Assembly (NCBI GenBank): GCA_903831095.1
Contig: CAIKWD010000026.1
Span: forward strand, 29,290 to 93,289
Length of the DNA: 64,000 nt
Source of the DNA: Candidatus Staskawiczbacteria bacterium
Lineage (GTDB): Bacteria; Patescibacteriota; Minisyncoccia; Minisyncoccales; Staskawiczbacteraceae
Reading direction: 5' to 3'
Below the pieces are notes generated by a model. It had not been told where the DNA came from. It searched no databases and saw only the letters and a list, made by a program, of their open reading frames with translations. The position numbers were made by a program, and so were the translations under genes. This document shows positions 1 through 64,000 of this stretch, in pieces. Within the stretch, counting starts at the first letter, position 1. The number at the start of each line of letters is the position of its first letter.

Positions 1-475
1 GCAAAAAAACTTTAGCTTCCAATCTTACTCCAGTCAAATCTTCTGGCTGTTTAATTCCTTTTTGGTCGTCAATAACATATTCTCTTGGAAAAACATCAAG
101 CACTTCTTCATTTGAAGGAATATTCACAGCTCTGGTTGCCTGCAAAACTCTTTCTATGTCCTCCTTGGAAATTCTGTTGTCTGCTCTTGAAACTGAAATA
201 ATTCCGTCAGACGGAGTAACATACATATGGCTTCCTCCAATATTAACAAATACAGAGCTAATTTTTCTGTTGCAATCTTTCTCAACTCCAGACATTATCA
301 TCTGCACATTTTTTGCTGTTTCTTCAACGCTCACCACAGCTCCCTTTCTCAACCCAAAAGAAGGAACCTCTGCATACGACAAAACTTCCCAGTCTTTTCC
401 TTTTCTTTGGGCAACTAGCGCCTTAATGCTGTGAGTCCCTATGTCTAAACCTGTAACAATATTTCCTCTGGCCAT
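1..475 (-). CDS. ftsA: Cell division protein FtsA, N-terminal part (partial, runs off the window start)
   Basis: My manual reverse-strand translation from ATG at 475 gives MARGNIVTGLDIGTHSIKALVAQRKG..., an actin-like ATPase N-terminus typical of FtsA. There is no stop before the window edge. Confidence 0.8.
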   Translation of the reverse strand, partial: MARGNIVTGLDIGTHSIKALVAQRKGKDWEVLSYAEVPSFGLRKGAVVSVEETAKNVQMIMSGVEKDCNRKISSVFVNIGGSHMYVTPSDGIISVSRADNRISKEDIERVLQATRAVNIPSNEEVLDVFPREYVIDDQKGIKQPEDLTGVRLEAKVFL

Positions 476-478
476 TTA

Positions 479-931
479 CTATTTTACTTTAGATAAATAT
501 TTGTTTTGTAAATTTTCCATTTCCTCTGCTTCTTTTTCTGTTTTCTCGTCCCGGTTTTGCCGAGGATCCTCGACATAGTCGGGATGGTCATATCCGCATA
601 AGTGCAAAATCCCATGGACAAAAACTTTTATCATTTCACTTTTTACGGTCACCTTATATTTCTTGGCGTTTTCCTTAACTACATCCGGGCAAATAATAAT
701 CTCTCCCAAATAACCTTTTTCTGCACTGTCCTTTAACTCAAAAGAAAGCACATCTGTCGGTTTGTCTTTTCCGCGGAATTTTTTATTAAGCTTTTTTATT
801 TCTGCTTTTCCAACAAAAGCCAGAGACAACGTTTCTGTTACTCTATTTTCGCCTTTTAATACAATTTTTGCAACTGTGGAAAAGTTTTTTTTATCCACAC
901 TATATTTTGTAAGGTTGTTTATCTCTATCAT
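479..931 (-). CDS. ybeY: Endoribonuclease YbeY (rRNA maturation factor)
   Basis: 150 aa with the H-x-x-x-H-x-x-x-x-x-H zinc motif HGILHLCGYDH. It carries a GC-rich palindromic insert at 549-585. Confidence 0.9.
   Translation of the reverse strand: MIEINNLTKYSVDKKNFSTVAKIVLKGENRVTETLSLAFVGKAEIKKLNKKFRGKDKPTDVLSFELKDSAEKGYLGEIIICPDVVKENAKKYKVTVKSEMIKVFVHGILHLCGYDHPDYVEDPRQNRDEKTEKEAEEMENLQNKYLSKVK
549..585. repeat. GC-rich palindromic mini-element, family 2, copy C (in-frame in ybeY; encodes DYVEDPRQNRDE)
   Basis: tcccggttttgccgaggatcctcgacatagtcggga shares the core CGAGGATCCTCGAC and the TCCCG/CGGGA flanks with the copy at 47064-47105. It corresponds to a roughly 13-aa insertion relative to E. 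coli YbeY. Confidence 0.75.
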
Positions 932-1500
932 TTAACAAATTTTATGCTTGAAATAATTTTGCTAGCAACTGTAGAAAGATTGTTTTTAACTGCGCTTTCA
1001 GATTTTTGTTTGTCTTTTAGTGAAATATAAATATACTTGCTTATTCTGTATTCAAAATTTCCATGCAATAACAAAACCTGAGAATTTTCTGAAATTGAAC
1101 TTTCAACCTTGCTCTTAATATTTTCTGGGATACAATTTACTGTAAAATCCAAAATTATTCCGCTGGGCATTTTAGGATCTATATTATTAATATCCTGTCC
1201 ATATTTATGGCTCTCAAATCTAAATACTCCAATCTCTTTTACAGAAGCAGAATTTGACTTATCATTTTGGCAATCTGCAAAAATATTGCTTATTTTATCT
1301 GGCGTATAATAAGTCTTCTCTTGTGCGGTCCAACCTTTTGGAGTTTTCAATTCAAACCCATAATAATTATTCTTAATAAGATAAGCGTGAGTTGTGCTAA
1401 AAATATTTCGCAAAAAAATAAATCCACCAAATAACAAAACCAACACCACAATCGCGCCAATAATTTTTACCTGCATATTTTCTATCTTTGCCATAATCAA
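928..1500 (-). CDS. Hypothetical membrane-anchored protein with an N-terminal TM helix
   Basis: ORF of 190 aa. A hydrophobic N-terminus (IIGAIVVLVLLFGGFIFL) precedes a soluble domain. No recognisable motif. Confidence 0.45.
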   Translation of the reverse strand: MIMAKIENMQVKIIGAIVVLVLLFGGFIFLRNIFSTTHAYLIKNNYYGFELKTPKGWTAQEKTYYTPDKISNIFADCQNDKSNSASVKEIGVFRFESHKYGQDINNIDPKMPSGIILDFTVNCIPENIKSKVESSISENSQVLLLHGNFEYRISKYIYISLKDKQKSESAVKNNLSTVASKIISSIKFVK

Positions 1501-1540
1501 TATATTTATTCATTTTACAACATTTTCCCAATAAAACAAA

Positions 1541-1564
1541 AACCCCGCTAAGCGGGGTTTGTTT
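1541..1564 (-). terminator. Intrinsic terminator hairpin CCCCGCT-A-AGCGGGG with flanking T-run (bidirectional geometry)
   Basis: Perfect 7-bp GC stem at 1543-1557 followed by a T-run on the minus strand, immediately after the yqeY stop. Confidence 0.7.
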
Positions 1565-1569
1565 AAATT

Positions 1570-2037
1570 TTATTTGGATAACAGTTCTTTTACAATCTTG
1601 CTGACTTCTCCGCCGTCAGCCTTTCCTTTAACCTTTGGATTCAGGTCGGCCATTACTTTTCCCATGTCGCGCATTTCTTTAGCTCCAGTTGTAGAAATAG
1701 ATTCTTGCACTAATTTTTTGATATCTTCAACAGATAACTGTTCTGGTAAATATTTCTTTAACACTTCAATTTCCTTTGCTTCCCTTTCTGCCAATTCAGG
1801 CCTATTTCCCTGGGTATACAAAACAATAGCATCTTTCCTCTTTTTAATTTCCGAAGATATAACTTCCAATATTTGCTCGTCTGTCAGCTGGGCTTCTCCC
1901 TCAATCTTTTCTTTATATTTCTTATCTTTTTCTTTGGTTTGTATTGAAGCCAACAGCATGCGCAAAACTCCAAGAACAAACTGTTCTCCAGCTTTTAGTG
2001 CTTCGTTTGATTCTTGTTGGATCTTTTGCTTTAGCAT
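1570..2037 (-). CDS. yqeY: GatB/YqeY domain protein
   Basis: 155 aa with the overall YqeY-like pattern (ALKAGE...LPEQLS...GGEVSKIVKELL). Confidence 0.75.
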   Translation of the reverse strand: MLKQKIQQESNEALKAGEQFVLGVLRMLLASIQTKEKDKKYKEKIEGEAQLTDEQILEVISSEIKKRKDAIVLYTQGNRPELAEREAKEIEVLKKYLPEQLSVEDIKKLVQESISTTGAKEMRDMGKVMADLNPKVKGKADGGEVSKIVKELLSK

Positions 2038-2060
2038 AATAATACCAACTAAGTTAATAT

Positions 2061-2279
2061 TTATTTAGGCTTGGCTAATTTGTCTGCCTTCAACTTTTCT
2101 GCCTTGAATTCAACTCTCTTTAAAGCAGATCTTTTCTTAACCAAATCTGACTTGGCCCTGTTAAAAAATCTTCCTTTTCTCAATTCAAGAAGAATTCCCG
2201 ACTGCCTTACAGTCTTTGTAAACCTATGTCCCAAATTCTGGGAGGTCTCTTTTTCTTTTTTGACTACTTGTACTGGCAT
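2061..2279 (-). CDS. rpsU: 30S ribosomal protein S21
   Basis: 72 aa, basic, MPVQVVKKEKE...ALKRVEFKAEKLKADKLAKPK; matches S21 in length and charge pattern. Confidence 0.8.
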   Translation of the reverse strand: MPVQVVKKEKETSQNLGHRFTKTVRQSGILLELRKGRFFNRAKSDLVKKRSALKRVEFKAEKLKADKLAKPK

Positions 2280-2322
2280 AATTTAATGTTTTACTAATTA
2301 ATTATATATTTTATTATAAAAA

Positions 2323-3609
2323 TTACTTTTTTGAAATTTTTTCTTTCATCTCTTCAACTACTTTGTCTAACTTTATTTCCTTCTGGACTCCTGTTTCCAT
2401 GTCTCTTAAAGTAATAAATTCTTCCAAGGCTTCCTTCTGTCCAAATATCAGAACCCACTTTATATTCATTTTGTTTGCGGTTCTTAACTGAGCTTTCAAG
2501 GAATCTTTGGAAAACGACTCTGCTACTGGAATTTTAGCATCTCTAAATTCTTCAAACAACTTCATACTCTTTCTCTTTGCCATTTGTCCAAGCTGGGCCA
2601 AGAATATTTTTGGCTCTTCCTGTTTTGGACCAGTTTTCATTTCCCTGGTTTTCATCAAACTTATTATTCTTTCCATGCCAGCGGCAGCTCCACAACCTGG
2701 AGTTTCCCTTCCACCCAGCATCTTTGATAGGTTATCATATCTTCCTCCACCAATCAATGTCCCAAGCGATTTTCCATCTTCCGAAGTCTCAACAATTTCA
2801 AAAACAGTTTTTGTATAATAATCCAAACCCCTTACTAAATATGGATTCAAAGTAAAAGGCAATTCCAACTCGTCTAAAAATTCCAAAACTTCTTTAAAGT
2901 GTGCATGGCATTTTTCACAAAGGTGTTCTGTTATCTGCGGAGCGCCTGCTTTCACTCTTTGGCACTTTTCTTCCTTGCAGTCTAAAATTCTCAATGGGTT
3001 TTCTTTCAGCCTTCTCTGGCAATCTGGACACAAAGATGATCTCCTTGATTTAAAATAGCTAGACAAAATCTTTTTAAAATATGGCCTGCATTCAGAATCT
3101 CCAATTGAATTGATTTCAATGGATAAATTCTTGAATCCCAATTCTTTCAAAACGTCATAGCTCATTTGTATGACTTGACTGTCTATAGAAGGATTTTGTT
3201 CACCTATAACTTCAAATCCAAACTGGTGAAACTGTCTAAATCTTCCTGCTTGTGGCCTTTCATACCTAAAAAATGGGCCAATATACCAAAGCTTAACTGG
3301 TTGAGGCAAGTTATGCATTCCATGTTCTAAATAACTTCTCATAACTGGAGCTGTACCTTCTGGCCTTAAAGAAACCAGGTCTCCGCCTTTTGTGCGAAAT
3401 GTGTACATTTCCTTCCCAACAATGTCTGTATCATCTCCAACAGCTTTTTGAAAAACTTCAGCATATTCCAAAATTGGAGTTTCAATTTTCTCAAAACTGT
3501 AATAATTAGCAACTGACTCAACTCCCTTTTGGACCTTTTTAAAATATACCTGGTCTTCAGGAAGTACATCGTGCATTCCGGTTAAGTTTTGAAAATTTAA
3601 TTTTGCCAT
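2323..3609 (-). CDS. hisS: Histidyl-tRNA synthetase
   Basis: 428 aa with class II motifs (LRPEGTAPVMRSY, GGGRYD). The insertion domain contains an unusual Cys cluster. Confidence 0.9.
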   Translation of the reverse strand: MAKLNFQNLTGMHDVLPEDQVYFKKVQKGVESVANYYSFEKIETPILEYAEVFQKAVGDDTDIVGKEMYTFRTKGGDLVSLRPEGTAPVMRSYLEHGMHNLPQPVKLWYIGPFFRYERPQAGRFRQFHQFGFEVIGEQNPSIDSQVIQMSYDVLKELGFKNLSIEINSIGDSECRPYFKKILSSYFKSRRSSLCPDCQRRLKENPLRILDCKEEKCQRVKAGAPQITEHLCEKCHAHFKEVLEFLDELELPFTLNPYLVRGLDYYTKTVFEIVETSEDGKSLGTLIGGGRYDNLSKMLGGRETPGCGAAAGMERIISLMKTREMKTGPKQEEPKIFLAQLGQMAKRKSMKLFEEFRDAKIPVAESFSKDSLKAQLRTANKMNIKWVLIFGQKEALEEFITLRDMETGVQKEIKLDKVVEEMKEKISKK

Positions 3610-3618
3610 ATATTTTTT

Positions 3619-4269
3619 TTAATAACTTGGCCTATTAATTGTGGTTAAATGTGTTAAAGGTAAAAGCCTAATTGAAGCTTTGCCTATAATATTACTTTTA
3701 GATACAACTCCCCATGCTCTAGAGTCGTATGAACCCGTCCTATTGTCGCCCATTACAAAATATTGTCCATCTTTTATAACAGTTACTTCTGGAGTTGTCA
3801 GTAACATGCCTGAACTTGTATATACGTATGTTTTCAAATTAGCTGGCAGATATTTTTCATTCAAAACATTTGTCTTTCCATTTTCAGTTATTTTTACCTG
3901 GCCATTAGCTACTTCTACTGTATCTCCTGGAAGCCCAATTACTCTTTTAATAAATCGCTCTCCAGCAAATGTCTTACCAACAAATCCAGCGTTAAAAACA
4001 ACTACGTCGCCCCTTTCTGGAGCGTTAAATCTGTAGGATATTTCGTCAACAATCAAATAGTCATGATTTTCAAAATTTGGAGACATAGATTCTCCACTTA
4101 CAATAAAAGGCTGAAACAAAAAATAGCGTATTGGCAACACTATTACGGCCGCAATAACAATAATTTTGACCAACTCCCAAATAGTTTGCTTAATTCCCTT
4201 GCTTGCCTGTGCAGGCGGGTTATTTTGCTGATTTTCTGCTGATTTTTCTAAGTTGTTGTTAATCTCCAT
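3619..4269 (-). CDS. lepB: Signal peptidase I (S26 family)
   Basis: 216 aa with an N-terminal TM, the GESMSPNF (Ser box) and GDNRTGSYDSRAWG motifs. Confidence 0.85.
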   Translation of the reverse strand: MEINNNLEKSAENQQNNPPAQASKGIKQTIWELVKIIVIAAVIVLPIRYFLFQPFIVSGESMSPNFENHDYLIVDEISYRFNAPERGDVVVFNAGFVGKTFAGERFIKRVIGLPGDTVEVANGQVKITENGKTNVLNEKYLPANLKTYVYTSSGMLLTTPEVTVIKDGQYFVMGDNRTGSYDSRAWGVVSKSNIIGKASIRLLPLTHLTTINRPSY

Positions 4270-4300
4270 TAAAATGCGATTTATCTAAGTTAATAGCCAT

Positions 4301-4329
4301 ATTTTAGCATACTTTTAAACTATTTGCAA
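4301..4329 (-). promoter_or_regulatory. Sigma70-like promoter TTGCAA-17nt-TAAAAT for lepB (minus strand)
   Basis: A -35 TTGCAA (4324-4329) and -10 TAAAAT (revcomp of 4301-4306) with 17-nt spacing, about 30 nt upstream of the lepB start. Confidence 0.5.
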
Positions 4330-4340
4330 CCCCTTATTTT

Positions 4341-4377
4341 GAAGCAAAAAAAGACCGGGCGTTGTTACACACCCGGG
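4341..4377 (-). terminator. Intrinsic terminator (CCGGG...CCCGG stem plus T-run) downstream of the orphan gene 4399-4857
   Basis: A GC stem 4355-4376 followed on the minus strand by TCTTTTTTTGCTTC. Confidence 0.55.
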
Positions 4378-4398
4378 TTATATGTTAGGAAAATATTA

Positions 4399-4857
4399 TT
4401 AGCAGCCGGCAGGACTGCAAACACCAAAAATAATTTGGCCGGTCCGAATGGCTTCTTCCTGAAGCTTGGTAGGATTATGCCGAATATCCGGTTTGGCATC
4501 TCTTTTTGCCGTGACGTTTGTTCTGTAAAAATGTCCAAACGTTACGTCATCAATAAAGACCCCACATTGCTCAGCGATATCTCGCCTGGCTTCAAGAAAG
4601 CCTTTTGTCGGATCACATTCGGTTATTTTTTCAATGATTGTCTCTTGGACTTCGGGTTGTATAACCCTAGGAGTCCTGAGAACCTGGTCCAGCACTTTGT
4701 CGGAAATTTCGACCCGAAATTCATCTTCGAATAATTTACGCAGTTCCCTATAACCGCGCTTTGAGCTTACAACCACCCCGGTTGTTAAAGCCATCCTCAG
4801 AATGAAATTCTTTTGATCGTTGTTCAATCCACTTGCTGAACCAATAACTGTTGCCAT
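4399..4857 (-). CDS. Hypothetical protein encoded by a compositionally atypical (GC-richer) gene
   Basis: ORF of 152 aa with a GGGAGA SD 7 nt upstream. G+C is visibly higher than its neighbours. It has its own terminator. No recognisable motif. Confidence 0.5.
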   Translation of the reverse strand: MATVIGSASGLNNDQKNFILRMALTTGVVVSSKRGYRELRKLFEDEFRVEISDKVLDQVLRTPRVIQPEVQETIIEKITECDPTKGFLEARRDIAEQCGVFIDDVTFGHFYRTNVTAKRDAKPDIRHNPTKLQEEAIRTGQIIFGVCSPAGC

Positions 4858-5015
4858 AAAAAATCTCCCAATTAAATTTTTTTGTTAAAATTTTCCCCTA
4901 AATTTGAAACGAACAAATCTGTTGATTAGTCTCCTTTCAATACTAAACAACAACAAAAATAACTATATCTTTTTTAAGGCTTACTGTCAAGACCTACACT
5001 TATTCACAAAAGAAA

Positions 5016-5024
5016 TGCTATAAT
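5016..5024 (+). promoter_or_regulatory. Extended -10 promoter element TGCTATAAT upstream of pth
   Basis: A perfect TGnTATAAT 20 nt upstream of the pth ATG, with only a weak -35. Confidence 0.45.
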
Positions 5025-5043
5025 TGTTAAAACAATAAATAAT

Positions 5044-5610
5044 ATGATAATTATCACTGGCCTGGGCAACCCAGGTGAACAATATAAAAATACTCGCCAT
5101 AATGTGGGCTTTATGGCAATTGACGCATTTGCAGGAAAAAATGACTTTCCTGAGTTTAAGCTACAAAAAAAATCCCACTCTCTTGTTTCAGAACATGTAG
5201 TTGATGGCAAACCAGTTTTATTGGCAAAGCCCCAGACTTTTATGAATGAATCTGGCAAAGCTATAAAACAGCTTACTGCGCAAAAAGATTCTGAAGTTAT
5301 TGTTATACATGACGACATTGACTTGCCTTTGGGAAAATTAAAAATAATAAAAGAAAGAGGATCAGCCGGACATAAGGGAGTTGAATCAATAATTAAAAGC
5401 GTTGGCAACGATGGTTTGGTACGGTTTCGCATAGGAATAGGTGCTTTAACTGAAACTCCCAAAGACACTAAAGCCATGGAAATTGTTTTAAAAAGCTTTT
5501 CGTCAGAAGACCAAAAAATAATTGACGAGACAATTAATAAAACTGTTGATGCGCTTGTCCTATATATAATAGAAGGACTTGAAAAAGCAATGAATGAATA
5601 CAACAAGTGA
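5044..5610 (+). CDS. pth: Peptidyl-tRNA hydrolase
   Basis: 188 aa, N-terminus MIIITGLGNPGEQYKNTRHNVGF (Pth signature). Confidence 0.9.
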   Translation: MIIITGLGNPGEQYKNTRHNVGFMAIDAFAGKNDFPEFKLQKKSHSLVSEHVVDGKPVLLAKPQTFMNESGKAIKQLTAQKDSEVIVIHDDIDLPLGKLKIIKERGSAGHKGVESIIKSVGNDGLVRFRIGIGALTETPKDTKAMEIVLKSFSSEDQKIIDETINKTVDALVLYIIEGLEKAMNEYNK

Positions 5611-7600
5611 AGATTTAAATCATCTTTTAATAGTTGGCATTACCCCCTACTTTATAGACAAGCAGGGTGTTTGGTATAATGAAAACCTGCAAAAAATACT
5701 CGATGCCAGGCAGTCTCAACCGTTTTTTGAGGACAATGTCATATATTTGCAAAAAGACCACAGCTTTCAGTTTTCCCAGTTTTTAAGAAAGCTCGACGAA
5801 ATGGGTTACGAAAGAGTAGCTAAAGTTTCAGACCCTGGAGAATTTTCCCAGCGTGGCGGAATAGTAGATGTCTTCCCCATCAACATAAAAAATGCTATTA
5901 GATTGGATTTCTTGGGCAACGAAGTAGACGCCATAAAAGTTTTAGATACAAAAATAGAAAACGAGGAAAAGTCCAAAGAAGTTTTAAGAAAAAAATTAAA
6001 GTCGCAAAAACTTTTTTCAGAATTAAAAGGATTAAAAGCTGGAGATTACCTTGTTCACTTAGACCACGGAATAGCAAAATTTGCCGGCATAGAAGATTTC
6101 CAATTTTCTGTTTCCAAATTCCACGACAGCCCGGAAATGGAAGCTCCAAAAGTTGAAAACAAATATTATGTTTTAGAGTATGACAAAGGCGACAAGCTTT
6201 ATGTTCCAGTTGGATTGGAAAGAAAACTTTCAAGGTATGTTGGTTTTCAAGATCCTAAAGTTTCCAGACTTGGATCAGTTATTTGGCAAAATACCAAGCG
6301 CGCCATAAAAGAAGGAGTTGAAAAACTAGCCAAGGAACTTTTACAGCTTTACGCCCAAAAAGAGGTTGTAGAACGCACTCCATATATAGAAGACAGAGAA
6401 ATAGAAGCTCAACTGAGAGATAGTTTTGCCTATCAGGAAACTCCAGACCAAATGCAGGCTATAGAAGATATCAAACAGGATTTACAAAAAACAAAACCAA
6501 TGGACAGAATTATTTGTGGAGATGTTGGTTTTGGAAAAACAGAAGTAGCAATAAGAACAGCTTTATTGGCTTCCATAAATAATAGACAAACAGCTTTGAT
6601 CTGCCCGACTACAATTTTGGCCAACCAGCATTTTAATTCTTTTAAAAACAGGTTTAACAAGATTCCAATAAGAATTTCTTTGCTTTCAGGATTACAGACA
6701 AAAACCGAACAGAAAAAAATCCTCAACAATTTAAAGGAAGGGAAAATAGATATTTTAATTGGCACACACAGGCTCTTATCTAAAGATGTTGAGTATAAAA
6801 ACCTACAACTGCTTATAATAGATGACGAACAAAAATTTGGAGTAAAACAAAAAGAAAGATTAAGGCAGATAAAAACAAGCTTGGATGTTTTGAGCTTGTC
6901 AGCCACTCCTATACCACGCACAATTTATTTGGCTCTTTCTTCACTCAAAAATATTAGCTTGATGCAAACTCCACCTGTTGGCAGACAAGCCATAAAAACT
7001 GAAGTTTTAGAGTACAGTAATAAAAATATTAAGAAAATAATAAATACTGAGTTAGCCAGACACGGCCAAGTTTATTTCCTACACAATAGAGTCCAAACAA
7101 TAGAAACTAAAGCCGAGGAATTGAAAAAACTTTGTCCAAAAGCAAAACTGGGCGTAATCCATGGTCAAATGCCAGAAAAAAAATTAGTGCAGATAATGGA
7201 TGACTTTCAAAAAGAAAAAATAAATGTTTTATTGGCAACTACAATTATTGAAAACGGACTGGACCACGCAAACGTGAACACAATTATAATAGAAGACGCC
7301 ACCCGCCTTGGACTTTCACAAGCCCACCAAATAAGAGGCAGAGTTGGCAGATCTGGGACAAAGAGTTATGCATATTTTATGTACCAAGAAAAATCTATGA
7401 CACCTTTGGTACAGGAAAGACTAAAAGCTTTAGAAGATATTCAAGAATTGGGAGCAGGATACAGAATCGCCATTAGGGATTTGGAATTGCGTGGAGCTGG
7501 AAACATTTTAGGCAAAGAACAGTCAGGAGCCATAAACAAAATTGGTTTGAACTTGTACAGCCAGATGATCTCTGAAGCCATTGAAAAATTCAAGCAATAA
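5594..7600 (+). CDS. mfd: Transcription-repair coupling factor, compact 668-aa form
   Basis: GEFSQRGGIVDVFP...RLDFLGNEVD (UvrB-homology region), a CarD/RID-like segment, SF2 helicase motifs (GDVGFGKTEVA, LSATPIPRT, QIRGRVGRS) and the TRG motif (LRGAGNILGKEQSG). Confidence 0.8.
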   Translation: MNTTSEDLNHLLIVGITPYFIDKQGVWYNENLQKILDARQSQPFFEDNVIYLQKDHSFQFSQFLRKLDEMGYERVAKVSDPGEFSQRGGIVDVFPINIKNAIRLDFLGNEVDAIKVLDTKIENEEKSKEVLRKKLKSQKLFSELKGLKAGDYLVHLDHGIAKFAGIEDFQFSVSKFHDSPEMEAPKVENKYYVLEYDKGDKLYVPVGLERKLSRYVGFQDPKVSRLGSVIWQNTKRAIKEGVEKLAKELLQLYAQKEVVERTPYIEDREIEAQLRDSFAYQETPDQMQAIEDIKQDLQKTKPMDRIICGDVGFGKTEVAIRTALLASINNRQTALICPTTILANQHFNSFKNRFNKIPIRISLLSGLQTKTEQKKILNNLKEGKIDILIGTHRLLSKDVEYKNLQLLIIDDEQKFGVKQKERLRQIKTSLDVLSLSATPIPRTIYLALSSLKNISLMQTPPVGRQAIKTEVLEYSNKNIKKIINTELARHGQVYFLHNRVQTIETKAEELKKLCPKAKLGVIHGQMPEKKLVQIMDDFQKEKINVLLATTIIENGLDHANVNTIIIEDATRLGLSQAHQIRGRVGRSGTKSYAYFMYQEKSMTPLVQERLKALEDIQELGAGYRIAIRDLELRGAGNILGKEQSGAINKIGLNLYSQMISEAIEKFKQ

Positions 7601-7630
7601 AAAAGGTCAGCCTCTGCCAACCCATTTGTT

Positions 7631-8143
7631 TTATTGCTTTTTTATTTTGGAAGGATCAAAGGTCATAATGGTTAAAGAACTAATGACACATTTCTTTTTT
7701 CCTTTGACATAAGCAGTTATAACACCGCTTTCAATTTTCAAAATGCCCATGGATTCTTCAACCATAACTTCTGTTTTGGTTTTCAATTCCAATTCATCTC
7801 CTGGTTTAGCAAAACCATAGAATGTGGTTTTACCAATATCTCTGGCGATACCTGTTTTGCCAACATAAATTGTTTCAAAAACTGAACTCCTTGCAACCAT
7901 AATTGCAAGTAGCTGAAAAGCTGCTTCAATAATTTCTACCCCGCGCATTACAGGTACATTTGGCAAAGGAGAGTGGTCATCATAATTTCCTTCCGGAACT
8001 ACAAATTTCCCAATAGCGATATTCCCTTCAATTATTGCTTGATCTAGCAACAACATCCTCCCCTTATGAAAAAGAATTTTGTACATTTCTTCTTTTGAGA
8101 TCAACATCATCCCATGCAAAGACCAGTTAATAACCTTCTTCAT
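7631..8143 (-). CDS. Hotdog-fold dehydratase, FabZ-like (3-hydroxyacyl-ACP dehydratase family)
   Basis: 170 aa. DDHSPLPNVPVMRGVEIIEAAFQ matches the FabZ HxxxxPxxPG active-site region. Confidence 0.6.
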   Translation of the reverse strand: MKKVINWSLHGMMLISKEEMYKILFHKGRMLLLDQAIIEGNIAIGKFVVPEGNYDDHSPLPNVPVMRGVEIIEAAFQLLAIMVARSSVFETIYVGKTGIARDIGKTTFYGFAKPGDELELKTKTEVMVEESMGILKIESGVITAYVKGKKKCVISSLTIMTFDPSKIKKQ

Positions 8144-8225
8144 TTTATACCTCCGTATATTATGTTAAGTTGCTGGTTTAAATACTACATTAAAAGCAGT
8201 GAATTTCAATAGTTTTAAATTTTTG

Positions 8226-8234
8226 TGCTATTAT
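8226..8234 (+). promoter_or_regulatory. Extended -10 element TGCTATTAT upstream of topA
   Basis: TGnTATTAT about 37 nt upstream of the topA ATG in a divergent intergenic region. Confidence 0.4.
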
Positions 8235-8271
8235 AAACAAACAATCAATAAAAATAAATAAAAAAATACAA

Positions 8272-10299
8272 ATGAAAAGTTTAGTAATAGTTGAAAGCCC
8301 TACTAAAGCCAGAACAATCCAAAAGTTTCTTGGAAGCGATTTTGTAATACGCTCATCTTTTGGCCATGTAAGAGATTTGCCAAAAAGAGAACTGGGAGTT
8401 GATGTAGACAAGGGATTCGAGCCAAAATATGTTATACCAACAAAAGCTAAAAAGGTTGTAGCTGACTTGAAAAAGGAATCTGCCAAAGCCGATATAACAA
8501 TACTCGCTACCGACGAAGACCGCGAAGGAGAATCAATTGCCTGGCACTTGCAGGAAGCTTTAAAATTGAAAGATCCACAAAGAATTGTTTTCCACGAAAT
8601 TACTAAAACAGCAATTGAAGCAGCTTTAAAAAATCCAAGGCACATAGACATAAATTTAGTTGAAGCACAGCAAGCCAGAAGAATATTAGACAGGATTGTG
8701 GGATACAAAATTTCTCCGTTTTTGTGGAAAAAAATTGCCAAAGGTCTTTCAGCTGGAAGAGTCCAGTCTGTAGCTGTAAGATTAATTGTTGAAAGAGAAA
8801 GGGAAATCCAAAAATTTGTTGCCGAAGAATATTGGGGTATAGAAGCACTGCTCAAAAAATCCAACAATGAATTCAGTTCTTCACTGTCAAAAAAAGACGG
8901 CAAAGCAATTGAAAAACTTGAAATAAAAAACAAGGCCGAGGCAGATAAAATTTTAGGAGATCTAAATAGCGCCAATTACATTGTAGAATCCGTAGAAAAA
9001 AAAGAAACAAAAAAACATCCTGCTCCCCCATTTACAACCAGCACATTGCAACAAGCTGCTTGGCAAAGATTCAAGTTTTCTGCAAAAATGACAATGTCTT
9101 TGGCCCAAAGGTTATATGAGGAAGGAAATATAACATACCACAGGACAGATTCTTTAAACCTTTCTGAAATGTCGCTAAACGCTGCCAAGGATTTTATCTC
9201 TGGCAAATACGGACAAAATTATTGGGCTGGCAAAGTTGTAAAATATAAGACAAAAGATGGTTCTGCCCAAGAAGCTCACGAAGCTATAAGGCCAACCTTC
9301 GCTGATAAAAGTCCTGATTCATTGGCGGGAATTGACGCAAGACAATTAAAACTCTACACATTAATTTGGCAAAGGTTTATTGCCAGCCAAATGGCTCCAG
9401 CAGTTTTAGACTCAGTCTCTGCAGATATTAAAGCTAGCAATTATACATTTCGCGCAAATGGCCAAACAGTAAAATTTGATGGTTTCTTAAAAGTTTATCC
9501 TACAAAAACTGAAGAAACATTGTTGCCCGATTTAGAAAAAAACGACAAACTAGACTTATCAGAACTAAAATCCATACAACACTTCACTGAGCCTCCAGCA
9601 AGATATACTGAAGCAAGTTTGGTAAAAACTTTGGAAAAACATGGAATTGGTAGGCCTTCAACTTATGCCCCGATTATTTCAACTATTCAAGACAGAAACT
9701 ACGTAGCTGAAAACGACCAAAAAAGGTTTTTTCCAAGCGAAATGGGAGTCATAGTCAACGATGTCTTGGTTGAAAACTTTCCAGAAATTGTAGATATTGA
9801 TTTTACAGCCAAAATGGAAAAAGAATTAGACGAAGTTGCCGATGGAAAAGACACCTGGGCAAAAACCTGCCAAGACTTTTACACTCCTTTTGCTAAAAAT
9901 CTCAAGGAAAGATATGACAAAGTTATTAAGACAGACTTGACCCAAAAAACAGATAAAATTTGCCCAAAATGTGGTTCACCGTTAATTGAAAGGTTAGGAA
10001 GGTTTGGGAAATTTTATGCTTGTTCAAAATTTCCAGAATGTAAACATACAGAATCAATTGAAGGTGATCCTGATACTTTAGATATAGCCTGCCCAAAATG
10101 CAAAGAAGGAAAAATAACCGGGAAAAGAACTAAAAAAGGCAAAATATTCTACGGATGCAACCGCTTTCCAAAATGCGATTTTGCCTTATGGGATAAACCA
10201 ATAAATGAATTCTGCCCAACATGCAATTCAATACTCATAGAAAAAGGCAAAAAGATCAGATGCTCTAACAAGGAATGCGACTATATAAAAGATAAATAA
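8272..10299 (+). CDS. topA: DNA topoisomerase I with C-terminal Zn ribbons
   Basis: 675 aa with a Toprim N-terminus (VIVESPTKARTIQKFLG), the active-site region, and C-terminal C4 zinc fingers (CPKCGS...C, CPKCKEG...C, CPTCNS...C). Confidence 0.9.
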   Translation: MKSLVIVESPTKARTIQKFLGSDFVIRSSFGHVRDLPKRELGVDVDKGFEPKYVIPTKAKKVVADLKKESAKADITILATDEDREGESIAWHLQEALKLKDPQRIVFHEITKTAIEAALKNPRHIDINLVEAQQARRILDRIVGYKISPFLWKKIAKGLSAGRVQSVAVRLIVEREREIQKFVAEEYWGIEALLKKSNNEFSSSLSKKDGKAIEKLEIKNKAEADKILGDLNSANYIVESVEKKETKKHPAPPFTTSTLQQAAWQRFKFSAKMTMSLAQRLYEEGNITYHRTDSLNLSEMSLNAAKDFISGKYGQNYWAGKVVKYKTKDGSAQEAHEAIRPTFADKSPDSLAGIDARQLKLYTLIWQRFIASQMAPAVLDSVSADIKASNYTFRANGQTVKFDGFLKVYPTKTEETLLPDLEKNDKLDLSELKSIQHFTEPPARYTEASLVKTLEKHGIGRPSTYAPIISTIQDRNYVAENDQKRFFPSEMGVIVNDVLVENFPEIVDIDFTAKMEKELDEVADGKDTWAKTCQDFYTPFAKNLKERYDKVIKTDLTQKTDKICPKCGSPLIERLGRFGKFYACSKFPECKHTESIEGDPDTLDIACPKCKEGKITGKRTKKGKIFYGCNRFPKCDFALWDKPINEFCPTCNSILIEKGKKIRCSNKECDYIKDK

Positions 10300-10321
10300 A
10301 TCATCCTAGTCAGACAGTAAA

Positions 10322-12052
10322 ATGAGCAATGAAATACAAAAAATAATAAGAAGAAGCCCAGACCCTAAACTTATTGAGGATGCTTTTGAATTTGCGACAG
10401 AATCATACAAGGACAGATTTAGATTTTCTGGAGAAAACTATATCATACATGCAGTAAGAGTAGCTCAAGCATTAGATAAGATGGACCTTGATCCAACAAC
10501 AATTGCTTTTGGAATACTGCATGACGTAATGGACGATATTCCAGATTCTGCAAAAAATATTGAAATAAAAGAAATTGAAAAAAAATTTGGCAAAGAAATA
10601 TGTCGACTGCTGGAAAAAATTTCAGCAGTTAGCAGGGTAAGATATTCCTTATCAATTGGAATAAAAGAAAAGAAAACATTCACCAGGGAAAAAATTGAAA
10701 ATCTTCGAAGAATGTTTTTAGCTTTGGCTGGAGATATAAGAGTTGTTTTAGTTGAACTTCTTTCAAGGCTAGATGGATTAAACCATTTAAATCGCCTGCC
10801 AAATGACCAACAAAGGCTTTACGCGCTTGAAACGCTTAAAATTTTTGTCCCAGTTGCCAATAGGCTTGGACTATCTGAAATAAGAAGAAACCTTGAAGAT
10901 GTGGCTTTTTCCTATTTGTTCCCAGAAAAATTCAAATGGATCAAAGAAAATATAAAAGAACAATATGAGGAAAGAGAAAAGTATTTGAAAAAATTCATAC
11001 CTTACCTAAAAAAAATACTCCTAAAGGAAAGAGTAAAAATTGTAGACATAAACTACAGGGCAAAATCATATTGGAGCACCTATCAAAAATTAATCAGGCA
11101 TGAAATGGATTTTAACAAAATTCATGATTTACTGGCCCTACGCATAATAGCTGCTGACGTAGGAAGTTGCTATAAAACTCTTGGCATTATCCACAAGCAT
11201 TTCAAGCCAATTTCTGGGGAAATAAATGACTATATAGCCAAACCAAAACTAAACGGATATAGATCGCTTCATACAACTGTTTTTTCGCAAGAAGGAAAAA
11301 TAACAGAAATACAAATCAGAACTGAAGAAATGCACAAGGAAGCAGAATTTGGAGTTTGCGCTCACTGGTCTTACAAAGAAAGAATTGATTTACAAAAAGA
11401 AGGACAAAATTTTGAATGGCTTAAAAATGTGCCCGACTTTTGGAAAACCTTTAAAATAGACTTTTTCCCAAGCAAGGTTTTTTCCTTCACTCCAAAGGGA
11501 GATGTTATTGTTTTACCAAAAGGATCAACTCCAGTTGATTTTGCATATGCAGTTCATTCAGACATTGGAAACCATTGTGAATTGTCAAAAATAGGCGGTA
11601 GAATCGTACAATTAAACCACATTTTGGAAAATGGAGACGTGGTAGAAGTTACAGTTAATAAAAATAAAAAACCATCAAAAGATTGGCTAAGATTTGTCAA
11701 AACGTCTTTAGCAAAGTCACACATAAAAAAATTAACTGATGAGGACAATTCTGGTTTTAAATTCCCACTTCCTGGGTTTATAAGAAGAAGAATCACTGAA
11801 TTTTCTGAGGCTTCAAAAAAAAGACAGGAAGAAAAACAAAAAGTTGAAGAAGGAAAAATTCGCCATATTTATCTTGCTGGGCAAAAAGGAATGCTTATAC
11901 ATGTGGCAAAATGCTGTAATCCCCAACCTGGAGATAACGTTGGCGCCTATTTAGCCAAAAATAGGTCAGCGGTTTTACATAAAGTTTCCTGCGCTAATTT
12001 CAAAAAAATAGTCGAGAAATTTCCAGAAAAAGTCATTGAGGCTTCTTGGTAA
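10322..12052 (+). CDS. rel: (p)ppGpp synthetase/hydrolase RelA/SpoT family (short form)
   Basis: 576 aa with an HD domain (HDVMDD), a RelA/SpoT synthetase domain and a TGS domain (GDVIVLPKGSTPVDFAYAVHSDIG). Confidence 0.85.
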   Translation: MSNEIQKIIRRSPDPKLIEDAFEFATESYKDRFRFSGENYIIHAVRVAQALDKMDLDPTTIAFGILHDVMDDIPDSAKNIEIKEIEKKFGKEICRLLEKISAVSRVRYSLSIGIKEKKTFTREKIENLRRMFLALAGDIRVVLVELLSRLDGLNHLNRLPNDQQRLYALETLKIFVPVANRLGLSEIRRNLEDVAFSYLFPEKFKWIKENIKEQYEEREKYLKKFIPYLKKILLKERVKIVDINYRAKSYWSTYQKLIRHEMDFNKIHDLLALRIIAADVGSCYKTLGIIHKHFKPISGEINDYIAKPKLNGYRSLHTTVFSQEGKITEIQIRTEEMHKEAEFGVCAHWSYKERIDLQKEGQNFEWLKNVPDFWKTFKIDFFPSKVFSFTPKGDVIVLPKGSTPVDFAYAVHSDIGNHCELSKIGGRIVQLNHILENGDVVEVTVNKNKKPSKDWLRFVKTSLAKSHIKKLTDEDNSGFKFPLPGFIRRRITEFSEASKKRQEEKQKVEEGKIRHIYLAGQKGMLIHVAKCCNPQPGDNVGAYLAKNRSAVLHKVSCANFKKIVEKFPEKVIEASW

Positions 12053-12106
12053 TATGGTAAATAGTTGAAAATTACTTTAAAATAAGCTAAACTAAAACAG
12101 AATTAA

Positions 12107-12190
12107 GCCGAGGTGATGAAATTGGCAAACATGCCAGACTCAAAATCTGGTGCCCTTAAAAGCTTGAGGGTTCAAGTCCCTCCCTCGGCA
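12107..12190 (+). tRNA. tRNA-Leu (anticodon CAA), class II with a long variable arm
   Basis: Acceptor stem GCCGAGG/CCTCGGC. Anticodon stem-loop CCAGA-CTCAAAA-TCTGG gives anticodon CAA. Long variable arm, T-arm GGTTCAAGTCC, discriminator A; CCA is not encoded. Confidence 0.85.
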
Positions 12191-12220
12191 CACTTTACTG
12201 TACTCAGTACAGGCAACTAA

Positions 12221-12245
12221 AACCCCGCTCAGCGGGGCTTTTATT
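12221..12245. terminator. Bidirectional intrinsic terminator CCCCGC-TCA-GCGGGG shared by tRNA-Leu (+) and the minus-strand operon
   Basis: A 6-bp GC stem 12223-12237 with T-runs on both strands, preceded by a second small hairpin CTGTAC-TCA-GTACAG. It lies between the convergent tRNA and the MBL gene. Confidence 0.7.
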
Positions 12246-12990
12246 ATACTTCGTATTCTTCCATAGGTTCGGGCAAGATTATTTTTAAACCAGTTTCTGG
12301 AATAGCTTCCTTAACTTTTTTCCTAGTTTCATCATTAAATACTCTTTTAAAGTGGGCCAGTGCCAGACATTTTACATTTTGTCTTTTAGCCATTTCAAAC
12401 AAATCTACTGCCACAACATGTCCAGGAAGTTTTTTATCATACATATAGCACTCATGCATCAGCAGGTCAGCATTTTTATAAAGATTCTCATTGTCCCCTT
12501 CCATTGGCCCGTCCCCGCTGTAACAAACAACATCTTTTTTATCTTCAATCCTTACAGCTAAGTTATATGCTGTGTGCCCGGTCTTTGCAAAACTTAACTT
12601 TAAATCATTGAATTTTATTTCCTTTCCATCTTCTGCAATTACAAACTTAACTTCAAAACCATAACTGTTTATTCCAAAATAAGCATGCTCCGTTAGTCTT
12701 TCTATATCTGTTTTGATCTGCTCTGAACAAATTATGGTTAATTCTTTTTTCCTACCCTCTTCCAACATTCTGCCTAGAAGTGCAGGAATTCCAAACAAAT
12801 GGTCAGAATGCCTATGAGTTATATATAGAGCATCAACTAAAGAATAATCTTTGGTATATTTCCAAATCTGACGCACAGCTGAATCTCCACAATCTAACAT
12901 TATTGCAGTTTTATCTGATAGTACTAAATGCGAATGATTTGGATACCTTTCATCAAAAGCTTCACCATTTCCTAAAAATACAACTTTCAT
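12244..12990 (-). CDS. MBL-fold metallo-hydrolase (RNase Z-like)
   Basis: 248 aa with an HxHxDH motif (ITHRHSDH). Confidence 0.75.
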   Translation of the reverse strand: MKVVFLGNGEAFDERYPNHSHLVLSDKTAIMLDCGDSAVRQIWKYTKDYSLVDALYITHRHSDHLFGIPALLGRMLEEGRKKELTIICSEQIKTDIERLTEHAYFGINSYGFEVKFVIAEDGKEIKFNDLKLSFAKTGHTAYNLAVRIEDKKDVVCYSGDGPMEGDNENLYKNADLLMHECYMYDKKLPGHVVAVDLFEMAKRQNVKCLALAHFKRVFNDETRKKVKEAIPETGLKIILPEPMEEYEV

Positions 12991-13528
12991 TATTTTTTTT
13001 GATTATGTATTTTTTGAAAACCCAATTAACAAGCCAGCCGGTAATTATACCAACCAAAGCGCCAGCTAACACGTCAGAAGGCCAATGAACTCCCACAAAA
13101 ACTCGGGCAATGGAAATTAATACAGCAAAAATATAAAACCAAATCCCAGCTTTTTTATTATTTAAAAACACTACAGTTGCCAAGGCAAAGAAAAATGATG
13201 CATGGCCAGACGGAAAAGAAGACTCGTTTACTTTGCTCACCAACAAGTTAATATCTGGCATATTGAATGGGCGAAACCTCGGCTTAAACCAGCGGATTAA
13301 TTCCACAATACCGAATCTTGCTAATCCTGCAGCAACAAAAGCCAACAAAACCATAATCCAATTTTTCTTGTACTTTAGCAAAAATAAAAGCAATAACAAA
13401 ACTACAAAATATGGAAAATAATTAGCAATAAATATTCCCATAAAATCCACCCATGTCCATTTAAATGCAAACTGGTTTATTGCCCTAAAAATATTGTGAT
13501 CTAAATTTAATAAAGATTGATAAATCAT
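12962..13528 (-). CDS. PAP2 family phosphatase (undecaprenyl-diphosphatase-like membrane protein)
   Basis: 188 aa with multiple TM helices and the PAP2 motifs KPRFRP, PSGHAS and the third PAP2 motif (SRx5Hx3D) in GVHWPSDV. Confidence 0.75.
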   Translation of the reverse strand: MIYQSLLNLDHNIFRAINQFAFKWTWVDFMGIFIANYFPYFVVLLLLLFLLKYKKNWIMVLLAFVAAGLARFGIVELIRWFKPRFRPFNMPDINLLVSKVNESSFPSGHASFFFALATVVFLNNKKAGIWFYIFAVLISIARVFVGVHWPSDVLAGALVGIITGWLVNWVFKKYIIKKNNESCIFRKW

Positions 13529-14764
13529 TTATCTTGGAAGTGGAAACCTCTTACAAAGTTTTATAACATCTACATGAAGCTTGGCCAATACCTTTTCGTC
13601 AGTGTGGTTTATTATGGCCTGGTTAATCCAATTGGCAATAATTTTAATTTCCTTTTCCTTCATACCTCTGGTTGTTATAGCAGGCACTCCAATACGCACT
13701 CCACTTGGATCAAATGGTTTTCTTGGGTCATCTGGAATCATATTTTTATTTACAGTAATTCCTATTTTATCCAAAGCTTTTTCAGCTTCTTTTCCAGTAA
13801 CTCCCTTACTACCAAAAACATCAACTAAAATCATATGGTTATCAGTCTGTCCAAACATTATCTTATACCCATATTTTTTCATCTCTAGCTCTAAAGTTTT
13901 TGCATTCTTTATTATTTGTTTTGCATAAGCTTTAAAAGACGGCTTTAAGGCTTCACCCAATGCAACAGCTAAAGCTGCAATATTATTCATGTGCGGGCCT
14001 CCTTGAAAACCTGGAAAAAGAGCCTTGTCTATTGCTTCGGCAAACTGCTGTTTGCACATTATCATTCCTCCTCTTGGGCCTCGCAAAGTTTTATGAGTTG
14101 TGGTTGTAACTATGTCAAAATATGGCACAGGATTTGGTATGGCTTTGCCTGCAATTAAACCTGCAATGTGAGCTACATCAAACATACTTACTGCTCCAAC
14201 TTTTTTAGCTATATCGGTAAATTTTTTGTAATCAACTTGTCTGGTGTAAGCTGAAAATCCAGCCAATATTATTTTTGGTTTTTCTTGAATTGCCATTTTT
14301 TCCAATTCATCATAATCAATCTCTCCCAAAGCATTTGTTTTATACCTTACAAACCTGTAAATCTTAGCTCCCAAAGTAACAGGGTGCCCATGGCTTAAAT
14401 GTCCGCCATGAGACAAATCCATACCCAAAACAGTGTCTCCTGGCTGTAAAATAGCGCTATAAACAATCATATTGGCTGGACACCCAGAAAGAGGCTGAAC
14501 GTTAATATGCTCTGCTCCAAATATCATTTTAGCCCTTTCAATAGCCAAATTCTCAACAATATCAGTATAAGCCTGCCCGCCGTAATAACGCTTTCCAGGA
14601 TAACCTTCGGAATACTTGTTGGTAAAAACCGAACCCAACGCTTCCAGTACTGCTGGAGATACATAATTTTCCGAGGCAATAAGTTCCATGCCTTCCTGCT
14701 GGCGTTTTAATTCCCCTTCAATTGCTTTATAAACTTTAGGATCCTGATTTTTTAATTTTGGCAT
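13529..14764 (-). CDS. glyA: Serine hydroxymethyltransferase
   Basis: 411 aa; N-terminus MPKLKNQDPKVYKAIEGELKRQQEGMELIASENYVSPAV is the SHMT signature. Confidence 0.9.
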   Translation of the reverse strand: MPKLKNQDPKVYKAIEGELKRQQEGMELIASENYVSPAVLEALGSVFTNKYSEGYPGKRYYGGQAYTDIVENLAIERAKMIFGAEHINVQPLSGCPANMIVYSAILQPGDTVLGMDLSHGGHLSHGHPVTLGAKIYRFVRYKTNALGEIDYDELEKMAIQEKPKIILAGFSAYTRQVDYKKFTDIAKKVGAVSMFDVAHIAGLIAGKAIPNPVPYFDIVTTTTHKTLRGPRGGMIMCKQQFAEAIDKALFPGFQGGPHMNNIAALAVALGEALKPSFKAYAKQIIKNAKTLELEMKKYGYKIMFGQTDNHMILVDVFGSKGVTGKEAEKALDKIGITVNKNMIPDDPRKPFDPSGVRIGVPAITTRGMKEKEIKIIANWINQAIINHTDEKVLAKLHVDVIKLCKRFPLPR

Positions 14765-14765
14765 G

Positions 14766-15347
14766 TTAGTTTCTTATTATTTTAATATTATCACTTGTTA
14801 AATCCATTATGATTGAAGGCTTGCCTTTTGGCAAATTACCACCGTCAACAATCAAATCTGGTTTCGTTTTACTATTTTCAAAATAAACTATTACATCATT
14901 TATTTTTGTTGAAGCTGGTTGCCCAGAAATATTTGCAGAAGTTTGAGCCAATGGTCCATCAAATTTTCTTAAAATATTGTTCAACAACAGATGTTTGGAA
15001 ATACGCAATGCAATTGTTTTTTTATCTACTCCAAACAGCTTTTGCCCTTTTTTCCTGTTTAAAATAAAAGTATATTTTCCCGGCCATTTTTTCTTTATTA
15101 TTTTACTATTCTCCTTTCCAATAAAAGCCAACTCATTTGCCATTTTCATCTCCTTAACAAAAATTGGAAGCGGATTAAATTTTGGCCTTTGTTTTATTTC
15201 ATATATTTTTGCAACTGCCTTTTTATTTGTTGCATCACAAACTAAGCCATAAACAGTATCTGTGGGCAAGACTAAAACTGCCCCATTTTCCAGAGCAGTA
15301 ATTATTTCTTTTATATCAGACTTATTTTCCTTTGTTATTTTGATCAT
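14766..15347 (-). CDS. tsaC: L-threonylcarbamoyladenylate synthase (YrdC/Sua5 domain)
   Basis: 193 aa; LPTDTVYGLVCDATN is the YrdC signature. Confidence 0.8.
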   Translation of the reverse strand: MIKITKENKSDIKEIITALENGAVLVLPTDTVYGLVCDATNKKAVAKIYEIKQRPKFNPLPIFVKEMKMANELAFIGKENSKIIKKKWPGKYTFILNRKKGQKLFGVDKKTIALRISKHLLLNNILRKFDGPLAQTSANISGQPASTKINDVIVYFENSKTKPDLIVDGGNLPKGKPSIIMDLTSDNIKIIRN

Positions 15348-16068
15348 TTAAAAATTTTGACAATTCTTCAACATCCTCAGGTTTCCCAAAATCCTTCCAA
15401 TAATCCTTTATTATTTTAACTTTCACTTTTTTGTCCTTTGACATTAAAGATATTACATCAGTAATCTCAAATTCCCCTCGAGGCGATTTGTTTATTAATG
15501 GCAATTTAGAAAATACTTCCGGACTGAACTTGTACAATCCTGCATTTATCAAATTTCCCACATATTCTTTTGGCTTTTCAATTATTTTTTCCAAATATTC
15601 GCCATTAGAAATTAAAACTCCATAATTTTCTGGCTTGTCATTCACTAATCCTGCTACATAATTGAAACTGTCATCAACATTCATTTCCTTCAAATCTTCC
15701 ACTGAAAACAAATTATCTCCGCCAATGAATAAAAACTGTTCCTTAATATCATCTTTTATACACATTAATGGACATGCTGTTCCATATATTTTTTCCTTCG
15801 GACCTAAAATTTCAAACTGGTTTACAAAGCTTATTTCAAACTTTTCCTTGCCCGGAGCAGTATAATTACTTTTAAAATCATCCATCAACTCTTTCTTATA
15901 TCCAACAACTAAAATAACGTCTCTATAACCTGCTAAAAAAAGATTGTCTAAAACATAGGCTAAAAATGGCCTGCCATTTACCTCAATCAAGTGTTTTGGC
16001 TTGTCCTTGGACAAATGAAGCATTCTAGTCCCTTGGCCAGCTGCAGCTATGACAACATTAGTTACCAT
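15322..16068 (-). CDS. Sugar-phosphate nucleotidyltransferase (NTP_transferase family)
   Basis: 248 aa; N-terminal VIAAAGQGTRM nucleotide-binding motif. Confidence 0.7.
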   Translation of the reverse strand: MVTNVVIAAAGQGTRMLHLSKDKPKHLIEVNGRPFLAYVLDNLFLAGYRDVILVVGYKKELMDDFKSNYTAPGKEKFEISFVNQFEILGPKEKIYGTACPLMCIKDDIKEQFLFIGGDNLFSVEDLKEMNVDDSFNYVAGLVNDKPENYGVLISNGEYLEKIIEKPKEYVGNLINAGLYKFSPEVFSKLPLINKSPRGEFEITDVISLMSKDKKVKVKIIKDYWKDFGKPEDVEELSKFLNDQNNKGK

Positions 16069-16630
16069 GTCCTAATTCAAAAGCCTTAATATTCAAATCT
16101 AAATACTTTTGGGGAATCATATTTTTCATTGCCTGCATTACCGATTCCTTTTTTAAGGGCATCAATTTTTTGCCAACTGCATATCCTAAAAGATATGCAG
16201 TGCAAACTATTTCATTTTGTAATTTTTCCTTACAATCCTGTGAAGCAGGAATTAAATAAAAATTCTTCTTTGTTTCCTTTAGTTGCTTTAATATTTCTTC
16301 CTTTGGCAAGGAATTCAAAAATGGCAGGAAATATTCATTGACCAAAATTTTAGTTTGTTTGCCAGCTTTTACAGATTCTCTCAAAGCTTCAAGAGCTTCC
16401 ATGGCTATAATTAAATCTGCCTTTCCAGTTGAAACCATTGGAGAAAATACTTTTTTCCCAAACCTTACATGTGCCTCAACACTTCCGCCCCTTTGCGAAA
16501 GCCCGTGAAGTTCAGAAGACTTTACCTCAAGGCCCTCAACCAAAGCTGCTTCGTCTATTATTTGAAGCAAGGTTATTATTCCTTGCCCACCTACTCCAGT
16601 AAGTATTATATTGAATGTTTTTTTGTCCAT
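16058..16630 (-). CDS. iorB: Indolepyruvate/2-oxoacid:ferredoxin oxidoreductase subunit beta (IorB-like)
   Basis: 190 aa; ILTGVGGQGIITL...ELHGLSQRGGSV matches the gamma/IorB domain of OFOR enzymes. Confidence 0.7.
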   Translation of the reverse strand: MDKKTFNIILTGVGGQGIITLLQIIDEAALVEGLEVKSSELHGLSQRGGSVEAHVRFGKKVFSPMVSTGKADLIIAMEALEALRESVKAGKQTKILVNEYFLPFLNSLPKEEILKQLKETKKNFYLIPASQDCKEKLQNEIVCTAYLLGYAVGKKLMPLKKESVMQAMKNMIPQKYLDLNIKAFELGHGN

Positions 16631-16632
16631 AA

Positions 16633-18255
16633 TTATTTTTTTGCTTGTCTCCTAGCTAAAAGAGCGCAAATTCTTTTACAAATTATTACTGAAACTTCCT
16701 CCTTGCCTAAAAATTCTTTCACTGTATTTTCAAACTCCGGCATATTTATAGGATCTAAAACTTTTAAATTCTTTACACCACAAGCTTTTACAATTTCTTC
16801 AATACTTAATTCTGGTGCATCCTTTCCCATTAAATTTTTACCCATTCCAGGATTTGGTTGGTGCCCAGTCATAGCTGTTATTCGGTTGTCCAAAATAATT
16901 ACCAAAGGATTGGATTTATTATAAACAGAATTTATAAGCGGAGCTATTCCCGAATGGAAAAATGTTCCGTCTCCCATTATGGTAATAACTTTCTGACTGG
17001 TAGATTTCTTAACTCCATGTGAAATACCCAATCCCGCTCCCATGTCAAAAAGATAGTCATACAAGTTATGAGGTGGTAAAGCTCCAATCATATTACAACC
17101 TATATCACCTCCAAAAACTGTTCCTTCAGGAGCAATCCTTTTTAAAACTGGAAAAACATGCCAATAAGGGCAACCTTCGCAAAGCCTGGCAGTTCTTCTA
17201 GGAAGATTAATTTGTTTTACCTTAAAGGTTGTAATTTTCTTTCCAATTATTTTTGCTGTAGCAGACAAAATTTTATCTGTATTCAGTTCTCCAATCTCTG
17301 GTAAAATGTCTTTTCCAAAAATCTTAACCTTAATTCCCATGTCGTTTGCAATAGCCTTTATTTCCTTCTCCAAATATGAATTAAGTTCTTCGGCAACTAA
17401 AATATTTTTTTTGCCTTTCATAAACTCAGCAATTTTCTTCCTTGGCAAAGGATAAAAAAATCCAAGCCTCAAAACTGGAAGCTGTATGCCCATTTCTTCA
17501 AAGGCCTCTAAAGTATGCATATAAGAAATTCCTGAAGTAATAACACCAAGTTTTGAGGACGCAGATTTATTTATTATAAAATTTACCTTTGATTTTTCAG
17601 CAAAAATTTCAATTTTCTTTAATTTTTCCAAAAGTTCTCCTTTCATTTCCATTACTCTTGGAGGCATAGTGGAAAATTGATGAGGATTTCTAATAAATTC
17701 TCCTTTTACTTCACTTTTAACCCTTTCTTCAAAATTAACAATTGCCCTTTGATGAGCCACGCGCGTAGTCACTCTTAAAATTACAGGAATATTGAATTTC
17801 TCTGATATTTCAAAACCCAGCTTTGTAAAATCATAACATTCTTGTGGACTAGAAGGTTCTAGAAAAGGTATATGAGACAAATAAGCATAACCCCTTGAAT
17901 CCTGTTCTGATTGAGCAGAACTCCAGCATGAAGGGTCATCTCCCACAAATATTACCATTGGAGCTTTTGTTCCAGTATAAGCCAAGGGTAACAAGCTATC
18001 TGAGCATACATTTATGCCAAAACTCTTCATATTTACCAAGGATTTTAAGCCTGAAAAACTGGCTCCTATGGCAGCTTCCAATGCAACCTTCTCATTTGTT
18101 GAATACTCGGCATAAACTCCGTTTGCTTCGGCAATTTTGCCAAACTCATCTCCAATTTCAGCTGATGGACATCCAGGATACCCAGAAACGAAAGAAACAC
18201 CTGCTGCTAAAGCTCCCCTAACTATTGCCTCGTTCCCCAATAAAACTTTTTTCAT
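16633..18255 (-). CDS. iorA: Indolepyruvate:ferredoxin oxidoreductase subunit alpha (IorA-like; TPP and Fe-S binding)
   Basis: 540 aa. A TPP-binding region (GDGTFFHSG), a Cys cluster CEGCPYW and a C-terminal C-rich tail. Immediately upstream of iorB. Confidence 0.75.
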   Translation of the reverse strand: MKKVLLGNEAIVRGALAAGVSFVSGYPGCPSAEIGDEFGKIAEANGVYAEYSTNEKVALEAAIGASFSGLKSLVNMKSFGINVCSDSLLPLAYTGTKAPMVIFVGDDPSCWSSAQSEQDSRGYAYLSHIPFLEPSSPQECYDFTKLGFEISEKFNIPVILRVTTRVAHQRAIVNFEERVKSEVKGEFIRNPHQFSTMPPRVMEMKGELLEKLKKIEIFAEKSKVNFIINKSASSKLGVITSGISYMHTLEAFEEMGIQLPVLRLGFFYPLPRKKIAEFMKGKKNILVAEELNSYLEKEIKAIANDMGIKVKIFGKDILPEIGELNTDKILSATAKIIGKKITTFKVKQINLPRRTARLCEGCPYWHVFPVLKRIAPEGTVFGGDIGCNMIGALPPHNLYDYLFDMGAGLGISHGVKKSTSQKVITIMGDGTFFHSGIAPLINSVYNKSNPLVIILDNRITAMTGHQPNPGMGKNLMGKDAPELSIEEIVKACGVKNLKVLDPINMPEFENTVKEFLGKEEVSVIICKRICALLARRQAKK

Positions 18256-20735
18256 TAAATTACTATGTTAATTAATTTGTTTGGTACGAAAACTATTTTT
18301 TTAACTTCAACTTCACCTATCAAAGCTTTTATTTTTTCAGACTTCATAACTATTTTTTCAGCTTCCTTTTGAGTCAGCCCAGCCTTTGCATTTATTTTAT
18401 CTCTAACTTTTCCATTTATCTGCACAATTAAAAGTACTTCTTGATCTTCAATTAATTTCTCGTCATATTTTGGCCACTTCTGCAAACTGCACATTTCCTT
18501 CAGTCCAGCGTTGGCCCAAAGTTCTTCAGCTAAATGCGGAGCAAAAGGAGAAAGAATAATTAAAAAGTTTGCCAAGTCCTTTTTATCCAAACCTGTGGCA
18601 GAAACTTGTCCCGCGGAGCGGGATCCCGTTACACGGGACCACTCATTTACAAATTCCATCATCGCACTTACAGAAGTATTAAATTTCATCAATTCAATAT
18701 CTTCTGCAACTTTCTTTACTGTCTTATGCAAAATCTTTTTCAATCCTTCTTCAGTTTTTACTGCAGCAGTTTTTTGCGATGCTAAATTATAAATCTTTTC
18801 CACAAATCTCCTGCATCCAACAACTCCTTTTGTATCCCAAGGAATCATTTGTTCAAATGGACCCATAAACATTTCATAAATTCTCAACGTGTCGGCTCCA
18901 TATTCTTTTACAATTACGTCTGGGTTAATAACATTCCCCTTAGACTTTGACATTTTAATTCCCCCTTCACCCAAAACCATTCCATGTGAGGTCCTCTTTT
19001 TATAGGGCTCAGATCCAATAGACAAAGGTACAGCTTTGATATCCCACAAAAATTTAAAAATAAATCTGGAATATAAAAGATGCAAAGTTGTATGTTCCAT
19101 TCCACCATTATACCAATCAACTGGAAGCCAATATTTGGCTAGAGATTCATCAACTAACTTTTTACTATTTTTAGGATCTATATATCTTAAAAAATACCAG
19201 TTAGAACCTGCCCAATTTGGCATAGTGTCGGTTTCCCTTTGAGCTGGACCTCCACATTTAGGACATTCTGTTTCTACCCAATTTTTAATCAAAGACAAAG
19301 GAGATTCTCCCGTATCTGTTGGCTTATATTTTTTTACATTGGGTAATTTAACCGGTAAATCTTTTTCAAAAACTGACTGCCATCCACACTTCTTACAAAA
19401 AATCATTGGTATTGGCTCACCCCAATAATGCTGTCTAGAAAAAACCCAATCTCTCAGTTTATAGCTTATTTTTGGTTGGGCAAATCCTTTTGAAGAAAGC
19501 CAAGCAATTATCAAGGGTCTCGCCTGAGCAGATTTCATACCGTCAAATTGAACAGAATTATAAAGAATTCCATCTCCTTCAAAACACTCCTCCAAATTCT
19601 TAACTTTCTGAGTAAGCAATTCATCGTCCGGTTTTATGGAAGTTCTTAATGGAATGCCATATTTCTTTGCCATTTTAAAATCTCTCTTGTCATGGGCATC
19701 AGCAAATACTGCTCCGGTTCCATATTGCTCTAAAACAAAGTCAGCAGTCCAAACAGGCATTTCCTCATTTGTTGCAGGATTCCTTACCAAAATACCCTTT
19801 AGCTGAACACCAGTTACATCTTTATCTTGATTGGTCCTATCCATATCAGAAACATTTTTAGCTTCCTCTCGATACTTTAAAACTTCATCAATGTTTTCAA
19901 TTCTGCTTTTATGAGTGTCTATAAAACTACTTCCAGGAGCTACAATTAAAAAAGTCCCAGAAAATATAGTATCTATTCTGGTTGTAAAAACATCTATAGA
20001 TTCTTCAACTCCTTCAATTGGAAACTTAACTAGGGCTCCATGAGATTCTCCAATCCAGTCCTTCTGCTGTGTTTTAATTTTTTCCAAATAATCTACATTT
20101 TCCAAATCTCTAATTAGCCTGTCAGCATAATTTGTAATTTTTATCATCCACTGCTCTTTTTCTCTTTTTTCAACTTTTGTCCCACATCTTTCGCAATTTC
20201 CATTTACCACTTCTTCGTTAGCCAAACCAATCAAACATGACGGACACCAATTTATATTAATTTTACTTTTATATGCCAACCCATTTTTAAACAACTGAAT
20301 AAAAATCCACTGAGTCCATTTATAATACTTTGGATCTGTAGTATCAATTTCTCTTGACCAGTCAAAAGACCACCCCATTCTCTGCATCTGTTCTTTAAAA
20401 TATTCAACATTCTTTTTTGTGACAACAGAAGGATGGACTCCTTTCTTAATTGCATAGTTTTCCGTAGGCAAACCAAAAGCATCCCAACCCATTGGATACA
20501 AAACATTAAACCCCTGCATTCTCTTCTTGCGAGCTATTATATCTAAGGCTGTATAACTCCTACAGTGTCCCACATGAAGCCCATCTCCAGAAGGGTATGG
20601 AAACTCCACCATGGCATAGAATTTCTTCTTCTTAGAGCCGTTTTTAGCCTTAAAAACGCTCGAATTAAACCACTTTTCCTGCCATTTTGCCTCTATTTTT
20701 TTAGGATTGTATTTTACCATATAGTTATCCTCCAT
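18255..20735 (-). CDS. leuS: Leucyl-tRNA synthetase
   Basis: 826 aa with the HIGH-like motif PYPSGDGLHVGH and KMSKS (KMSKSKGN). It contains the GC-rich palindromic element at 18608-18640. Confidence 0.9.
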   Translation of the reverse strand: MEDNYMVKYNPKKIEAKWQEKWFNSSVFKAKNGSKKKKFYAMVEFPYPSGDGLHVGHCRSYTALDIIARKKRMQGFNVLYPMGWDAFGLPTENYAIKKGVHPSVVTKKNVEYFKEQMQRMGWSFDWSREIDTTDPKYYKWTQWIFIQLFKNGLAYKSKININWCPSCLIGLANEEVVNGNCERCGTKVEKREKEQWMIKITNYADRLIRDLENVDYLEKIKTQQKDWIGESHGALVKFPIEGVEESIDVFTTRIDTIFSGTFLIVAPGSSFIDTHKSRIENIDEVLKYREEAKNVSDMDRTNQDKDVTGVQLKGILVRNPATNEEMPVWTADFVLEQYGTGAVFADAHDKRDFKMAKKYGIPLRTSIKPDDELLTQKVKNLEECFEGDGILYNSVQFDGMKSAQARPLIIAWLSSKGFAQPKISYKLRDWVFSRQHYWGEPIPMIFCKKCGWQSVFEKDLPVKLPNVKKYKPTDTGESPLSLIKNWVETECPKCGGPAQRETDTMPNWAGSNWYFLRYIDPKNSKKLVDESLAKYWLPVDWYNGGMEHTTLHLLYSRFIFKFLWDIKAVPLSIGSEPYKKRTSHGMVLGEGGIKMSKSKGNVINPDVIVKEYGADTLRIYEMFMGPFEQMIPWDTKGVVGCRRFVEKIYNLASQKTAAVKTEEGLKKILHKTVKKVAEDIELMKFNTSVSAMMEFVNEWSRVTGSRSAGQVSATGLDKKDLANFLIILSPFAPHLAEELWANAGLKEMCSLQKWPKYDEKLIEDQEVLLIVQINGKVRDKINAKAGLTQKEAEKIVMKSEKIKALIGEVEVKKIVFVPNKLINIVI
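18608..18640. repeat. GC-rich palindromic mini-element, family 1, copy A (in-frame in leuS)
   Basis: tgtcccgcggagcgggatcccgttacacgggac. The first 23 nt are identical to the copy at 37075-37108. It encodes SRVTGSRSAGQ. Confidence 0.8.
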
Positions 20736-20818
20736 AATAGCATAACCGTATAAATTTTAAAGATCTTTAACTGTGAACAAAAAAAATCCGCGCATTGGCG
20801 AATTTTCTAAATTTTAAA

Positions 20819-21640
20819 TTATATATTAAATAATTTTTTGGCGTTTTCAGTAGTTTTACTGGCAATTTCTTCAAAACTTATTCCTTTAAGCTCAGCTATT
20901 TTTTGAATTACATGTTTTACAAAAATCGGTTCATTTCTGGTTTCTTTCGGGCCAGCTTGCGGGGGTGTTAAGTATGGGCAATCTGTCTCAACTAAAATTT
21001 TATCGAGCGTGGTCTGTTTTATAACCTCGTCTATATCGAACTTGAAAATTATTCCATTTATACCCAAGGAAAATCCCAAATTTATATACTTTTTTGCCTC
21101 TTCTAAACTGCCAGTAAAACAATGAATTACTCCCTTATTTTTCCTATTAGCCAAAATTTCCAAAACATCATTATGAGCCATTCTGCAATGAATTATTACT
21201 GGTAAATCTAATTCCTCTGCCAAATCCAACTGTTCAATAAATACTTTCTTTTGTAATTCCTTAAATTGCTCTAATCGTGATGTTGTTTTAGGCCTATAAT
21301 AATAGTCTAAACCAATTTCACCAATGGCTACCACCTTTTTTGACTTAGCCAATTCTCTATATTTTTCTTTATCAAACTCCTCTCCAAGCGGAGCAAAATT
21401 ACCTTCTTCTTCATCTGTCCTTAGCTTCATTAAGTCTGTCTTAATATGAATTGGATGTAAGCCAATAGAAGCATATATTCCTTCATTCTTTTCAGCCAAT
21501 TCAATTGCGTTTTTGGAAGTCTCATATTTTGTCCCAATATCAATACAAATAACACCTTCTTTCTGAGTGCATTTTACAACCTCTTCCCTGTCCTTATCGT
21601 AAGCCTTAAAGCTTAAATGGCTATGTGTATCGATTATCAT
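20819..21640 (-). CDS. tatD: TatD family metal-dependent hydrolase/DNase
   Basis: 273 aa; MIIDTHSHL N-terminal metal-binding motif and downstream H/E/D residues. Confidence 0.85.
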   Translation of the reverse strand: MIIDTHSHLSFKAYDKDREEVVKCTQKEGVICIDIGTKYETSKNAIELAEKNEGIYASIGLHPIHIKTDLMKLRTDEEEGNFAPLGEEFDKEKYRELAKSKKVVAIGEIGLDYYYRPKTTSRLEQFKELQKKVFIEQLDLAEELDLPVIIHCRMAHNDVLEILANRKNKGVIHCFTGSLEEAKKYINLGFSLGINGIIFKFDIDEVIKQTTLDKILVETDCPYLTPPQAGPKETRNEPIFVKHVIQKIAELKGISFEEIASKTTENAKKLFNI

Positions 21641-21646
21641 AATAAT

Positions 21647-22009
21647 TTAAAAAAATGTTGCCGTAAATAGTCCGATGGCCCCCAATATAAAACCGACAAT
21701 CGCCCCAGGGGTAGGAATTTGCTTAAAAAATACCCAGGCTAAAATTGGTTCCATTAATAAAATTGATGTTATTGAAATTACGCTTACTACCCAAATATTT
21801 TTAAAAACATTTATCCCAAGCATATATCCAAACAACACTGTTCCTCCAGCTATAGCGATAATCAAAAAAGCCTTTAAAAAAACATTCCAAAACGGCTGCG
21901 AATTTAAATAGTCCCCTTTTGCTCCAAGCATCTGTCCGTAGATGTATAAAGCTTCTCCTAAAAAAACTAAGGCAATAATAAAAATTTTAGGCCACAATCC
22001 TGCAATCAT
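21647..22009 (-). CDS. Small 4-TM membrane protein (SMR/DMT-like), paralog of the gene at 47506-47859
   Basis: 120 aa with four hydrophobic segments and a Glu in TM1 (GEALYIYG). Conserved FKNIW and MEPILAWxFFKQxPT blocks are shared with 47506-47859. Confidence 0.5.
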   Translation of the reverse strand: MIAGLWPKIFIIALVFLGEALYIYGQMLGAKGDYLNSQPFWNVFLKAFLIIAIAGGTVLFGYMLGINVFKNIWVVSVISITSILLMEPILAWVFFKQIPTPGAIVGFILGAIGLFTATFF

Positions 22010-22015
22010 ATAAAT

Positions 22016-23446
22016 TTATTTAATAATTCTCGGAAACAAATTTTCTGATTTTTTATTTTCGATTGCTTTTATAATCTTCTCAGCTGTTTCAGGAATAAAA
22101 GGTAAAAGCAAATTTCCAATTTCTTTTATAGCATAAAACAGATCGCTTATAACTTTAGGATTTTTTGTCTCCCAAAGCTTTTCCTCATTTATGTATTTGT
22201 CGCAGTGGCTTATTAATTCCCAAATACATATCAAAGCCTCGTTAAATTTAAATTCCTCAAGTAAAGTATTATATTTTTCTTTTGACTCCTCAGCTTTCTT
22301 AATAATTTCCTTTGAAGGTTTAGATTCTTTAAAATCTATTTTAGATGAAATTCCCAATACCCTAGCAACTAAATTTCCAATACCTCCTGCCAAATCTGAA
22401 TTATACCTTTGCTCAAATTTTTCATATGTAAAATCACCATCCTCAGTTGGAAGAATTTCTCTTAGTAAATAATATCTCACAGCATCTACTCCGTATTTTT
22501 TAACTAGCTCAAAAGGATCAATTACATTCCCTAAAGATTTGGACATTTTCTGACCATCAACGTTTAAAAATCCGTGCACAAAAATTGACTTTGGTAGTCT
22601 TAAACCGGCAGACAAAAGCATTGCCGGCCAAAATATTGTATGAAACTTCATTATATCCTTTCCTATGCAATGCACGTCGGCCGGCCAATATTTTTTAAAT
22701 TGTTTGTTTTCTTCTGCATATCCAATGGCAGAAATATAATTTGGTAGAGCATCACACCAAACATACATGACTTGTTCGGAATCACCAGGAACCTCAAAAC
22801 CCCAATATTTGTCCTTTGTCCTGGAAAAACTAACATCTTCCATACCTTGTTTTAGCATGCCTAAAGTCTCGTTCTTTTTCGACTCTGGAATAACTTGTAA
22901 TTCCCCACTAATAATCAACTCCTCTATTTTTTTATTATATTTTGAAAGCTTAAAAAAATAATTCTCCTCTTCCACAATCTCAAGAGGCTTTAAATGTATT
23001 ACACATTTTCCATCAGTTATTTCTTTTTCTGTTTTAAAGGATTCGCAACCAGGACAGTAATAACCTTTATATTTCTTCTTATATATGTCTCCACTAGCAT
23101 CTAACTTTTTCCAAAGCTTCTCAACAGCAGGCTTATGTTTAACTTCATCAGTTGTTCTAATAAAGTCGTCATTGGAAATATTTAAAGCCTTAGTCAAATC
23201 TCTAAACTTACCAGAAACTTCATCAGCAAAATCCTTAGGATCTCGCCCAAGTTCCCTAGCAACTCTCAAAGTCTTAATTCCATGTTCATCTGTGCCAGTC
23301 AAAAAGAAAACATCTTTTCCTAATTGCCTGTTGTATCTTGCCAAAACATCGGCCTGAATTGCCTCTAGCGCAAAACCAACGTGAGGTGAAGCATTTGTAT
23401 AAGGTATGCTGGTTGTTATATAAAACTTTTTCTTTTTTGTAAACAT
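22016..23446 (-). CDS. metG: Methionyl-tRNA synthetase
   Basis: 476 aa with an HIGH-region (PYTNASPHVGF), KMSKS (KMSKSLGN) and a CPGC zinc knuckle. Confidence 0.9.
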   Translation of the reverse strand: MFTKKKKFYITTSIPYTNASPHVGFALEAIQADVLARYNRQLGKDVFFLTGTDEHGIKTLRVARELGRDPKDFADEVSGKFRDLTKALNISNDDFIRTTDEVKHKPAVEKLWKKLDASGDIYKKKYKGYYCPGCESFKTEKEITDGKCVIHLKPLEIVEEENYFFKLSKYNKKIEELIISGELQVIPESKKNETLGMLKQGMEDVSFSRTKDKYWGFEVPGDSEQVMYVWCDALPNYISAIGYAEENKQFKKYWPADVHCIGKDIMKFHTIFWPAMLLSAGLRLPKSIFVHGFLNVDGQKMSKSLGNVIDPFELVKKYGVDAVRYYLLREILPTEDGDFTYEKFEQRYNSDLAGGIGNLVARVLGISSKIDFKESKPSKEIIKKAEESKEKYNTLLEEFKFNEALICIWELISHCDKYINEEKLWETKNPKVISDLFYAIKEIGNLLLPFIPETAEKIIKAIENKKSENLFPRIIK

Positions 23447-23487
23447 AGTATAATTACCTAATTCTATATTATTTTAACTAAAATTCA

Positions 23488-23937
23488 ATGATTTTATTAG
23501 TACATATGCTTTTTGGAGCAGCTATTGGGTATACTGTAGGCAATATTCCACTTGCTATATTACTAGCCTTTTTAAGTCATTACTTTTTGGATTTATTCCC
23601 ACATATTGAATATAATATCGACGCAATTGAAGAAAAAAAAATAAAGGATAAACTACCTGTTATTTTTAAAATAGCATCAGATTTATTATTTGGAATTTTA
23701 TTAGTGTTTGTACTGTCTAACAATCAACTAATTGCATATATAGGCGCATTTTTTGGCATATTACCAGACGGACTTACTATTATGCAAAATCGTTTCCCAA
23801 ATAATTTTTTGTCTTTCCACAAAAAATTCCATACGGAAAAAGTCCACTTTCTTAAAAACAAAAAATTCTCCAATTTTTGGAGAATTTTAAGCCAAATTAC
23901 AGTAATTATAATTTCTATAATTTTATTAAAGTTTTAA
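23488..23937 (+). CDS. Membrane-bound metal-dependent hydrolase-like protein (YdjM/DUF457-like)
   Basis: 149 aa, 3-4 TM, with a conserved SHYFLDLFPH motif. Confidence 0.45.
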   Translation: MILLVHMLFGAAIGYTVGNIPLAILLAFLSHYFLDLFPHIEYNIDAIEEKKIKDKLPVIFKIASDLLFGILLVFVLSNNQLIAYIGAFFGILPDGLTIMQNRFPNNFLSFHKKFHTEKVHFLKNKKFSNFWRILSQITVIIISIILLKF

Positions 23938-24968
23938 TCAATAGATAAAGCTTCTTCTTTTCTCCTCTGTAAGAATTCCTTCACAAACTCATAAATAATT
24001 CCAAAAACCGGAACAGCAAAAATTGTTCCCAAAAATCCGAAAAGTTTGGCTCCAATAAGCAAAGAAATCAAAACTAAGACTGGTGGCACATCCACTAGTC
24101 TTTTCATTAGAATTGGAGTTAAAAGCTTGTTTTCCACTTCCTGAATTATTAAAACAGCTATCATCACATATAAAAGTGTTACCCATGAACCAGATGAAAC
24201 AAGAATAAAAACAACAAGTAAAATAGTTGTTATCCAAGGCCCTATATATGGAATAAAATTCATCACTCCCGATATTAAACCAAGAATAAAAGCATATTTA
24301 ACTCCAAAAGCAAAAAAGACTATATACGAAGCCAAACCAACAAAAATACATGAAAGAATTCTAGCTCCAAACCACCCGGAAATTTTGTTTTGAGCCCTTT
24401 GAAAAAGAGCAACAATTCCTTCCTCATATTTTTTAGGCAAAATTAAGGTTAGAAAGTTTTTAAATGCATCTTCTTCCAAAGAAAGAAAAAATGCAGTAGT
24501 TAAAATAAAAGCTGTAGAATAAAGACCACCAAAAAAAGTTGAAATAGCACTCATAATACCCTTAGAACTTTGAGACAATCCACTGACTAAAATTTGGGTA
24601 AAGTTGTCAAAAGTCGGCGTAATATCAATGCCTATTTGTTGCATAATTGGATTCATTTGGTTCCAATAATCTGGCAAATACTGGGCCAATTGCTTCAATT
24701 CAGAAATAAATATTGGGGCAGTTAAATACATTAATAAGCCTAAAATTCCAAAAATAGAAAAATAAACAATTAAAATAGCTATTATTTTAGGAATCCAAAA
24801 TTTCCTTAAAAAGTTGATGGCTGGAGCCAGCAAAACTGACATTGCCAAAGCAAAGAAAAACCACAAGGCAATTTCCTTAGTCAGATAAATAAAATAAAAA
24901 ATAAAAATCGCAACAAATATCTTCGCTATTGTTTCCCAAGAAATTTCTAAAACTTGTTTTGTTTCCAT
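23934..24968 (-). CDS. AI-2E family transporter (PerM/UPF0118)
   Basis: 344 aa with about 8 TM segments and typical AI-2E topology and length. Confidence 0.75.
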   Translation of the reverse strand: METKQVLEISWETIAKIFVAIFIFYFIYLTKEIALWFFFALAMSVLLAPAINFLRKFWIPKIIAILIVYFSIFGILGLLMYLTAPIFISELKQLAQYLPDYWNQMNPIMQQIGIDITPTFDNFTQILVSGLSQSSKGIMSAISTFFGGLYSTAFILTTAFFLSLEEDAFKNFLTLILPKKYEEGIVALFQRAQNKISGWFGARILSCIFVGLASYIVFFAFGVKYAFILGLISGVMNFIPYIGPWITTILLVVFILVSSGSWVTLLYVMIAVLIIQEVENKLLTPILMKRLVDVPPVLVLISLLIGAKLFGFLGTIFAVPVFGIIYEFVKEFLQRRKEEALSID

Positions 24969-24972
24969 TTTA

Positions 24973-26250
24973 TTAAATTTTTAAAAGTCTTTTTATTTTT
25001 TTGGAATCTTTTTCCTCAACTGGTCCAATAATTGCTAAATTTAACTTTTCTGGCACGAAAATATCTTTTGCTATTTCTTGCACTTCTTCTATTGTTACTT
25101 CATTAATTTTCCTAAACTTCTCCTCAGGAGTAGAAATATCCTTTTCAAGTAATTCCTGCATTCCATAAAAAGATGCCTGGTTATCTGAAGCATCCAAGCT
25201 CAAAGAAGTAGCGCCCTTCAAATAATCTTTAGCTTTTTGTAATTCTTTGACAGAAATTTTCTTGGTTTTCATTTCTGTGTACTCTTTGAGAATAAGCTCA
25301 ATGGATTTTTCTAGATTTTTGTGGTCTATACCAGCTTGAGTCACCAAATATCCGCAATCTGTAGCGTTGTCCACTGAAGTATGGATTGAATATGCTAAGC
25401 CATTTCTTTCTCTAACCTTAATAAAAAGTCTAGAACTCATATTACCCCCCAAAATAACAGCCAATAAAGCTAACGCATTTCTTCTTTTATCAAACAAATC
25501 GTAAGCTCTTACTCCAAGGCAAAAATGTGTCTGGTCAGTTTTTTTATAATGCAATAAAACTTCCGGCTCTGATTGTATTTCCTTTACTATAAGTTTTTGT
25601 TGTTCCGGGCTTTTCTTTACACCTGAAAAATAATCTTTAACTTCGCTTTCAATTTTGTCTGAAGATATGGCTCCGGCAACGCAAACAATTACATTTGATG
25701 GAGAATAATGCGATTTGTAATAATTTACGACTTTTTCCCTGTTAAAACTTAAAATGCTTTCTTTTGTTCCTATGGCGCTCCAGCCTGCAGGTTGATCTCC
25801 ATATAAAAGCTTTTCCCAAAGATCCCCCAAATAAGCTGTAGGAGTATCTAAATACATATTCATTTCCTCTATCACAACCCCTTTTTCTCTTTCCATCTCA
25901 TTGGCATCAAATTTGGAATTCAAAAATATGTCAAAAATCCAGTCAAAGGCAATTTTATAGTGAGATTTGTCTACTTTTGCGTAAAACCCTGTGACCTCTT
26001 TAGAAGTAAAAGCATTGTACTCTCCTCCAACCATGTCTAAAGTTTCTGAAACTTTTAAAGTGCTTGGACGCTTTTTTGTCCCCTTAAAAAACATATGCTC
26101 TAAAAAATGAGAAATTCCATTAATATCTTTTGTCTCATATTTTGACCCAGTTCCAACCAATATCAAAACCGTCACACTGTTGGCGTTTTCCATTGGAACA
26201 GTTATGACTCTCAGCCCATTATCTAATGTTATTTTTTTATATAAATTCAT
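24973..26250 (-). CDS. M16 family zinc peptidase (pitrilysin/insulinase-like)
   Basis: 425 aa with the inverted zinc motif HFLEHMFFKGT (HxxEH). Confidence 0.8.
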   Translation of the reverse strand: MNLYKKITLDNGLRVITVPMENANSVTVLILVGTGSKYETKDINGISHFLEHMFFKGTKKRPSTLKVSETLDMVGGEYNAFTSKEVTGFYAKVDKSHYKIAFDWIFDIFLNSKFDANEMEREKGVVIEEMNMYLDTPTAYLGDLWEKLLYGDQPAGWSAIGTKESILSFNREKVVNYYKSHYSPSNVIVCVAGAISSDKIESEVKDYFSGVKKSPEQQKLIVKEIQSEPEVLLHYKKTDQTHFCLGVRAYDLFDKRRNALALLAVILGGNMSSRLFIKVRERNGLAYSIHTSVDNATDCGYLVTQAGIDHKNLEKSIELILKEYTEMKTKKISVKELQKAKDYLKGATSLSLDASDNQASFYGMQELLEKDISTPEEKFRKINEVTIEEVQEIAKDIFVPEKLNLAIIGPVEEKDSKKIKRLLKI

Positions 26251-26252
26251 TT

Positions 26253-27545
26253 TTATTGAAGCTTATTGTTTAAAAATAATACCAAGTCTTCAATTTTAAT
26301 CCTTTCCTGTTTCATTGTGTCTCTATCTCTAATAGTAACATCATTTTTTTCTAAGGAATCAAAATCAATAGTTACACAAAATGGAGTTCCAATTTCATCC
26401 TGGCTGTAATATCTTTTGCCAATATTACCTCTTTCGTCAAAAATTACAACAAAATCTTTTTTCAGCATTTTATAAACTTCTTTTGCTTTTTCAACCAATT
26501 CTGGCTTGTTCTTCAAAAGAGGAAAAACTGCAATTTTATATGGGGCCAAGCTTGGCTTTAATTTCAAAACAATTCTCTCATCTTCTTCTGCATATGCATT
26601 ACACAATACAGCCAAAACTGACCTGTCTACTCCCCATGTAGGCTCTACAACATGCGGATATAATTTTTCTTTAAGTTCAATATTTTCATATGGCGCCTCT
26701 TTAAAATGGTTCTTTAAATCAAAATCAGTCCTGTAAGCCAAACCATAAAGTTCTTTTCTGCCAAATGGAAAATCATACTCAAAATCAATTGTTTTTTTAG
26801 AATAGTGAGCTCTCTCTCCATCGGGGATATCCAACTCATGTATATCTTTTTCTTTCAACCCCAAAACATCAGTCATCCATAACTGCATTTCTTTTCTCCA
26901 CATTTCAAAAACCTTTTCCCATTCCTCTTCTTTTATAAAATATTCAATTTCCATTTGTTCAAACTCCCTTGTCCTAAAAATAAAGTTTCCCGGAGTTATT
27001 TCGTTCCGGAAAGCTTTACCAATTTGCGCAATTCCAAATGGAAGTTTTCTTCTGGTTGTGTCCAAAACATTCTTAAAATCAACAAACATTGCCTGCGCAG
27101 TTTCTGGCCTAAAATACACTATGCTTTCATCATTTTCTACAGGGCCCAAAAAAGTCTTAAGCATCAAGTTAAATTGCTTAGCTGACATTAATTCTCCTTT
27201 GCAGTCAGGACAATTTTTACTTTCCAATTGATCTTCTCTAAACCTATGATGACATTTTTTACATTCTACTAATGGATCTGAAAAATTTTTCAAATGCCCT
27301 GAAGATTCCCAAACTTTTGGATTCATTATCAAGGCTGCGTCAATTCCAACCATATCATCCCTCTGGTGCACAAACCTTTTCCACCAAGCATTTTTTATAT
27401 TGTTTTTCAATTCAACTCCCAACGGCCCATAATCAAAAGAATTAGCTAATCCTCCATAAATTTCCGAACCAGGGAAAATAAAACCCCTTCTTTTACATAA
27501 AGAAACTATTTTTTCTATTGAATTACCTTCCTCTTTTTTTACCAT
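26253..27545 (-). CDS. glyS: Glycyl-tRNA synthetase, class II (alpha2 archaeal/eukaryal-type)
   Basis: 430 aa; N-terminus CKRRGFIFPGSEIYGGLANSFDYGPLGVELKNNI is diagnostic of the dimeric GlyRS. Confidence 0.85.
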   Translation of the reverse strand: MVKKEEGNSIEKIVSLCKRRGFIFPGSEIYGGLANSFDYGPLGVELKNNIKNAWWKRFVHQRDDMVGIDAALIMNPKVWESSGHLKNFSDPLVECKKCHHRFREDQLESKNCPDCKGELMSAKQFNLMLKTFLGPVENDESIVYFRPETAQAMFVDFKNVLDTTRRKLPFGIAQIGKAFRNEITPGNFIFRTREFEQMEIEYFIKEEEWEKVFEMWRKEMQLWMTDVLGLKEKDIHELDIPDGERAHYSKKTIDFEYDFPFGRKELYGLAYRTDFDLKNHFKEAPYENIELKEKLYPHVVEPTWGVDRSVLAVLCNAYAEEDERIVLKLKPSLAPYKIAVFPLLKNKPELVEKAKEVYKMLKKDFVVIFDERGNIGKRYYSQDEIGTPFCVTIDFDSLEKNDVTIRDRDTMKQERIKIEDLVLFLNNKLQ

Positions 27546-27606
27546 ATAAAATAAAGTTAATTGATTTATACTACCCTTTTGACCCTATTAATTCAATATT
27601 CCCTGA

Positions 27607-29271
27607 TTATTGGACTATGCCGCCGGCTGAATTGGCAAAATCATCAGGCAAATTTGTGTTGACCGCCGAGTCTTCCGAAGTAACAGTAGTATTGGTAAAT
27701 TGGTTTTCCCCTGAAATTTGCGCTGGTCCTATAAGCTGAGCCGTTGATCCTTTTTGAGAAACATTTGGAGTAAAAGAAACTTGAAATGAAAGTTCTACTG
27801 GGTCTCCAGTAACTCCCATACCGGCCTTTATATCTCCAACTGACCAAACAATTTCCCTGCTGGCAGAATCAAATGAAAAATCAGATGCCTCATATTGCGA
27901 AGATATTTGACCAGTTAAACTAACATTATCTGGTAATACTGCCTTTACCTTAACATTTTTTACATCACTGAAATAATTTTTAATACCCCAATTAATTGTA
28001 TACGTAGTTGCCTGACCAACCTTTGGCGGAATGATACCAGAGTTGACAATGTTCGCATCTTTGTAAAAACCTTTTTGGGAAATTATTAATCCCGAACTAA
28101 TTTTAATAGTAAATTTCTGAGTTATTTGCGAAATATTAACTGAATCTGTAATTACTGCACTGTTGGCATCAATTGCAGATGGATTCCAATCACTTCTTAC
28201 TTTTACACTGAAATCAACCTCTCCCTCCTGCTGAACATCCAAATTTCTCAGCTGTGGCGCCTGATTGTAATCCCAAACAATCATATTGTCATTTGGCTGA
28301 GCTTGTCCTCCATCTTCAGCTTGTATTGTTGACATATCTAAAGCTGGGCTGTCAATTTTAGCTACCATAAATAAGTTTTCAAATGGAGTTGAACCTATAT
28401 TCCTGAAAAAAATCTGATAGCGGAGTGTTTCCCCAGGTGAAGCCACATAAGAAGCAGAACCATTAACCTGCTGGGAAATAAACAATAATGGCTGAATAAC
28501 CTGTACATTTACGCTCGTTTGTTTTATCACTACAAAATTACCATTCTGCCACATTCCCAGTGAAGCTGAAAAAACCAAACTTTTATTAGTATCTGCAGAA
28601 ACTTTTCCAGAAATATTAATTCTTCCACCTTGAGCTTTGTTTAAGGTCTCCAATTTCCATTCAGTATTGTCTAAAGATGTCGGATCTGCTGAAACAAAAT
28701 CAAAACCAGGTGTAGGATCTATTTTTATACTTAGGTTTTCCAGTGGATAATCAACATTAGAAAAATAATTTATTGCATATTGCAAACTTTTCCCTTGTTC
28801 TACCTTAGTTGGTAAATCAAAATCCAAAGTTATAGTAGCAGAATCTATTTTAGTTATAAAAGTTGTTCGTGACTCATAAGGAGCAGTAATATTTTTAGGA
28901 ACATAAGATAAAGAAGCCTTGGCAGTTTTAAGATCTCCATCTTTACCCAAAAGACGCACCTTAAATTTTACTGATTCCTGATTACCAGGGTATATGTCAC
29001 TCAAATTTTTAACAAAAAGAGTTTTACCATCTTCAGTCAAAGAATTATCTGGTAATTCAAAAATCAATTTCGCTTTTTCCAAAACAAAATTTCCATTATT
29101 CTTGTATTGCACATTGTATTCTATCTCATCTCCAACCTTGGCATTGTCTGGCCCTAAAATTTCCAGTTTCAAAATTTCTTTGGAAAACACTCCTCCCCTA
29201 TAATAAAAAAACAAAGCAAAGCCTAGTACAACAACTATTAATAAAATAAAATATATTATTTTTTTGTTCAT
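27607..29271 (-). CDS. Large secreted/cell-surface protein (DUF11-like repeat domains)
   Basis: 554 aa with an N-terminal TM/signal anchor, followed by beta-rich T/S/N-rich repeat-like domains. Confidence 0.45.
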   Translation of the reverse strand: MNKKIIYFILLIVVVLGFALFFYYRGGVFSKEILKLEILGPDNAKVGDEIEYNVQYKNNGNFVLEKAKLIFELPDNSLTEDGKTLFVKNLSDIYPGNQESVKFKVRLLGKDGDLKTAKASLSYVPKNITAPYESRTTFITKIDSATITLDFDLPTKVEQGKSLQYAINYFSNVDYPLENLSIKIDPTPGFDFVSADPTSLDNTEWKLETLNKAQGGRINISGKVSADTNKSLVFSASLGMWQNGNFVVIKQTSVNVQVIQPLLFISQQVNGSASYVASPGETLRYQIFFRNIGSTPFENLFMVAKIDSPALDMSTIQAEDGGQAQPNDNMIVWDYNQAPQLRNLDVQQEGEVDFSVKVRSDWNPSAIDANSAVITDSVNISQITQKFTIKISSGLIISQKGFYKDANIVNSGIIPPKVGQATTYTINWGIKNYFSDVKNVKVKAVLPDNVSLTGQISSQYEASDFSFDSASREIVWSVGDIKAGMGVTGDPVELSFQVSFTPNVSQKGSTAQLIGPAQISGENQFTNTTVTSEDSAVNTNLPDDFANSAGGIVQ

Positions 29272-29303
29272 AATTTTTAAAATTAAAACATTACTTAATT
29301 ATA

Positions 29304-30062
29304 TCACTCTGCTTTACGCATTAAAATATTTTTTGAAGAATTGTCTGATAGTGTATAAAAATAGTAACTATCTGATATTTTCTTAAACAACTTCTGACTT
29401 GGTCCACTTATTTTTATTTTACAAAATAACGGCCATTCTTTCTTAAAAATCAAGCGCAATAATTTTACAGCATCAGAATTTATTATTAAAACTTTTAAAT
29501 CATCACTCAAGCATTTTTTACACACTGCGCCTCCTGATTTATTGGAAAAATAAATACTTTCTGGATTTAATTTATTGTTACACACGCTACATTTTTCCAC
29601 TTCTGGACGATACCCTAATAGCGAAATAATATTCCATAAAAAATAATACTCTAATCGCGCACATTGTCTATCTGTTAAATTTTCTTTATCTAACCTATCA
29701 AAAGTTTCCTTTAGCAATTTAAATATGTCTTTATCTCTTTCTTCGCCAATTATAAAACTACTTAAAATTTCTCCAATATTATGACCAATTTTAAATTTTA
29801 AGGGATTTTTTCCAATATTTTTTAACTTTTCAATAATAACAGCATCTGTAAGTGTTTTCCGCCTTTTGCCTTGAATAAACTCAATTTCAGAAAAATAAAA
29901 AGTATCTATTCCACTCCTTAATTTGGAAACACCTTTCCTTATTGCCTTGGCAAAAATATCCAGGCGCCCAAATTCATCTGTAAAAACTGAAAAAATCCTG
30001 TCAAATTCATTTACATCGTTTTTCCCAAAAATAAAAGCTTGAGTCTTATATCTAGTTGTCAT
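29304..30062 (-). CDS. recO: DNA repair protein RecO
   Basis: 252 aa with an OB-fold N-terminus and a C4 zinc motif (CSVCNNK...CKKC). Confidence 0.75.
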   Translation of the reverse strand: MTTRYKTQAFIFGKNDVNEFDRIFSVFTDEFGRLDIFAKAIRKGVSKLRSGIDTFYFSEIEFIQGKRRKTLTDAVIIEKLKNIGKNPLKFKIGHNIGEILSSFIIGEERDKDIFKLLKETFDRLDKENLTDRQCARLEYYFLWNIISLLGYRPEVEKCSVCNNKLNPESIYFSNKSGGAVCKKCLSDDLKVLIINSDAVKLLRLIFKKEWPLFCKIKISGPSQKLFKKISDSYYFYTLSDNSSKNILMRKAE

Positions 30063-30847
30063 TTCATTTTACCAATTTTGTTCAAAAAAATCTTCTCTTT
30101 TCTTAATTTTTCATGTTTAACTTGATCAGTGGTATTAAGTATTTTTTTATTTAAATCTTTAATAGCCAGCTTCACATCACCCCTAGAAATATTTCTCCCA
30201 TAATAAGATTTAGAAAATACCTCTTTTGCTAGTTCCTCTCTCTGTGTAGGGCTTAAAAAAAGACCAGATTGTCTTGCCGCTTGCCAAATTTTAGGATCTT
30301 TTCGAAATTCATGTGCTAATTCTTTTTTAGAAATTTCCCCATCATTGCCAAAAAGACCCTCATTTTTATCACCCTGATGGTTAATTTCTTTCTTATCTTT
30401 TATTGTCGACGATTTGAAAATATCAGCAATAGAACCAGCAGCTTTTTGACCTTCCTGTACTGTTTTCTTAGCAGCCTCTATATCTTCTTTTTCATAAACC
30501 AAAGATTGATTATGTATTTTTGCACTTGTAGGTATTTTTATTTCTTTATGATTATCAATTTCTATACCAGCGAATCTTGAAGGCATTTTTGATTCCAACG
30601 TCCCCTTGCTTCCAGCGCCGTTATGCTTGAATTTTGCAAGACTATCTGCAATTCCTTTTTGTTCTTTTTCATTGAAATTCTGCTTGCGGCCTTTTTCTTT
30701 TTCATCTTTTTCTTTTTCAACTTTTGAACTGTCAACAAACCCGCCTCCACCAGAACTTTTTGGACTTTGTGCCAAAGTACTGTCTCCAGGATTACTGGAA
30801 TGATTTTCAGTTTTTTTTTCTTCCTTAAATTTATCGTAAAGAGACAT
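30059..30847 (-). CDS. Hypothetical K/E-rich protein
   Basis: 262 aa, low complexity, no motif recognised. Confidence 0.4.
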   Translation of the reverse strand: MSLYDKFKEEKKTENHSSNPGDSTLAQSPKSSGGGGFVDSSKVEKEKDEKEKGRKQNFNEKEQKGIADSLAKFKHNGAGSKGTLESKMPSRFAGIEIDNHKEIKIPTSAKIHNQSLVYEKEDIEAAKKTVQEGQKAAGSIADIFKSSTIKDKKEINHQGDKNEGLFGNDGEISKKELAHEFRKDPKIWQAARQSGLFLSPTQREELAKEVFSKSYYGRNISRGDVKLAIKDLNKKILNTTDQVKHEKLRKEKIFLNKIGKMK

Positions 30848-30861
30848 AATTGCTTTTTAAA

Positions 30862-31368
30862 TTAATATTCAGAATTCTCTGCCTTTGAAAGAGCCCAAGA
30901 AAAAAACTCCTGGTCATCTTGCAATTTTTGCAAATCTTCTTGTTGAAAATCTTTCTGCTTTTCAACCCACTCTTTAGTCACCAATTTTTCTACATCTGTT
31001 GCGTTCGCCCAAGATTTTTTATTTTCTACTGATTCTAATAAATCTATTAATTCTTGCTGATTCTTGTCTTCTTGACTATCAGAATCAAAAATCTCTTTAG
31101 AATCAAGATTATTTGCTTTCAATCTCAATTCTGCTTCCCTGTCATAACGCAACTTATATGAAAACCTATTTTGCCCAACAAATTTTTCCTTTTCCTTTTT
31201 CCCCAATAACTTCAAAGCTTCCTTATCAGCCATTTTAATTCCCTTAATTAATAAGAAAACAAAAATAAAAAAAACTGTTAAAAATATTATAAGAATCAAA
31301 GCTAAAAATATTAAGTTATCCTTATTTGTAAAATCAATATTTTTTAGTGCAGAAAAATCAAATTGCAT
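30862..31368 (-). CDS. Hypothetical membrane-anchored coiled-coil protein
   Basis: 168 aa with one N-terminal TM (LIFLALILIIFLTVFFIFVFLLI). Confidence 0.4.
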   Translation of the reverse strand: MQFDFSALKNIDFTNKDNLIFLALILIIFLTVFFIFVFLLIKGIKMADKEALKLLGKKEKEKFVGQNRFSYKLRYDREAELRLKANNLDSKEIFDSDSQEDKNQQELIDLLESVENKKSWANATDVEKLVTKEWVEKQKDFQQEDLQKLQDDQEFFSWALSKAENSEY

Positions 31369-34235
31369 TATGTTTTCTTTATTTCCAATATTAAACTTTT
31401 ACCGTTAATAACTATCTCTTTTTTAATATCACTATTTTCTAATACATCTACAATACTCTTTGATCTTATTTCTTTAGAAACAAAATCTCTATTTTTTCCA
31501 ACAATATTAACAAGTTCACTGTCTCCAATAAAACAAGCTAAAATTTCATCAGATGGTTTTAACCCCGCATCTTTTCTAGTTCCCTGTGCAAACCTGATTA
31601 TTTCCCTTACTGTCCCCTCTTCTTTCAGCTCTTCAGTAATATTCATATCTAACTCTATTTCGCTGGAAATATTGCTGTCAAAAATAATTTCTTTTACATT
31701 AACTTCATCTTTTATTAATTCTAGCAAATCTTTCTCTTTATTTATTTTTACCTTGTCACTTTTGATTTTAAGCAAAGATAAAGGTTGTTTTACTTTTATG
31801 CCTTTTAAAATCCTTTCTGCCAATACTAAGTTAACAACAGACCTAACTTCATTCATTTGAGAAATTAGAATATAATTATTTTTCTGCTTTTTATTTTTTG
31901 GCCACGCAACCAGATGCACGCTTTCTTTGTCATTACTTTCCCTCACGGCATTAAAAAGATAATCGGCAAAAAATGGCATTGAAGGAGCCATAATTACAGA
32001 AAGTAAATAAAGCACATATCTCAAAGTAGCAAGTGCATCAGTTTTGTCAGATTTTTTTTCTGATCCCTCTTCCTTAAACCTTTCCCTGCTTCGCCTCAAA
32101 TACCATACTGAAAAGTCATCAATAAAATCAATTAATGGACGAGTAGCCAAGTCCACCCTGTAATTCTCATAACCATCTGTTACAGTAGAAACCAATTCAT
32201 TCAAACGAGATAAAATCCAAACATCAAGCACATTTTTACTATTGCCTTTAGCTGGAGTTCCGTCCTGGTAAAGTTGATAAAAAGAAAGCACATTGTAAAG
32301 TCGGCTAATATTTTTCTTGGCAATTTCATCAACTCCCTGTTCGGAAAAGGAAAGGTTGTCTGCTTGAACTACTGGAGAACTCATCATATAAAACCTCATG
32401 GCATCGGCCCCATATTTTTCCATAATTTCAACTGGATCAGGATAATTTTTAAGCTTCTTAGACATTTTCTTTCCATCTTCAGCTAATATTATTCCAGTCA
32501 CAACGCAATTTTTAAATGCTTGTTTGCCAAACAAAGCCCCAACCAAAACATGCTGATAGTAGAACCATGCTCTTGTCTGATCTTGAGCTTCTCCAATAAA
32601 ATCAGCTGGCATAGGCCTTTTTGTAGCAAAAGGTACCGAGCCCGAATCAAACCAAGTATCCAACACATCTGGTACACGATAAGCTATTCCACCACAAGTA
32701 CATTTAAAAGATACTTGATCAACTATATCTTTATGTAAATCATTAACTTTTATTCCACTTGCTTTTTCAAGCTCTGTGGCTGATGCAAAAACATTTTCCT
32801 TTTTACAATTTTCACATCTCCATACAGGAATTGTATTTGCCCAAAAACGCTGTCGCGAAATAGACCAGTCGCGTGCTCCCAAAAGCCACTGACCAAACCT
32901 GCCCTCTTTTATGTGTTCTGGAGACCAATTAATTTTTTTTGCTATTTTTAACAGTGCTGGTTTTATTTTTTCTACAGCAACAAACCACGAGCCTGTAGCA
33001 TAATTTAAAAGCGCGGTATCACACCTCCAGCAATGAGGATAGCTGTGCAAATATTTTTCTGAAGCAAACAATAATCCTTTTTGTTCCAAATATTTAACAA
33101 TAGTCAAATCTGCTTCCCTTATTTCTTCTGGTTTATCTTTGGCTCTTGGCTTTAAATCAAGACCAATAAATTCTCCCATTCTCTCATTGAAAGAGCCATC
33201 CATTTTTACATGCTGAACAAATGGTAAATTTTCTTTTTTACCAAGCGCCATGTCGTCAGCTCCAAATGCTGGGGCAATGTGCACAATACCCGTGCCATCT
33301 TCTGTATTTACAAAATCTGCAGCATAAACTTTCCAACCGTTTTTATGATTTTTTAAATTTTCATCAGTAGCATAATTGCCAAACAATGGTTCATATTCCA
33401 AACCAATCAAATCCTTGCCAATAAATTCTTTTTCTATTTTGTATTCTAGTTGTCCTTCTGCATTTTTAAAAATTTCTAATAATCTGTCTTTAGCTAAAAT
33501 ATATTTTTCACCACCTTTAACAACTAAAACATATTTTATTTTTTCTCCTACAGCCAAAGCAACGTTACCTAGCAAAGTCCATGGAGTTGTTGTCCAAGCA
33601 AGTAAATAAGCATCTTTTGTTTTAAACTTTACTGTAGCTGATAAATCTTTCACATCTTTATACCCATCTGCTACTTCTCCCTGACTTAAAGTAGTTTCGC
33701 ATCTTGGGCAAATATGCATAGATCTATAATCCTCATAAATAAGCCCCTTCTTATATAACTCCTTAAACGCCCACCATTCTGACTGCATATACTCAAAATC
33801 CATCGTTTTATACGGATTTTTCATATCTGCCCACCTGCCAAATCTTGGGATAATGGTTTCCCATTCATGCATAAAAGTAAATATTCTCTCTCGACACAAG
33901 TCATTGAATTTCTTCACACCCATAGCCACAATTTCTTTTTTGCTTTTTGTACCAAGTTCCTTTTCAACAATATTTTCTATTGGAAGCCCATGGCAATCCC
34001 AACCCCACTGACGCGCTACATAAAAACCCCGCATAGTTTTATACCTTGGAATTGCATCTTTAATTGCGCTTTGAAGCAAGTGCCCATAGTGTGGAGTTCC
34101 AGTGGCAAAAGGAGGGCCATCGTAAAAAACAAAGGCTTTACCTTTTTTAGTTTGTTCTAAAGATTTCTCAAAAATCTTATTCTCATTCCAAAACTTCAGT
34201 ATTTTATTTTCTTCCTCAGAATAATTGTATGGCAT
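31368..34235 (-). CDS. ileS: Isoleucyl-tRNA synthetase
   Basis: 955 aa with HIGH (PPFATGTPHYGHLL), KMSKS (KMSKKLKN) and a CP1 editing domain. Confidence 0.9.
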   Translation of the reverse strand: MPYNYSEEENKILKFWNENKIFEKSLEQTKKGKAFVFYDGPPFATGTPHYGHLLQSAIKDAIPRYKTMRGFYVARQWGWDCHGLPIENIVEKELGTKSKKEIVAMGVKKFNDLCRERIFTFMHEWETIIPRFGRWADMKNPYKTMDFEYMQSEWWAFKELYKKGLIYEDYRSMHICPRCETTLSQGEVADGYKDVKDLSATVKFKTKDAYLLAWTTTPWTLLGNVALAVGEKIKYVLVVKGGEKYILAKDRLLEIFKNAEGQLEYKIEKEFIGKDLIGLEYEPLFGNYATDENLKNHKNGWKVYAADFVNTEDGTGIVHIAPAFGADDMALGKKENLPFVQHVKMDGSFNERMGEFIGLDLKPRAKDKPEEIREADLTIVKYLEQKGLLFASEKYLHSYPHCWRCDTALLNYATGSWFVAVEKIKPALLKIAKKINWSPEHIKEGRFGQWLLGARDWSISRQRFWANTIPVWRCENCKKENVFASATELEKASGIKVNDLHKDIVDQVSFKCTCGGIAYRVPDVLDTWFDSGSVPFATKRPMPADFIGEAQDQTRAWFYYQHVLVGALFGKQAFKNCVVTGIILAEDGKKMSKKLKNYPDPVEIMEKYGADAMRFYMMSSPVVQADNLSFSEQGVDEIAKKNISRLYNVLSFYQLYQDGTPAKGNSKNVLDVWILSRLNELVSTVTDGYENYRVDLATRPLIDFIDDFSVWYLRRSRERFKEEGSEKKSDKTDALATLRYVLYLLSVIMAPSMPFFADYLFNAVRESNDKESVHLVAWPKNKKQKNNYILISQMNEVRSVVNLVLAERILKGIKVKQPLSLLKIKSDKVKINKEKDLLELIKDEVNVKEIIFDSNISSEIELDMNITEELKEEGTVREIIRFAQGTRKDAGLKPSDEILACFIGDSELVNIVGKNRDFVSKEIRSKSIVDVLENSDIKKEIVINGKSLILEIKKT

Positions 34236-34253
34236 ATAAGGACCAATTTTATT

Positions 34254-34817
34254 TTAATTTAATTTTCTTAATTCAGCTGTACTTATTTTTTCTCTTTTTA
34301 AGAAAAAATCTTTATTAGGTATCTTTTTTACTGCACAATCTAAAAGAAGAAGTGGAAGCTCATGACTGACAAATAATATATTTTTTCCTTTGTATTTTGA
34401 ATCAACTTTCTTTAAAAAATCAACCATTCTTTTTTTAATTTCAATGTAAGTCTCACCATTTTTCGGCAACAATTTGAACCTTCGCAAACCTTTTTCGCCT
34501 AAAAACTCCTGAAGTTTCTCAAATGGTTGTCCATTATAAATCCCGCAATCAACTTCCTTTAACTCCAAAGTAAATTTTGGTTTGACTTTTAGTGCTCTAC
34601 CAACAATCTCAGAAGTCTGCTTTGTTCTCAAGAGTGGAGAAGCAAAAATCATATCAATATCTTTTTCCTTTAATTTTTCAGCTGATTCTTTTACTGCCGT
34701 TCTGCCAATTTTTGTCAGTGGACTGTAAATTTTTTCTGGCCAACAATCACATATTTCTTTCACATTTGAAATAGACTGCCCATGCCGCATTATATAGTAG
34801 GTGTTATTTAGCTTCAT
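34254..34817 (-). CDS. Histidine phosphatase family protein (phosphoglycerate mutase-like)
   Basis: RHG motif (YIMRHGQSISN). The start is placed at the internal Met MKLNNTYY to avoid overlapping argS; the ORF track extends it to 34865. Confidence 0.65.
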   Translation of the reverse strand: MKLNNTYYIMRHGQSISNVKEICDCWPEKIYSPLTKIGRTAVKESAEKLKEKDIDMIFASPLLRTKQTSEIVGRALKVKPKFTLELKEVDCGIYNGQPFEKLQEFLGEKGLRRFKLLPKNGETYIEIKKRMVDFLKKVDSKYKGKNILFVSHELPLLLLDCAVKKIPNKDFFLKREKISTAELRKLN

Positions 34818-34821
34818 ATGT

Positions 34822-36504
34822 TTACATCCTCTCAAGCGACTTAATTCCAAGCAACCACATTCCATTTTTCATAATGACAGAAAACGCATTTACCAAAGCA
34901 ACCTTATATGGAGAAAATTCGTCATTCTTATCTACTATTTTATTTTTAGCGTAATAACCATTAAACAATCCTGCAAGCTCAGTCAAATACAAAGCCAGAT
35001 AATGCGGTTCATATTCTGTTTGTGCTTTCAAAACTACTTCTGGAAAATGATACATTTTTTTCTCCAATTCAGAAACTTCATTGGAAACTTTTTTAAACGA
35101 AAGCTTTATTTTTTCTATTTTGGCTTTTCTCAAAACAGATTGTGCCCTTGTATATGAATACTGCAAATATGGCCCTGAATCTCCTTCAAATGAAATTGAC
35201 TTGTCAAAATCATAAATAATATCAGATCCGGCTGATTGTTTTAGAATAGAATACCTTATGGCTCCAACTGCAACATTTTCTGTTATTTCTGCCTTTTCTT
35301 TTTCAGATAACTCCCTATCTTTAATTTTTTCTTTTACCAATTCCTCAACTTTTTCTATTAAAGATTCTCCTGTTATAACCTTCCCTGTTCTAGAAGACAT
35401 TTTTCCTTCTGGCAAGCGTAACATTCCATGCCCAATATGCTTTGTTTTCTCTGCTAATTTTGGAGCCATTTTATCCAAAGCACAAAGCATAACCTTGAAA
35501 TAGTCATTCTGCTCGCTAGCAGTAATAACCACTGATTGGTCATACTTATATTTTTTATCCTTAAACTCCGCCAACCCTAAATCTTTTGCCTCATAAGTTG
35601 GCAAACCTTCTGAATTTATAAAAACCCTAGTATGGAGGCCATATTTTTCTCCTTTGAAAATTATTGCCCCATTGTCTCCCTTTTCAAATACCCCATTTTT
35701 CAATCCTTTCTCAACAATTTCTTTTCCAATTTTTATAACTTGGCTTTCTGAAATTAATTCATCAAACTTTGTATCTAACTTTTTATATATTTTATCAAAA
35801 TGTTCAAGGCTTATTTTCTTTCCAATAAAATACAGCTTGTTTATTTGCTCATCGCTTTTTGCAAATATATTTTTATTAATTTCTATAATTTCTTTTTTAG
35901 ATTCTTCGTTATTTTCATAATCAGAAGATCCAGTTGCATATGCGCTTCCCAAAGCTTTTATTTTATTTTCCAATTTTGAATTTTCCCAATCCATCTTTTG
36001 CATACCATAAACAGCTTTGGCAACATTTAGTCCTATATCAGATTGGTAGCAAACTCTTTTTACTTTAGCTCCCTGAAATTCAAATATGCGAGACAAAGAT
36101 TCTCCAATGGAATTATTCATCAAATGCCCAACATGAAACTCCTTAAAAAGATTAGGATCTGTATAATCAATGATGATTTTCTTGCCCTTTAAATTATTCC
36201 CTTTTCCAAAATTTTTGTCTATGCTTTTTATAGAATTAATAAAAATCTTGTCTGAAACAAAAAAGTTTATAAACCCAGGACCGGCAATTTCTATCTTACT
36301 GAATAAATTAGGCTTTATTTTGCCTTTTATATCCTCTGCAACTTCCCTCGGGTTCTTCCCAATTTTCTTAGCCAAAATTAAAGCCACATTGGTTGAATAG
36401 TCGCCATGTTCTTTTTCTCCAGGCACTTCAATAGAAAAATTCAAAGCTTCTTCTGTCAGCCCTTTGACTGCGTTTTCAATTATTTTTTTTATTTCACTTT
36501 TCAT
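34822..36504 (-). CDS. argS: Arginyl-tRNA synthetase
   Basis: 560 aa with an HIGH-like motif (HVGHLMN) and class I architecture. Confidence 0.9.
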   Translation of the reverse strand: MKSEIKKIIENAVKGLTEEALNFSIEVPGEKEHGDYSTNVALILAKKIGKNPREVAEDIKGKIKPNLFSKIEIAGPGFINFFVSDKIFINSIKSIDKNFGKGNNLKGKKIIIDYTDPNLFKEFHVGHLMNNSIGESLSRIFEFQGAKVKRVCYQSDIGLNVAKAVYGMQKMDWENSKLENKIKALGSAYATGSSDYENNEESKKEIIEINKNIFAKSDEQINKLYFIGKKISLEHFDKIYKKLDTKFDELISESQVIKIGKEIVEKGLKNGVFEKGDNGAIIFKGEKYGLHTRVFINSEGLPTYEAKDLGLAEFKDKKYKYDQSVVITASEQNDYFKVMLCALDKMAPKLAEKTKHIGHGMLRLPEGKMSSRTGKVITGESLIEKVEELVKEKIKDRELSEKEKAEITENVAVGAIRYSILKQSAGSDIIYDFDKSISFEGDSGPYLQYSYTRAQSVLRKAKIEKIKLSFKKVSNEVSELEKKMYHFPEVVLKAQTEYEPHYLALYLTELAGLFNGYYAKNKIVDKNDEFSPYKVALVNAFSVIMKNGMWLLGIKSLERM

Positions 36505-36506
36505 AT

Positions 36507-37211
36507 CTAATTTATTACTGTTCCTATAAAAGGCTTATTATTTAAAAAGTCTTCCAGCCTTTCCAAGTTTTTACCATTGATCATAGCCACTTTCAATTTT
36601 AAACTGGCAGCTAGTTTGGAAGCCTTAGGATCAAACGGCATTGAAAGCCCAGGTGACCACTTGTCTCCAACAATTCTCAAAAAGCTTTTCCAATCAATTT
36701 CTTTAAATGGTTTGGCATCTGGAAATTCATTGGGATTTTTGTCGTATACATAATCAACATTTGTAAGATTGATTATAGTTTTTATATTATTATTCTTTGC
36801 CATTAAAACAGCATCATAATCTGTTGACCACCCTGGCTTCCACCCTGCCCCAACAATAATATCCTTAGTAGTTTTTACTTTTACATTTGGATCTGTGACA
36901 ACTTTTGGAAAACAATTTCCAGCAAACATTTGTTTTATAACTTCGGCATTCAACCTGGTAATGTTAATTCCCATCCAATCCCTATCTTGGCTTTTTGCGC
37001 CAAACTCCAAAAGCGCCTTTTGATAGTTTCTGGCAACTTTTCCTCCCCCAACTAAAATAAAAAACCTATATTTCTGTCCCGCGGAGCGGGATCCCGTATA
37101 GCGGGACAAAGAATATTTGAAAGTCTTTAAAAAACCTATGTCTATCTCATTTGGAGCCACTAACGACCCGCCCAGAGATATTATTATTGTTTCCTTTATG
37201 TTTTTAGCCAT
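36507..37211 (-). CDS. pyrH: Amino-acid kinase family protein, UMP kinase-like (archaeal-type PyrH)
   Basis: 234 aa with SLGGS and LVGGG motifs. It contains the GC-rich palindromic element at 37075-37108. Confidence 0.6.
   Translation of the reverse strand: MAKNIKETIIISLGGSLVAPNEIDIGFLKTFKYSLSRYTGSRSAGQKYRFFILVGGGKVARNYQKALLEFGAKSQDRDWMGINITRLNAEVIKQMFAGNCFPKVVTDPNVKVKTTKDIIVGAGWKPGWSTDYDAVLMAKNNNIKTIINLTNVDYVYDKNPNEFPDAKPFKEIDWKSFLRIVGDKWSPGLSMPFDPKASKLAASLKLKVAMINGKNLERLEDFLNNKPFIGTVIN
37075..37108. repeat. GC-rich palindromic mini-element, family 1, copy B (in-frame in the pyrH-like gene)
   Basis: tgtcccgcggagcgggatcccgtatagcgggaca. It contains a perfect 7-bp inverted repeat GTCCCGC/GCGGGAC flanking the palindrome CGGGATCCCG, and encodes SRYTGSRSAGQ. 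Confidence 0.8.
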
Positions 37212-37326
37212 ATTATAGTTATTTTTATCACAAACTAAGACAAAAATAAAGCCTTTTTACAACAAGAAATAATAAAAAAGCGGATTCCCTAAAAAGAAAA
37301 ACCCGCTGTTATAAATTCTTATTAAT

Positions 37327-37812
37327 CTATTTTTTTTCACGACAGAGTCGAACACAAGGATATATTTGTCCTTTGGTAAATCTACTATTATTACTAGAAC
37401 AACTGCCTAAGCCCCCAATTTCATCATATGCGTATGTAACAACATTGCCACCTTCTTCTTTTCCGCTCCAAGGCGAAGAAGACCAATAATATTTCCAAAG
37501 TGAAAAACCACTAGGCTTCATAGTCCTTAGCGCCCGATCAAGTTCATCTTCGGTCGGCAACCTCCAACTTTTTCCACACGCAAGATTTTGGACTTCTATG
37601 CACTTCTGCAAAGATAACTCAGGAGTTTCTCCAAAATCTAAACTCCACTCCAATGGAATGTAAATCATGCCTTCTGCCCAAGTCGGCTCTTCCCGAAGAC
37701 ACTTCTTGAATGCAGCTACCCATTTTTCGGGATTTTTACCGAGAAGATGCTTGTCAATCTCTTCACGCAGTCCATGATATTCACGGAGTGCATCACTGAG
37801 CATTTTTTTCAT
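37327..37812 (-). CDS. DUF1566 (Lcl C-terminal domain)-like protein
   Basis: 161 aa. WRLPTEDEL...YWSSS...VRLCR follows the DUF1566 pattern. G+C is higher than its neighbours. Confidence 0.55.
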   Translation of the reverse strand: MKKMLSDALREYHGLREEIDKHLLGKNPEKWVAAFKKCLREEPTWAEGMIYIPLEWSLDFGETPELSLQKCIEVQNLACGKSWRLPTEDELDRALRTMKPSGFSLWKYYWSSSPWSGKEEGGNVVTYAYDEIGGLGSCSSNNSRFTKGQIYPCVRLCREKK

Positions 37813-37978
37813 GGTCAGTTTTCCTTTCTTTGTTGTTTTGCTTGAGTGCCGTGATAGCAGTCATAGCCAAAAATACTCGAGTTTCCAAGAACTTTTGGCT
37901 ACAACTGCTTACAAAAATATTATTTCTTATAAAAGTGCTGTTTTGATTAATGTGTTAATATATAACCTTTGCTATATA

Positions 37979-38007
37979 TTGTCAAGGGTAATTTTTTGTG
38001 CTAATAT
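37979..38007 (+). promoter_or_regulatory. Sigma70-like promoter TTGTCA-17nt-TAATAT upstream of smpB
   Basis: A -35 TTGTCA (37979-37984) and -10 TAATAT (38002-38007), with TGc immediately 5' of the -10. Confidence 0.5.
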
Positions 38008-38010
38008 GAT

Positions 38011-38487
38011 ATGATAATAAAAGATATGAAGATATATTCGGAAAATAAAAAGGCTGGATTTAATTATGAAATATTAGAACGATTTGAGTCGGGGCTGGTT
38101 TTGTTTGGCCAAGAAGTAAAGTCTATAAGAACTGGGCATATAAATTTAGCTGGATCTTTTGTAACTTTAAAGCCACAAACTGGCGGAGGTTATCCAGAGC
38201 CATACTTGGTGGGAGTAAAAATACCTCCCTACCAGCCAAATAATGCTGGGGCAGACTACAATGAAGACCGCCCACGAAAGCTTCTTTTGAACAAAAAAGA
38301 GATAGTTTATCTTGCAGGAAAGTCAAAACAAGCGGGTTTTTCACTTATACCCTTGAAAATTTATGACAACAGTGGTAGAATAAAACTCGAATTCGGATTA
38401 GCTAAAGGAAAGAAGAAATACGACAAAAAAGAGAAAATAAAGAAGCGCGACGTAGAGCGCGAAGTTAATCGTGAATTATCGGCCTAA
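38011..38487 (+). CDS. smpB: SsrA-binding protein SmpB
   Basis: 158 aa; KKAGFNYEILERFESGLVLFGQEVKSIRTG is the SmpB signature. The true start may be the Met at 38026. Confidence 0.9.
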   Translation: MIIKDMKIYSENKKAGFNYEILERFESGLVLFGQEVKSIRTGHINLAGSFVTLKPQTGGGYPEPYLVGVKIPPYQPNNAGADYNEDRPRKLLLNKKEIVYLAGKSKQAGFSLIPLKIYDNSGRIKLEFGLAKGKKKYDKKEKIKKRDVEREVNRELSA

Positions 38488-38497
38488 TCGCCCACAT

Positions 38498-38852
38498 GGG
38501 GATGATTGTTTCGATGGATTGTTCTTTAAAGTAAGGCAAGTTGAGCTTTCTTGGGGCTCATTAATCTCCTGAGAAAAAACATAATTGCTAATTTATTTAA
38601 CTTTAATAAGCAACCAGCTTTAGCTTTTGCTTAAGCTGCATCCTTACCGATGATTCCTAATGGGCGGATCAAGGGTGTTATATTATTAGGATAGGCATCT
38701 TCATTCTCCGGGGAAATGCCAAAACTAAGGAGATAAAGCATTAAAAATTTTGCTAATTTTTTATTTAATGCTCGAAAAACAAAATCAGCTAAACTTGTAG
38801 AATTGCTTTTGAGAATTTTTCAGACGCGGTTTCAATACCGCCATCTCCACCA
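38498..38852 (+). ncRNA. ssrA: tmRNA (ssrA), about 355 nt
   Basis: 5' GGGGAUGAUUGUUUCGAUGG and 3' GACGCGGUUUCAAUACCGCCAUCUCCACCA (T-arm, acceptor, CCA). Acceptor pairing GGGGAUG/CAUCUCC. A candidate tag ORF reads ...GCU AAU UUA UUU AAC UUU AAU AAG CAA CCA GCU UUA GCU UUU GCU UAA (ANLFNFNKQPALAFA). It lies immediately downstream of smpB. Confidence 0.85.
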
Positions 38853-38874
38853 ATAATTAAAATATTCAAATACA

Positions 38875-39381
38875 TTGGATAAAGTATTAATCAACAACTA
38901 TATAAGGGCTAAAGAGGTACGAGTAATTTCAGAAACAGGTGAACAACTTGGAGTAATGAATATTTTTCAAGCAATTGATTTAGCAAAATCAAAAGGTTTG
39001 GATTTAATTCAGGTGACTGAAAAAGTTGAACCTCCAGTCTGTAGAATTGCCAACTACGGAAAATACCTTTACCAGCAACAAAAAAAGGAAAAGAAAATGT
39101 CAAAACCAAAAGGCGGAGACTTGAAAGAAATAAGGCTAACATTTGGCATTTCCCCACACGACATGGAAGTCAGGGCAAATCAAGCAAAGAAATTCTTAGA
39201 TGACGGAGATAAAGTAAAAATAAACATGTCTCTTAGAGGAAGAGAAAAAGCAATGGGACAATTTGCAACAGACAAAGTAAAATTATTTCTAGAAAATTTA
39301 AATACATTAATACCAATTAAAACTGAAAGAGAGCTAAAGCGTGAGCCCAGAGGATTCACAATGATAGTCTCTAAACAGTAA
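38875..39381 (+). CDS. infC: Translation initiation factor IF-3
   Basis: 168 aa, IF3 N- and C-domains (IRAKEVRVISETGEQLGV...). It has a non-AUG (TTG) start, as is common for infC. Confidence 0.85.
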   Translation: MDKVLINNYIRAKEVRVISETGEQLGVMNIFQAIDLAKSKGLDLIQVTEKVEPPVCRIANYGKYLYQQQKKEKKMSKPKGGDLKEIRLTFGISPHDMEVRANQAKKFLDDGDKVKINMSLRGREKAMGQFATDKVKLFLENLNTLIPIKTERELKREPRGFTMIVSKQ

Positions 39382-39388
39382 ACATAAC

Positions 39389-39577
39389 ATGAATAAGACA
39401 AAAAAAGCCTTAGTGAAAAGATTCAAGATAACCAAAAATGGCAAAATCTTGAGAAGAGTAACTGGCCAAAACCACTATAGGTCGAAAAAAACAGGAGAAC
39501 AGAAGAGAAAAGGTCGCAAATGGATCACTCTCTCTGTAAAAGAGGCTGGAAGAATAAAAAAGTTTTTAACCAAATAA
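39389..39577 (+). CDS. rpmI: 50S ribosomal protein L35
   Basis: 62 aa, highly basic, KRFKITKNGKILRRVTGQNHY. Confidence 0.85.
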   Translation: MNKTKKALVKRFKITKNGKILRRVTGQNHYRSKKTGEQKRKGRKWITLSVKEAGRIKKFLTK

Positions 39578-39687
39578 ATTTAAACCGCGACGAATAAAGA
39601 GTTCAGCGTAAATTGGGCCTAGATGTATTAGATTATAATCAGCCCAACTTCCGAAGCAATCTTGTTCGCCTCGCTCACAAGACCGTG
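39578..39687 (+). promoter_or_regulatory. Structured rpmI-rplT spacer / rplT leader with hairpin AATTGGGC(39611-39618)/GCCCAA(39642-39647), including the GTG start
   Basis: A 107-nt spacer unusual for this operon. It is about 95% identical over roughly 90 nt to the inverted copy at 47126-47240. Confidence 0.6.
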
Positions 39688-40032
39688 TCACGAGTAAAAA
39701 GATCAGTACAAGCCCGCAAGCACAGGAAAAACATTTTAAAGCATGCTAAGGGTTTTAGACAAGCAAGAAATTCTAAATTTAAAGCCGCTAAAGATGCCTT
39801 GAGGCATGCTTGGTCTTATGCATTTAGAGACAGGAGAGTGAAAAAGAGAACCTTCAGAAACCTCTGGAACTTACAAATTAATGCTTTGGCCAGGGAAAAC
39901 GGCATAACATACAGCAGGTTCATTGAAGGATTAAAAAAGCACAAGATAGAATTGGACAGAAAAGTTTTATCAGAATTGGCAAACACTTATCCAGAAGTAT
40001 TTATAAAAATAGTGGAAGAAGTAAAAAAATAA
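39685..40032 (+). CDS. rplT: 50S ribosomal protein L20
   Basis: (V)SRVKRSVQARKHRKNILKHAKGFRQ matches the L20 N-terminus from the GTG at 39685. The ORF-track TTG start at 39613 adds a non-homologous extension and is rejected. Confidence 0.85.
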   Translation: MSRVKRSVQARKHRKNILKHAKGFRQARNSKFKAAKDALRHAWSYAFRDRRVKKRTFRNLWNLQINALARENGITYSRFIEGLKKHKIELDRKVLSELANTYPEVFIKIVEEVKK

Positions 40033-40039
40033 TTACAAT

Positions 40040-40076
40040 AAAAGAACCGCTCTCTAAAAGAGGCGGTTTTGTTTTA
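40040..40076. terminator. Bidirectional terminator (ACCGCTCTCT-AAA-AGAGGCGGT plus T-runs) between rplT and the NUDIX gene
   Basis: A hairpin with one mismatch, followed by TTTTGTTTT. Confidence 0.6.
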
Positions 40077-40544
40077 TTATTTTAAAGCAAGCACAAAATC
40101 ATTTGCCTTTTCCAATAGTTTTTTTGAATTTTTGAACGTTGTTTTTTTAACAGCTTCGTTAATTGGGAGCCAAACAAATCCTATGTGTTCATCAGAAATT
40201 TTAACATCCTTTGTTTTAGTTTCTGCCAAGAAAAAAACTACTAATTTAAAAACCCAAGGCGCTTTTTTCTTTGCCTCCCCTTCCAAGCCATAGCTTTTTC
40301 TGAAAAAGTACTTCTCTAATTCCTTAAATCCAGATATTATATTTAAATCTAAAATACCAGTTTCTTCGGCAATTTCTCTTTTTGCTGTTTCAAGTTCTGT
40401 TTCTCCTTCCTCAACATGACCTTTGGCAAAACCCCACTGCCCCTTTTTACCTTCATTGGACGGTGTATAATGCAAAAGCAGATAGTAAGGTATGCTATTT
40501 TCCATTCTATATATTATAGCTCCAGCTGATTTTTCTTTAGGCAT
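40077..40544 (-). CDS. NUDIX hydrolase
   Basis: 155 aa with the Nudix box GHVEEGETELETAKREIAEETGI. Confidence 0.8.
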   Translation of the reverse strand: MPKEKSAGAIIYRMENSIPYYLLLHYTPSNEGKKGQWGFAKGHVEEGETELETAKREIAEETGILDLNIISGFKELEKYFFRKSYGLEGEAKKKAPWVFKLVVFFLAETKTKDVKISDEHIGFVWLPINEAVKKTTFKNSKKLLEKANDFVLALK

Positions 40545-42308
40545 TTATTTAAAATAATCTAATAATTTTTCAACTGACAATGTATTTATTATATCTCCTT
40601 TTTCTGCCCATCCACGTCTGGCTTGCCCCACTCCATATTCCATAAAGCTTAGGTGCTCTTTTTGATGGCTATCTGTGTTAATAATCATTTTTATACCCTT
40701 TGCTTTTGCTCTCCTAATATTAAACCCATTTAAATCTAACCTTTTTGGAGTGGCATTAATTTCTAAAACAGTCCCAGTTTCTTTGGCAACTTCTAAAATC
40801 TTTTCAAAATCCATTTGATACTCTTCCCTCTCGTTAATAAGTCTACCCGTTGGATGAGAAATAATATCAACATTAGGATTCTGCATCGCTTTTACAATCC
40901 TGTCTGTCATTTCCTTTTGTCCCATTTTCATTGAAGAATGTACTCCAGCAATAACATAATCTAACTTTTCCAAAACTTCGTCCTTAATATCAATCGAGCC
41001 GTCATTTAAAATATTCGCCTCACATCCATGCAATATTATAAACTTAATTCCTTGCTTTTTTAATTTATTATTTATTTCTTCTATTATCTCATGTTGTTTC
41101 AAAAGTCCTTTTTCATCTAAACCATCATCAATTTTCAAAAATTTAGTATGGTCTGAAATCCCAATATACTCATATTCTAAATCTATGGCTTTTTGTGCTA
41201 TTTCTTCAATTAATTTTTCAGCATTATTTGAATGACGAGCTTCATCCGGCTTTGAATGGCAATGTAGATCACCCTTTATATCTTTTAACTCTACTAAAAT
41301 TGGTAAAAATCCATTTAAAGCAGCTTTTATTTCTCCGTCATCCTCACGCAGTTCTGGAGCTATATATGACAATCCAAGAACATTATAAACATCTTCTTCT
41401 GTCTTGCCAGCTATTTGTTTATTACCTTTGAAAATTCCATATTCAGAAAGCTTCAGACCTTTTGTAATGGCAATTTTTCTAGTGGCAATATTATGTTCTT
41501 TAGATCCTGTAAAATATTGAAGAGCCGAACCAAAACTTTCTTTCTTTACCATTCTCAAATCAACATCAAAACCCATTTTTAGCCTAACAGAGCATTTTGT
41601 TAGACCCTCGGCCCAAACTTTTTTAACTTCAGGCAAGTTAACAAAAAAATCAGCTGTTTTCTTGGAATTTTCCGATACAACCAAAATATCAATATCCCCT
41701 ATTGTTTCCTTTTGACGCCTAACTGAACCTGCCACGCTTATTTCTTTTATTTCTTTTTGTTTTTTTAAGCTGTTTATTATTTCCTTAACAGTTGGCATAA
41801 TATCTCCCAATAAAAATCTTCCTTTGTTCTGCTTTAGAAATTCCAAACCCTGCACAATATTCTTTTCTGTTTTTTCTCCAAAACCAAATAAAGGAGCTAT
41901 TTTATGTGCTTTAACGGCCTTAGTTAAATCTTTCAAATCCTTAATCCCCAATTTTTGATAAAGAGTTTTTATTTTCTTAGGGCCAATTCCTTCAACTTTC
42001 AGTAACTCGTCTACCTTCAAAGGGAGTTTATTTTTAAGATCTTCAAAATGCTTTATTCTCCCAGTTTTTAAATATTCTTCAATTCCTTTGGCTATTCCTT
42101 CTCCAACTCCCGGGATTTCTTCAAGCGCCTTTAATCCGCCATTTCTATATATCTCCGCTACATCTTCCTTGTAATTTTCCAATAAAAGAGCTACTTTCCT
42201 ATATGCATAAGGTTTAAAACTAACTCCATCTATTTCCAAATAGTCTGCTATTTCAAAAAATATTTTAGCTAATTCCTGATTCTTCATAAAATAATTACGG
42301 CTCAACAA
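40545..42308 (-). CDS. polX: DNA polymerase X family protein with a C-terminal PHP domain
   Basis: 587 aa with HhH motifs, a pol-beta nucleotidyltransferase core (GSVRRQKETIGDIDILV) and a PHP domain (HCHSKPD...). Confidence 0.85.
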   Translation of the reverse strand: MLSRNYFMKNQELAKIFFEIADYLEIDGVSFKPYAYRKVALLLENYKEDVAEIYRNGGLKALEEIPGVGEGIAKGIEEYLKTGRIKHFEDLKNKLPLKVDELLKVEGIGPKKIKTLYQKLGIKDLKDLTKAVKAHKIAPLFGFGEKTEKNIVQGLEFLKQNKGRFLLGDIMPTVKEIINSLKKQKEIKEISVAGSVRRQKETIGDIDILVVSENSKKTADFFVNLPEVKKVWAEGLTKCSVRLKMGFDVDLRMVKKESFGSALQYFTGSKEHNIATRKIAITKGLKLSEYGIFKGNKQIAGKTEEDVYNVLGLSYIAPELREDDGEIKAALNGFLPILVELKDIKGDLHCHSKPDEARHSNNAEKLIEEIAQKAIDLEYEYIGISDHTKFLKIDDGLDEKGLLKQHEIIEEINNKLKKQGIKFIILHGCEANILNDGSIDIKDEVLEKLDYVIAGVHSSMKMGQKEMTDRIVKAMQNPNVDIISHPTGRLINEREEYQMDFEKILEVAKETGTVLEINATPKRLDLNGFNIRRAKAKGIKMIINTDSHQKEHLSFMEYGVGQARRGWAEKGDIINTLSVEKLLDYFK

Positions 42309-42939
42309 CTGGCTTTTCTCCAGAGAAAGTAGCCTTGTGCCTATTTCTAGAAAAAATATTATTTTTAACGAACAAAAATATGAATGCGGATAAAAAAGTA
42401 AAAATACTCACAATTATAAAAAGATTTTCAAATCCGATTTCTTTTACCAATAACCCGCTTAATCCACCAGCTATTCCAGCTCCAGTTCCAATGGCAGTAG
42501 TTTCTAAACTCCATTCAAATGCTTCTCTACCTTTATCTATGTGACGCGTAAATATTGCCAGCCATGACGGGAGAGCCATTGCCATACCAGCTGCATAAAC
42601 TACCTGTAAAATATATATGTGCAATGGCATAGTTGAATAAATATATCCTACAGGTACTAAAGATATAATTAACATTCCTACAAACATAAACCAAAAATCG
42701 TCTTTTTCACCGTGGTTCTTGTCTAAATAAATTGCTACTGGTATTTCAAAAAAAGATTTTGGTATCCAGTAAAAAAGAGCTGCCAAACCTGCTATTTCAG
42801 CAACCTGAACAGCACCAGTATTGGAAATTTTCTGCAATATGAAAATAGCAAATATTGGTGACAAAAGACCCCATCCTAAATTCAAAAACAAATCACTTAT
42901 CACTAATGTTTTTATGACTTTGTTTATAAGTTTTGCCAT
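42295..42939 (-). CDS. Six-TM membrane protein resembling half of an MFS transporter
   Basis: 214 aa with six hydrophobic segments. No N-terminal partner half lies upstream. Confidence 0.45.
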   Translation of the reverse strand: MAKLINKVIKTLVISDLFLNLGWGLLSPIFAIFILQKISNTGAVQVAEIAGLAALFYWIPKSFFEIPVAIYLDKNHGEKDDFWFMFVGMLIISLVPVGYIYSTMPLHIYILQVVYAAGMAMALPSWLAIFTRHIDKGREAFEWSLETTAIGTGAGIAGGLSGLLVKEIGFENLFIIVSIFTFLSAFIFLFVKNNIFSRNRHKATFSGEKPVVEP

Positions 42940-43004
42940 ATTTTCTAATAAAATTAATTACCAATTTATTCATATATTATAGATACAGGAGAAACAAAAG
43001 TAAA

Positions 43005-43075
43005 CCCCGTTAGAAAATATTTCTAACGGGGTAAACAAAAACAGCCCTTTTAAAAGCTGTTCATTGAAGCTTTTA
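43005..43075 (-). terminator. Tandem intrinsic terminators downstream of the HD gene
   Basis: A 12-bp stem CCCCGTTAGAAA/TTTCTAACGGGG and a second hairpin ACAGC.../...GCTGT, each followed by T-runs on the minus strand. Confidence 0.55.
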
Positions 43076-43185
43076 AATACTATCCCCAGTGGGAAATACC
43101 ATTAATTCTTCTTGCAACCAAAATTATTGTGCTTATCCCAAAAATTACCAAGCTTATTCTAGCTAAAATATCCAAAAAAATCATA

Positions 43186-43815
43186 CTATTTTCCTTTATA
43201 AAATTCTTTACTAATATTTTCTATAAACTCAAGCAAAATAGGATCATCATGAAGTTCGTGAGCTCTTATCCAAAAGGAATCCAACGGAGGTTTTTTATAT
43301 GCTCTCCAATATTCAGCAGCCTGCAAAAAACTTTCAATTTTGTCTACATGCTTAAAAAACTTTCCTTCAGGACTGGACTCATTTTCACATTCTAACCAAA
43401 GGCTTCGCATTTCAGATTTCATCTTTGGAGATAAACTACTTATTATTCTTTCCAAGCCTTCGCTCTCTCTATTATACTTTTCCTTTGCTAATCTAATTTT
43501 TTCTTTTGCAGAAAATCTTGGCCATGTTTTCAAAAGCTCCTGTCTTTTCTTTTTGTCCTTTGGCAAAATTGAATCATATGGTGTTGAATCTCCAGCATAA
43601 ACTTCGCATATGTCATGGACCAAAGCAATTTTCAAAAGCTTTTCCAAATTAAGCTTCTTGTGTTTTTTGCTGGCCAAAACCCAAGCCATCATTGCTGACC
43701 TAAATGTATGCTCGGCTATACTTTCAGGATTTTTTATATCCCTAATAACCCAGCCACGCCTTGGCATGCCTTTTAATTTTCCTACTTCTGATAAAAATTT
43801 GATTATTTCTTTCAT
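43186..43815 (-). CDS. HD-domain phosphohydrolase (YfbR-like 5'-deoxynucleotidase family)
   Basis: 209 aa with an HD motif (VHDICEVYAGD). Confidence 0.75.
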   Translation of the reverse strand: MKEIIKFLSEVGKLKGMPRRGWVIRDIKNPESIAEHTFRSAMMAWVLASKKHKKLNLEKLLKIALVHDICEVYAGDSTPYDSILPKDKKKRQELLKTWPRFSAKEKIRLAKEKYNRESEGLERIISSLSPKMKSEMRSLWLECENESSPEGKFFKHVDKIESFLQAAEYWRAYKKPPLDSFWIRAHELHDDPILLEFIENISKEFYKGK

Positions 43816-43897
43816 ACTTGTTTCTTATAACTTTACTTTCTAACAAAGAAAATATTTAGTCAAGCAAAAAGAGCAAAAAATTGCTCTTCTTGAGTTT

Positions 43898-44509
43898 CTA
43901 ACTGACTTCGTACTTTATATTTTTTATTTTGTAGGTTATTTTTATTGGAGAAGAAACAACAACTGCGTCTCCGACCTTGTGCCCTAACAAAGCTTTGCCA
44001 ACAGGCGATTCATTGCTTATCTTTCCCAATGCTGGATTAGCTTCCAAGGTACCCATAATTACAAATTCATCTTTTTGCCCGTCTACAGATATTAAAACTT
44101 TAGCTCCAAGCCCAATAACACCTTTTTGATCTTTAGGTGGATTTTTAATAAGCTGATGACGGTCGATAATATTTTTTAATTCATCAATTCTAGACCTTAA
44201 AAAACCGACATCCTCCTGGAAACTTACAAATTCCGGATTCAAATCTTCAGATTCCAAAATTTTTGGGGCCTCTTGGTCCAAGGATTTCTTGTGCTCTAAA
44301 CTTACAAGATCTTCATACTCTTTTTTTATTTCCTTAAGTTTGCCCTTTGTTATGTAAAAAGTTTTTCCGTCCATTTTTATTACTTTAATTATATGGCTTT
44401 TCCATTTCTGTGGGTAATTAGAATAATATTCCTCTATGCCCAAAATGTCAATCCTTTTTTGAAAATATCTTAATTTTCCCATATACGCCGTCATATCCTG
44501 GTTCGACAA
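43898..44509 (-). CDS. greA: GreA/GreB family transcript cleavage factor-like protein (divergent N-terminus)
   Basis: The C-terminal 80 aa match the GreA FKBP-like domain (ISNESPVGKALLGHKVGDAVVV...). The start overlaps the upstream gene. Confidence 0.6.
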   Translation of the reverse strand: MSNQDMTAYMGKLRYFQKRIDILGIEEYYSNYPQKWKSHIIKVIKMDGKTFYITKGKLKEIKKEYEDLVSLEHKKSLDQEAPKILESEDLNPEFVSFQEDVGFLRSRIDELKNIIDRHQLIKNPPKDQKGVIGLGAKVLISVDGQKDEFVIMGTLEANPALGKISNESPVGKALLGHKVGDAVVVSSPIKITYKIKNIKYEVS

Positions 44510-45686
44510 AAACCTTGCCCTCCCTCATTTTTATCACTCCCTTGGCAATTTTTGACAAAGAATTTACTTTTATTTCCTCTTCTGTGGCCTCTAGAAGTAT
44601 TTTAATTTCCGAACCTAAATTATCTATTAATTTATTATAATATTTTAATACCTCCTTGGAAAGTGCAGAAACTCCTATTGATTCTGCAATTATCTCATTA
44701 AGTGGAATCAGACTCTTAAATGGAACTACATTTTTAGGAACAAACCCCTCTGGTCTATCGGCTAATTCTTCAACTCTGTTTAAAACTCCAATAACTAAGG
44801 GCTTTTTGCACTTTGGACAAATATTGTTGTATTTTTTTGACTGCTGAGGTTTCAAACTTAATTTACAAGATTTATGTCCATCATAATGATATTTGCCACC
44901 TTCAGGAAAAAATTCTATTGTACACAAAAATTTCTTATTATTTTTATTTTTTACAACATCCATGATACCTTTATAACTTAGTTCTGTATCAAAAACATTG
45001 GCTTCTCTACCAATTTTAGAAAGCGAATGGGCATCACTGTTTGAAACCAAATTAATTTTATCCAACTTTGACAGTCTCCAATTCATAGCCGGGTCAGAAC
45101 ATAATCCTGTTTCAATTGCATAAATATTTTTTGTCTGTTCCTCAAAGCATTCCTCCAAAGAATCAAACCCAGATTTTGACCCAAAAATAGCAAACCATGG
45201 CGTCCAAACGTGAGCTGGAATTATTAAGCAATTTTTATCTGCCTTTATAATAATCTTTACTAATTCTTTAGCGTCTAAACCTAAAATTGGCCGGCCATCT
45301 GCTTTTAGATTCCCTATCTGACCTAATCTTTTATTTATTTTTTCTACAGTATTTATAGAGGGTGCTAAAACAATAATATGAATCTTTCTAACTTTGCCTC
45401 CCCCGCCTTGACTCGACGAGGCAGGCTTAGAATAAATACAGCTTATTTCAGAACTTAAAACAAATCTAGTGCCAATATCAGATCCCTTCAGCTTAAAAAG
45501 GCCCCATTCTGCGGGGCGCAATTTACTTTTTATTTCCTTTAGCCATTTGGGGTGTGTAAAATCTCCAGTACCCAAAACATCAATTCCTTTTATTTTCGCC
45601 CACTTATCTAAATTAACCAAATTCATTAAGGGCGAAACTGCCCTGGAATATTTTGAGTGAATGTGAAAATCAGCTGTAAACTTCAT
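44448..45686 (-). CDS. endoQ: Endonuclease Q-like PHP-domain nuclease (COG1379)
   Basis: DFHIHSKYSRAVS, GTGD, PAHVWTPW, SNSDAHS, a CPKC zinc finger and a C-terminal GYDGVYGKIKIF line up with archaeal EndoQ motifs. Confidence 0.75.
   Translation of the reverse strand: MKFTADFHIHSKYSRAVSPLMNLVNLDKWAKIKGIDVLGTGDFTHPKWLKEIKSKLRPAEWGLFKLKGSDIGTRFVLSSEISCIYSKPASSSQGGGGKVRKIHIIVLAPSINTVEKINKRLGQIGNLKADGRPILGLDAKELVKIIIKADKNCLIIPAHVWTPWFAIFGSKSGFDSLEECFEEQTKNIYAIETGLCSDPAMNWRLSKLDKINLVSNSDAHSLSKIGREANVFDTELSYKGIMDVVKNKNNKKFLCTIEFFPEGGKYHYDGHKSCKLSLKPQQSKKYNNICPKCKKPLVIGVLNRVEELADRPEGFVPKNVVPFKSLIPLNEIIAESIGVSALSKEVLKYYNKLIDNLGSEIKILLEATEEEIKVNSLSKIAKGVIKMREGKVFVEPGYDGVYGKIKIFSKKD
45397..45428. repeat. 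Possible third GC-rich in-frame insert (encodes PASSSQGGGG in the EndoQ-like gene)
   Basis: gcctcccccgccttgactcgacgaggcaggc is a roughly 30-nt GC island. It corresponds to an insertion relative to archaeal EndoQ between the conserved C and the HHLLIFP block. Confidence 0.35.
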
Positions 45687-45689
45687 CTT

Positions 45690-46655
45690 TTAAATAAGCC
45701 CTCCTTGATAATTTAACTTATAAATACTCTTTTCATGCACAGATATTTCCTCCTGCCCAAAAAATTCATCCAAATTACCCTGGCCTTTGTCGCTATACAC
45801 CAGCTCTCTCTTTTCATATTTACATTCTCCACCAAACCTGCATTTTTCCGCCAACTTGAAAAGTGATTCCTTCAAAAATTCCGTTTCCAATTTCCCAAGT
45901 TTTTTTCCAACGTAATTCATGCCCCAAATTGGCTTTGACTCAAGATAAATTATTTCCTGACCCATGCGTTTTTCATCTCCAGAAAAATAAACATCTCGAT
46001 AAAAATAATCGCCCTTCTGAAACTCAAACTCATAAGATGCCAAAAGTCTTTGGTTTCCAATACTGGAAGCTCCAGAGGCATAGGTATTTCTACGAGCCTC
46101 GCATAGAAATTCTTTCAAGCTAGATAAATTTATAGATTTTTTTTCATATTCGTTTTCTCCAAAATCAAACTTCCCGCCTTTCTCCAGAGAATCCAATATA
46201 AATTTTCCCAATCCTTTTGTAAGTACAACAAATTTGGAATATTCATTTTTGTTCTTTGTATCTAGTGGAACACCAAATTCCAACATTTTTTCGCCACCTT
46301 CAGATTGCACAATTTTTGCAGTATCTTTAAGGTGCAAAGATGGAACAAGCCATATAGAATCACTTATCTTTTGCCTTATTTCATCAAAATAAACAAACAG
46401 CAAGTAAAAATTTTTATCCGCTTTAAATTTATCCTTTAAAAAATCTTTTATAAAAGTTTCACCTTCAACAGGCCCAACAAGGCTGTTAATCTGAAAATAA
46501 ACTGCTCCTTCCTTGTAATTTCCCCTTCTTTCCACAGCCAAATCAGCGCCAAATTTATTTTTTTCTGGCTTTACAATAATCAACCGTCCATTAACCCCAG
46601 CATTTATACAGTCAATAACCTTGTCTTCAATTTCTTCTTGTATGTTGCTTGTCAT
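45690..46655 (-). CDS. Hypothetical protein (321 aa), operonic with the EndoQ-like gene
   Basis: It abuts its neighbours with 0-3 nt gaps. No motif recognised. Confidence 0.45.
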   Translation of the reverse strand: MTSNIQEEIEDKVIDCINAGVNGRLIIVKPEKNKFGADLAVERRGNYKEGAVYFQINSLVGPVEGETFIKDFLKDKFKADKNFYLLFVYFDEIRQKISDSIWLVPSLHLKDTAKIVQSEGGEKMLEFGVPLDTKNKNEYSKFVVLTKGLGKFILDSLEKGGKFDFGENEYEKKSINLSSLKEFLCEARRNTYASGASSIGNQRLLASYEFEFQKGDYFYRDVYFSGDEKRMGQEIIYLESKPIWGMNYVGKKLGKLETEFLKESLFKLAEKCRFGGECKYEKRELVYSDKGQGNLDEFFGQEEISVHEKSIYKLNYQGGLI

Positions 46656-47129
46656 TTAAGCTTTGTAGACTTTATATCCTTCGTGAACTTTCTTTTCAAT
46701 TTTCATACCTACAGAATCTCCTTTTTTAGCTGAAGCAACTTCCACATGTTCAATTTGCATTGATTTTACTTTCTGCTCAAAATCTGTATCTTGCCCGCCA
46801 ACTACCCTAATTATTTCCCCGTCTTTCAGCGGAGCTTCCAACTCAATAACTGCTACCTCAATATTTGAAAAATAATGAGTTATTCGGCCAATTATTTTAC
46901 CCTCTGGCTCTACCTTGGGCATTATAGATTTTGACGCAATCTTTTTAACTGCTTTTTTGACTGCTTTTTTAGTAGCCTTTTTTACAGTTTTTTTAACTGC
47001 CTTCTTAGTTGTTTTTTTGACTGCCTTTTTTATAATTTTTTTCTTCTTAGAAACTACTTTCTTTCCCGATTTCTTCGAGGATCCTCGACTGCTTTGCAGT
47101 CGGGACTTTTTTGCTTTTGCTTTGGACAC
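46656..47129 (-). CDS. Fusion of a histone H1-like lysine-rich N-terminus (KKAVKK repeats) with an EF-Tu domain-2-like beta-barrel C-terminal domain; GTG start
   Basis: 157 aa. Tandem KKAVKKT repeats precede KIIGRITHYFSNIEVAVIELEAPLKDGEIIRVVG...SMQIEHVEVASAKKGDSVGMKI. The start codon and leader are copied from rplT. Confidence 0.55.
   Translation of the reverse strand: MSKAKAKKSRLQSSRGSSKKSGKKVVSKKKKIIKKAVKKTTKKAVKKTVKKATKKAVKKAVKKIASKSIMPKVEPEGKIIGRITHYFSNIEVAVIELEAPLKDGEIIRVVGGQDTDFEQKVKSMQIEHVEVASAKKGDSVGMKIEKKVHEGYKVYKA
46930..47040. repeat. Tandem approximately 12-21-nt DNA repeats encoding the KKAVKK lysine-rich repeats
   Basis: Repeated units such as tttttgactgcctttttt are visible in the sequence. 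Confidence 0.6.
47064..47105. repeat. GC-rich palindromic mini-element, family 2, copy D (in-frame in the H1-like gene; encodes SRLQSSRGSSKKSG)
   Basis: tcccgatttcttcgaggatcctcgactgctttgcagtcggga. It has a 14-nt perfect palindrome TCGAGGATCCTCGA flanked by TCCCGA/TCGGGA. Confidence 0.75.
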
Positions 47130-47240
47130 GGTCTTGTGAGCGAGGCGAACAAGATTGCTTCGGAAATTGGGCTAATTATAATCTTATACATCTAGGCCCA
47201 ATTTACGCGGAAATACTTTGTTCTGTCGCGGTTATTTACT
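47126..47240 (-). promoter_or_regulatory. Inverted duplicate of the rplT leader (rpmI-rplT spacer, hairpin and GTG start), fused upstream of the H1-like/EndoQ operon
   Basis: The reverse complement of 47126-47238 aligns with 39583-39690. Two 22-nt and 31-nt blocks are identical, and the substitutions cluster in the hairpin loop. The stem AAATTGGGC(47164-47172)/GCCCAATTT(47196-47204) is a perfect 9 bp. Confidence 0.7.
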
Positions 47241-47241
47241 T

Positions 47242-47403
47242 AATAATTTGTACATATGACCTTTGCCTTTATATTATCACTATACGAAAATTTTTCAAAC
47301 AAAAACCGCCTTCGTAAGAAGCCGGGCTTTGAAGAGGGGGATAATAATTTACAGCGATCTCGGTGAACTTCTCGAGCTGAATTCGGACAATGAATCCAGA
47401 CAT
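47242..47403 (-). CDS. Candidate small ORF (53 aa) with a strong AGGAGG SD; not in the ORF track (below its size cutoff)
   Basis: AGGAGG is followed 9 nt later by ATG, giving MSGFIVRIQLEKFTEIAVNYYPPSSKPGFLRRRFLFEKFSYSDNIKAKVICTNY. The ORF runs through a terminator-like hairpin and ends exactly where the L20-leader copy begins, so it may instead be a non-coding region. Confidence 0.25.
47296..47330 (-). terminator. Terminator-like hairpin with a GUAA tetraloop (CCGCCTTC-GUAA-GAAGCCGGG) and a T-run on the minus strand
   Basis: Read from the sequence. It lies about 180 nt downstream of the 47506-47859 gene and upstream of the L20-leader copy. Confidence 0.45.
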
Positions 47404-47505
47404 ATAATTTTTCCTCCTTCGCTAAAAGTTATTATGTCCTTAAGATAAATCTCGCACCCCCTCATAACTGCCATTGTATTCTAAAACCCGTATAAGTCAA
47501 GATAA

Positions 47506-47859
47506 TTACAGCAAAGTAATTATTAAGCCTATAGCACCAAAGATAAATCCTATGGCGATTTTCAGAGTTGGGAGTTGCTTAAAGAAAAACCAGGCCAATA
47601 TTGGTTCCATTATTACTATAGCTGCCACAGACATGACTGCAATTATCCAAATATTCTTAAATATGTGCATTCCAAAATATACGGACCCAAGAAACAACGC
47701 TCCCCCAATTAAAACAATTAAAATAGCCAAAGTAAAAGTTAACATTTTTGAAGAGCTACCAACTGCATTTTTGGCAACAAACATTTCCGAATATAAATAA
47801 AAAGATTCGCCAATAAACAAAAACAAAATTACTAAAAATTTATAAAAAAGAATATTCAT
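47506..47859 (-). CDS. Small 4-TM membrane protein (SMR/DMT-like), paralog of 21647-22009
   Basis: 117 aa with GESFYLY in TM1, FKNIWIIAV, and MEPILAWFFFKQLPT, all shared with the paralog. Confidence 0.5.
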   Translation of the reverse strand: MNILFYKFLVILFLFIGESFYLYSEMFVAKNAVGSSSKMLTFTLAILIVLIGGALFLGSVYFGMHIFKNIWIIAVMSVAAIVIMEPILAWFFFKQLPTLKIAIGFIFGAIGLIITLL

Positions 47860-47860
47860 A

Positions 47861-48766
47861 TTAAAAAAATAGCGTTATAAAGTATCCGATAATAGCGCAG
47901 AGGGCAACTGGAGGCAAAGCTGGAATTGGTTCTGGTTTTCCATTTTTGGCTTTTTGAGAAGTAAAAAGATAATAAGTAAAAAATGATCCTACCAAGGAAA
48001 ACAAAACAATCAACAATGCCCTAAAAAATCCAAAAGGCACAACTGAAACCGCTAATAAACTTGGAAACACCACGTCTCCCCCACCTAAAATCATAAAGTT
48101 TCCTCCTTGCTTTACCTTGTGCAATTTTTCTTTAAAATGCTTTGATTCTTTTGGAATTATAAAACCTAAAATTACTTTCTGGTCTATCATTTCCTTTGCC
48201 ATTAAAATCATATGTTTGGTTTTATAAACTGCCACAAAGTCGTAAACAGAAAATATCATTAACAAAGCTACAACAACTGCTGGTGTAAAACCCAAACCAA
48301 AAAAACTGGCAGCCCCGGCCAACCCCAAAACCATTAAAACATTATGCACCCACACTGAAGGAAATTTCAGCCAAATCGCCAACAAAACACCTATTGTTAA
48401 AATTGTGACAGTTATAGGCAAAAATAAGTTTAAAAGAGTAATTCCTCCCCAAAACACAGTTAACAAGAATATGCCTTTGTAAATTATTCCTTTAAATTTG
48501 TTTATTTTTTTGTTTTTATATACTACAAAAATTAAAACAAAAAAAGTAATAAATATAAAGGAAAAAATAAAATCTTGCAAAGATGTTTTAGGTAGATAAA
48601 CTTCTCTATTCTCAGCCATTCTATTTAATTCAAATCCTCCAACTGCAGCTAAAAGCGAAGTCAACAAAAACAATCCGCCTTCAAAACTAAAAACTTTCCA
48701 AAACTTAATTTGATCTTCTTTTTTAGCTTTTTTTACTTTAACAATTTTTGGCTCTATATATTTCAT
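47861..48766 (-). CDS. Polytopic GxGD intramembrane aspartyl protease, presenilin/signal-peptide-peptidase (A22)-like
   Basis: 301 aa with about 8-9 TM. YD motif in a TM segment (FSVYDFVAV), GxGD (MILGGGDVVFP) and a C-terminal PAL motif (IPALPP). The alternative is a type IV prepilin peptidase (A24), which shares GGGD. Confidence 0.5.
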   Translation of the reverse strand: MKYIEPKIVKVKKAKKEDQIKFWKVFSFEGGLFLLTSLLAAVGGFELNRMAENREVYLPKTSLQDFIFSFIFITFFVLIFVVYKNKKINKFKGIIYKGIFLLTVFWGGITLLNLFLPITVTILTIGVLLAIWLKFPSVWVHNVLMVLGLAGAASFFGLGFTPAVVVALLMIFSVYDFVAVYKTKHMILMAKEMIDQKVILGFIIPKESKHFKEKLHKVKQGGNFMILGGGDVVFPSLLAVSVVPFGFFRALLIVLFSLVGSFFTYYLFTSQKAKNGKPEPIPALPPVALCAIIGYFITLFF

Positions 48767-48804
48767 ATTACAATTCTACCAAGAAATCAGCTTTTTACCA
48801 ACAA

Positions 48805-48836
48805 AAAATCCCGCAGTGGGCGGGATCTTTTAATTT
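48805..48836 (-). terminator. Intrinsic terminator ATCCCGC-AGTG-GGCGGGAT with T-run, downstream of the NIF3 gene
   Basis: A 7-8-bp GC stem followed by a T-run on the minus strand. Confidence 0.65.
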
Positions 48837-48846
48837 AAATTTTTAT

Positions 48847-49791
48847 TTACACTCTGGAAAATCTAGTAAATCCTGAACAGGCAACAATTTCAATACCTTT
48901 CTTTTCTAATTCATCCATCAGCAAGTTAACTCCAAGAGAATCAGATGATATGTGGCCAGCTATTACAATATTAACATGAGCTGATTCTGCATCTTTTCTG
49001 TTGTCCTCAGAAATATGCATTCCAATTACAGTTCCAATACCTGCTTGAGCCATTTTTTCATAAAGTTTCCCAGAACCCTCTGTTCCCCCGGTTATTTCTG
49101 ATAAGGCAATTTTACCGCACCTGTTTTCTGGCGACCCTGTAAAAATCTTTGGTCCTACCCCAATTTTCATTGCTTCTTTATATTCTGGAATTTCTTTTAG
49201 TGCTTCAACTAATTCTCCAACTCTCTCAAAGTTTTTTTTCTCAACAAATTCTTTTAAAAATTTGGCTGCCAAATTATCACATGGAGTATGTGAATTCATC
49301 AAGTTAACTTTCATCAGCCTAGCTGCGTCAACTGTTCTCTGATGGTTTGAAGCATTAACTCCCCTGGCAACTTCAGAAATTCTTTCTTTCATTAGACCTT
49401 CTGCTACGTTAATTGGTACTCCGTAGTAATTACAAACATCTGCCTGAAGTTCCATAACATCAGCCAACTGAGCTAATCCTTTACCAATTGGATGGTGAGC
49501 TATAACTAAATCAATATCTCCCAATTCCCTGGCAATTAAAATTTCATCAGGACCAATATCTATGCCCACTAAAACTTTCTTAATTTCTTTGTCATCTGAA
49601 ACATTATAAACTCCAGAATCTAAAAATGGATTTTCTAAGGCATCCTTGTCAAATTCTACCTTGTCTTTCTCTGATAGCTTGTCAAATCTCTTCTTTTTAT
49701 TGTCCAATAATTTCTGCACGCCCTCTTTTCCCCTGAAATCAGCTTCAGTTCCCATTTTTATCATTAACTTGTAAATATCTTGTATTTTCAT
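48847..49791 (-). CDS. NIF3 family dinuclear-metal-centre protein (YqfO/YbgI-like)
   Basis: 314 aa with DLVIAHHP and a C-terminal metal-binding His/Glu pattern. Confidence 0.8.
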   Translation of the reverse strand: MKIQDIYKLMIKMGTEADFRGKEGVQKLLDNKKKRFDKLSEKDKVEFDKDALENPFLDSGVYNVSDDKEIKKVLVGIDIGPDEILIARELGDIDLVIAHHPIGKGLAQLADVMELQADVCNYYGVPINVAEGLMKERISEVARGVNASNHQRTVDAARLMKVNLMNSHTPCDNLAAKFLKEFVEKKNFERVGELVEALKEIPEYKEAMKIGVGPKIFTGSPENRCGKIALSEITGGTEGSGKLYEKMAQAGIGTVIGMHISEDNRKDAESAHVNIVIAGHISSDSLGVNLLMDELEKKGIEIVACSGFTRFSRV

Positions 49792-49813
49792 GGTATTGAA
49801 GTTATTTTTATAA

Positions 49814-50044
49814 TTAAACTACTGCTTTTGCATTAAGCTTATTATACATCTCTTTTATCATTTCTTCTTGCTTTTTTACGTCCAAAAACTGGCGCCTTAT
49901 CTGCGCTTTTTGAGTCCTGACAAATCTCTTTACTGAATGTGACAACTCTTTAAATTTTTCCATGCTAGTTATATTTTTAATATTATTATATTTTAAAAAG
50001 ACACTATTACATGTCTTTTCTATTTCTCTTATACAGTACCACAC
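49814..50044 (-). CDS. Hypothetical small protein
   Basis: 76-aa ORF between the NIF3 and Mur ligase genes. No motif recognised. Confidence 0.3.
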   Translation of the reverse strand: MWYCIREIEKTCNSVFLKYNNIKNITSMEKFKELSHSVKRFVRTQKAQIRRQFLDVKKQEEMIKEMYNKLNAKAVV

Positions 50045-50062
50045 ATTAAGGAATAATGAAAG

Positions 50063-51244
50063 CTACCTACCTTTTAGTGCCTCACGGGCAATTTGGCGGT
50101 CATCCCAGGGAATTTTCCTGCCATTTTCCAAACACATCCAAGGCTCTGACCCTTTACCAGTTATAATAACAACTTCACCTGGTTTGGCAACACTTATTGC
50201 AGTTTTAATTGCTTCTTTTCTGTCTAATATTTTTTTAGCATTATTACCTGCAGTTGCCATAACCTGATTTACAATTTCCTCAGGATTTTCGTCATATGGA
50301 TCTTCATTAGTAATAATTATTTGCTGGCAATATTTTTTTGCCAACTCTCCAAGCACAGGTCTTTTCCATTTATCCCTGCCTCCCCCACATGAACCCAAAA
50401 CACAAACTAAATTTTTACCAGCAAAAGATTTATAAACTGCTTCAAGTTGATCTGGAGTGTGTGCATAATCTACAACTACCTTGATTGGATTTTCAGCCAC
50501 AACTTCCATCCTACCAGAAATTCCTTTTGCTTTTTCTAAAGCTTTTTTGCAATTTTCCAAATCAACTCCATAAACATTGGCTACAGAAATTGCCGATAAA
50601 GCATTCATAATATTAAAATCTCCCATTAAATTAAGTTTCAAATTAACCTTATCTGCATCTTTTATAGAAAACTTAATTATTTGTTTTGCTTTGATATTTA
50701 AAAAATATTCTGCATTTTTGTCGTCGGCATTTATAATATGTATATTTTTACAAGCTTTGAAAAGTTTCAATTTTTCATTCCTATAATTTTCAAAACCTCC
50801 ATGGCTTTCAATATGTTCTGGAGTTAAGTTAGTAAAAACAACTGTGTCAAAGTTTATAAACTTGTGGCGAAACTGCCTGATTCCCTCTGAAGTAACTTCT
50901 AAAACTGCGTATTTACAACCTGCTTTTACAGCCTGACTTAAAAACTTCTGAATTACAAATCTACCAGGCATTGTCATTTTATATTTGTTATCCCATTCTT
51001 TCTCTCCAACTTTAAACCTTATCGAAGAAGCAGAAGCTACTTTTTCATCAGCTTCTTCCAATATTCTAGTAATTAAATCAACTGTAGTTGATTTACCACT
51101 AGTTCCAGTAACGCCGATTATTTTTATGCTTTTGCTTTTACCTGGAAAACCAAAAACTAAAGCTCCAAAAAAAGCTAGTCCAAAATGATAAGCCCTCAGC
51201 AAAAACTTCGGTATGAATTTTTTGATATTTTCTTTAAATGTCAT
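50063..51244 (-). CDS. Mur ligase family protein (UDP-N-acetylmuramoyl peptide ligase-like)
   Basis: 393 aa with a P-loop (GVTGTSGKSTTVDLI) and Mur ligase middle and C-terminal domains. Confidence 0.7.
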   Translation of the reverse strand: MTFKENIKKFIPKFLLRAYHFGLAFFGALVFGFPGKSKSIKIIGVTGTSGKSTTVDLITRILEEADEKVASASSIRFKVGEKEWDNKYKMTMPGRFVIQKFLSQAVKAGCKYAVLEVTSEGIRQFRHKFINFDTVVFTNLTPEHIESHGGFENYRNEKLKLFKACKNIHIINADDKNAEYFLNIKAKQIIKFSIKDADKVNLKLNLMGDFNIMNALSAISVANVYGVDLENCKKALEKAKGISGRMEVVAENPIKVVVDYAHTPDQLEAVYKSFAGKNLVCVLGSCGGGRDKWKRPVLGELAKKYCQQIIITNEDPYDENPEEIVNQVMATAGNNAKKILDRKEAIKTAISVAKPGEVVIITGKGSEPWMCLENGRKIPWDDRQIAREALKGR

Positions 51245-51325
51245 TATTTATAATTTAGCACAAGTAACAGACAAAAAAAAGCCCGCCTATAGCGAGCATT
51301 AAAGTTATAAAATAAAAAAAGAAAA

Positions 51326-51613
51326 TCATCCAAATGTTGCTCCACGACTAGTTGCCCATACTGCATCACGATGCATTTGTTCGATATGAGCAAACACTGC
51401 AGGATTATATACTCCCATGACACTTATTGATCCATCTCTGGAATAATAAGAGTCACCAACAGGATATGCCCTGTCTTTATAGATCCAGTTTTGGCCATTT
51501 TCACTCAAGGTCACCCCATGAGCTAGCCCTTTAACAACCTCGGTATGAGTTGTGTTTGGCGTCCAAACCAATGTTACCAAGTTTACTTTCCCAACTGTTT
51601 TTTTCTTCTTCAT
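51326..51613 (-). CDS. Hypothetical protein (95 aa), GC-richer than the flanks
   Basis: ORF with an N-terminal KKKK stretch. No motif recognised. Confidence 0.35.
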   Translation of the reverse strand: MKKKKTVGKVNLVTLVWTPNTTHTEVVKGLAHGVTLSENGQNWIYKDRAYPVGDSYYSRDGSISVMGVYNPAVFAHIEQMHRDAVWATSRGATFG

Positions 51614-51681
51614 TTTTTACCCCCTTGCATAAATTTACAACGACCATAAAACAATATTATAAAATTTTAATCTCCTAGTCA

Positions 51682-51709
51682 ATAAAAAAGCCGGCTTATA
51701 AAACCGGCT
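51682..51709 (-). terminator. Intrinsic terminator AGCCGG-TTTTATAA-GCCGGCT plus T-run, downstream of cimA/leuA
   Basis: A 6-bp GC stem directly after the stop codon, followed by TTTTTTATTG on the minus strand. Confidence 0.6.
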
Positions 51710-51715
51710 ATGCGC

Positions 51716-53287
51716 TTAGTGCGCTTTTAAAATCACATATTCTAACCCATCAGTCAGTGCTTGCAAACTTGCTTCAATGGAATCAGTTGAGCAACCGGTT
51801 GTGGTCCAATTTTCTGAACCATCGGAAAAATCAACCAAAACCCTAACCGGTTTTGCAGTTCCTTTTTCACCGGGCAAAACTCTGACTTTATAATCAATCA
51901 GTTTAACCTTTTCAAGATATGAAAAGCTGGGCATTAATGCTTTGCGTAAAGCATTATCTAATGCATTCACCGGCCCGTCGCCATCTGCAACTTGGTAAGC
52001 AATATTATTTACTCCTCCATTTATATCAACCTTAACGATGGCAGAATCTACTGGATCTTCTTGACCATGTTGCTGAGACCTTACGTCGCGGCTTAATATT
52101 TTAAAAGGACGAGCATATCCATCCTGCTGGCGCATCATTATAAGCTTTAACGAGCCGTCAGCTCCTTCAAATTGAAATCCTTTGTTTTCCAGATTTTCAA
52201 CTTGTTTTAAAACCTTTTTTGCCTGCTCAGAATCCAATAATATGCCGAATTCTTTTGCCTTGATTTCTATGTTGCTTCTTCCGGAAAGTTCTGACACTGC
52301 CACTGATGAAACGTTTCCAACCGCTTCAGGTTTTATGTGGTGATAACTGTCAGGATCCTTGGAAATTGCATTAACATGCAACCCGGCTTTATGACGGAAA
52401 GCTGAATTTCCAACATACGGCTGCTGAGAATTCAATGGAAGATTCGCTATTTCCGCAGTGAAACGAGCAAGATTTGTCAGTTGTGTCATATTCTCTTCAA
52501 GCAAACATGGCAACAACATCTTGGCCTTTAAGGCTGGAATAACAGAACAAAGATTCGCATTTCCACAGCGTTCTCCATACCCATTAACAGTCACCTGTAC
52601 TTGATCAGCACCGGCTTTAATAGCAGCCAATGAACTGGCCACTGCCATTTCACCATCATTGTGAACGTGAATGCCAATTGGTATTTCTAACTTGTTTTTC
52701 ACTTCTGCCACAATAGATTCAATTTCCCATGGCAAACTACCTCCATTTGTATCACATAATACAACCCTAGAAACTCCGCCTTCTATGGTGGCTCTTACAC
52801 AATCCAATGAATACTCATCGTCTTGCTTAAAACCGTCAAAAAAGTGCTCGGCATCAAAAAATACAGTACGCTGGTTTTCCACCAAAAATCTACAGCTTTC
52901 CCTTATAAGTCGCAAATTCTCTTCCAGTGGAACGCCCAACACTTTTTCCACATGGCGTCTAGAAGCCTTTCCAACAATGGCGACAACTTCAGTCCCAGAA
53001 TCAATCAGCATGGCTAATTGTTTATCTTCTGCTGGGTTTTTGTACTTTGCGCAAGTCATTCCAAAAGCAACAAATTTTGCATTTTTTAACTTCATCTTTT
53101 TTGCTTCCTGAAAAACTTCACTGTCTTTTTCATTTGCTCCCGGCCAGCCGAGCTCGATATAATCGACCCCTAGCTGGTCCAGTTTTTCTGCAATTCTCAA
53201 TTTGTCATCTTTGGAAAATGAAATTCCCGGCTGTTGTCCCCCGTCCCTTAAAGTCGTGTCATAAATCTCGACCATTTTTGCTTTCAT
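51716..53287 (-). CDS. cimA: (R)-citramalate synthase / 2-isopropylmalate synthase family (CimA-like, with a LeuA-type C-terminal regulatory domain)
   Basis: 523 aa. VEIYDTTLRDGGQQPGISFS, HVHNDGEMAVASSLAAIKAGA and the C-terminal LeuA dimerisation/regulatory domain. There is a strong SD (AAGGAAAGG) upstream. Confidence 0.8.
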   Translation of the reverse strand: MKAKMVEIYDTTLRDGGQQPGISFSKDDKLRIAEKLDQLGVDYIELGWPGANEKDSEVFQEAKKMKLKNAKFVAFGMTCAKYKNPAEDKQLAMLIDSGTEVVAIVGKASRRHVEKVLGVPLEENLRLIRESCRFLVENQRTVFFDAEHFFDGFKQDDEYSLDCVRATIEGGVSRVVLCDTNGGSLPWEIESIVAEVKNKLEIPIGIHVHNDGEMAVASSLAAIKAGADQVQVTVNGYGERCGNANLCSVIPALKAKMLLPCLLEENMTQLTNLARFTAEIANLPLNSQQPYVGNSAFRHKAGLHVNAISKDPDSYHHIKPEAVGNVSSVAVSELSGRSNIEIKAKEFGILLDSEQAKKVLKQVENLENKGFQFEGADGSLKLIMMRQQDGYARPFKILSRDVRSQQHGQEDPVDSAIVKVDINGGVNNIAYQVADGDGPVNALDNALRKALMPSFSYLEKVKLIDYKVRVLPGEKGTAKPVRVLVDFSDGSENWTTTGCSTDSIEASLQALTDGLEYVILKAH

Positions 53288-53357
53288 AATCTTTTCCTTT
53301 CCTTATTAAATTTTCAAGTTGCTGTCAAAAAGAGATTTTTTAGAAGCACCAGCCCCT

Positions 53358-53418
53358 AAAAAACAAAAACCTCTTTTTGAGAAGAGGCGCTTTTTCTTTT
53401 AATGAAAACGCTCCTTCT
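53358..53418 (-). promoter_or_regulatory. Attenuator RNA structures: antiterminator segment AGAAGGAGCG and intrinsic terminator CCTCTTCT-CAAAA-AGAGG plus a T10 run, upstream of cimA
   Basis: The terminator stem lies at 53370-53387 with the T-run (an A-run on the plus strand) at 53358-53369. AGAAGGAGCG can pair with 9 of 10 positions of the terminator 5' arm CGCCUCUUCU. Confidence 0.6.
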
Positions 53419-53466
53419 CTAAGAGAGGTTAATAATAATTATGTTTTGTGAAACTGTATAATTCAT
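53419..53466 (-). CDS. Leader peptide MNYTVSQNIIIINLS (15 aa) with four consecutive Ile codons: Ile/Leu-responsive attenuation leader for cimA
   Basis: A manually translated small ORF 40 nt downstream of the ruvA stop, read ATG AAT TAT ACA GTT TCA CAA AAC ATA ATT ATT ATT AAC CTC TCT TAG, followed directly by alternative hairpins and a terminator. Confidence 0.6.
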   Translation of the reverse strand: MNYTVSQNIIIINLS

Positions 53467-53505
53467 GCTTACTTTTAACTTACGCCAACCCAATATGTTT
53501 GTCAA

Positions 53506-54063
53506 CTATTTCCCTAGGGCTTTTAACGCGATTTTTATACGCTCTTCGCTATTTTTAATATTATCTGGTACATGGTTTAAAGCATCTTTGGCTTGCTGTT
53601 TGGAAAAACCAAGTTGCATTAAAGCTCCTTCTGCCTCGTCGGCATTATCTTTCTTTTGCCCTAGCATTTTTATTTTGCCTGTAAGTTCTAAAATAATTGT
53701 CATAGCTTTTTTAGAACCAATTCCAGGTATGCCTTCAAAAATCTTTTCGTCCTGTTTTAAAATCCTGTCTTTTATCTTATCCAAAGAACCCAAGGCTGAA
53801 ATATCCAAAGCAGACTTTGGACCAACTCCGCGTATGTCCATTAAAGTTTCAAAAAATTCCAAACCTTCGTAAGTTGGAAAACCATAAAGATCCAAAGCTT
53901 CCTCCTTCACATTTTGGTATATAAAAAGCTTGATTGGCTCGCCAATTTCTGGTAAAGTTATCATGCTCTGGCGGGACAAAAAAACCTTGTAGCCAATATT
54001 GGCCACTTCAACTATAATAAATTTGTCACGCTTTAGTATGATTTTTCCGTATAAATAAGATAT
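53506..54063 (-). CDS. ruvA: Holliday junction DNA helicase RuvA
   Basis: MISYLYGKIILK...VEVANIGYKVFL OB domain, HhH motifs (GIGSKKA, IRGVGPKSA) and a C-terminal domain. The start is set at the internal Met; the ORF track gives 54099. Confidence 0.85.
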   Translation of the reverse strand: MSYLYGKIILKRDKFIIVEVANIGYKVFLSRQSMITLPEIGEPIKLFIYQNVKEEALDLYGFPTYEGLEFFETLMDIRGVGPKSALDISALGSLDKIKDRILKQDEKIFEGIPGIGSKKAMTIILELTGKIKMLGQKKDNADEAEGALMQLGFSKQQAKDALNHVPDNIKNSEERIKIALKALGK

Positions 54064-54087
54064 CATAAGTTTATATGCTTTATTACA

Positions 54088-56076
54088 TTGTATATGCAAT
54101 TTGAAGTAAAATCAAAGTTCAAGCCAAAGGGCGACCAGCCTCAGGCAATAAAAAAATTGACTGAGAACTTAAAAGCCGGGGTTAAAGACCAGGTGCTTTT
54201 GGGCGTTACTGGGTCTGGAAAGACTTTTACAATGGCTAAAGTCATAGAAAAAATACAAAAACCCACTTTGGTCATTTCCCCCAACAAAACTTTAGCTGCC
54301 CAGCTTTACCAGGAATTCAAAGAATTTTTCCCAAACAATGCTGTGCACTATTTTGTCTCATATTACGACTACTATCAGCCTGAAGCCTATATTCCCCAGT
54401 CAGACACATATATAGAGAAAGATGCAAAAATAAACGAAGAAATAGACAGGCTAAGGCATGCGGCAGTCCAAGATGTGACTATGAGAAAAGATGTAATTGT
54501 TGTAGCTTCGGTTTCCTGCATTTACAACATTGGCTCACCAGAAAACTATGAAAATGTTTCGCTAGAAATAACAAAAAACCAAAAAATAAAAAGAAAAGAT
54601 TTTTTAATTCTGTTAAACAATTTGCAGTACCAAAGAAATGATATTGATTTTAAACCTGGCATGTTTCGCGTGCGCGGAGACATTGTAGAAATATATATTG
54701 TAACAGGCGAAAAAATAATTCGCGTGGAATTTTTTGGAGATACCATAGACAAAATTTCAGAAACTTTGCCAGGATTTGGACAAAAGTATAAAAGTTCTGG
54801 AGACAAGCTCAGACTCTTCCCCGCTCACTTTTGGGTGACACCTCAAGACAAAGTTAACATTGCCATAAACAATATAAAGCTGGAATTAGAACAAAGATTA
54901 AAAGAATTAAAAAAACAAAATAAATTAGTTGAAGCTCAAAGGCTTGAGCAAAAAACAAATTACGATTTAGAAATGCTTAAGGAAACTGGCTGGTGCAACG
55001 GCATAGAAAACTATTCCAGCCATATGGAATTTAGAAAACCAGGCCAGGCCCCATTTTCCCTGGTTGATTATTTTGATTATTTTAACCCTTCGACGGGCTC
55101 AGAGCAGGCCCAGGGCGGTTCTTTAATGTTTATAGACGAGTCGCATATTTCTATTTCCCAAATTAGGGCCATGGCAATACAAGACAAAATAAGAAAAGGC
55201 ACTTTAATAGACTTTGGATTCCGCCTGCCTTCAGCCATAGATAACCGGCCCTTAACTTTTGCTGAGTTTGAAAAGCGCCAAAAGCAAACAATTTATGTTT
55301 CTGCTACGCCAGCTACTTTTGAAAAACAAAAAGCTGGCAAAAATATTATTGAGCAAATTATTAGACCTACAGGATTATTAGAACCAGTTATTGAAATTAA
55401 AAAAACTGACAACCAAATAAAAGACTTAATAGAAGAAATAAAAAAACAGGTTGAGAAAAAACACAGGACTTTGGTTGTGACAATTACAAAAAGACTAGCT
55501 GAAGAAATAACCAATTATCTTGTTGACCGGGGCATTAAAACCCAATATCTACACTCGGAAGTAAAAACCATGGAACGACCTAAAATACTAAAGGAATTTC
55601 GTGAGGGCAAATATGACGTTTTAGTGGGCATAAACCTTTTAAGAGAAGGCTTAGATTTGCCAGAGGTTTCTTTAGTTGCAATTTTAGATGCCGACAAGGA
55701 GGGTTTTTTAAGAAACGAAACAACCTTAATTCAAACAATGGGCCGAGCTGCCCGTCATCAAAATGGCAGGATAATTTTGTATGCAGACAAAACAACCATG
55801 TCTATGGAGTCTGCAATTAACGAAATAAATAGAAGAAGAAAAATACAACAGGCATACAACAAAAAACACAACATAACTCCCAAAACAATTATTTCTGGCA
55901 TACGCGAATGGGGATTTTCCAAAAAAGAAGACATTGATTCGGAATTCTGGATGATTCAAGACAAAGAAACTCTAGAGAAAGAAATGAAAATAGCTGCCAA
56001 AAATTTAGACTTTGAGCGGGCAGCGGAAATTCGCGATTTGATTAAAAAATTAGAGACAACAAAAAAGCCCGTTTAA
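54088..56076 (+). CDS. uvrB: Excinuclease ABC subunit B
   Basis: 662 aa with a Walker A (GVTGSGKTFTMA), the beta-hairpin region, helicase motifs and a C-terminal UvrC-binding domain (FERAAEIRDLIKKLE). Confidence 0.9.
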   Translation: MYMQFEVKSKFKPKGDQPQAIKKLTENLKAGVKDQVLLGVTGSGKTFTMAKVIEKIQKPTLVISPNKTLAAQLYQEFKEFFPNNAVHYFVSYYDYYQPEAYIPQSDTYIEKDAKINEEIDRLRHAAVQDVTMRKDVIVVASVSCIYNIGSPENYENVSLEITKNQKIKRKDFLILLNNLQYQRNDIDFKPGMFRVRGDIVEIYIVTGEKIIRVEFFGDTIDKISETLPGFGQKYKSSGDKLRLFPAHFWVTPQDKVNIAINNIKLELEQRLKELKKQNKLVEAQRLEQKTNYDLEMLKETGWCNGIENYSSHMEFRKPGQAPFSLVDYFDYFNPSTGSEQAQGGSLMFIDESHISISQIRAMAIQDKIRKGTLIDFGFRLPSAIDNRPLTFAEFEKRQKQTIYVSATPATFEKQKAGKNIIEQIIRPTGLLEPVIEIKKTDNQIKDLIEEIKKQVEKKHRTLVVTITKRLAEEITNYLVDRGIKTQYLHSEVKTMERPKILKEFREGKYDVLVGINLLREGLDLPEVSLVAILDADKEGFLRNETTLIQTMGRAARHQNGRIILYADKTTMSMESAINEINRRRKIQQAYNKKHNITPKTIISGIREWGFSKKEDIDSEFWMIQDKETLEKEMKIAAKNLDFERAAEIRDLIKKLETTKKPV

Positions 56077-56092
56077 CCGGACTTTTTTCTTT

Positions 56093-58387
56093 CTAATTTT
56101 TCTTAATTTTGTCTTTAACCTTAGCAATTTCCTCTTTGAGCTTATCAATCTTCTTTTTAATTTCACTAGCCTCTTTTTTTTGAAAAAACTTTCTCCCATC
56201 TAATAATGTTTTCTCTAAAGAATCCAATGATGACTCCAAATTTTCTTTTGACTTTTTTCTGTTAATATCATTTACAATACGCGCAATCTGTAAATTTATG
56301 TAATCCTCTGTTGCCTCTTTGCGTATTTTTTCCATCTTTTCATCAAGCATTTTTATTTTAGAAAGATCAACCCCACCCTCTTTTGCTTCCTTGATATTTA
56401 GGATTAATTTATCAACCCTGCTAGGCAAAACTGTTTTACCAGATTTTAAATCTAAATTGAACTTAGTTAATTGTTTTTTAACATAAGCTGAATCAATAGA
56501 TTTTTTTTCTTCTTCTTTTTTATTTATCTTTTCGCTTTTTCTTACAGTTTTTTTAACTGGTTTTTCGTCCTCTACTTCTAATTCAACAGTCTCTGTTGTG
56601 CTAATACCTAATTCTCCAAGTGAATTAGCCTTGTTATTTGACTTTGTTAATGCTTTATCATCTTCTAGATTTTCCGCTTTAGATACAATATTTTCTGCAG
56701 TTGTAACTTGGCCATTCTTACTTTCAGGCACCTCACCTGCTTCTTTTTCAGTTGGTTTCTCTAAACTATTATTTTTTAACCGTTCTGACATCATTCTGTT
56801 CGCTTCTTCATTTAAAACCATCAATTTATTCCACTTTTCAGTTGTTGCTACACCATCGCCCTCCATTATCAACTTTTTCCTCTCAGCCATTAATTTTTCG
56901 AAAAGAACATCTCCTAAGGGCATCCTATTATAATCATCATAGTTGAAATTTACATTTGGCGCCATTTTTTCCTCTGGCTTTGGATCTTTTCCCTCACTAT
57001 TTGGTTCTCCAGTCTTTGGCAAAACTGGCTCATCTTGTCTTTTTTCTTCAGATCCCAGAGTTTTCAATATGATTGGTCTCGCTGTTTCTGGCTCAACCGG
57101 GTTAGACTCATCTTTTGATTTTTCATCGGGTGGCAAGTTTGGCACAGCTTCTTCTGTTTTTTTAGGCCTAAAAAATTTAAGCTTAGGGGGTTTTATCGCT
57201 TCAGGTTCAACTGGCGGGATGATTGTCGACTCCTTATTTTCTGTGGGCTTTTTATCTTGCTTATTTTTTATACTTTCGTCAAATTCATTTACAGCTTGCC
57301 AAATTATTTCTTTTGCACAAGCATTTTTAGTATCTACTAATTTTTTCCTTGCTGAAGCAACTTTTTGATTTGCCATCTCTTCTGCTTCTTTACTTGTATC
57401 TTCTACAGCTTCTTTCAAAAATTTTTCAAAAAAATCTTTTTTACTATCATATGTAAAAACTTCACCACTCAATATTTTTTCTACTGATACTTTTTCAATT
57501 TTATTTTTTTTAGAAAACCAAAAATTTGATTTTTTAGCTTCTTTAACAACATATCCACCATTTATTAGCTTATCAAAAACAATAGTCCCTTCACTTCCTT
57601 CCAATCCTAACTTATTTTTCTCTTTTTCCATAAACTCTTCTATTTGTTCTTCTTTTAAGCCTGCATGCGTAAACTCAAAAATCCTTACAGCTCTTTCATG
57701 ATCCCTTTGTTTAATTTCTTCTTTAAATTTTTCTATCTTCCCCTGTCTATATGCCTCTATGGCTTTTTCCCCTCTAATAATATGCAACCCTTCTTCATTT
57801 AATTTTTTTATAGTTGCATATTTCCTCAATTTTCCAAGATTTTCTTCCCCATTTTTTAAATTCCTAAATTCTCGTGCTACTTCTTTAACTGACACTTTTA
57901 TATCTTTGTCTTCTTTATCAAGAATTTCCTTCGTAAGAAAATCTGCTGCATGTTTCTTTTCTTCTTCTGTTTTTTCAACTTTTACCCTCTCTGGTCTTAC
58001 CCATTCCTTGCTCGCTCCAATATTTCCCTCTGCATTATCATTTTTTTTATCTGAAACTTCTGTATTATCTACACCATTTATACTTTTCTTAAGTTTTTCT
58101 ATTTCTTCCTTATCTGCAGGCGAAATTTCTGGCTTATTAATTAAAGGTTTTTCATCACTTTTTCTTTCTGGAAATGGAACGGGTATCGCATTCCCTGCAG
58201 TTTCAACATATGATTTTTTACCATTCAAAATATCCCAAGCATCTTCTGGCTTAAGTTGACTAATATTTTCTTTGTTCAAACCTAACTCTCCCAACTTTTG
58301 TCTCATACCATTAGTAATCATTAAAGGCACTTTGACAGATTCCTCTTTATTATCTTTTTCTCTATTATCTGAATTTATTTCTGACAT
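56093..58387 (-). CDS. Large hypothetical K/E-rich, low-complexity coiled-coil protein
   Basis: 764-aa ORF. No catalytic motif recognised. Confidence 0.4.
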   Translation of the reverse strand: MSEINSDNREKDNKEESVKVPLMITNGMRQKLGELGLNKENISQLKPEDAWDILNGKKSYVETAGNAIPVPFPERKSDEKPLINKPEISPADKEEIEKLKKSINGVDNTEVSDKKNDNAEGNIGASKEWVRPERVKVEKTEEEKKHAADFLTKEILDKEDKDIKVSVKEVAREFRNLKNGEENLGKLRKYATIKKLNEEGLHIIRGEKAIEAYRQGKIEKFKEEIKQRDHERAVRIFEFTHAGLKEEQIEEFMEKEKNKLGLEGSEGTIVFDKLINGGYVVKEAKKSNFWFSKKNKIEKVSVEKILSGEVFTYDSKKDFFEKFLKEAVEDTSKEAEEMANQKVASARKKLVDTKNACAKEIIWQAVNEFDESIKNKQDKKPTENKESTIIPPVEPEAIKPPKLKFFRPKKTEEAVPNLPPDEKSKDESNPVEPETARPIILKTLGSEEKRQDEPVLPKTGEPNSEGKDPKPEEKMAPNVNFNYDDYNRMPLGDVLFEKLMAERKKLIMEGDGVATTEKWNKLMVLNEEANRMMSERLKNNSLEKPTEKEAGEVPESKNGQVTTAENIVSKAENLEDDKALTKSNNKANSLGELGISTTETVELEVEDEKPVKKTVRKSEKINKKEEEKKSIDSAYVKKQLTKFNLDLKSGKTVLPSRVDKLILNIKEAKEGGVDLSKIKMLDEKMEKIRKEATEDYINLQIARIVNDINRKKSKENLESSLDSLEKTLLDGRKFFQKKEASEIKKKIDKLKEEIAKVKDKIKKN

Positions 58388-58451
58388 TTTTTTACAATAA
58401 ATTTATTTTATACTTAATTTTACCATTGCAGAAAAAATCCGTCAAACAATA

Positions 58452-58482
58452 AAAAAGCTGGCATAAAAACCAGCTCATTAGT
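58452..58482 (-). terminator. Intrinsic terminator AGCTGG-TTTTTATG-CCAGCT plus T-run, downstream of the radical SAM gene
   Basis: A 6-bp stem followed by TTTTTTATTG on the minus strand. Confidence 0.55.
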
Positions 58483-58502
58483 AAAATTACATTAATTGCC
58501 AA

Positions 58503-60161
58503 CTAAGGTACGGCATGAGGACATATTGGAATATCTGGGCGGTCTATTACCGCTTTATTGCGCTCATAAAAAGTTGGAGGTTCATAGGTAAAACCTTCGG
58601 CCAGCCTTTTTTCTTCTTTGCGAATTTTGCGTAACAACCAATAGCCTCCAACAAAAGAGAACAAGCGAGACTTCCAGCCGAATTCGGCGTGTAGTCTCTG
58701 TAATAAGTCCTCCATTTTAGCATGCATTACTTTATTATCTTTATAATAAAGTTTAGTTGCTCCAACCAATGCTGAATAACCTGTGGCAAGATCTCTTGCC
58801 TCCCAGGTAAAGCGATTCCTAACACATGAGTCTAGGTGATTTTTGTATTTCAGCCAGCCTTTCAGTGTAGTTTCAGCAATTCTGACAATACTGGGGCCAT
58901 TAACTTCGAAATCTCGGTTAAATGCCCTAATCATTATCTCTGCTGTCTGTTCATCGCTAAAATTTGGATGCTTATATGGAAGAATTGTCTGTCCGGTTAT
59001 TTTATCAGGAGAACATTCACTTCTCCCTTTCATTACACCTGCTTTACTCATTTCTTCATAAAGCTGTGTCCCGGGGTTTGGAGTATAAAGCATAAATTGA
59101 TGGAAATCAGAGTCATGCTTTACTGCATACTCAATAACCCTGTCAATATTTTCTGGCGAATGATCTTCAAGCGCCATAATTGTTGACCCAAGTACGCGAA
59201 TGCCGTTTGACTGTAGCTTCTGCACCAACTCAAATGTATCAACGCCTTTGAGTTTGTCATACCGGCTATCTTTGCCTTCCAAGCCCATCCAAACCCAGGA
59301 AATTCCCAGGCGGACAATTTGGTCCATTGTGTAAGACTGCAAAACTTTTGCAGATGTAAACACATAAATCGACCAGGCTTTGTTGTTTTTTTCCATTAAT
59401 TCCAACAACCTCAATGCACGAGCGCGATGAAAAAGAAAATTCTCATCCATCATGAAAAACGAACGGACTTTTAAACTTTTGGCAACCTGTTCCATAACCG
59501 AAAACAGTTCGTCGCCAGTTTGATAAAAGTCAATCCACTTACCTTTTCCGCCAAACATAGCGGAGGTTGAGCAGAAATTGCATCCAAGAGGACATCCTAC
59601 CGAAGGAATAATCACAGCTGCAACATCTCCACTGACAGGTACACCCGCACTCCGTGGATTTAATCCAGAAATAGTTATTGGATGATTTATTGGACGATTT
59701 ACGTCTTCGCCCAAATAATGTCGAAACCAACGAATACCGTCGCCTTTAACAACATAATCAGCTCCAATTTGCTCTTTCAAGCCCGCAACATTGGCAATGT
59801 GTCCGCCGACAACAATTCCAGTATTTGGCTGATATTGTTTGATAAGCTCGCACATTTTCTGGACTTTAAAGACATTGGAAATAATTGACGAAATGCCAAT
59901 TATGTCATAGTGTTGTGTGCGGATTTCCTCTATAAAACGCTCAAGCGTGGGGAAATCCAATAATATGCATGGCGAATTAATATTCGCCTGAATCATCATT
60001 AAACCCCAACTGCGATGAAACATCCGCAAGGAAAACGGGCCTTGAGTCCGTGTAACTTGGTTTTGATAAAGCTCCATTGGATTTAACTTTCCATACTCGT
60101 TATCTTGACCATATGGACCAAAAACACTACACAAAAGCACTTTTTTTATTTTGTCATTCAT
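58503..60161 (-). CDS. B12-binding-domain radical SAM protein (class B radical SAM family)
   Basis: 552 aa with an N-terminal cobalamin-binding Rossmann-like region (DIIGISSIISNV...IVVGGHIA) and a radical SAM CxxxCxxC (CPLGCNFC). G+C is higher than its neighbours. Confidence 0.8.
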   Translation of the reverse strand: MNDKIKKVLLCSVFGPYGQDNEYGKLNPMELYQNQVTRTQGPFSLRMFHRSWGLMMIQANINSPCILLDFPTLERFIEEIRTQHYDIIGISSIISNVFKVQKMCELIKQYQPNTGIVVGGHIANVAGLKEQIGADYVVKGDGIRWFRHYLGEDVNRPINHPITISGLNPRSAGVPVSGDVAAVIIPSVGCPLGCNFCSTSAMFGGKGKWIDFYQTGDELFSVMEQVAKSLKVRSFFMMDENFLFHRARALRLLELMEKNNKAWSIYVFTSAKVLQSYTMDQIVRLGISWVWMGLEGKDSRYDKLKGVDTFELVQKLQSNGIRVLGSTIMALEDHSPENIDRVIEYAVKHDSDFHQFMLYTPNPGTQLYEEMSKAGVMKGRSECSPDKITGQTILPYKHPNFSDEQTAEIMIRAFNRDFEVNGPSIVRIAETTLKGWLKYKNHLDSCVRNRFTWEARDLATGYSALVGATKLYYKDNKVMHAKMEDLLQRLHAEFGWKSRLFSFVGGYWLLRKIRKEEKRLAEGFTYEPPTFYERNKAVIDRPDIPICPHAVP

Positions 60162-60267
60162 ACCTCTTCCCTCCTTATTAGTGTAAAATTTACTATATTT
60201 TGCTTATTTCAAAGATCAGTAATTACTAGAAAAACTGAGTTTTAACTATATCACAAGGGTAGGCCCA

Positions 60268-60296
60268 TTGCAAAAAAAATAAGAGTGTGGTATCTT
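60268..60296 (+). promoter_or_regulatory. Sigma70-like promoter TTGCAA-17nt-(TGg)TATCTT upstream of rpsT
   Basis: Reasonable spacing and an extended -10. About 20 nt upstream of the rpsT ATG. Confidence 0.4.
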
Positions 60297-60315
60297 TATT
60301 TTATATAAAAAACAT

Positions 60316-60579
60316 ATGGCAATAACAAAATCAGCAAAAAAAGCTATTAGACAGTCTGCAAAAAGAAAAGAGCAGAATTCAGTCTACAAAAATAATATAA
60401 AAAAGGTTGTTAAAGAAGCCCAGGCTTTGGTTACAGCCAAAAAGATGGATGAAGCTAAAAAACTTCTCCCAAAAATCTACGAGGCGCTAGACAAGGCAGC
60501 CAAAGTGGGAGTGATAAAGAAAAACAATGCTTCAAGAAGAAAATCAAGACTTACAAAATTAATAGATAAAAAAGCCTAG
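60316..60579 (+). CDS. rpsT: 30S ribosomal protein S20
   Basis: 87 aa; MAITKSAKKAIRQSAKRKEQN is the S20 N-terminus. Confidence 0.85.
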   Translation: MAITKSAKKAIRQSAKRKEQNSVYKNNIKKVVKEAQALVTAKKMDEAKKLLPKIYEALDKAAKVGVIKKNNASRRKSRLTKLIDKKA

Positions 60580-60600
60580 GTTCTGCCTAGGCTTTTTAGT
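60573..60600. terminator. Intrinsic terminator AAGCCTAGG-TTCTG-CCTAGGCTT plus T-run after rpsT
   Basis: A 9-bp stem followed by TTTTAGTTTGTTTG. Confidence 0.7.
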
Positions 60601-60609
60601 TTGTTTGTT

Positions 60610-61545
60610 TTATATCTCAGCAAGCAGTAAATCTAGCGCCAACTCAGGCTCTATCTTCCCCGTTTTGATGTCAAAATCTACCTGAAAAATCTTTTGGTAG
60701 ATTTTTTTTAGCCTTTCAAAAGTAAATTGATTACACAAATAAAAGCTTTTTTGGACCACAAAAGGGTGTATCCCGCTTTTTTTAGCAATCAAATTGTACG
60801 GCATTTTCATGTCCTGTAGTTCCTTTATAACCAGCAAGTTTCTAAACTGATAAGTAATCATAGAAAGCAGATAAAGTGGAGCGTCACCATTGTCCAAGTG
60901 TTTATGAAGTAAAGACAACGCTAAATTTTTGTCCTTGGAAGCCAAAGCATCAATTGTTTTAAAAATATCGCTTTCAGTATTTGGCCTAACCAATAATTCT
61001 ACATCTTTTTTTTCTACCACTCCCCCAGCCTTATAATTAGATAATTTATTTATTTCGTTTTCCATGGCCCACAAATCTCCTTTTATAGACCAAACCAGCA
61101 TTTCTAAAGCATCTGAATTTATTTTTATTTTATTCTTATCAAATTCCTGGGTTACCCATTTTTTAAGCATGGCAGGCTCCAAAAAACTAAACTCTTGGCA
61201 TTTAACATTTTTTTGAAGAGCTTTAAAAAACTTGGTTCTCTGATCTGGAGCCTCATCTTCGTAAACCACAACTATGTCCTTTAGCTCTTCTAAACTTTTT
61301 AAATTTTCTGTAAACTCTTCCTGAAATTTAGATTCCTTGAAAACATTTTTTAAAATTATAAGTTTCTTTTCAGCAAACATAGAGTTTACTTTAAGGTTGC
61401 TGTAAAAATCTTTAAAATCTTTTTCCTTAGCATCTATGTAAGCCAAACTCAACCCAGACTTGTGGATTTTTTTGTATTCTAAAATTATCTCTTCCAGTTT
61501 CCTTTTTGACCTATATGAATCTTCCCCAAAAATAAAGTAAATCAT
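60610..61545 (-). CDS. holA: DNA polymerase III delta subunit
   Basis: MIYFIFGEDSYRSKRKLEEII... is a HolA-like N-terminus. The start is set at the internal Met to avoid overlapping mutM; the ORF track gives 61593. Confidence 0.65.
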   Translation of the reverse strand: MIYFIFGEDSYRSKRKLEEIILEYKKIHKSGLSLAYIDAKEKDFKDFYSNLKVNSMFAEKKLIILKNVFKESKFQEEFTENLKSLEELKDIVVVYEDEAPDQRTKFFKALQKNVKCQEFSFLEPAMLKKWVTQEFDKNKIKINSDALEMLVWSIKGDLWAMENEINKLSNYKAGGVVEKKDVELLVRPNTESDIFKTIDALASKDKNLALSLLHKHLDNGDAPLYLLSMITYQFRNLLVIKELQDMKMPYNLIAKKSGIHPFVVQKSFYLCNQFTFERLKKIYQKIFQVDFDIKTGKIEPELALDLLLAEI

Positions 61546-61546
61546 A

Positions 61547-62422
61547 TTATAACTTTTGACAGAATGAGCAGAAGAATGAGCTTCTACCACCAATTTTTAT
61601 TCTTTTAATTTCTGCCCCACATCTTTTACATTTTTCTTCTTCTCGACTATAGACTTTTCTTTCAGTGTGAAAATTTCCTTTTGAACCGTCTACTTTTCTA
61701 TAATCAGAAAAACTATCCCCACCAAGCTTAATACCAAGTTCTAAAATCTTTATTATTGTCTGATAAAGTAACTTTAACTCTTTTTCTTTTATGTTTGCAA
61801 CATTTGTTTGCGGATGTATTTTTACCTGCCACAAAATTTCTGAAGCATAAATGTTCCCAATGCCTGCTATCACTTTAGGATCCATTAAAACCTGCTTTAT
61901 TTTTCCTTTCTTATTTTTAAAAACTTCCTTGAATTTTTCAAAAGTAAATTTTTTATCCAGAGGTTCAGGTCCTAAATCTTTCAAATCACTAGAGTCCAAC
62001 AAGTCTTTTGTTTTCCATAATTCTAACTTGGCAAATTTTCTGGCATCAGAAAGCGCTAACATATTTTTGTCATCCAGAAAAAATATTATATGCAAAAATC
62101 TATTATAGGGGTCATTCAACGGACCTACTTTAATTGGCTTCCATTTTCCCTCAATTTGCTTCCACTTGCCTACCAAAAGATGCCCAGTCATTTTTAAGTG
62201 CACCAAAAGAGAATACCCCTCAGACAAATCAAAAATAATATTTTTAGCTCTGCGCCAAACTTTTATTATTTTTTTATTTTTTATTTCTCTTTCAAATTGC
62301 TTGAAGTCTTTCGGTTTTTTTACTAATTTACTCCAGTCTGTCCAAACATCAACAAAGGCCCTTTTAAGGACCTTTGAATTTAAACCGTTTACAGTTGTTT
62401 GAACTTCTGGAAGCTCTGGCAT
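61547..62422 (-). CDS. mutM: Formamidopyrimidine-DNA glycosylase
   Basis: 291 aa. N-terminal MPELPEV (catalytic Pro2, Glu3), H2TH, and a C-terminal zinc finger CKRCGAEI...CSFCQK. Confidence 0.85.
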   Translation of the reverse strand: MPELPEVQTTVNGLNSKVLKRAFVDVWTDWSKLVKKPKDFKQFEREIKNKKIIKVWRRAKNIIFDLSEGYSLLVHLKMTGHLLVGKWKQIEGKWKPIKVGPLNDPYNRFLHIIFFLDDKNMLALSDARKFAKLELWKTKDLLDSSDLKDLGPEPLDKKFTFEKFKEVFKNKKGKIKQVLMDPKVIAGIGNIYASEILWQVKIHPQTNVANIKEKELKLLYQTIIKILELGIKLGGDSFSDYRKVDGSKGNFHTERKVYSREEEKCKRCGAEIKRIKIGGRSSFFCSFCQKL

Positions 62423-62424
62423 AC

Positions 62425-62913
62425 TTATTTATTATTTGAAATTTCTTTCAGCTTATTAGATTCTTCTATTAGCCTTTCCAACTCAATTGTCCTATTTTTA
62501 ACTTTTTGTTCCAAAGCATTTATTATTTCCTCCAAATCATTGGTCTTGGCTTTTACTTTTATCCCAATAGACCTTTCAATATCTTCTTTCTGCACTCTGC
62601 TTTCCTTTAGATCTTCAGCAATTTTATTAAAAGTTTTTGCCAACTCTGCAAGCTCGTCTTTTGTGTCTAAATCAACCCTGCTAGACAGGTTCCCTTGGCT
62701 AAGCTCTACCGCTTTGCTCAATATTTTTTTAACATGCTTAGAAATGCTTTGGCCTATAGCTATACCTGAAAAAAATACAAAAACTACAATAAGCAGAATA
62801 GTAACATAAAAAGACTTGTCTATATTTTGATAACTTATTGAGACAAAAGCCAAAATGGCAAATATGCCGACCAAGATTACAGGTATCGCTATTTTTATTG
62901 TTAATTTTGACAT
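62425..62913 (-). CDS. Membrane protein with two TM helices and a HAMP-like domain
   Basis: 162 aa. TM1 and TM2 are followed by LSQGNLSSRVDLDTKDELAELAKTFNKIAEDL (HAMP signature). Confidence 0.45.
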   Translation of the reverse strand: MSKLTIKIAIPVILVGIFAILAFVSISYQNIDKSFYVTILLIVVFVFFSGIAIGQSISKHVKKILSKAVELSQGNLSSRVDLDTKDELAELAKTFNKIAEDLKESRVQKEDIERSIGIKVKAKTNDLEEIINALEQKVKNRTIELERLIEESNKLKEISNNK

Positions 62914-63779
62914 AATATATCTAAACGATTAATAAGTGAATTAAAATCTAATTTTTTAAATATTTCTATAACTTTATTTTTATCAAAAGTTACAAATTTA
63001 CAATCCTCAATTTTGAAATCTATATCAACGTCGTTTTTCATTTGAGCTAAATCGCGCGACATTAAAGCTGACTCTTTATTTATCTTCAACATCTCCTTAA
63101 CTTTTGGTTTTAAAACTGCGGTATCTGTGGCAAGCTCCTCATATAAGTTTTTTATACTGCCATATTTCTGAATAATTTCTGCAGCGGTTTTTTTGCCAAT
63201 TCCTTCAACTCCAGGAATATTATCTGAAGGGTCACCAGTCAAAGCTTTAAAATCTACCATTTGATTTGGGTTTACTCCAAATCGCTCTACTACCTTATTT
63301 ATATCATAAATTACTGTATCTTTGATACCCTTACCCAAAGTATAAACTTTTATATTCTCATTTATAAGTTGAGTGTTATCCAAATCTCCAGAAACAATAT
63401 ATATTTCCATATCTGAAACTTTTTTGCATATAGTAGCAATTAAATCATCAGCCTCAACTCCTTCCTTGGCAAACACTGGAATTCCAAAAGCTGCCAAAAC
63501 TTCCTTAGCAACTGGTATTTGTGAAATAATTCCAGATGGAGTCACTGGACGTTGAGCCTTGTATTCCAAATACATTTCATGCCTGAATGTTGGAGCTTTA
63601 GTATCAAAACAAGCAACAATATAGTCAGCTTTTAAGTCGCCAATAGCTTTAAACAAAGTCAGCAAATACCCATAAACAGCCCCAGTCTCCTGCCCACTTT
63701 TTGTCATCAAAGGCGGAAGCGCATGAAAAGACCTGTGCAACAGCGCATTAGAATCTATAATGATTAATCTCTTTGCCAT
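62901..63779 (-). CDS. 5'-3' exonuclease (stand-alone Pol I N-terminal / FEN-like domain)
   Basis: 292 aa. LIIIDSNALLHRSFHA..., the metal-binding acidic cluster and an H3TH motif. Confidence 0.85.
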   Translation of the reverse strand: MAKRLIIIDSNALLHRSFHALPPLMTKSGQETGAVYGYLLTLFKAIGDLKADYIVACFDTKAPTFRHEMYLEYKAQRPVTPSGIISQIPVAKEVLAAFGIPVFAKEGVEADDLIATICKKVSDMEIYIVSGDLDNTQLINENIKVYTLGKGIKDTVIYDINKVVERFGVNPNQMVDFKALTGDPSDNIPGVEGIGKKTAAEIIQKYGSIKNLYEELATDTAVLKPKVKEMLKINKESALMSRDLAQMKNDVDIDFKIEDCKFVTFDKNKVIEIFKKLDFNSLINRLDILCQN

Positions 63780-63850
63780 ATTTTATAATATCATATTGAA
63801 GAAACAAAAAAAATAACCCCGCTTGCCGAGGTTATTTAATAATCTAATAA

Positions 63851-64000
63851 TTATTCTGCGCCTCTAACTGGAACAAAATGAAATTTTGGTACATCATGGC
63901 GTTTATCCTTCATAGCGCCTTCTGGCGAATCAGTAGTATTTATGTAATCCTCACCTCCTTCATCTGCAGTCCAATAAAGGGCTTTTTCAAATTTTCTTGC
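63851..64000 (-). CDS. C-terminal 49 aa of an unidentified protein (partial, runs off the window end)
   Basis: Open frame ending ...PKFHFVPVRGAE-stop at 63851. Not identifiable from this fragment. Confidence 0.35.
   Translation of the reverse strand, partial: ARKFEKALYWTADEGGEDYINTTDSPEGAMKDKRHDVPKFHFVPVRGAE

Follow-up and report, generated by a model that had tools for sequence, protein, structure and literature searches.

A short GC-rich double-hairpin element, probably non-autonomous and mobile, inserted in unrelated genes of a Staskawiczbacteria-like genome and of other Patescibacteria

A 42-nt segment near the start of a gene for an H1-like protein shares its palindromic core with a segment of ybeY, which raises the question of what kind of sequence can reside in two unrelated coding regions, and whether it is the DNA or the encoded peptide that is conserved. 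Both copies are located in the same 64,000-nt stretch of DNA (hereafter the window; GC content 34%). The H1-like gene (46656..47129, minus strand, 157 aa) codes for a Lys/Ala-rich N-terminal tail and a C-terminal EF-Tu-domain-2-like beta-barrel (PF03144 in homologues), and has a GTG start followed 8 codons on by the element (47064..47105), whose minus-strand reading is SRLQSSRGSSKKSG. The sequence quoted in the original prediction, including the 14-nt perfect palindrome TCGAGGATCCTCGA (47075-47088), is present there, and the predicted limits (TCCCGA...TCGGGA) coincide with the element boundaries set by comparing empty and filled orthologues. Searching the window for TCGAGGATCCTCGA with up to 2 mismatches returned a sole further match, in ybeY (560-573), i.e., 2 matches vs. 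0.03 expected, a number that 0 of 100 shuffles reached. This second copy is a 36-nt form (549..584) within ybeY (479..931, minus strand, PF02130), which has TCCCG-N7-CGAGGATCCTCGAC...AGTCGGGA in common with the 42-nt copy and reads PDYVEDPRQNRD on the minus strand, so the same core is indeed read in different frames in the two genes. All six frames are open across 47064-47105. The peptide SRLQSSRGSSKKSG was absent from 18/18 aligned H1-like homologues, the protein alignment being the basis on which the empty allele of this gene is defined.

Each element consists of two abutting GC-rich stem-loops, and every such unit opens with TCC and closes with GGA. The stems comprise 6-10 bp, with or without one bulged base, the loops mostly 3 nt, the units 15, 18, or 24 nt and whole elements 30-45 nt. 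Units of Family 1 read TCCCGC-NNN-GCGGGA, with a core of 10 nt, while those of Family 2 read TCCCGA-x-NNN-x'-TCGAGGA or its mirror image. In the H1-like gene, the first hairpin (47064-47081) is TCCCGA-TTTCT-TCGAGGA with a bulged A, and the second (47082-47105) is TCCTCGACTGC-TTT-GCAGTCGGGA with a bulged T. For the 42-nt and Family-1 forms, minimum-free-energy folding yields the double hairpin, and fold stabilities correspond to z-scores between -3 and -5. Two folds of nearly equal energy are available to the 36-nt form, and its reading as a double hairpin rests on the covariation of the closing pair in the 42-nt set and on the first base of the loop being complementary to the last in the 36-nt copies. 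Among 35 distinct 42-nt copies, pairing was retained in 98.5% of cells, an invariance of the stems that is partly a product of the exact search patterns. Both-sided changes were observed at pair 7-11 (CG17/UA10) and at pairs 26-29/33-36, and a covariation score as high as the observed one was obtained in 0 of 500 shuffles. Single units as well as nested copies were also seen, and the asymmetric 42-nt form was found in both orientations.

The window holds four copies only, all of them solitary. In addition to the two Family-2 copies, 30-nt Family-1 elements were identified in the anticodon-binding region of LeuRS (18609..18638; TCCCGC-GGA-GCGGGA, then TCCCGT-TAC-ACGGGA) and in UMP kinase (37077..37106), both of which encode (V/Y)TGSRSAGQ. 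The insert in YbeY directly follows the HGxLHLxGYDH zinc motif and is predicted by the AF2 model to form a coil between helices, with the lowest pLDDT.

Comparison with related loci revealed presence/absence polymorphism. In the closest relative (L120), the flanks of the ybeY site are about 97% identical to those in the window and exactly 36 nt are missing, with no target-site duplication in the pair. Conversely, precise 42-nt Family-2 insertions, likewise free of target-site duplication, are carried by PolX/PHP of L009 and by UvrB of L055 at positions where the window is empty (41407..41426, minus strand, ..AATAAA^CAAATA..; and 55316..55338, plus strand, respectively). A 42-nt Family-2 copy is also found in RuvA of L104; the corresponding gap in the window (53951..53977, minus strand) is not a clean one because the sequence differs at the site, reading TCCCGCCAGAGC..., which may be the remnant of a decayed element. 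The distribution on the YbeY tree is patchy, and several gain or loss events are needed to account for it. Clustering at 90% identity brought together no length variants of any of the four host proteins.

A given site may hold different modules depending on the genome. LeuRS carries Family 1 in the window and a 42-nt Family-2 copy at exactly the same position in L068, while the UMP kinase site, empty in most homologues, holds two Family-1 units in the window, a hybrid of Family 1 and Family 2 in L243, and a 45-nt form (long Family-2 unit plus Family-2 unit) in L244. Because of the identical LeuRS and UMP kinase sites and the hybrid, together with the common architecture and termini, the two families are best treated as one modular superfamily, as had been proposed.

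The four copies from which the original prediction started are part of a much larger set: exact-pattern scans returned at least 119 loci for Family 2 in GTDB genomes and at least 120 for Family 1 in metagenomes. With this spread and the polymorphism described above, the refuting case named in that prediction, four copies and no presence/absence differences, does not apply. Family 2 was mostly found in Patescibacteria/CPR and Poribacteria (Saccharibacteria, Yanofsky-, Staskawicz-, Sungii-, Lipton-, Wildermuth-, Nealson-, and Buchanan-bacteria, and Poribacteria among the matches listed), and the core is near-identical between distant phyla, Poribacteria included. Among the matches listed, 35/81 Family-2 and 36/70 Family-1 copies are located in ORFs coding for 150 aa or more, and the three frames are used by 20/7/8 and 23/8/5 of these, respectively. 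With about 70 intragenic copies using three frames and both orientations, the view that it is the DNA and not the peptide that is conserved is supported. Copies within genes measure 42, 36, 33, or 30 nt, the one exception being 35 nt. Host genes comprise ybeY, LeuRS, UMP kinase, and the H1-like gene in the window, and PolX, UvrB, RuvA, Mur ligase, and others in relatives, and intergenic copies were located after a tRNA/tmRNA-like 3' end (L083) and between genes (L118). The 5' flank is biased towards G at -1 (58% and 51%) and T at -2 (up to 72%), suggesting a weak preference for insertion just 3' of T-(T/A)-G. In IMG/VR, the Family-2 pattern gave 0 matches; a phage origin was also considered for Family 1 and rejected, its lone match there being attributed to chance because it is a tandem peptide repeat with 65% GC. 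In the literature on Patescibacteria/CPR, our search for repeats that are palindromic, in frame, or hairpin-forming brought up no account of such elements.

We consider it likely that 47064-47105 belongs to a family of selfish or mobile double-hairpin elements that are non-autonomous and tolerated in protein loops. Such elements would arise or vanish precisely, without target-site duplication, at many unrelated genic and intergenic sites of AT-rich, gene-dense Patescibacteria, here of a Staskawiczbacteria-like genome. Copies would survive within genes because each unit has a length divisible by three and the GC-rich sequence contains almost no stop codons in any frame, the peptide being SR..RGSS..SG, PD..EDPR..RD, or VP..SRILD..GT depending on the frame, and those landing in permissive surface loops would persist as short hydrophilic peptide inserts. 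Spread could proceed via a hairpin-folded single strand cut at the hairpin foot by a trans-acting enzyme, for which HUH Y1 or RAYT-like proteins are the candidate class.

Spread could also take place without a transposase, at recombination or gene-conversion hot spots where homologous recombination between genomes or copies replaces hairpins in situ, in which case new sites would be rare and most insertions ancient. Such a scenario accommodates the different variants found at the same sites in orthologues of LeuRS, UMP kinase, ybeY, and Mur ligase, as well as the first hairpin of the hybrid, which is common to the window copy, and repeated occupancy of a site is explained equally well by ancient insertions followed by conversion or precise loss, or by homologous recombination after DNA uptake. 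CPR bacteria take up DNA, and a related locus (L241) contains a competence gene (ComEC). Yeast mitochondrial GC clusters have been reported to move partly by such recombination (PMC4478555). However, copies are spread over numerous host genes that have no relation to one another, as well as over intergenic sites, and are nested within one another, and the near-identical core spans distant phyla, so a way of reaching new non-homologous sites is needed. We regard spread by recombination as unlikely to account for the family, while of the two routes named in the original prediction, a mobile element or a recombination hot spot, the latter is a live partial alternative to transposition. It is still less probable that the hairpins are functional signals selected in place, acting either in mRNA (pausing, RNase processing, stability) or in DNA (protein binding, replication/recombination). 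The conserved, covarying stems, the stable folds, and the position of the H1-like copy close to the start codon would be compatible with this, but covariation does not imply selection, since templated regeneration of a palindrome would produce it too. Moreover, the elements are sporadic among close orthologues and absent from a near-identical ybeY, their host genes and positions are unrelated, and the asymmetric form occurs in either orientation. Rfam gave no match at the element or the leader (46900-47350, E <= 1), and the scan of the whole window at the gathering threshold returned just tmRNA and one tRNA.

The central GGATCC had suggested a link to a restriction-modification or nicking specificity, with the elements owed to a GGATCC- or GATC-specific enzyme in the manner of cyanobacterial HIP1 and its methyltransferase. 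Although this hexamer is central in Family 1, Family 2, and a TCCGCC variant, it appears automatically wherever TCC...GGA units abut, being the unit junction, and it is missing from double hairpins with compensatory changes (GGACTC at position 6835 of L005; other variants in L175 and L144). The window contains 7 GGATCC sites vs. 6.4 expected, 4/7 of them inside elements, so that outside the elements the hexamer is neither enriched nor clearly avoided, and no restriction-modification gene was found among the 10 of about 64 window ORFs that were scanned. The suggested link is not supported and is regarded as very improbable. Selection on the peptide, with the inserts serving as a small protein module or linker, deserves even less credence: the encoded peptides are hydrophilic and loop-like, and that in YbeY is modelled as a coil, but one DNA sequence read in three frames and both orientations yields unrelated peptides, and the copies in L083 and L118 are intergenic. 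This frame usage effectively refutes it. The Family-1 core CGGGATCCCG is identical to the classical commercial BamHI linker, and the 14-mer appears in the literature only as a cloning sequence, which could point to contamination during cloning or assembly. Against such an artefact, the exact insert-bearing ybeY protein was recovered from NCBI, Logan, and ENA assemblies, on 15 contigs in all, hundreds of copies lie in frame in independent shotgun projects, and the covarying loops and flanking hairpin arms are absent from any linker; with next to no probability left to it, the linker explanation is effectively refuted. A role as DNA-uptake sequence was considered and rejected as well.

For the preferred reading of a non-autonomous mobile family, one candidate enzyme gene was encountered. 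In L244, a 241-aa Y1_Tnp/REP-associated-tyrosine-transposase-like gene adjoins the UMP kinase hot spot, with 30.5 bits in Pfam and 34.5 bits in NCBIfam, the latter below the cut-off of 80. It goes with another hairpin, TTGGAAGG-N5-CCTTCCAA, and no TCC...GGA hairpins flank it; no further RAYT-like gene was detected in the window or the rest of the 1.69 Mb of loci, and a search of the PDB gave no sequence relative of the protein. A bolder version, which we hold to be doubtful, is that what actually moves is a single TCC...GGA hairpin of 15, 18, or 24 nt, a folded ssDNA whose feet (GGA|TCC) are cut and rejoined by a RAYT-like HUH Y1 enzyme, making up a REP/RAYT-type system fitted to CPR genomes. 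Being frame-neutral and stop-free, such a system could colonise coding sequence in the almost intergenic-free CPR genomes, and it would entail in-place module swaps, seamless excision, and core proteins whose surface loops are continuously remodelled throughout the radiation. In Poribacteria, 33-nt elements adjoin a tnpB (OrfB_IS605/Cas12f-like TNB), and the possibility that they are IS ends was examined; it was rejected because the element lies outside the region common to two IS copies, the second of which has a different palindrome next to it.

If the family is indeed mobile, many essential CPR/Patescibacteria proteins, e.g., aminoacyl-tRNA synthetases, YbeY, UvrB, RuvA, Mur ligases, and UMP kinase, would bear inserts of 10-15 residues that derive from selfish DNA and not from selection on the protein, which would have a bearing on how 'CPR-specific insertions' are treated in alignments, phylogenies, and structure predictions. 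Filled and empty sites would provide a sharp strain-level marker for the population genomics of uncultured lineages, and hairpins of about 15-18 nt a very small substrate of defined sequence with which to seek the enzyme responsible for moving hairpin DNA and leaving no target duplication. The phenomenon described for Rickettsia palindromic elements (RPE) and mitochondrial GC clusters would thereby be extended to a large bacterial radiation, with swapping of hairpins at orthologous sites.

According to the account of Ogata et al. (2000) given in PMC10969869, RPE are palindromic selfish repeats of about 100-150 bp found in Rickettsia only, inserted in frame in housekeeping genes that are unrelated to one another, in a genome that is small and AT-rich, where they are tolerated as extra peptide segments; no enzyme is known to mobilise them. 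The in-frame insertion of palindromes into unrelated protein genes is shared by the elements described here (ybeY, LeuRS, UMP kinase, and the H1-like gene, plus PolX, UvrB, RuvA, and Mur ligase in relatives). In contrast to the one conserved peptide per RPE family given there, they are read in all three frames, and they are shorter (30-45 nt), built of interchangeable 15-24-nt hairpin units, and possess a core common to several phyla. The GC clusters and double-hairpin elements of mitochondria (yeast GC42, Allomyces DHE, sponge RHE; 18-80 nt) are GC-rich hairpin repeats in AT-rich genomes, with presence/absence polymorphism, conserved stems, variable loops, modules that merge and shuffle, occasional in-frame genic copies, and no transposase known (PMC4478555, PMC2800124). 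They are, however, organellar and mostly intergenic, those of yeast with AG/ACT flanking repeats (PMC4478555, PMC2800124), whereas ours occur in free-living or episymbiotic bacteria, about half of them in long ORFs, without target duplication in the clean allele pairs, and belong to another sequence family. The sporadic GC-rich hairpins with their stems, loops, and shuffling are found in both, as a resemblance in behaviour for which homology is not expected.

Among bacterial systems, REP/REPIN-RAYT elements share short imperfect palindromes, a bulged base, and inverted doublets, here in the form of two mirror-image hairpins. Nevertheless, REPs are extragenic, carry a 5' GTAG in place of the mere T-(T/A)-G enrichment at -3..-1 seen here, and pair up into doublets that measure 70-110 nt, spacer included, an arrangement not found here. 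REPs also flank their RAYT gene; here the sole candidate is the RAYT-like gene of L244, with its different hairpin. PATEs derived from IS200/IS605 are likewise hairpin-based, with a short preferred sequence on one side, and insertion or excision without target duplication was observed in the ybeY, PolX, and UvrB pairs. Canonical IS200/IS605 ends, however, have guide sequences and directly oriented subterminal hairpins, while the elements here have neither, are far smaller, consist of mirror-image hairpins starting at nucleotide 1, and display a statistical T-W-G bias instead of a fixed 4-5-nt 5' target. They also differ from MITEs in the lack of target duplication in the same three pairs, in length (30-45 nt vs. 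typically 50-500 bp), and in that no parent IS, whose terminal inverted repeats a MITE would share, was found. A CRISPR repeat was rejected, as the copies in the window are solitary and the only tandem case (L059) is without spacers. Translational bypass elements ('byps') are untranslated, have matching take-off and landing codons, and their length is free of a multiple-of-three constraint; lengths of 30/33/36/42 nt and a stop-free used frame suggest that the elements are not of this kind. HIP1 is an 8-mer that spread by point mutation, whereas the elements here are inserted blocks, and over-representation of the palindrome is not seen for GGATCC in the window. Cyanobacterial small dispersed repeats (SDR), reportedly described by Elhai et al. 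in 2008, are said to be palindromes of 21-27 nt that occur in genes and RNAs and show nesting; they resemble the present elements in being very small, intragenic, and nested, but belong to another sequence family and phylum.

At 47064-47105, the window carries TCCCGATTTCTTCGAGGATCCTCGACTGCTTTGCAGTCGGGA, which contains the perfect 14-nt palindrome TCGAGGATCCTCGA and lies in the H1-like gene (46656..47129, minus strand; 157 aa, Lys/Ala-rich tail, C-terminal barrel assigned to PF03144 in homologues). Allowing up to two mismatches, the palindrome was found at only one other place in the window, 560-573 in ybeY (479..931, minus strand), making two matches vs. 0.03 expected, a number reached by none of 100 shuffles; the flanks TCCCG-N7 and AGTCGGGA are also common to both copies. 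As originally observed, these Family 2 (F2) copies are read in different frames, as SRLQSSRGSSKKSG in the H1-like gene and as PDYVEDPRQNRD in ybeY, and the former is open in all six frames. Family 1 (F1), with the sequence TCCCGCGGAGCGGGATCCCGT(T/A)(A/T)(C/A)(A/G)CGGGA, is present in LeuRS (18609-18638) and UMP kinase (37077-37106). Since the window has a GC content of only ~34%, all of these elements appear as sharp GC islands. A further 42 nt with F2 termini (TCCCGA...TCGGGA) and no internal palindrome, at 37691-37732 within a 161-aa ORF (37327..37812), may represent either a fortuitous match or an F2 copy that has decayed completely.

Scanning one genome per GTDB species with the exact F2 pattern TCCCG-N5-7-CGRGGATCCYCG-N5-13-CGGGA recovered at least 119 loci, and an exact F1 scan of the JGI metagenomes at least 120, while among IMG/VR viral contigs F2 was not found and F1 matched once, apparently by chance. 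Among the matches listed, low-GC F2 copies belonged overwhelmingly to Patescibacteria, the host groups including Saccharibacteria, Yanofsky-, Staskawicz-, Sungii-, Lipton-, Wildermuth-, Nealson-, and Buchanan-bacteria; in Poribacteria the forms measured 33 and 36 nt and their palindromic flanks were longer, and the scattered matches in genomes with > 65% GC look like chance. By the names of homologues, the window organism belongs to Candidatus Staskawiczbacteria. In Poribacteria, TnpB-type genes (OrfB_IS605 and Cas12f1-like TNB domains; L017 4056-5189, L023 1794-2930 and 4503-5639, L080 5792-6946) were seen at distances of 30-190 nt from double-hairpin elements of 33 nt or from other palindromes, and judging by their positions it looks as if IS copies had landed beside palindromic repeats. 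Small 23S_rRNA_IVP/bAvd-like four-helix-bundle genes occurred in five copies 1-3 kb from elements (L005 4969-5352, L058 5074-5460, L063 3055-3393 and 6379-6717, L099 261-650), with no fixed spacing among these four loci.

Coding context was evaluated for copies at least 300 nt from the locus end in loci with ≤ 50% GC. Among the matches listed, 35 of 81 F2 and 36 of 70 F1 copies fell within ORFs of at least 150 aa, in lengths of 42, 36, 33, and 30 nt (a single 35-nt copy excepted), and used all three frames (20/7/8 for F2, 23/8/5 for F1). The corresponding peptides are SR..RGSS..SG, PD..EDPR..RD, and VP..SRILD..GT for F2 and SR.AGSR.AG, PA.RDPA.RD, and VP.SGIP..GT for F1. Mur ligase genes carried elements in six of eight loci, at no fewer than four different sites, and one Mur ligase loop was occupied in three lineages in different frames or orientations. 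Other copies are intergenic, either directly after a tRNA/tmRNA-like 3' end (L083) or between genes (L118). Selection on the encoded peptide therefore cannot explain the conservation, in agreement with the original proposal of selection or spread at the DNA level.

Every element consists of two directly abutting hairpins. The 42-nt consensus copy folds as (((((((...)))).)))(((.(((((((...)))))))))), the first hairpin of the window copy lacking the innermost pair; this double hairpin is the minimum-free-energy fold of the 42-nt form as DNA and, for the window copy, also as RNA (z = -4.4 to -5.3). In F1, both hairpins are perfect, with 6-bp stems and triloops. Selection of the loci by pattern biases both how invariant the stems and how frequent GGATCC appear among them; the search itself fixed part of the invariant stems, and evidence is therefore taken from the free positions alone. 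Across a set of 35 distinct 42-nt copies drawn from different genomes, pairing was retained in 98.5% of cells, the closing pair of hairpin 1 alternated between C-G (17), U-A (10), and U-G (3), the four additional pairs in the long hairpin had both sides changed in 5, 17, 7, and 2 sequences, and the covariation score was reached by none of 500 shuffles.

The two families behave as one superfamily, as had been proposed, since they interchange at the same sites. At precisely the site of the window's 30-nt F1 copy (..TG^CCACTCATTTAC), the LeuRS orthologue in L068 (73% identical) has a 42-nt F2 element. The UMP kinase site TTTG^CA(A/G)AAATAT, empty in most of 120 homologues, holds three element forms: the window has F1+F1, L243 an F1+F2 hybrid (TCCCGCTACACGGGA|TCCTCGACGAAGTCGGGA) with a first hairpin nearly identical to that of the window, and L244 a 45-nt long-F2+F2. 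Single hairpin units exist, copies in L078 (twice) and L012 lie nested within other copies, always at the internal position GAG^GATCC, and a third stem variant, TCCGCC-NNN-GGCGGA, occurs doubled at positions outside the pattern selection. All units begin with TCC, end with GGA, and have lengths divisible by three: 15 nt (F1), 18 nt (F2), or 24 nt (long F2). The central GGATCC, earlier taken as a hint of a restriction-modification or nicking specificity, is thus explained as the junction between two units, and such a link, although possible genome-wide, finds no support here: double hairpins outside the pattern selection retain their fold without GGATCC (e.g., GGACTC, through a compensatory T-A to C-G change). 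In the window, GGATCC was counted 7 times vs. 6.4 expected, four of them inside elements, and no restriction-modification domain was detected in ten scanned window proteins, a weak test as these are a small part of one window.

Orthologous sites with and without the element were compared. The closest relative of the window's ybeY (P0123, L120) differs at 2 of ~115 upstream flanking bases and lacks exactly the 36 nt (GACCA^CGA vs. GACCA[TCCCGA...CCGGGA]CGA in the window). Nine of 21 YbeY homologues had PD..EDPRQ.RD at this site, eight were empty, and four carried different inserts a few codons away; filled and empty lineages were interleaved in a neighbour-joining tree (rough, as are our phylogenetic trees in general), so several events are needed. 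In the AF2 model the insert forms a coil between helices, with the lowest pLDDT of the protein. Precise 42-nt insertions were present in PolX of L009 and UvrB of L055, for which the window has the empty allele, and a 42-nt copy in RuvA of L104 is absent from the window, where the sequence differs at the site. None of the clean allele pairs (ybeY, PolX, UvrB) showed a target duplication, and the SRLQSSRGSS segment of the H1-like protein was in none of 18 aligned homologues. The elements are thus neither limited to four copies nor fixed at their sites, as could be expected had they not been mobile. The same loop sites, or neighbouring ones, also carry GC-rich in-frame inserts of other sequence in ybeY (L241 10355-10400, CCCGCCAGCAACGCTTCGCGTAGCGATGCGGG, peptide PASNASRSDAG) and UMP kinase (NPSTSLR.., PSAGSGF, PPSPSGFGVA; P0252, P0254, P0266, P0300, P0311, and others), which suggests several more small insertion-element families in CPR genes.

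Immediately outside the elements, T-(T/A)-G is enriched (among the matches listed, G at -1 in 58% of F2 and 51% of F1, T at -2 in up to 72%), in the asymmetric 42-nt form mainly on the short-hairpin side. Flanks in many other genomes are short 7-mer arrays (GGAATTT, GAAAATT) that remain in phase across the element and are themselves also found within genes. Tandem arrays of AAGTTCC, CAAATTC, GGAAATT, or GAAAATT often surround double-hairpin cores in other CPR genomes (L018 2878-2915 and 3070-3145; L083 30-115), and the L104 Mur ligase has an array without a core, encoding QFPIS. Possible explanations are that the arrays are favoured as targets, that they record repeated rounds of insertion and excision, or that they belong to a longer composite element.

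Precise gain or loss without duplication, conserved hairpin structure, sequence conservation across phyla, nesting, module swapping, and the many unrelated sites fit non-autonomous selfish DNA spreading at the DNA level; spread by recombination or conversion is a serious partial alternative. Selfish elements of this kind would survive in gene-dense genomes because they are frame-neutral and nearly stop-free. Their folded single-stranded hairpins would be cut and rejoined at the feet by a trans-acting enzyme, for which the sole lead is a 241-aa protein encoded in L244 (45-770), beside the hot spot in UMP kinase. It has an HIH motif, matches Pfam Y1_Tnp above the cut-off (30.5 bits) and the NCBIfam 'REP-associated tyrosine transposase' below it (34.5 bits, cut-off 80), and has no PDB relative by sequence. 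This RAYT-like protein is a weak candidate: no such gene is present in the window, only one was seen in 1.69 Mb of loci, and it is associated with a hairpin different from F1 and F2. That hairpin, TTGGAAGG-CCCGT-CCTTCCAA, lies in frame within the gene (~243-263), an inverted copy (loop ACGGG, ~793-813) follows ~25 nt past the stop codon, and it may be the cognate repeat.

In behaviour, the elements resemble Rickettsia palindromic elements, in-frame selfish palindromes of housekeeping genes (PMC10969869), and mitochondrial GC clusters or double-hairpin elements, short GC hairpins in AT-rich genomes whose stems are conserved, whose loops vary, and whose modules merge (PMC4478555; PMC2800124). 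They lack the size and single reading frame that define the former, the extragenic location, GTAG, and flanked RAYT gene of REP/REPIN, the target duplication and size of MITEs, and the guide sequences and hairpin orientation of IS200/IS605 ends. A limited literature search returned no description of them in CPR bacteria.

Several additional repeats were noted in the window. The Lys/Ala-rich tail of the H1-like gene (46937-47044) repeats with a 12-nt period (six 48-nt copies that overlap, spaced 12 nt) and encodes KKAVKKT-type units, with homologues differing widely in tail length. A stretch of 98 nt, 92% identical and inverted (39602-39699, plus; 47115-47212, minus), occurs both in the intergenic leader between rpmI and rplT and in that of the H1-like gene, through GTGTC at both start codons; therefore, the Lys-rich protein may share a promoter or leader with ribosomal protein L20, and possibly L20-type regulation. 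The stretch had no Rfam match and a fold z-score of only -1.5, and the region upstream of rplT in L009 aligned poorly to it. The only gathering-level Rfam matches in the window were a tmRNA (38498-38852, 110 bits), just downstream of smpB (38011-38487, identified by position and synteny), and one tRNA (12107-12190). A three-copy family of AACCCCGCTNAGCGGGG(T/C)TT hairpins at apparent gene ends (1535-1560, 12215-12240, and 63809-63834) probably represents intrinsic terminators, with a stem, CCCCGC/GCGGGG, similar to the F1 unit.

Follow-up and report, generated by a model that had tools for sequence, protein, structure and literature searches.

A family of apparently undescribed, probably folded mRNA leaders that carry their own start codon, represented twice in part of a Candidatus Staskawiczbacteria genome

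INTRODUCTION

The CPR/Patescibacteria account for a large share of bacterial diversity and have tiny genomes with few known regulators. To our knowledge, almost nothing has been learned about how gene expression is controlled in them. In other organisms, regulon-wide hairpin operators bound by a single protein are represented by the IRE/IRP system of eukaryotes and by the GGA hairpins of CsrA/RsmA in bacteria. Structured initiation regions that act independently of a Shine–Dalgarno (SD) interaction include the leader of E. coli rpsA and the hairpin-assembled sites of the phage T4 gene 38 type. Leaders that bind ribosomal protein L20 are said to be defined by two consecutive G–C pairs and an AA dimer (PMC7247131), and putative mobile promoters have been defined by highly similar upstream regions before non-homologous genes (PMC3488235).

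The subject of this report is a leader of ~100 nt that occurs twice, in opposite orientations, in 64,000 nt of a Candidatus Staskawiczbacteria genome (the window, meaning the whole stretch of DNA analysed), once between rpmI and rplT and once before a minus-strand operon. Like the L20 leaders (Rfam RF00558 in Firmicutes and the operator pseudoknot of E. coli rpmI), it places structured RNA near a start codon in the infC-rpmI-rplT operon and, as a superficial resemblance, has two conserved G–C pairs adjoining AA. It differs from them in lying before rplT rather than infC or rpmI, in not being kept at this site in relatives, in giving no covariance-model match and in recurring in identical form before ~85 other gene families, and it falls outside the L20-leader family. 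The IRE/IRP and CsrA/RsmA operators resemble it in that one hairpin, its loop invariant, recurs near the 5' ends of many different mRNAs at a position where binding would affect initiation, but the leader is far larger (~100 nt, with two hairpins and a conserved 5' segment), its start codon lies in a helix and is copied along with it, and it has no SD sequence to occlude. Covarying helices, conserved junction nucleotides and a start codon held in a helix are shared with translational riboswitch platforms and ribosomal-protein leaders, from which it is set apart by the lack of a coherent ligand gene set, a replaceable main hairpin and the lack of an Rfam family. The rpsA leader and the T4 gene 38-type sites seem comparable as efficient, structure-made initiation signals before highly expressed genes; these are single-gene solutions, whereas the present leader is reused before dozens of genes and across species. 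Mobile promoters (PMC3488235), REP/BIME and Correia/NEMIS repeats are likewise near-identical non-coding segments that lie before unrelated genes and are gained in particular lineages. Strict sense orientation, fusion to the start codon, selection on RNA pairing and a promoter outside the element distinguish the leader, which spreads like a mobile promoter without being one. By analogy, its nearest functional counterparts would be the regulon-wide hairpin operators or the structured initiation sites that do without an SD sequence.

THE TWO COPIES IN THE WINDOW

The plus-strand genes run in the order smpB, tmRNA, infC, rpmI, a spacer of 107 nt (39578–39684) and rplT. The rpmI gene for L35 (39389–39577, + strand; Pfam Ribosomal_L35p) lies directly 5' of the first copy of the leader (copy A; 39572–39690, + strand; 118.8 bits and E = 3e-30 with covariance model R1), which is inserted between rpmI and rplT. 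The rplT gene (39685–40032, + strand) starts with GTG at 39685 and encodes an L20 of 115 aa, residues 3–108 of which are spanned by the Pfam Ribosomal_L20 domain (E = 1.3e-36); the L20 proteins of relatives begin MSR[IV]KR at an ATG equivalent to this GTG. Public gene calls start L20 at TTG 39613, running through the leader and adding 24 codons. The frame for such an N-terminal extension is open in copy A, but copy B carries in-frame TAA and TAG, and an in-frame stop is found upstream in 88 of the 89 unique copies of the family, so the leader is non-coding.

The second copy (copy B; 47124–47243, − strand; 110.9 bits and E = 6e-28 with model R1) precedes a minus-strand operon for a 157-aa Lys-rich/beta-barrel protein, a DUF5680 protein, an EndoQ-like PHP protein, a GreA-like protein, and HD, MFS, PolX and NUDIX proteins. 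The first of these genes (46656–47129, − strand) has its GTG start at 47129–47127. Its product had been termed H1-like in the initial annotation, and it does possess a Lys-rich N-terminal tail. It is not simply H1-like, having a C-terminal beta-barrel domain with a weak, sub-threshold match to Pfam GTP_EFTU_D2 (EF-Tu domain 2), and none of the NCBIfam families matched it. The term EndoQ-like is reasonable for the PHP protein of the operon, which matches TIGR00375 with E = 1e-52, below the curated cut-off.

That the rpmI-rplT spacer and the first rplT codons are repeated as a reverse complement, as the initial annotation had it, is confirmed. The arms of the inverted repeat (39602–39699 and 47115–47212) share 92% identity over 98 nt, and the core, which extends from GCGTAAATT to GTGTC (39606–39689 against 47208–47125), has only 3 mismatches in 84 nt (81/84). 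Sub-blocks of 39 and 23 nt are each found at exactly two places in the window, against 0 expected from shuffles. The start codons of rplT and of the minus-strand operon both lie inside the repeat and both genes open GTG-TC, so that copy B does supply the GTG of the 157-aa protein, as had been proposed. The remark that the substitutions fall at the hairpin loop and that the stem is improved also proved correct: two of the three are in or adjoin the apical loop, and the third turns an A·C mismatch of copy A into an A:U pair, giving the hairpin of copy B nine perfect pairs. Both repeat junctions recur in independent assemblies (short contigs) from six other samples (L001–L006); the repeat is consequently real and not an artefact of assembly. 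Similarity between the copies ends at the edges of the element, and there is thus no larger segmental duplication, again in agreement with the initial annotation.

The variable P2 region is 94% identical between the two copies (family median 71%), which are nearest relatives of one another and hence share a recent origin in this genome. Over the 3' 35 nt the family median itself is 97%, so that identity of the two copies in this part is uninformative about their age. The 5' end of copy A is near the family consensus and that of copy B is aberrant, and the TC that follows GTG in both copies is the ancestral second codon of rplT (TCA in relatives). These 2 nt and the consensus-like 5' end of copy A weakly hint that copying went from A to B.

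GAIN OF THE ELEMENT AT BOTH LOCI

Relatives were represented by 48 related rplT loci from a protein-guided scan. The rpmI-rplT spacer measures 1–20 nt, with an ATG start for rplT, in most of 26 related loci, and the closest relatives, whose L20 proteins are 84–88% identical, also have the short spacer and ATG. At the other locus, synteny of the minus-strand operon is kept in 17 relatives, in which the orthologs of the 157-aa gene begin with ATG. In these 17 a short AT-rich UTR precedes the ATG and lies behind a promoter, ...TGATAATATAAAGCAAAGGTC..., that is common to the window; by comparison with them, the window has ~100 extra nt exactly at the start codon and a change from ATG to GTG. Copy B is thus an insertion, with the ancestral promoter and 5' UTR on one side and the leading gene of the operon on the other. 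The promoter scan placed a promoter-like site, TTGAAA-16-TGATAATAT, at 47271–47298 (− strand), upstream of copy B and the operon. This site is the putative ancestral promoter; it lies outside the leader and is predicted to drive the copy B operon. Both loci are without the leader in relatives, and sequence comparison therefore indicates that it was gained in this lineage, start codon included, by rplT and by the gene that heads the EndoQ-like operon.

A BLAST search with the leader against the 48 related rplT loci gave a single weak match, in L020, directly before nusA and ending in GTG. With model R1, clear copies among these 48 reference loci were again confined to L020, which has a diverged copy between infC and rpmI, so the distribution is patchy; L010 has a possible weak relative before rplT (10.3 bits). 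Two further loci, L012 and L014, have other, unrelated hairpin inserts at the rpmI-rplT junction.

THE LEADER FAMILY

A 19-nt block, TTGTTCGCCTCGCTCACAA, is common to copies A and B and to the nusA copy of L020, and served as an exact query of metagenomes. It matched at least 120 metagenomic stretches. Among 123 matches listed, 105 share the ~100-nt architecture, counted on taxonomically unassigned metagenomic contigs; the remaining matches lie in unrelated sequence, either GC-rich or otherwise coding. The requirement for an exact 19-mer inflates the apparent invariance of the 3' part of the leader; model R1 adds ~17 copies without the exact 19-mer, among which the 3' part varies. The initial annotation had recommended looking for the leader before other genes of the genome; in metagenomes the yield was at least 105 copies, with 103 distinct downstream proteins among the matches listed.

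All 105 copies among the matches listed are in the sense orientation. The start codon follows the 19-mer by exactly 4 nt in 102 of 104 cases among these matches, and is GTG in 100, TTG in 3 and ATG in 1 (n = 104); a few copies (L077:7601, L140) lack a start codon at the expected position. The 103 downstream proteins among the matches listed fall into 85 Pfam families, most of them not ribosomal. They include trigger factor, CutA, SDR, S18, L10, Hsp70, TrpRS and L31, as well as RecA, FBA, SerRS, DnaJ, SSB, MraZ, MreC and NusA; L11, L27, S14, S21, GreA, RNase Y, SecG and NUDIX were read from N-terminal sequence alone. Because the leader is retained before tig, rpsR, rplJ, dnaK, trpS and other genes on contigs with ~20–25% divergence between their proteins, the association of leader and gene is inherited as well as newly gained.

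Many copies are intercistronic, 42 of 85 starting within 30 nt of an upstream ORF on the same strand, as between rpmI and rplT. One operon (L149) has three copies in 1.7 kb, before mraZ, rsmH and the next gene. The density of leaders is estimated at about one per 30–40 kb, and the viral contigs searched yielded no copy. P2 is the most plastic part of the leader, containing nested extra hairpin modules in some copies (duplicated in L085) and being replaced by a short GC hairpin in others. Rfam gave no match to the leader, either for the whole window at the gathering threshold or for both loci at permissive E-values. A search of the literature, which included the motif string itself, found no description of it; none was present in a ribosomal-leader survey, a 224-motif survey, a 50-genome survey or a 2026 preprint on intergenic features. 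On the sequence evidence, these copies would constitute an apparently undescribed family of folded leaders of ~100 nt, lying before dozens of unrelated, mostly housekeeping genes.

FOLDED STRUCTURE AND COVARIATION

The structure was derived by folding alignment A4, consisting of 75 copies of standard architecture, with RNAalifold, followed by pair counting. RNAalifold gives two adjacent hairpins for the 75 copies, P2 and then P3. In the completed model 86.6% of cells are paired, against 32–40% when the partners are slid. Compensatory changes are found in 14 pairs, and the covariation score is 0.194 against 0.075 for shuffled alignments, with 0 of 500 shuffles reaching the observed value; as copies within one genome may be homogenised, these are not counts of independent events. 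The suggestion that the hairpin is a conserved RNA structure is upheld by this covariation.

P2 (39607–39653, + strand, in copy A; 47161–47207, − strand, in copy B, located by pair counting) is long, variable and covarying, and 8 of its 12 pairs show compensatory changes among the 75 copies. One column pair, for example, is UA in 46 copies, GC in 23 and CG in 5. The base of P2 is formed by two invariant G–C pairs followed by AA, and the second of these As makes an extra pair with the U of UUCAG (U35), which is UA in 62 copies and CG in 11.

P3 reaches into the coding sequence. In copy A it occupies 39656–39686 (+ strand) and reads 5'-GCAAUCUUGU (UCGCCUCGCUC) ACAAGACCGU-3', with the loop in parentheses at 39666–39676, and it ends with the G and U that open the rplT start codon. 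In copy B it occupies 47128–47158 (− strand), with the loop at 47148–47138, and the 3' strand takes in G47129 and U47128 of the start codon. At its base, P3 therefore pairs the first two start-codon bases. For the first of these the pair is C:G in 71 copies, A:U in 2 (both of them UUG copies) and U:G in 1, and is U:A in the AUG copies L072 and L095; the near-universal use of GUG follows from the partner base being C. The next P3 pairs are UA in 62 copies and CG in 13. A tandem A·C mismatch is conserved within P3, Watson–Crick pairs taking its place in 5–6 copies. The G·U pair at the base of P3 is invariant (74/75), from which it follows that the sense strand is the functional RNA strand.

The C/U-rich P3 loop of 11 nt, UCGCCUCGCUC, is conserved even in copies with altered stems. 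L077 and L119 replace the UUGU/ACAA of the inner stem with CUGC/GCAG without any change to the loop. In the nusA copy of L020 all three start-codon bases are paired (CACUU/AAGUG). The rpmI copy of L020 has a wholly different stem of 11 bp, CAUGAAUUUAU/AUAAAUUCAUG, which ends in an AUG start (−10.2 kcal/mol, z = −3.1) and whose loop retains CCGCU. What is conserved is thus sequence in the loop and structure in the stem. Taken alone, P3 of the window copies has a folding energy of about −8 kcal/mol and is no more stable than shuffled sequences. Support for P3 is accordingly comparative rather than thermodynamic, and occlusion of the start codon by it is weak.

The conserved 5' segment (39587–39606, + strand, in copy A; GCGACGAAUAAAGAGUUCAG) is complementary to part of the 3' hairpin, and its GCGA motif is found in 41 of 92 copies where 5.7 would be expected. 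An alternative helix or a pseudoknot between this segment and the 3' hairpin is possible. In the MFE fold of the full leader the 5' end pairs with the first half of the 19-mer, and this alternative helix excludes P3. Its pairing is conserved at 70.8%, with one-sided changes only and no compensatory change, and it is not restored in the variants that restore P3; the outer part of the 5' strand is missing in ~40% of copies. A two-state switch between this helix and P3 is compatible with these observations but unproven.

A MODULE FOR TRANSLATION INITIATION OR CONTROL

The two repeats probably belong to a lineage-restricted family of structured mRNA leaders in Parcubacteria-type CPR that serves as a self-contained, SD-less module for the initiation of translation or its control. 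The initial annotation had offered a portable translation-initiation module as its second choice; the occurrence of the family before many genes supports this, with a mechanism that we infer. SD sites of the form GGAGG are otherwise in use in this genome, since 31 of the 52 occurrences of GGAGG on the main coding strand of the window have a start codon 3–11 nt downstream, and the leader has none. The operon-internal copies, the ancestral promoter 5' of copy B and this lack of an SD sequence together argue for a role in initiation at the level of RNA and not for a promoter. The patchy distribution of the family is also what would be expected of a selfish repeat, and to that extent counts against the module.

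The leader would work in cis, at the RNA level, on initiation. A metastable P3 stem with its tandem A·C mismatch could present or occlude the start codon, and the invariant loop, 9–19 nt upstream of the start where an SD sequence usually lies, may be the docking site of one common partner acting in trans. Candidates for this partner are the 30S subunit, a ribosomal protein or a dedicated RNA-binding regulator. Through a single partner, a set of housekeeping genes would have their initiation linked to the same signal. A positive role may be favored by the typically highly expressed genes, the absence of an SD sequence and a start codon that travels with the module; a negative or tunable role may be favored by the paired start codon, the use of GUG instead of AUG and the operator-like loop.

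No complement of the invariant loop occurs within the 64-kb window, the adjacent tmRNA included. The upstream sequence AAGGUG was considered as a distant SD brought near by the hairpins and was rejected, its middle G being present in ~47 of 75 copies and replaced by U or A in the others. A loose scan of the reference loci for hairpins that hold the loop motif and extend into a start codon was uninformative, giving 62 matches against 35–66 for scrambled motifs.

A more far-reaching possibility, which we hold only tentatively, is that a clade of CPR has a copy-and-paste, structure-based module for ribosome entry or control that replaces the SD sequence in ~20–30 core genes per genome. The module would carry its own start codon, and either the ribosome or a dedicated factor would recognise it through the invariant 11-nt loop. 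Genes would join the regulon by acquiring the module. If so, the leaders on genes for ribosomal proteins, chaperones, RecA, SSB, NusA, GreA, tRNA synthetases and cell division would define a testable post-transcriptional regulon, and the leader could represent a mechanism of initiation independent of the SD interaction. The module would then be a bacterial counterpart of shared or IRES-like leaders and perhaps a main level of global control over gene expression where transcription factors are very few. The covariance model is ready for the annotation of such genomes, and recognition of the leader corrects start-codon calls, such as that of the L20 publicly extended by 24 codons. The leader may also serve as a portable element for expression in the genetic tools that are being developed for Patescibacteria.

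OTHER EXPLANATIONS

The module has to be weighed against the view that the leader is a selfish or neutral intergenic repeat of the MITE, REP or Correia kind, or an element for RNA processing or stability, that is tolerated or trims polycistronic mRNAs and has no specific role in initiation. Its patchy distribution across related genomes, the recent gains at two loci of this genome with high similarity between them, the nested hairpin modules within P2 (duplicated in L085), the often intercistronic position and the presence of unrelated hairpin inserts at the rpmI-rplT junction of L012 and L014 are all as this view would have it. We nevertheless regard it as unlikely. Among the matches listed, copies occur in the sense orientation only, at a fixed distance of 4 nt from a start codon that is copied with the element, and the first base of that codon covaries with its partner. 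Orthologs such as tig, rpsR, rplJ, dnaK and trpS retain the leader over ~20–25% protein divergence, and the loop stays constant while the stem drifts. Examined by eye, the ends of the element (GCGACGAA... and ...CAAGACCGTG) are not inverted repeats, and neither insertion in the window is flanked by a target duplication.

A riboswitch, in which an aptamer for a small molecule or ion reporting on global state (an alarmone, a nucleotide, Mg2+ or pH) would shift the balance between P3 and the alternative 5' helix, accords with the covarying stems and highly conserved unpaired nucleotides, and with a start codon placed within a helix as in translational OFF platforms. The mutually exclusive helix is, moreover, the MFE fold with 70.8% conserved pairing, and the conserved tandem A·C mismatch could be sensitive to protonation. 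The genes concerned, however, which encode ribosomal proteins, chaperones, RecA, SSB, aminoacyl-tRNA synthetases, division proteins, SDR and CutA, suggest no metabolite. The alternative helix lacks compensatory changes and is not restored where P3 is, while ~40% of copies lack the outer 5' strand altogether. P2, which makes up most of the RNA, can be swapped or can bear extra modules, which would be unusual for the core of an aptamer, and no Rfam family matches the leader. An aptamer of this kind is improbable.

The initial annotation had taken the element for the autoregulatory site of L20, copied so as to put a second operon under L20 control; in a variant of this idea, L20 or another ribosomal protein would be the trans-acting factor for the whole family. 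The leader does occur in the infC-rpmI-rplT operon of more than one lineage, at different junctions (before rplT here and before rpmI in L020, with the 10.3-bit relative before rplT in L010 as a possible third case), and the G–C pairs and AA at the base of P2 superficially match the rule for L20 leaders (PMC7247131). This likeness carries very little information, however, and covariation with a U farther upstream shows the second A of the dimer to be paired. The leader is missing at rpmI-rplT in most relatives, and the closest of them have no such spacer and start rplT with ATG; copy B is likewise an insertion relative to 17 syntenic relatives. Absence from orthologous loci in an otherwise unchanged operon is what the initial annotation itself had said would tell against L20. 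The same element precedes genes of 85 Pfam families among the matches listed, and cmscan of 39380–39760 found no match to the Rfam L20_leader family at E ≤ 10 with permissive filters. Control by L20 is very improbable.

Equally hard to credit is a mobile promoter, that is, a propagated promoter or 5' region that rewires the transcription of the genes behind it: near-identical upstream segments before non-homologous genes, as in PMC3488235, and the TATAAG/ATATAT-like strings in the apical loop of P2 recall one, but copy B lies downstream of a promoter kept in relatives without the leader, copy A, like about half of all copies, lies inside an operon, the promoter scan found no sense-strand site within copy A or B, the short-hairpin variants are without the TATA-like loop, and the covariation and G·U pairs reveal selection on RNA.

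Start of rplT and the rpmI–rplT junction

The true start codon of rplT is GTG 39685, giving an L20 of 115 aa. In public gene calls, the protein starts instead at TTG 39613 (window 39613–40032, plus strand; 139 aa), so that 24 codons of the leader are translated with it. The reading frame upstream of the GTG is open by chance in the leader copy between rpmI and rplT (copy A); in the copy before the minus-strand operon (copy B), TAA and TAG codons interrupt it.

The rpmI–rplT junction is a hotspot, with inserts at three related rplT loci. The insert of locus L012 (approximately 9880–10000) is 119 nt long and has a 12-bp GC-rich stem, CCCCGCCCUCUA...UAGAGGGCGGGG. That of L014 (approximately 4005–4114; 108 nt) is AT-rich, palindromic and unrelated. 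The third, in L010 (9929–10000; 71 nt), shows a weak match to the leader model (10.3 bits) and places a hairpin with a CCUCGCU loop directly 5' of the ATG of that locus.

Variation among leader copies

Hairpin 1 takes several forms. In some leader copies on metagenomic contigs an extra hairpin module of ~35 nt (…CCUGCAACCAUCU…AGGUUG…) is nested in its apical loop (L085:1909–2098 and 3854–4044, L057:4852–5005, L087:4359–4512, L149:2206–2360 and L163:3688–3843); L085 has the module twice, in tandem. Hairpin 1 is exchanged for a different structure in the leader copies of contigs L080, L110, L133, L154 and L157, and eight copies carry a short GC hairpin (GUCCCCGCUUAGCGGGGC) in its place. In two otherwise good copies (L077:7601–7719 and L140:727–845) the canonical position lacks a start codon, and an ATG comes ~14 nt downstream (…GACCCGAAAUAAAUUUAUGG…); the two may have decayed or may represent a variant of the usual arrangement.

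The set of genes preceded by the leader differs from genome to genome, as the NUDIX gene illustrates. The one following rplT in the window (40077–40544) directly adjoins the PolX gene and has no leader, whereas a NUDIX gene of another contig (L062:5029–5502), with a similar N-terminal sequence, has one.

A candidate non-coding RNA upstream of the minus-strand operon

The minus strand carries a candidate non-coding RNA of ~130 nt (window 47334–47463), flanked by a promoter-like site of its own at 47500–47473 and an intrinsic terminator at 47327–47297. The predicted fold (-47 kcal/mol) is a long, irregular hairpin whose closing helix is GAGGGGG/CCCCCUC, with AUUGUCC as the loop of its apical hairpin. 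Many relatives keep the sequence 5' of the orthologous operon, and it had no match in Rfam at E ≤ 1. An 18-aa ORF that has a GGAGG site lies inside this RNA and is probably spurious.

Gene boundaries and neighboring genes

The longest GreA-like ORF (43898–44509, minus strand) begins at a TTG, encodes 203 aa and shares 62 nt with the end of the EndoQ-like gene (44448–45686, minus strand). As another assembly's gene call gives 158 aa and GreA models align only from about residue 46, the true start of this gene is probably downstream of that TTG.

The tmRNA gene (Rfam, 110 bits) lies immediately 3' of smpB (38011–38852 for the pair) and directly 5' of infC, bringing translation-rescue and initiation genes together in one compact cluster.

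Follow-up and report, generated by a model that had tools for sequence, protein, structure and literature searches.

A PSH-type homologue of the presenilin intramembrane proteases in a Patescibacteria genome

The window, the whole 64,000-nt stretch of DNA analysed here, encodes a bacterial homologue of the presenilin-type intramembrane proteases. Its gene occupies positions 47861..48766 of the reverse strand as an open reading frame with an ATG start, and the 301-aa product is a membrane protein with nine predicted transmembrane (TM) helices. Our data support the assignment of this protein to the A22 presenilin/SPP family of GxGD intramembrane proteases and not to the A24 family. It is very probably a stand-alone di-aspartyl intramembrane protease of the PSH type, with a cytoplasmic N-terminus (N-in) and with stubs of type-I membrane proteins as the substrates to be expected. 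The original prediction had described a 301-aa polytopic protein carrying YD, GxGD and PAL motifs in this order and having no N-terminal Cys-rich domain, and each of these features was recovered.

The YD motif lies in TM6 within the segment FSVYDFVAV (residues 172–180; 48227..48253, reverse strand), where D176 is encoded at 48239..48241. The GxGD motif is found at the start of TM7 within MILGGGDVVFP (residues 225–235; 48062..48094, reverse strand), with the D231 codon at 48074..48076, and the PAL motif just ahead of TM9 within IPALPP (residues 281–286; 47909..47926, reverse strand), with PAL itself (residues 282–284) encoded at 47915..47923. In an alignment of 30 homologues with identities down to 44%, residues Y175, D176, G228–G230, P282, A283, L284 and P285 are invariant, and D231 is kept in 29 of the 30. 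The choice of start codon is supported by the conservation of an N-terminal MKY..PK among the homologues, and the N-terminus that follows is a Lys-rich tail devoid of Cys in place of any Cys-rich domain. One homologue (P0087; 8 member sequences, 15.5-kb contig) carries GGGY for GGGD and TYRTKYIV for AVYKTKHM; judging from its sequence, this homologue may have lost its catalytic activity, or else the difference may be a sequencing variant.

A search against Pfam returned a single significant match, to PF06550 ("SPP, presenilin aspartyl protease"), with an E-value of 5.7e-28. Its 98.6 bits exceed the gathering score (23.9), and the alignment spans profile positions 3–279 of 283. Neither PF04258 (eukaryotic SPP) nor the A24 profiles (PF01478 or its N-terminal domain) matched the protein at E ≤ 1 in Pfam, so that the preference for A22 over A24 in the original prediction held once the profile searches were run. 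The only real match in a PDB sequence search was PSH of Methanoculleus marisnigri (4HYG, 4HYC, 4Y6K; E 2.8e-17), and with these two E-values the match to the family is far beyond chance. In the PDB alignment, D176 pairs with D162 of PSH and D231 with D220 in the GMGD motif of PSH; the TM6 family signature YD..AVYKTKHM matches YDAISVYRTKHM of PSH, and IPALPP aligns with the AGLPP region. The NCBIfam model NF041679 ("presenilin family intramembrane aspartyl protease PSH") matched with 106.8 bits (E 1.4e-30), a score under the curated cut-off of 125 bits for this equivalog (archaeal PSH); by the NCBI criterion, the protein is therefore a family-level relative and no equivalog of archaeal PSH.

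An AlphaFold2 model computed from the 30-homologue alignment (pLDDT 85.6, pTM 0.84) consists of nine long helices, two short strands (201–205 and 224–228) and two short helices in the TM6–TM7 loop. D176 is placed inside helix 162–183, D231 near the start of helix 229–241, which is preceded by strand 224–228, and helix 284–300 comes after the PAL motif. The top 25 Foldseek matches in the PDB were all PSH, PSEN1 or SPPL2a (best E 1.6e-7), with TM-scores of 0.6–0.7 (0.69–0.72 when normalised to the target), and no A24 structure was present among these 25. Both aspartates were thus found in predicted TM helices, D176 within TM6 and D231 where TM7 begins, and not in a loop as in the A24 enzymes.

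When the boundaries of the model helices were used to count charges, 26 Lys and Arg residues fell on the N-terminal tail and the TM2–3, TM4–5, TM6–7 and TM8–9 loops, against 2 on the opposite side, which by the positive-inside rule places the N-terminus and the TM6–7 loop in the cytoplasm. The predicted N-in topology of the model corresponds to the orientation of presenilin and PSH and is the inverse of that of SPP. Presenilins cut type-I substrates and SPP/SPPL proteases cut type-II substrates (PMC2947513, PMC12043953), and type-I substrates are to be expected here because the topology is presenilin-like and not SPP-like. The description as "presenilin/SPP-like" in the original prediction is apt for the family; of the two functional analogies, signal-peptide peptidase is not the better one in view of the predicted N-in topology.

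To our knowledge, no prokaryotic presenilin-family protein other than archaeal PSH has been characterised. PSH from M. marisnigri (MCMJR1, also MmIAP) and the window protease share the PF06550 domain, a length of 301 aa, the nine-helix fold, YD on TM6, GxGD on TM7, a proline-containing C-terminal motif and the common TM6 signature YD..(A/S)VY(K/R)TKHM. Neither has a large loop or extra domains, and the window protease is presumably stand-alone. The two differ in that they are only ~24% identical and come from an archaeal and a bacterial host, respectively; the window protease has a canonical PAL, to which AGL-PP of PSH is aligned, GGGD where PSH has GMGD, and a Lys-rich N-terminal tail unlike PSH.

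Human presenilin-1 (PDB 6IYC, 8OQZ) resembles the window protease in its nine-TM fold (TM-score ~0.6), the YD/GxGD/PAL triad, the N-in topology and the cytoplasmic TM6–TM7 loop, at an identity of 15–18%. As the catalytic subunit of gamma-secretase, however, presenilin-1 requires nicastrin, APH-1 and PEN-2 as well as endoproteolysis of its long TM6–7 loop, whereas the loop of the window protease comprises ~45 residues and there is no sign of partners. SPP and SPPL2a (A22B; PDB 9K92) share the fold, the catalytic motifs and the stand-alone character with the window protease, but have an inverted topology, act on type-II substrates and belong to the PF04258 family, to which the window protease has no match. 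PilD and FlaK (A24) are likewise polytopic di-aspartyl proteases with GxGD; their aspartates are located in cytoplasmic loops and cleavage takes place outside the bilayer, while the window protease matches no A24 profile, possesses YD and PAL and has no N-terminal Cys-rich domain.

In this reading, the nine helices would span the bilayer from a cytoplasmic N-terminus to an external C-terminus, and the two aspartates, D176 of helix 6 and D231 where helix 7 begins, would face each other across a water-filled cavity inside it, with the PAL motif ahead of helix 9 adjoining the active site. By analogy with archaeal PSH, a single-pass substrate helix would then enter laterally, unwind in part and be cut inside the membrane without accessory subunits. 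The expected substrates would be membrane stubs of type-I orientation (N-out/C-in) rather than signal peptides. PSH itself was shown to work without cofactors, and its TMD6 and TMD7 aspartates to lie opposite one another in a cavity accessible to water (PMC9282858). Archaeal PSH cleaves model TM substrates, an activity lost in Asp mutants, and cuts type-I derived substrates such as APP C100 in vitro, although its natural substrates are unknown (PMC2947513). It is from these precedents that we infer catalytic activity and independence of cofactors for the window protease, and from the orientation rule a type-I substrate class. No candidate substrate of the protease was found within the window, nor were sortase-type substrates (LPXTG with a C-terminal anchor) found there, and the literature searched yielded no data on activity, substrates or expression of bacterial members.

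We next consider the distribution of the family. A word-indexed search recovered 559 clusters of relatives at E ≤ 0.001; all of the best 120 of these 559 carry PF06550, and the named clusters are Parcubacteria, Staskawiczbacteria or Patescibacteria proteins. Existing names include "presenilin family intramembrane aspartyl protease" (NCBI) and "presenilin-like A22 family membrane protease" (JGI), and a sequence 100% identical to the window protease is already public with a PF06550 assignment. When each GTDB species was represented by one genome, relatives were encoded by at least 485 stretches, mostly from Patescibacteria and Chloroflexota; the best 80 of these at least 485 comprise ~57 from Patescibacteria, ~20 from Dehalococcoidia/Chloroflexota and 3 of archaeal origin. 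Several Patescibacteria among these best 80 loci are mislabelled "Saccharibacteria". The nearest genome loci among the matches listed are Candidatus Staskawiczbacteria MAGs with 60–70% protein identity.

In a rough neighbour-joining tree, the window protease groups with Staskawiczbacteria inside one large Patescibacteria cluster, and the Chloroflexota homologues form a second cluster. The same rough tree nests among the Patescibacteria a homologue of 34% identity from a contig labelled Candidatus Pacearchaeota (L056, 6001–6840; JAFCGI010000002.1), a placement that could stem from gene transfer, with ultra-small archaea and ultra-small bacteria as the partners, or from mis-binning of the contig. 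Descriptions of the presenilin-family proteases usually assign them to eukaryotes and archaea. Judged by the sequences in databases, the family is uncommon across bacteria overall and routine in Patescibacteria and Chloroflexota; "rare in bacteria", as the original prediction put it, is thus accurate for bacterial phyla in general but not for these two, given the at least 485 relatives listed.

Immediately downstream of the protease gene lies a gene for a 117-aa protein with four predicted helices (47506..47859, reverse strand), which begins 1 nt past the protease stop codon (junction TAA-T-ATG). The operon with 1-nt spacing proposed originally is real as far as this junction is concerned, but it is not a conserved arrangement: no homologue of the 4-TM protein was found within 6 kb of the protease gene at any of 80 related loci (the best 80 of at least 485). 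Among closer relatives, the gene stands beside a 78%-identical protease homologue (P0002/P0123) and is absent beside a 76%-identical one (P0003). Since the pairing is not conserved, it carries little functional weight.

A paralog of the 4-TM protein (120 aa; 21647..22009, reverse strand; 44.5% identity, phmmer E 2.1e-26) follows the gene for a class I Met-tRNA synthetase (22016..23446; PF09334, E 1.6e-110) at a distance of 6 nt, in agreement with the claimed location next to metG. Clustering at 50% identity gives the 4-TM family 146 clusters out of 1.84 billion representatives; almost all of them measure 105–120 aa, and the conserved residues include the membrane-embedded G17-E18 in helix 1 and E85-P86 in helix 3. 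No Pfam family covers the 117-aa protein or its paralog; weak matches to EamA occur in 3 of 46 members (best E 0.0012), and the best fold matches, EmrE and Gdx, are non-significant (E ≥ 0.76). We tentatively regard the protein as an SMR/DMT-like subunit that may form an SMR-like heterodimer with its paralog. The 4-TM protein was also considered as a conserved cofactor or substrate of the protease; its absence at all 80 loci and beside P0003, together with its SMR-like appearance, indicates that it is probably neither.

Other readings of the protease have to be weighed against this background. Patescibacteria commonly carry type IV pili, and a type IV prepilin peptidase (A24), which would cut pilin leaders at the cytoplasmic face by means of aspartates in loops, has in common with the window protein the GGGD sequence and the polytopic architecture. 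We give this reading practically no chance: there is no A24 profile match at E ≤ 1 and no A24 fold match, both aspartates are in predicted TM helices, and the protein possesses YD and PAL motifs, both invariant in the 30 homologues. The window ORFs scanned against Pfam included no pilin or pilus-assembly genes. It is also very improbable that the protein, with its presenilin fold, is catalytically dead and serves as a scaffold or as a partner of the adjacent 4-TM protein. The GGGY of P0087 means that inactive variants may exist, and the stop and start codons of the two genes are only 1 nt apart; the window protein, however, retains both aspartates, the glycines and PAL, all of which vary little or not at all among the homologues, and the supposed partner is missing at 80 of 80 related loci and beside the 76%-identical relative.

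A further alternative, which we consider improbable though clearly less so than the previous two, is a bacterial signal-peptide peptidase that clears the type-II signal peptides left by signal peptidase I, like eukaryotic SPP. The name of the matching Pfam model includes "SPP", a signal peptidase I gene is present in the window (3619..4269), and a protease that clears the membrane in general may be needed where the genome is reduced. Opposed to this are the predicted N-in topology, which is the reverse of that of SPP, the lack of a PF04258 match at E ≤ 1, the division of labour by which type-I substrates fall to presenilins and type-II substrates to SPP/SPPL (PMC2947513, PMC12043953), and the cleavage of type-I derived APP C100 in vitro by archaeal PSH (PMC2947513). 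The reading as a PSH-type protease of type-I stubs is the one that we retain.

The gene upstream of the protease belongs to the NIF3/DUF34 family (48847..49791, reverse strand; PF01784, E 1.4e-11). Among 80 related loci, NIF3 is immediately upstream of the protease gene at 15 and 1.3–5.3 kb away at 11 more, and it is conserved as a neighbour in many Patescibacteria. The conserved order is a Mur-ligase-family gene, NIF3, the protease, an EF-Tu-D2-like gene and DUF5680. In the window, the Mur-ligase-family gene (50063..51244, reverse strand) encodes a 393-aa protein that has just the middle and C-terminal domains and carries a hydrophobic segment where the N-terminal domain would usually be; in many Patescibacteria, its synteny with the NIF3 and protease genes is conserved.

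Sequence reading and a consensus scan of the interval between the NIF3 and protease genes (48773..48826, reverse strand) revealed a hairpin, ATCCCGC-CCACT-GCGGGAT, with a T-run after the NIF3 gene (48826..48800; palindromic) and a promoter-like TTGGTA-17-TAGAAT with a TG extension (48801..48773), both of which are consensus matches only. In addition, NIF3 directly abuts the RNA element described below, without an intervening protease gene, in several metagenomic loci (L104, L109, L116 and others). Coupling of NIF3 and the protease by co-transcription was considered as well, and it is weakened by these intervening signals and by the protease-free NIF3–RNA loci; together, they make the neighbourhood look like inherited synteny with a variable slot and not like a functional operon. 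The slot in this conserved gene block holds the protease gene and, here, the 4-TM gene. The protease gene probably has a promoter of its own and is probably co-transcribed with a lineage-specific SMR-like 4-TM gene, the functions of the two being probably unrelated.

Separating the 4-TM gene from the Lys-rich gene downstream is a 376-nt spacer, which contains a conserved structured RNA supported by covariation (47296..47500, reverse strand). The spacer shows 74–81% DNA identity with four Staskawiczbacteria loci and is more conserved than the flanking proteins in these comparisons. A promoter (TTGACA/TACAAT) is conserved, the core of the RNA measures ~135 nt (about 47326..47463, reverse strand), and an intrinsic terminator, consisting of a hairpin and a T-run, ends near 47296. 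The core comprises a closing stem GAGGGGG/CCCCCUC, a long irregular stem, a large internal loop and an apical hairpin with the invariant loop UUCAUUGUCCGAA. Copies in close relatives are located at L001 10721–10859, L002 9246–9386, L003 6990–7128 and L004 7004–7140, and a pattern scan of metagenomes added 40 further loci (L081–L120). In almost all loci with sufficient flanking DNA, the RNA lies upstream of an EF-Tu-D2-like gene on the same strand.

In the alignment of 34 sequences, 96.8% of cells were paired, and 16 two-sided pair changes were observed, compared with 5.3 ± 1.7 in shuffled alignments (0 of 500 reaching the observed value) and 3–6 in slid controls. The invariant GGACA of the internal loop is complementary to the invariant UGUCC of the apical loop, so a pseudoknot between the two is possible; because both are invariant, it is beyond the reach of covariation. 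The RNA was also considered as a known Rfam family, and no Rfam 15 model matched at its gathering threshold, nor at E ≤ 1 apart from snoRNA noise. A 44-aa ORF within the RNA (47269..47403, reverse strand), with a strong GAAGGAGG Shine–Dalgarno sequence, is probably not a gene, since none of the four close relatives has its ATG.

A covariance model recovered weaker copies of the RNA (23–77 bits) in distant Patescibacteria (L007, L012, L013, L014, L016, L020, L025 and L029). In the first five of these, the RNA heads an operon beginning with a SLOG-cluster4 (LOG-like) gene, followed by the EF-Tu-D2-like gene in four of the five; the contig of L007 ends too early to tell. An MgtC-type gene is third in the operons of L012 and L016, the L016 gene being recognised by similarity. 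We take the RNA for a candidate riboswitch-like leader, as yet undescribed; alternatively, it could be an independent small RNA. The gene downstream of it in the window (46656..47129, reverse strand) encodes a 157-aa EF-Tu-D2-like protein whose N-terminal half is variable and rich in Lys and Ala. The C-terminal 88 aa make up a beta-barrel resembling EF-Tu domain 2 and U32-C, which is 75–85% identical across hundreds of clusters and which, in many homologues, is the entire protein. JGI names the protein "putative protease", and it has no known function.

The host is a bacterium, as originally claimed, and one close to Candidatus Staskawiczbacteria. In the window, a tmRNA (38498..38852; 110 bits) adjoins SmpB, and GreA is encoded as well. 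The window also codes for IF3, L20, signal peptidase I, UvrB, TopA, RelA/SpoT and HolA and contains seven aminoacyl-tRNA synthetase genes besides the Mur-ligase-family gene; its GC content is ~34%. A 201-kb public contig carries proteins identical to proteins of the window. No Pfam match at E ≤ 0.001 was obtained for a 764-aa ORF (56093..58387, reverse strand) or for the ORFs 30059..30847 and 30862..31368. An MFS transporter of half length (214 aa; 42295..42939, reverse strand) matches the first half only of the MFS_1 profile, and it is no local truncation, since genes of the same size are called in close relatives (214 and 202 aa).

Presenilin is the membrane-embedded protease linked to Alzheimer's disease, and the gene described here is a bacterial relative of it. 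As a discovery it is modest, in that family, fold and motifs are those of the textbook and the anatomy does not depart from that of PSH. The routine presence of the family in Patescibacteria and Chloroflexota is recorded in database annotation and was not found in the literature searched, in which we came across no paper on bacterial presenilin homologues. Bacterial members offer a possible route to natural substrates of the family.

Elsewhere, type-I stubs are cleared by S2P or rhomboid proteases, and Patescibacteria are thought to be monoderm. A broader proposal, which we put forward as a rather unlikely one, is that the stand-alone, N-in presenilin homologues of Patescibacteria and Chloroflexota form old clades of their own and are the dedicated clearers of type-I stubs, such as C-terminal anchors that remain once sortase-like processing has taken place. 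The Pacearchaeota-labelled sequence among the Patescibacteria would also fit an exchange of genes between ultra-small bacteria and archaea. If this proposal were true, bacterial PSH would be a simple model with identifiable natural substrates, and stub proteolysis of the presenilin type would predate eukaryotes in both prokaryotic domains.

Follow-up and report, generated by a model that had tools for sequence, protein, structure and literature searches.

A putative isoleucine-codon transcription attenuator upstream of citramalate synthase in Patescibacteria

The classical leader-peptide attenuators of E. coli and Salmonella (trpL, hisL, leuL, thrL, ilvL and ivbL) place a short ORF rich in cognate codons upstream of a regulated biosynthetic gene, let the position of the ribosome choose between terminator and antiterminator hairpins, and terminate by default both without translation and after complete translation. 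The locus presented here is predicted to share each of these properties. It differs from the classical systems in that its leader lacks a Shine-Dalgarno sequence and has a near-leaderless start, that its stop codon falls exactly at the junction of its first two pairing segments (S1 and S2), that its untranslated RNA is predicted to form one nested hairpin rather than side-by-side 1:2 and 3:4 hairpins, and that its host belongs to the Patescibacteria; it also shows no sequence or covariance-model similarity to the Trp, His, Leu, Thr and Phe leaders of Rfam. The ilvL and thrL leaders mix isoleucine codons with those for valine/leucine or threonine, whereas the leader described here is an isoleucine-only one. 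T-box riboswitches likewise read tRNA charging through a choice between terminator and antiterminator. They bind uncharged tRNA directly and require longer leaders (more than 200 nt) that contain a specifier loop and a T-box motif, in contrast to our leader, which has neither element and gives no match to RF00230.

Leader-peptide attenuation had been called characteristic of Proteobacteria in an earlier note on this DNA, a view that proved too narrow: as far as the available parts of the two sources go, it has also been described in Actinobacteria (PMC1262725), and the ilv genes of S. aureus carry a Leu-rich attenuator peptide (PMC5794164). Within the same parts of these sources, both cases resemble ours in extending the mechanism beyond Proteobacteria and in concerning branched-chain amino acid genes, and they differ from it in sequence, codon specificity and lineage (PMC1262725, PMC5794164). 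In mycobacteria, leaderless polycysteine sORFs (the Cys 'ribulon' of Canestrari et al.) act on translation, according to the accessible portion of the preprint (bioRxiv 10.1101/834739). As described in that portion, they are like our leader in being leaderless, in carrying a run of codons for a single amino acid, in remodelling downstream RNA through stalled ribosomes, and in placing one sensor design before several different genes; amino acid and phylum differ, and the hairpin and U-tract found here predict an action on transcription instead. Searchable literature yielded no report of leader-peptide attenuation in CPR/Patescibacteria or for cimA, and nothing relevant on citramalate synthase of Parcubacteria. 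The mechanism is textbook knowledge, and the novelty lies in the family and its lineage, in the way a near-leaderless sORF is joined to an intrinsic terminator within a nested fold, and in the unexpected range of regulated genes.

The element lies on the minus strand at 53466-53358 of the window (the whole stretch of 64,000 nt that was analysed, 34% GC), where sequence inspection resolves a 15-codon ORF, four pyrimidine/purine segments (pyrimidine S1 and S3, purine S2 and S4) and a U-tract. The ORF, which reads ATG AAT TAT ACA GTT TCA CAA AAC ATA ATT ATT ATT AAC CTC TCT TAG, begins 39 nt downstream of the ruvA stop codon (TAG, 53508-53506), and the earlier description of a 15-codon, Ile-rich ORF on the minus strand after ruvA was accurate. 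The leader and the transcription unit that it heads comprise the following features:

53419..53466, minus strand: leader peptide ORF, 15 codons plus TAG, peptide MNYTVSQNIIIINLS (ATG 53466-53464, stop 53421-53419)
53431..53442, minus strand: candidate sensing codons ATA ATT ATT ATT, Ile at positions -7 to -4 relative to the stop
53421..53430, minus strand: S1, AACCTCTCTT, pyrimidine segment with a second, coding role (Asn-Leu-Ser and the first stop base); partner S4
53405..53419, minus strand: S2, GAGAAGGAGCGTTTT, purine segment and predicted antiterminator 5' arm, with compensatory GC↔AU changes in its upper part
53379..53393, minus strand: S3, AAAGCGCCTCTTCTC, predicted to serve the antiterminator as 3' arm or, alternatively, the short terminator as 5' arm
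53369..53377, minus strand: S4, AAAAGAGGT, 3' arm of both predicted terminator forms, pairing with S3 or S1
53358..53369, minus strand: U-tract TTTTTGTTTTTT of the predicted intrinsic terminator, from sequence, terminator scan and conservation
51716..53287, minus strand: cimA, citramalate synthase, 523 aa, with Shine-Dalgarno sequence AAGGAAAGGA at 53303-53294
51689..51709, minus strand: terminator-like hairpin and T-run that appear to close the leader-cimA transcription unit

Directly after the leader TAG comes AGAAGGAGCG (53418-53409), followed in order by an AT-rich loop, GCGCCTCTTCTC, AAAAAGAGG and T5GT6, which runs to 53358. The core of S1 is AACCUCUCUU, spanning the last three sense codons of the leader ORF; that of S2 is GAGAAGGAGCG, that of S3 CGCCUCUUCUC and that of S4 AAAAAGAGG, with the U-tract behind it. 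The leucine codon at the end of the isoleucine run, previously counted with the sensing run, belongs to the stem segment S1. A computational terminator scan detects a hairpin and U-tract between the leader ORF and cimA, namely GCCTCTT-CTCAAA-AAGAGGT followed by the T-run that ends at 53358; the terminator claimed earlier is there, although its T-tract is T5-G-T6 and not the T10 that had been given. The downstream gene had been assigned to the CimA/LeuA family and is a true citramalate synthase, scoring 593 bits against TIGR00977 (cutoff 450) with HMGL-like, HCS_D2 and LeuA_dimer domains. Citramalate synthase catalyses the opening step of the pyruvate route to isoleucine.

Considered by itself, the run of isoleucine codons is not beyond chance in a window of 34% GC: (ATH)4 occurs seven times where 3.1 occurrences are expected, a count reached in 6 of 100 shuffles. 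The fold of the leader has a z-score of -2.35. The significance of the element comes from its conservation in relatives and not from the isoleucine run or the fold z-score alone. When the window was scanned for sORFs with amino-acid runs and a terminator, this leader alone had a -10 box at a leaderless distance. Rfam searched over the whole window at gathering level returned no leader family, T-box or riboswitch, its matches being a tmRNA (110 bits) and a tRNA, both on the plus strand (38498-38852 and 12107-12190, respectively). Over 53200-53600 at E up to 10 there was likewise no T-box or riboswitch, and the matches were spurious miRNA-like hairpins; Phe_leader was the leader family that came closest, with 18.3 bits (E = 1.4) where its gathering score is 55.

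Relatives were gathered by two routes. By protein similarity, the CimA of the window falls in a clade of 56-93% identity that includes L001, a Candidatus Staskawiczbacteria MAG (Patescibacteria/Parcubacteria group); outside this clade identity is about 53%, in Chloroflexota, Nitrospirota and other phyla. The element stands upstream of cimA in 7 of 7 loci of the clade that were fetched by protein similarity alone, and these orthologous leaders, together with 69 unique copies overall, bear out the conservation of the small ORF and of its isoleucine run. Their leader peptides are:

L001: MNYIISKSIISIIINLS
L081: MNLSRNIIIISIINPS
L082: MNCATAQNLINIIIINLS
L084: MNYIITRVIINIIIIHLS
L170: MNSAAIKNIFGIIIINLS
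L171: MNYRVSKNIIISIINLS
L172: MKRYFRANIISIINLS

The gene 5' of the leader varies among loci, and in L001, L082 and L170 it is another gene with its own terminator. Because the upstream gene differs, with a terminator of its own in L001, the element goes with the downstream unit (cimA) and not with ruvA. The second route was a metagenome scan with the pattern CTCTTAGAGAAGG-N(12-42)-CCTCTTCTC, which returned 84 stretches; after removal of duplicates, three chance matches to the pattern (L095, L135 and L156) and five damaged copies, 69 unique intact leaders remained. The pattern sets only the last codon and the stop of the ORF, yet it also sets parts of S2 and S3. With a covariance model, matches were obtained to a single copy in the window, to those in L170-L173 and to the damaged copies, and to none of 79 cimA loci from other (non-CPR) phyla. 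At three of these 79 loci there is an Ile-rich sORF upstream of cimA, probably by chance, and at one a T-box core motif. A diverged leader, MPFQSCFKHLLINIIIIIKPLLGKGRFPIRN in L173 (protein route; CimA 53% identical), scores 74.7 bits with the model and retains the isoleucine run. L173:1-3063 carries tandem cimA paralogues (525 and 520 aa) with this leader between them, and its ORF crosses S2 before stopping. Copies can also be disrupted: a palindromic insertion of about 60 nt (cccggttaaataa...ttatttaactgggt) lies between the isoleucine run and S1 at L097:1837-1964 and L098:2828-2953, where it truncates the leader ORF and looks like a miniature mobile element, and the leader ORF is wholly lost in L111 and L136, so the element can decay.

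The leader frame is open in all 69 leaders and 15-18 codons long in 68, while the other two frames carry stops in 69 and 68 of the 69. Isoleucine makes up 35% of residues in the leader frame against 9% and 1% in the other frames, and counted back from the stop it occupies position -4 in 69/69, -5 in 68/69, -7 in 62/69, -9 in 57/69 and -8 in 48/69, with a fixed spacing of three codons between the run and the stop. Where one of the variable isoleucine positions is replaced, the substitutes are serine, asparagine, threonine or arginine and almost never leucine, valine, phenylalanine or methionine, a pattern that points to selection for isoleucine codons as such, not for a hydrophobic peptide. The N-terminal half of the peptide is variable, and its C-terminal NLS is set by stem S1.

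The leader appears to carry its own promoter, immediately behind ruvA:

53500..53505, minus strand: -35 box TTGACA of the leader's own predicted promoter, right after the ruvA stop codon
53477..53482, minus strand: -10 box TAAGTT, separated by 17 nt from the -35 box and by 10 nt from the ATG

Of the 69 leaders, 58 have a promoter-like site with 9 or more of 12 positions matched (TTGACA being exact in 49/69), and in 46 of these 58 the -10 box lies 9-10 nt ahead of the ATG. With the -10 box so close to the ATG, the transcript should start 2-4 nt before the AUG, which makes the ORF near-leaderless. The position profile of the 69 leaders contains no Shine-Dalgarno sequence for the leader ORF, and we infer that translation would begin from a leaderless start 2-4 nt from the 5' end; in the same genomes murE shows leaderless geometry too. 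A second promoter between the leader and cimA was considered at a TTGACA-like box (53328-53323) and rejected, as a spacing of 17 nt from it reaches the Shine-Dalgarno sequence and not a -10 box in all relatives.

In the free RNA of the window the lowest-energy fold is a single nested hairpin, S1:S4 around S2:S3, at -24.2 kcal/mol and ending at the U-tract, and RNAalifold recovered the same nested fold independently. The antiterminator and terminator pairings claimed earlier are present, although in this minimum they form one long hairpin and not two separate stems. The antiterminator can compete with the terminator, as had been suggested: the 2:3 stem (-14.5 kcal/mol) beats the 3:4 stem (-7.9 kcal/mol), and it takes a ribosome on the invariant isoleucine codons for the antiterminator to form. 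A classical S1:S2 hairpin exists and is weak (-3.6 kcal/mol); our model does not need it. We mimicked the ribosome by masking the 5' part of the RNA and folded all 69 leaders with ViennaRNA. Each condition gave one outcome in 69/69 leaders: S4 was paired, as in a terminator, in the free RNA; an A-site on Ile -4 or -5 left S4 unpaired and S2:S3 standing alone; an A-site on the stop codon led to the short S3:S4 terminator; and a stall further 5', at -7 or -9, gave the terminator as well. Read-through is thus predicted for a ribosome leading edge between -3 and about +5 nt from the stop, a range that, with any assumed footprint of 11-16 nt, places the A-site on the two invariant isoleucine positions, -5 and -4 (give or take one codon).

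S3:S4 pairing holds at 99.8% over the 69 sequences, the AGAGG of S4 is present in 68/69 although the search pattern did not impose it, and the U-tract is conserved among relatives. At the top of S2:S3 two pairs vary, GC↔AU in 11 sequences and UG/UA↔AU in 10, and the observed count of double-sided changes in this stem was reached by none of 500 shuffles. In L173, moreover, S2 reads AGGGAAGGGG and is matched by a changed S3, CCUCUUCCCC, with the same three-state behaviour. Covariation is visible at these two pairs and in L173 only, and the invariance of S2 and S3 is partly one of ascertainment in the copies found by pattern. The cores of S1-S4 hardly vary and are conserved in sequence well beyond pairing needs; such invariance is expected, because each segment pairs with two partners and S1 also codes.

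From the observed anatomy, conservation, covariation and thermodynamic behaviour we regard the element, with a probability of about 0.8, as an Ile-codon-dependent, ribosome-mediated transcription attenuator that senses the supply of charged tRNA-Ile. In this model, a promoter right after ruvA would start a transcript almost without 5' UTR that opens with the 15-codon ORF, whose last isoleucine codons sit 4-5 codons ahead of the stop. Without translation, or once the ribosome is gone, S1:S4 and S2:S3 would form the long hairpin at the U-tract and transcription would stop. A ribosome at the TAG would cover S1 and S2, leaving S3 and S4 to form the short terminator, with the same result. When Ile-tRNA is scarce, a ribosome would stall with Ile -5 or -4 in its A-site, covering S1 and leaving S2 free; S2:S3 would then form alone, S4 would be left without a partner, and RNA polymerase would continue into cimA. 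Termination at the U-tract and a response of expression to isoleucine are what we infer from sequence and folding. The ribosome-stalling interpretation of the earlier note draws support from the conservation in relatives and from the three-state masked folding in 69/69 leaders, and the weakness of the short 3:4 terminator is a point against it.

Other explanations account for parts of these data. The hairpin and U-tract could be merely the terminator of ruvA, with the small ORF a chance product of an AT-rich spacer, and indeed the window holds no other terminator between ruvA and the hairpin, nor is its four-isoleucine run significant on its own. We consider this extremely improbable, given that the element has its own conserved promoter and stands behind other, self-terminated genes in L001, L082 and L170, and that frame and isoleucine positions are conserved in 69 copies that are all distinct rows and not assembly duplicates; the hairpin may in addition stop read-through from ruvA, which would leave the ORF unexplained. 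Conservation of the ORF and the hydrophobicity of its product would also suit a functional micro-peptide, such as a membrane peptide or toxin, with its own terminator and no role as a sensor. Here the variable N-terminal half, an NLS end dictated by S1 and the polar isoleucine replacements all speak to the contrary, and typical membrane toxins are longer than 15-18 residues. No promoter lies between the leader ORF and the next gene, and in masked folding the invariant isoleucine codons are the only ribosome positions that open the terminator, so that we judge a micro-peptide very unlikely. Hardly more credible is a switch set in trans by a tRNA (as in T-boxes), a small ligand or an RNA-binding protein, to which the ORF would be incidental. 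The conservation of S1-S4 beyond pairing needs is what such a factor would favour, and T-box control is usual for branched-chain amino acid genes in Firmicutes and some other phyla (PMC2494555). The leader, however, matches no T-box and, spurious hairpins apart, no other Rfam family with E allowed up to 10; it is too short, at about 110 nt including a variable AT-rich loop, to accommodate an aptamer, and has a conserved frame, isoleucine codons and a fixed three-codon spacing to the stop that a trans factor would leave unexplained.

A further alternative keeps the mechanism and changes the signal: abundant isoleucine codons would report general translation or nutrient status in place of feedback on isoleucine synthesis, and the leader would be a starvation switch for whatever gene stands behind it. 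This draws on the genes found downstream across relatives. That cimA is the regulated gene, as had been proposed, holds for the window; in most relatives the leader precedes something other than a full cimA, which follows it in only about 12 unique loci. At about 12 others the first ORF encodes some 150-190 aa with the LeuA allosteric domain only (PF08502: 76, 60 and 26 bits), and at most of the remaining loci it belongs to one of two small-protein families without a Pfam match, a Cys-rich 'C..C...PLFPxDY...CPxCGG' family (zinc-ribbon-like, 57-107 aa, 2.9% Ile) and a 'GG..V...F.WD...W' family (70-105 aa). The slot between leader and murE thus holds four unrelated types of cargo (L086-L169; for example L088, L114, L162, L116, L152 and L103), and no other genes of the isoleucine pathway were found nearby. 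Two of the four types, CimA and its allosteric domain PF08502, are nonetheless tied to branched-chain amino acids, and the specificity for isoleucine codons is strict; a general nutrient signal therefore seems unlikely to us.

In the window the sensed amino acid and the metabolic role of the regulated gene agree; in the family as a whole they agree only in part. In other phyla the neighbours of cimA, named from reading their sequences, are leuB, leuC, leuD and aspartate kinase. Probes for these gave no matches in 579 kb of clade sequence including the window, a null result that concerns this clade sequence only and does not imply absence from the genomes; locally, cimA is an orphan. Because the regulated ORF of most relatives is not Ile-biosynthetic and no leuBCD/ilv match occurs in the 579 kb, the physiological logic by which low isoleucine would lead to making isoleucine is putative. 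A tentative and broader possibility, which we hold to be less probable than not by a clear measure, is that the leader serves Parcubacteria-type CPR bacteria as the shared sensor of an isoleucine-starvation 'ribulon' and guards a fixed, exchangeable slot beside murE, the cargo of which may by lineage be citramalate synthase, the isolated allosteric domain, or zinc-ribbon-like or 'WD..W' small proteins.

The architecture around the slot is compatible with a self-contained unit. Synteny is nearly constant (ruvA / leader-ORF1 / murE-like / nif3-like), slot ORFs have 39-47% GC against 34% for the window, and a terminator (GC-rich hairpin and T8) follows ORF1 in 42 of 50 loci. We discarded the reading in which murE is the actual target of the leader, on account of this terminator and of murE's own extended -10 promoter and leaderless start; the leader unit appears insulated from an independently transcribed murE.

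To our search, the locus provides the first sequence-level evidence for classical ribosome-coupled transcription attenuation in bacteria of the candidate phyla radiation, where an attenuator would imply tight transcription-translation coupling, working intrinsic terminators and initiation on leaderless sensory mini-ORFs. It defines an RNA family of at least 69 members, with alignment and covariance model, that is absent from Rfam. It also places an apparently orphan citramalate synthase of a reduced genome under predicted isoleucine-specific control, a point of relevance to the question of whether some CPR bacteria make isoleucine precursors or trade them, and singles out three sets of uncharacterised small proteins that isoleucine starvation probably induces. 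Should the tentative ribulon proposal be true, reduced and supposedly auxotrophic organisms would monitor tRNA-Ile charging for a previously unknown starvation response, and the orphan CimA would have a role other than, or upstream of, a complete isoleucine pathway.

Several further observations concern the stretch between the terminator and cimA (53364-53311, minus strand), where two more features are found:

53335..53364, minus strand: second hairpin, -12.9 kcal/mol, with the U-tract reused as its 5' arm; present in about half of the relatives (long form)
53311..53334, minus strand: conserved box CTCTTTTTGACAGCAACTTGAAAA, between terminator and Shine-Dalgarno sequence; its 5' part can pair with S4

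The second hairpin is missing from about half of the relatives, apparently by deletion between two T-runs, and these retain the box. Just 5' of the Shine-Dalgarno sequence this box reads CTCTTTTTGRCAGTTCTTTGACAAC, and its first part resembles S1.

Among the neighbouring genes, the cimA of L001 (L001:4001-5661) aligns in two frames, residues 4-460 and then 458-522, a frameshift that marks either a pseudogene or a long-read assembly error. Between cimA and murE the window carries a 95-aa ORF (51613-51326, minus strand) with its own terminator-like hairpin at 51297-51281; it has no Pfam or NCBIfam match, and among related loci its only homologue is on the contig of a 93%-identical CimA (P0001). 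A 764-aa ORF beside uvrB (56093-58387, minus strand) likewise gives no Pfam or NCBIfam match. The murE-like product itself has 393 aa, without the N-terminal Mur ligase domain. Its gene is preceded by a conserved TGTGnTAAATT with the ATG exactly 7 nt on (51262-51242, minus strand; in the same place in about 45 related loci), an extended -10 promoter that adjoins the T8 of the preceding terminator, and this arrangement suggests that the murE mRNA is leaderless and that leaderless initiation may be common in the clade.
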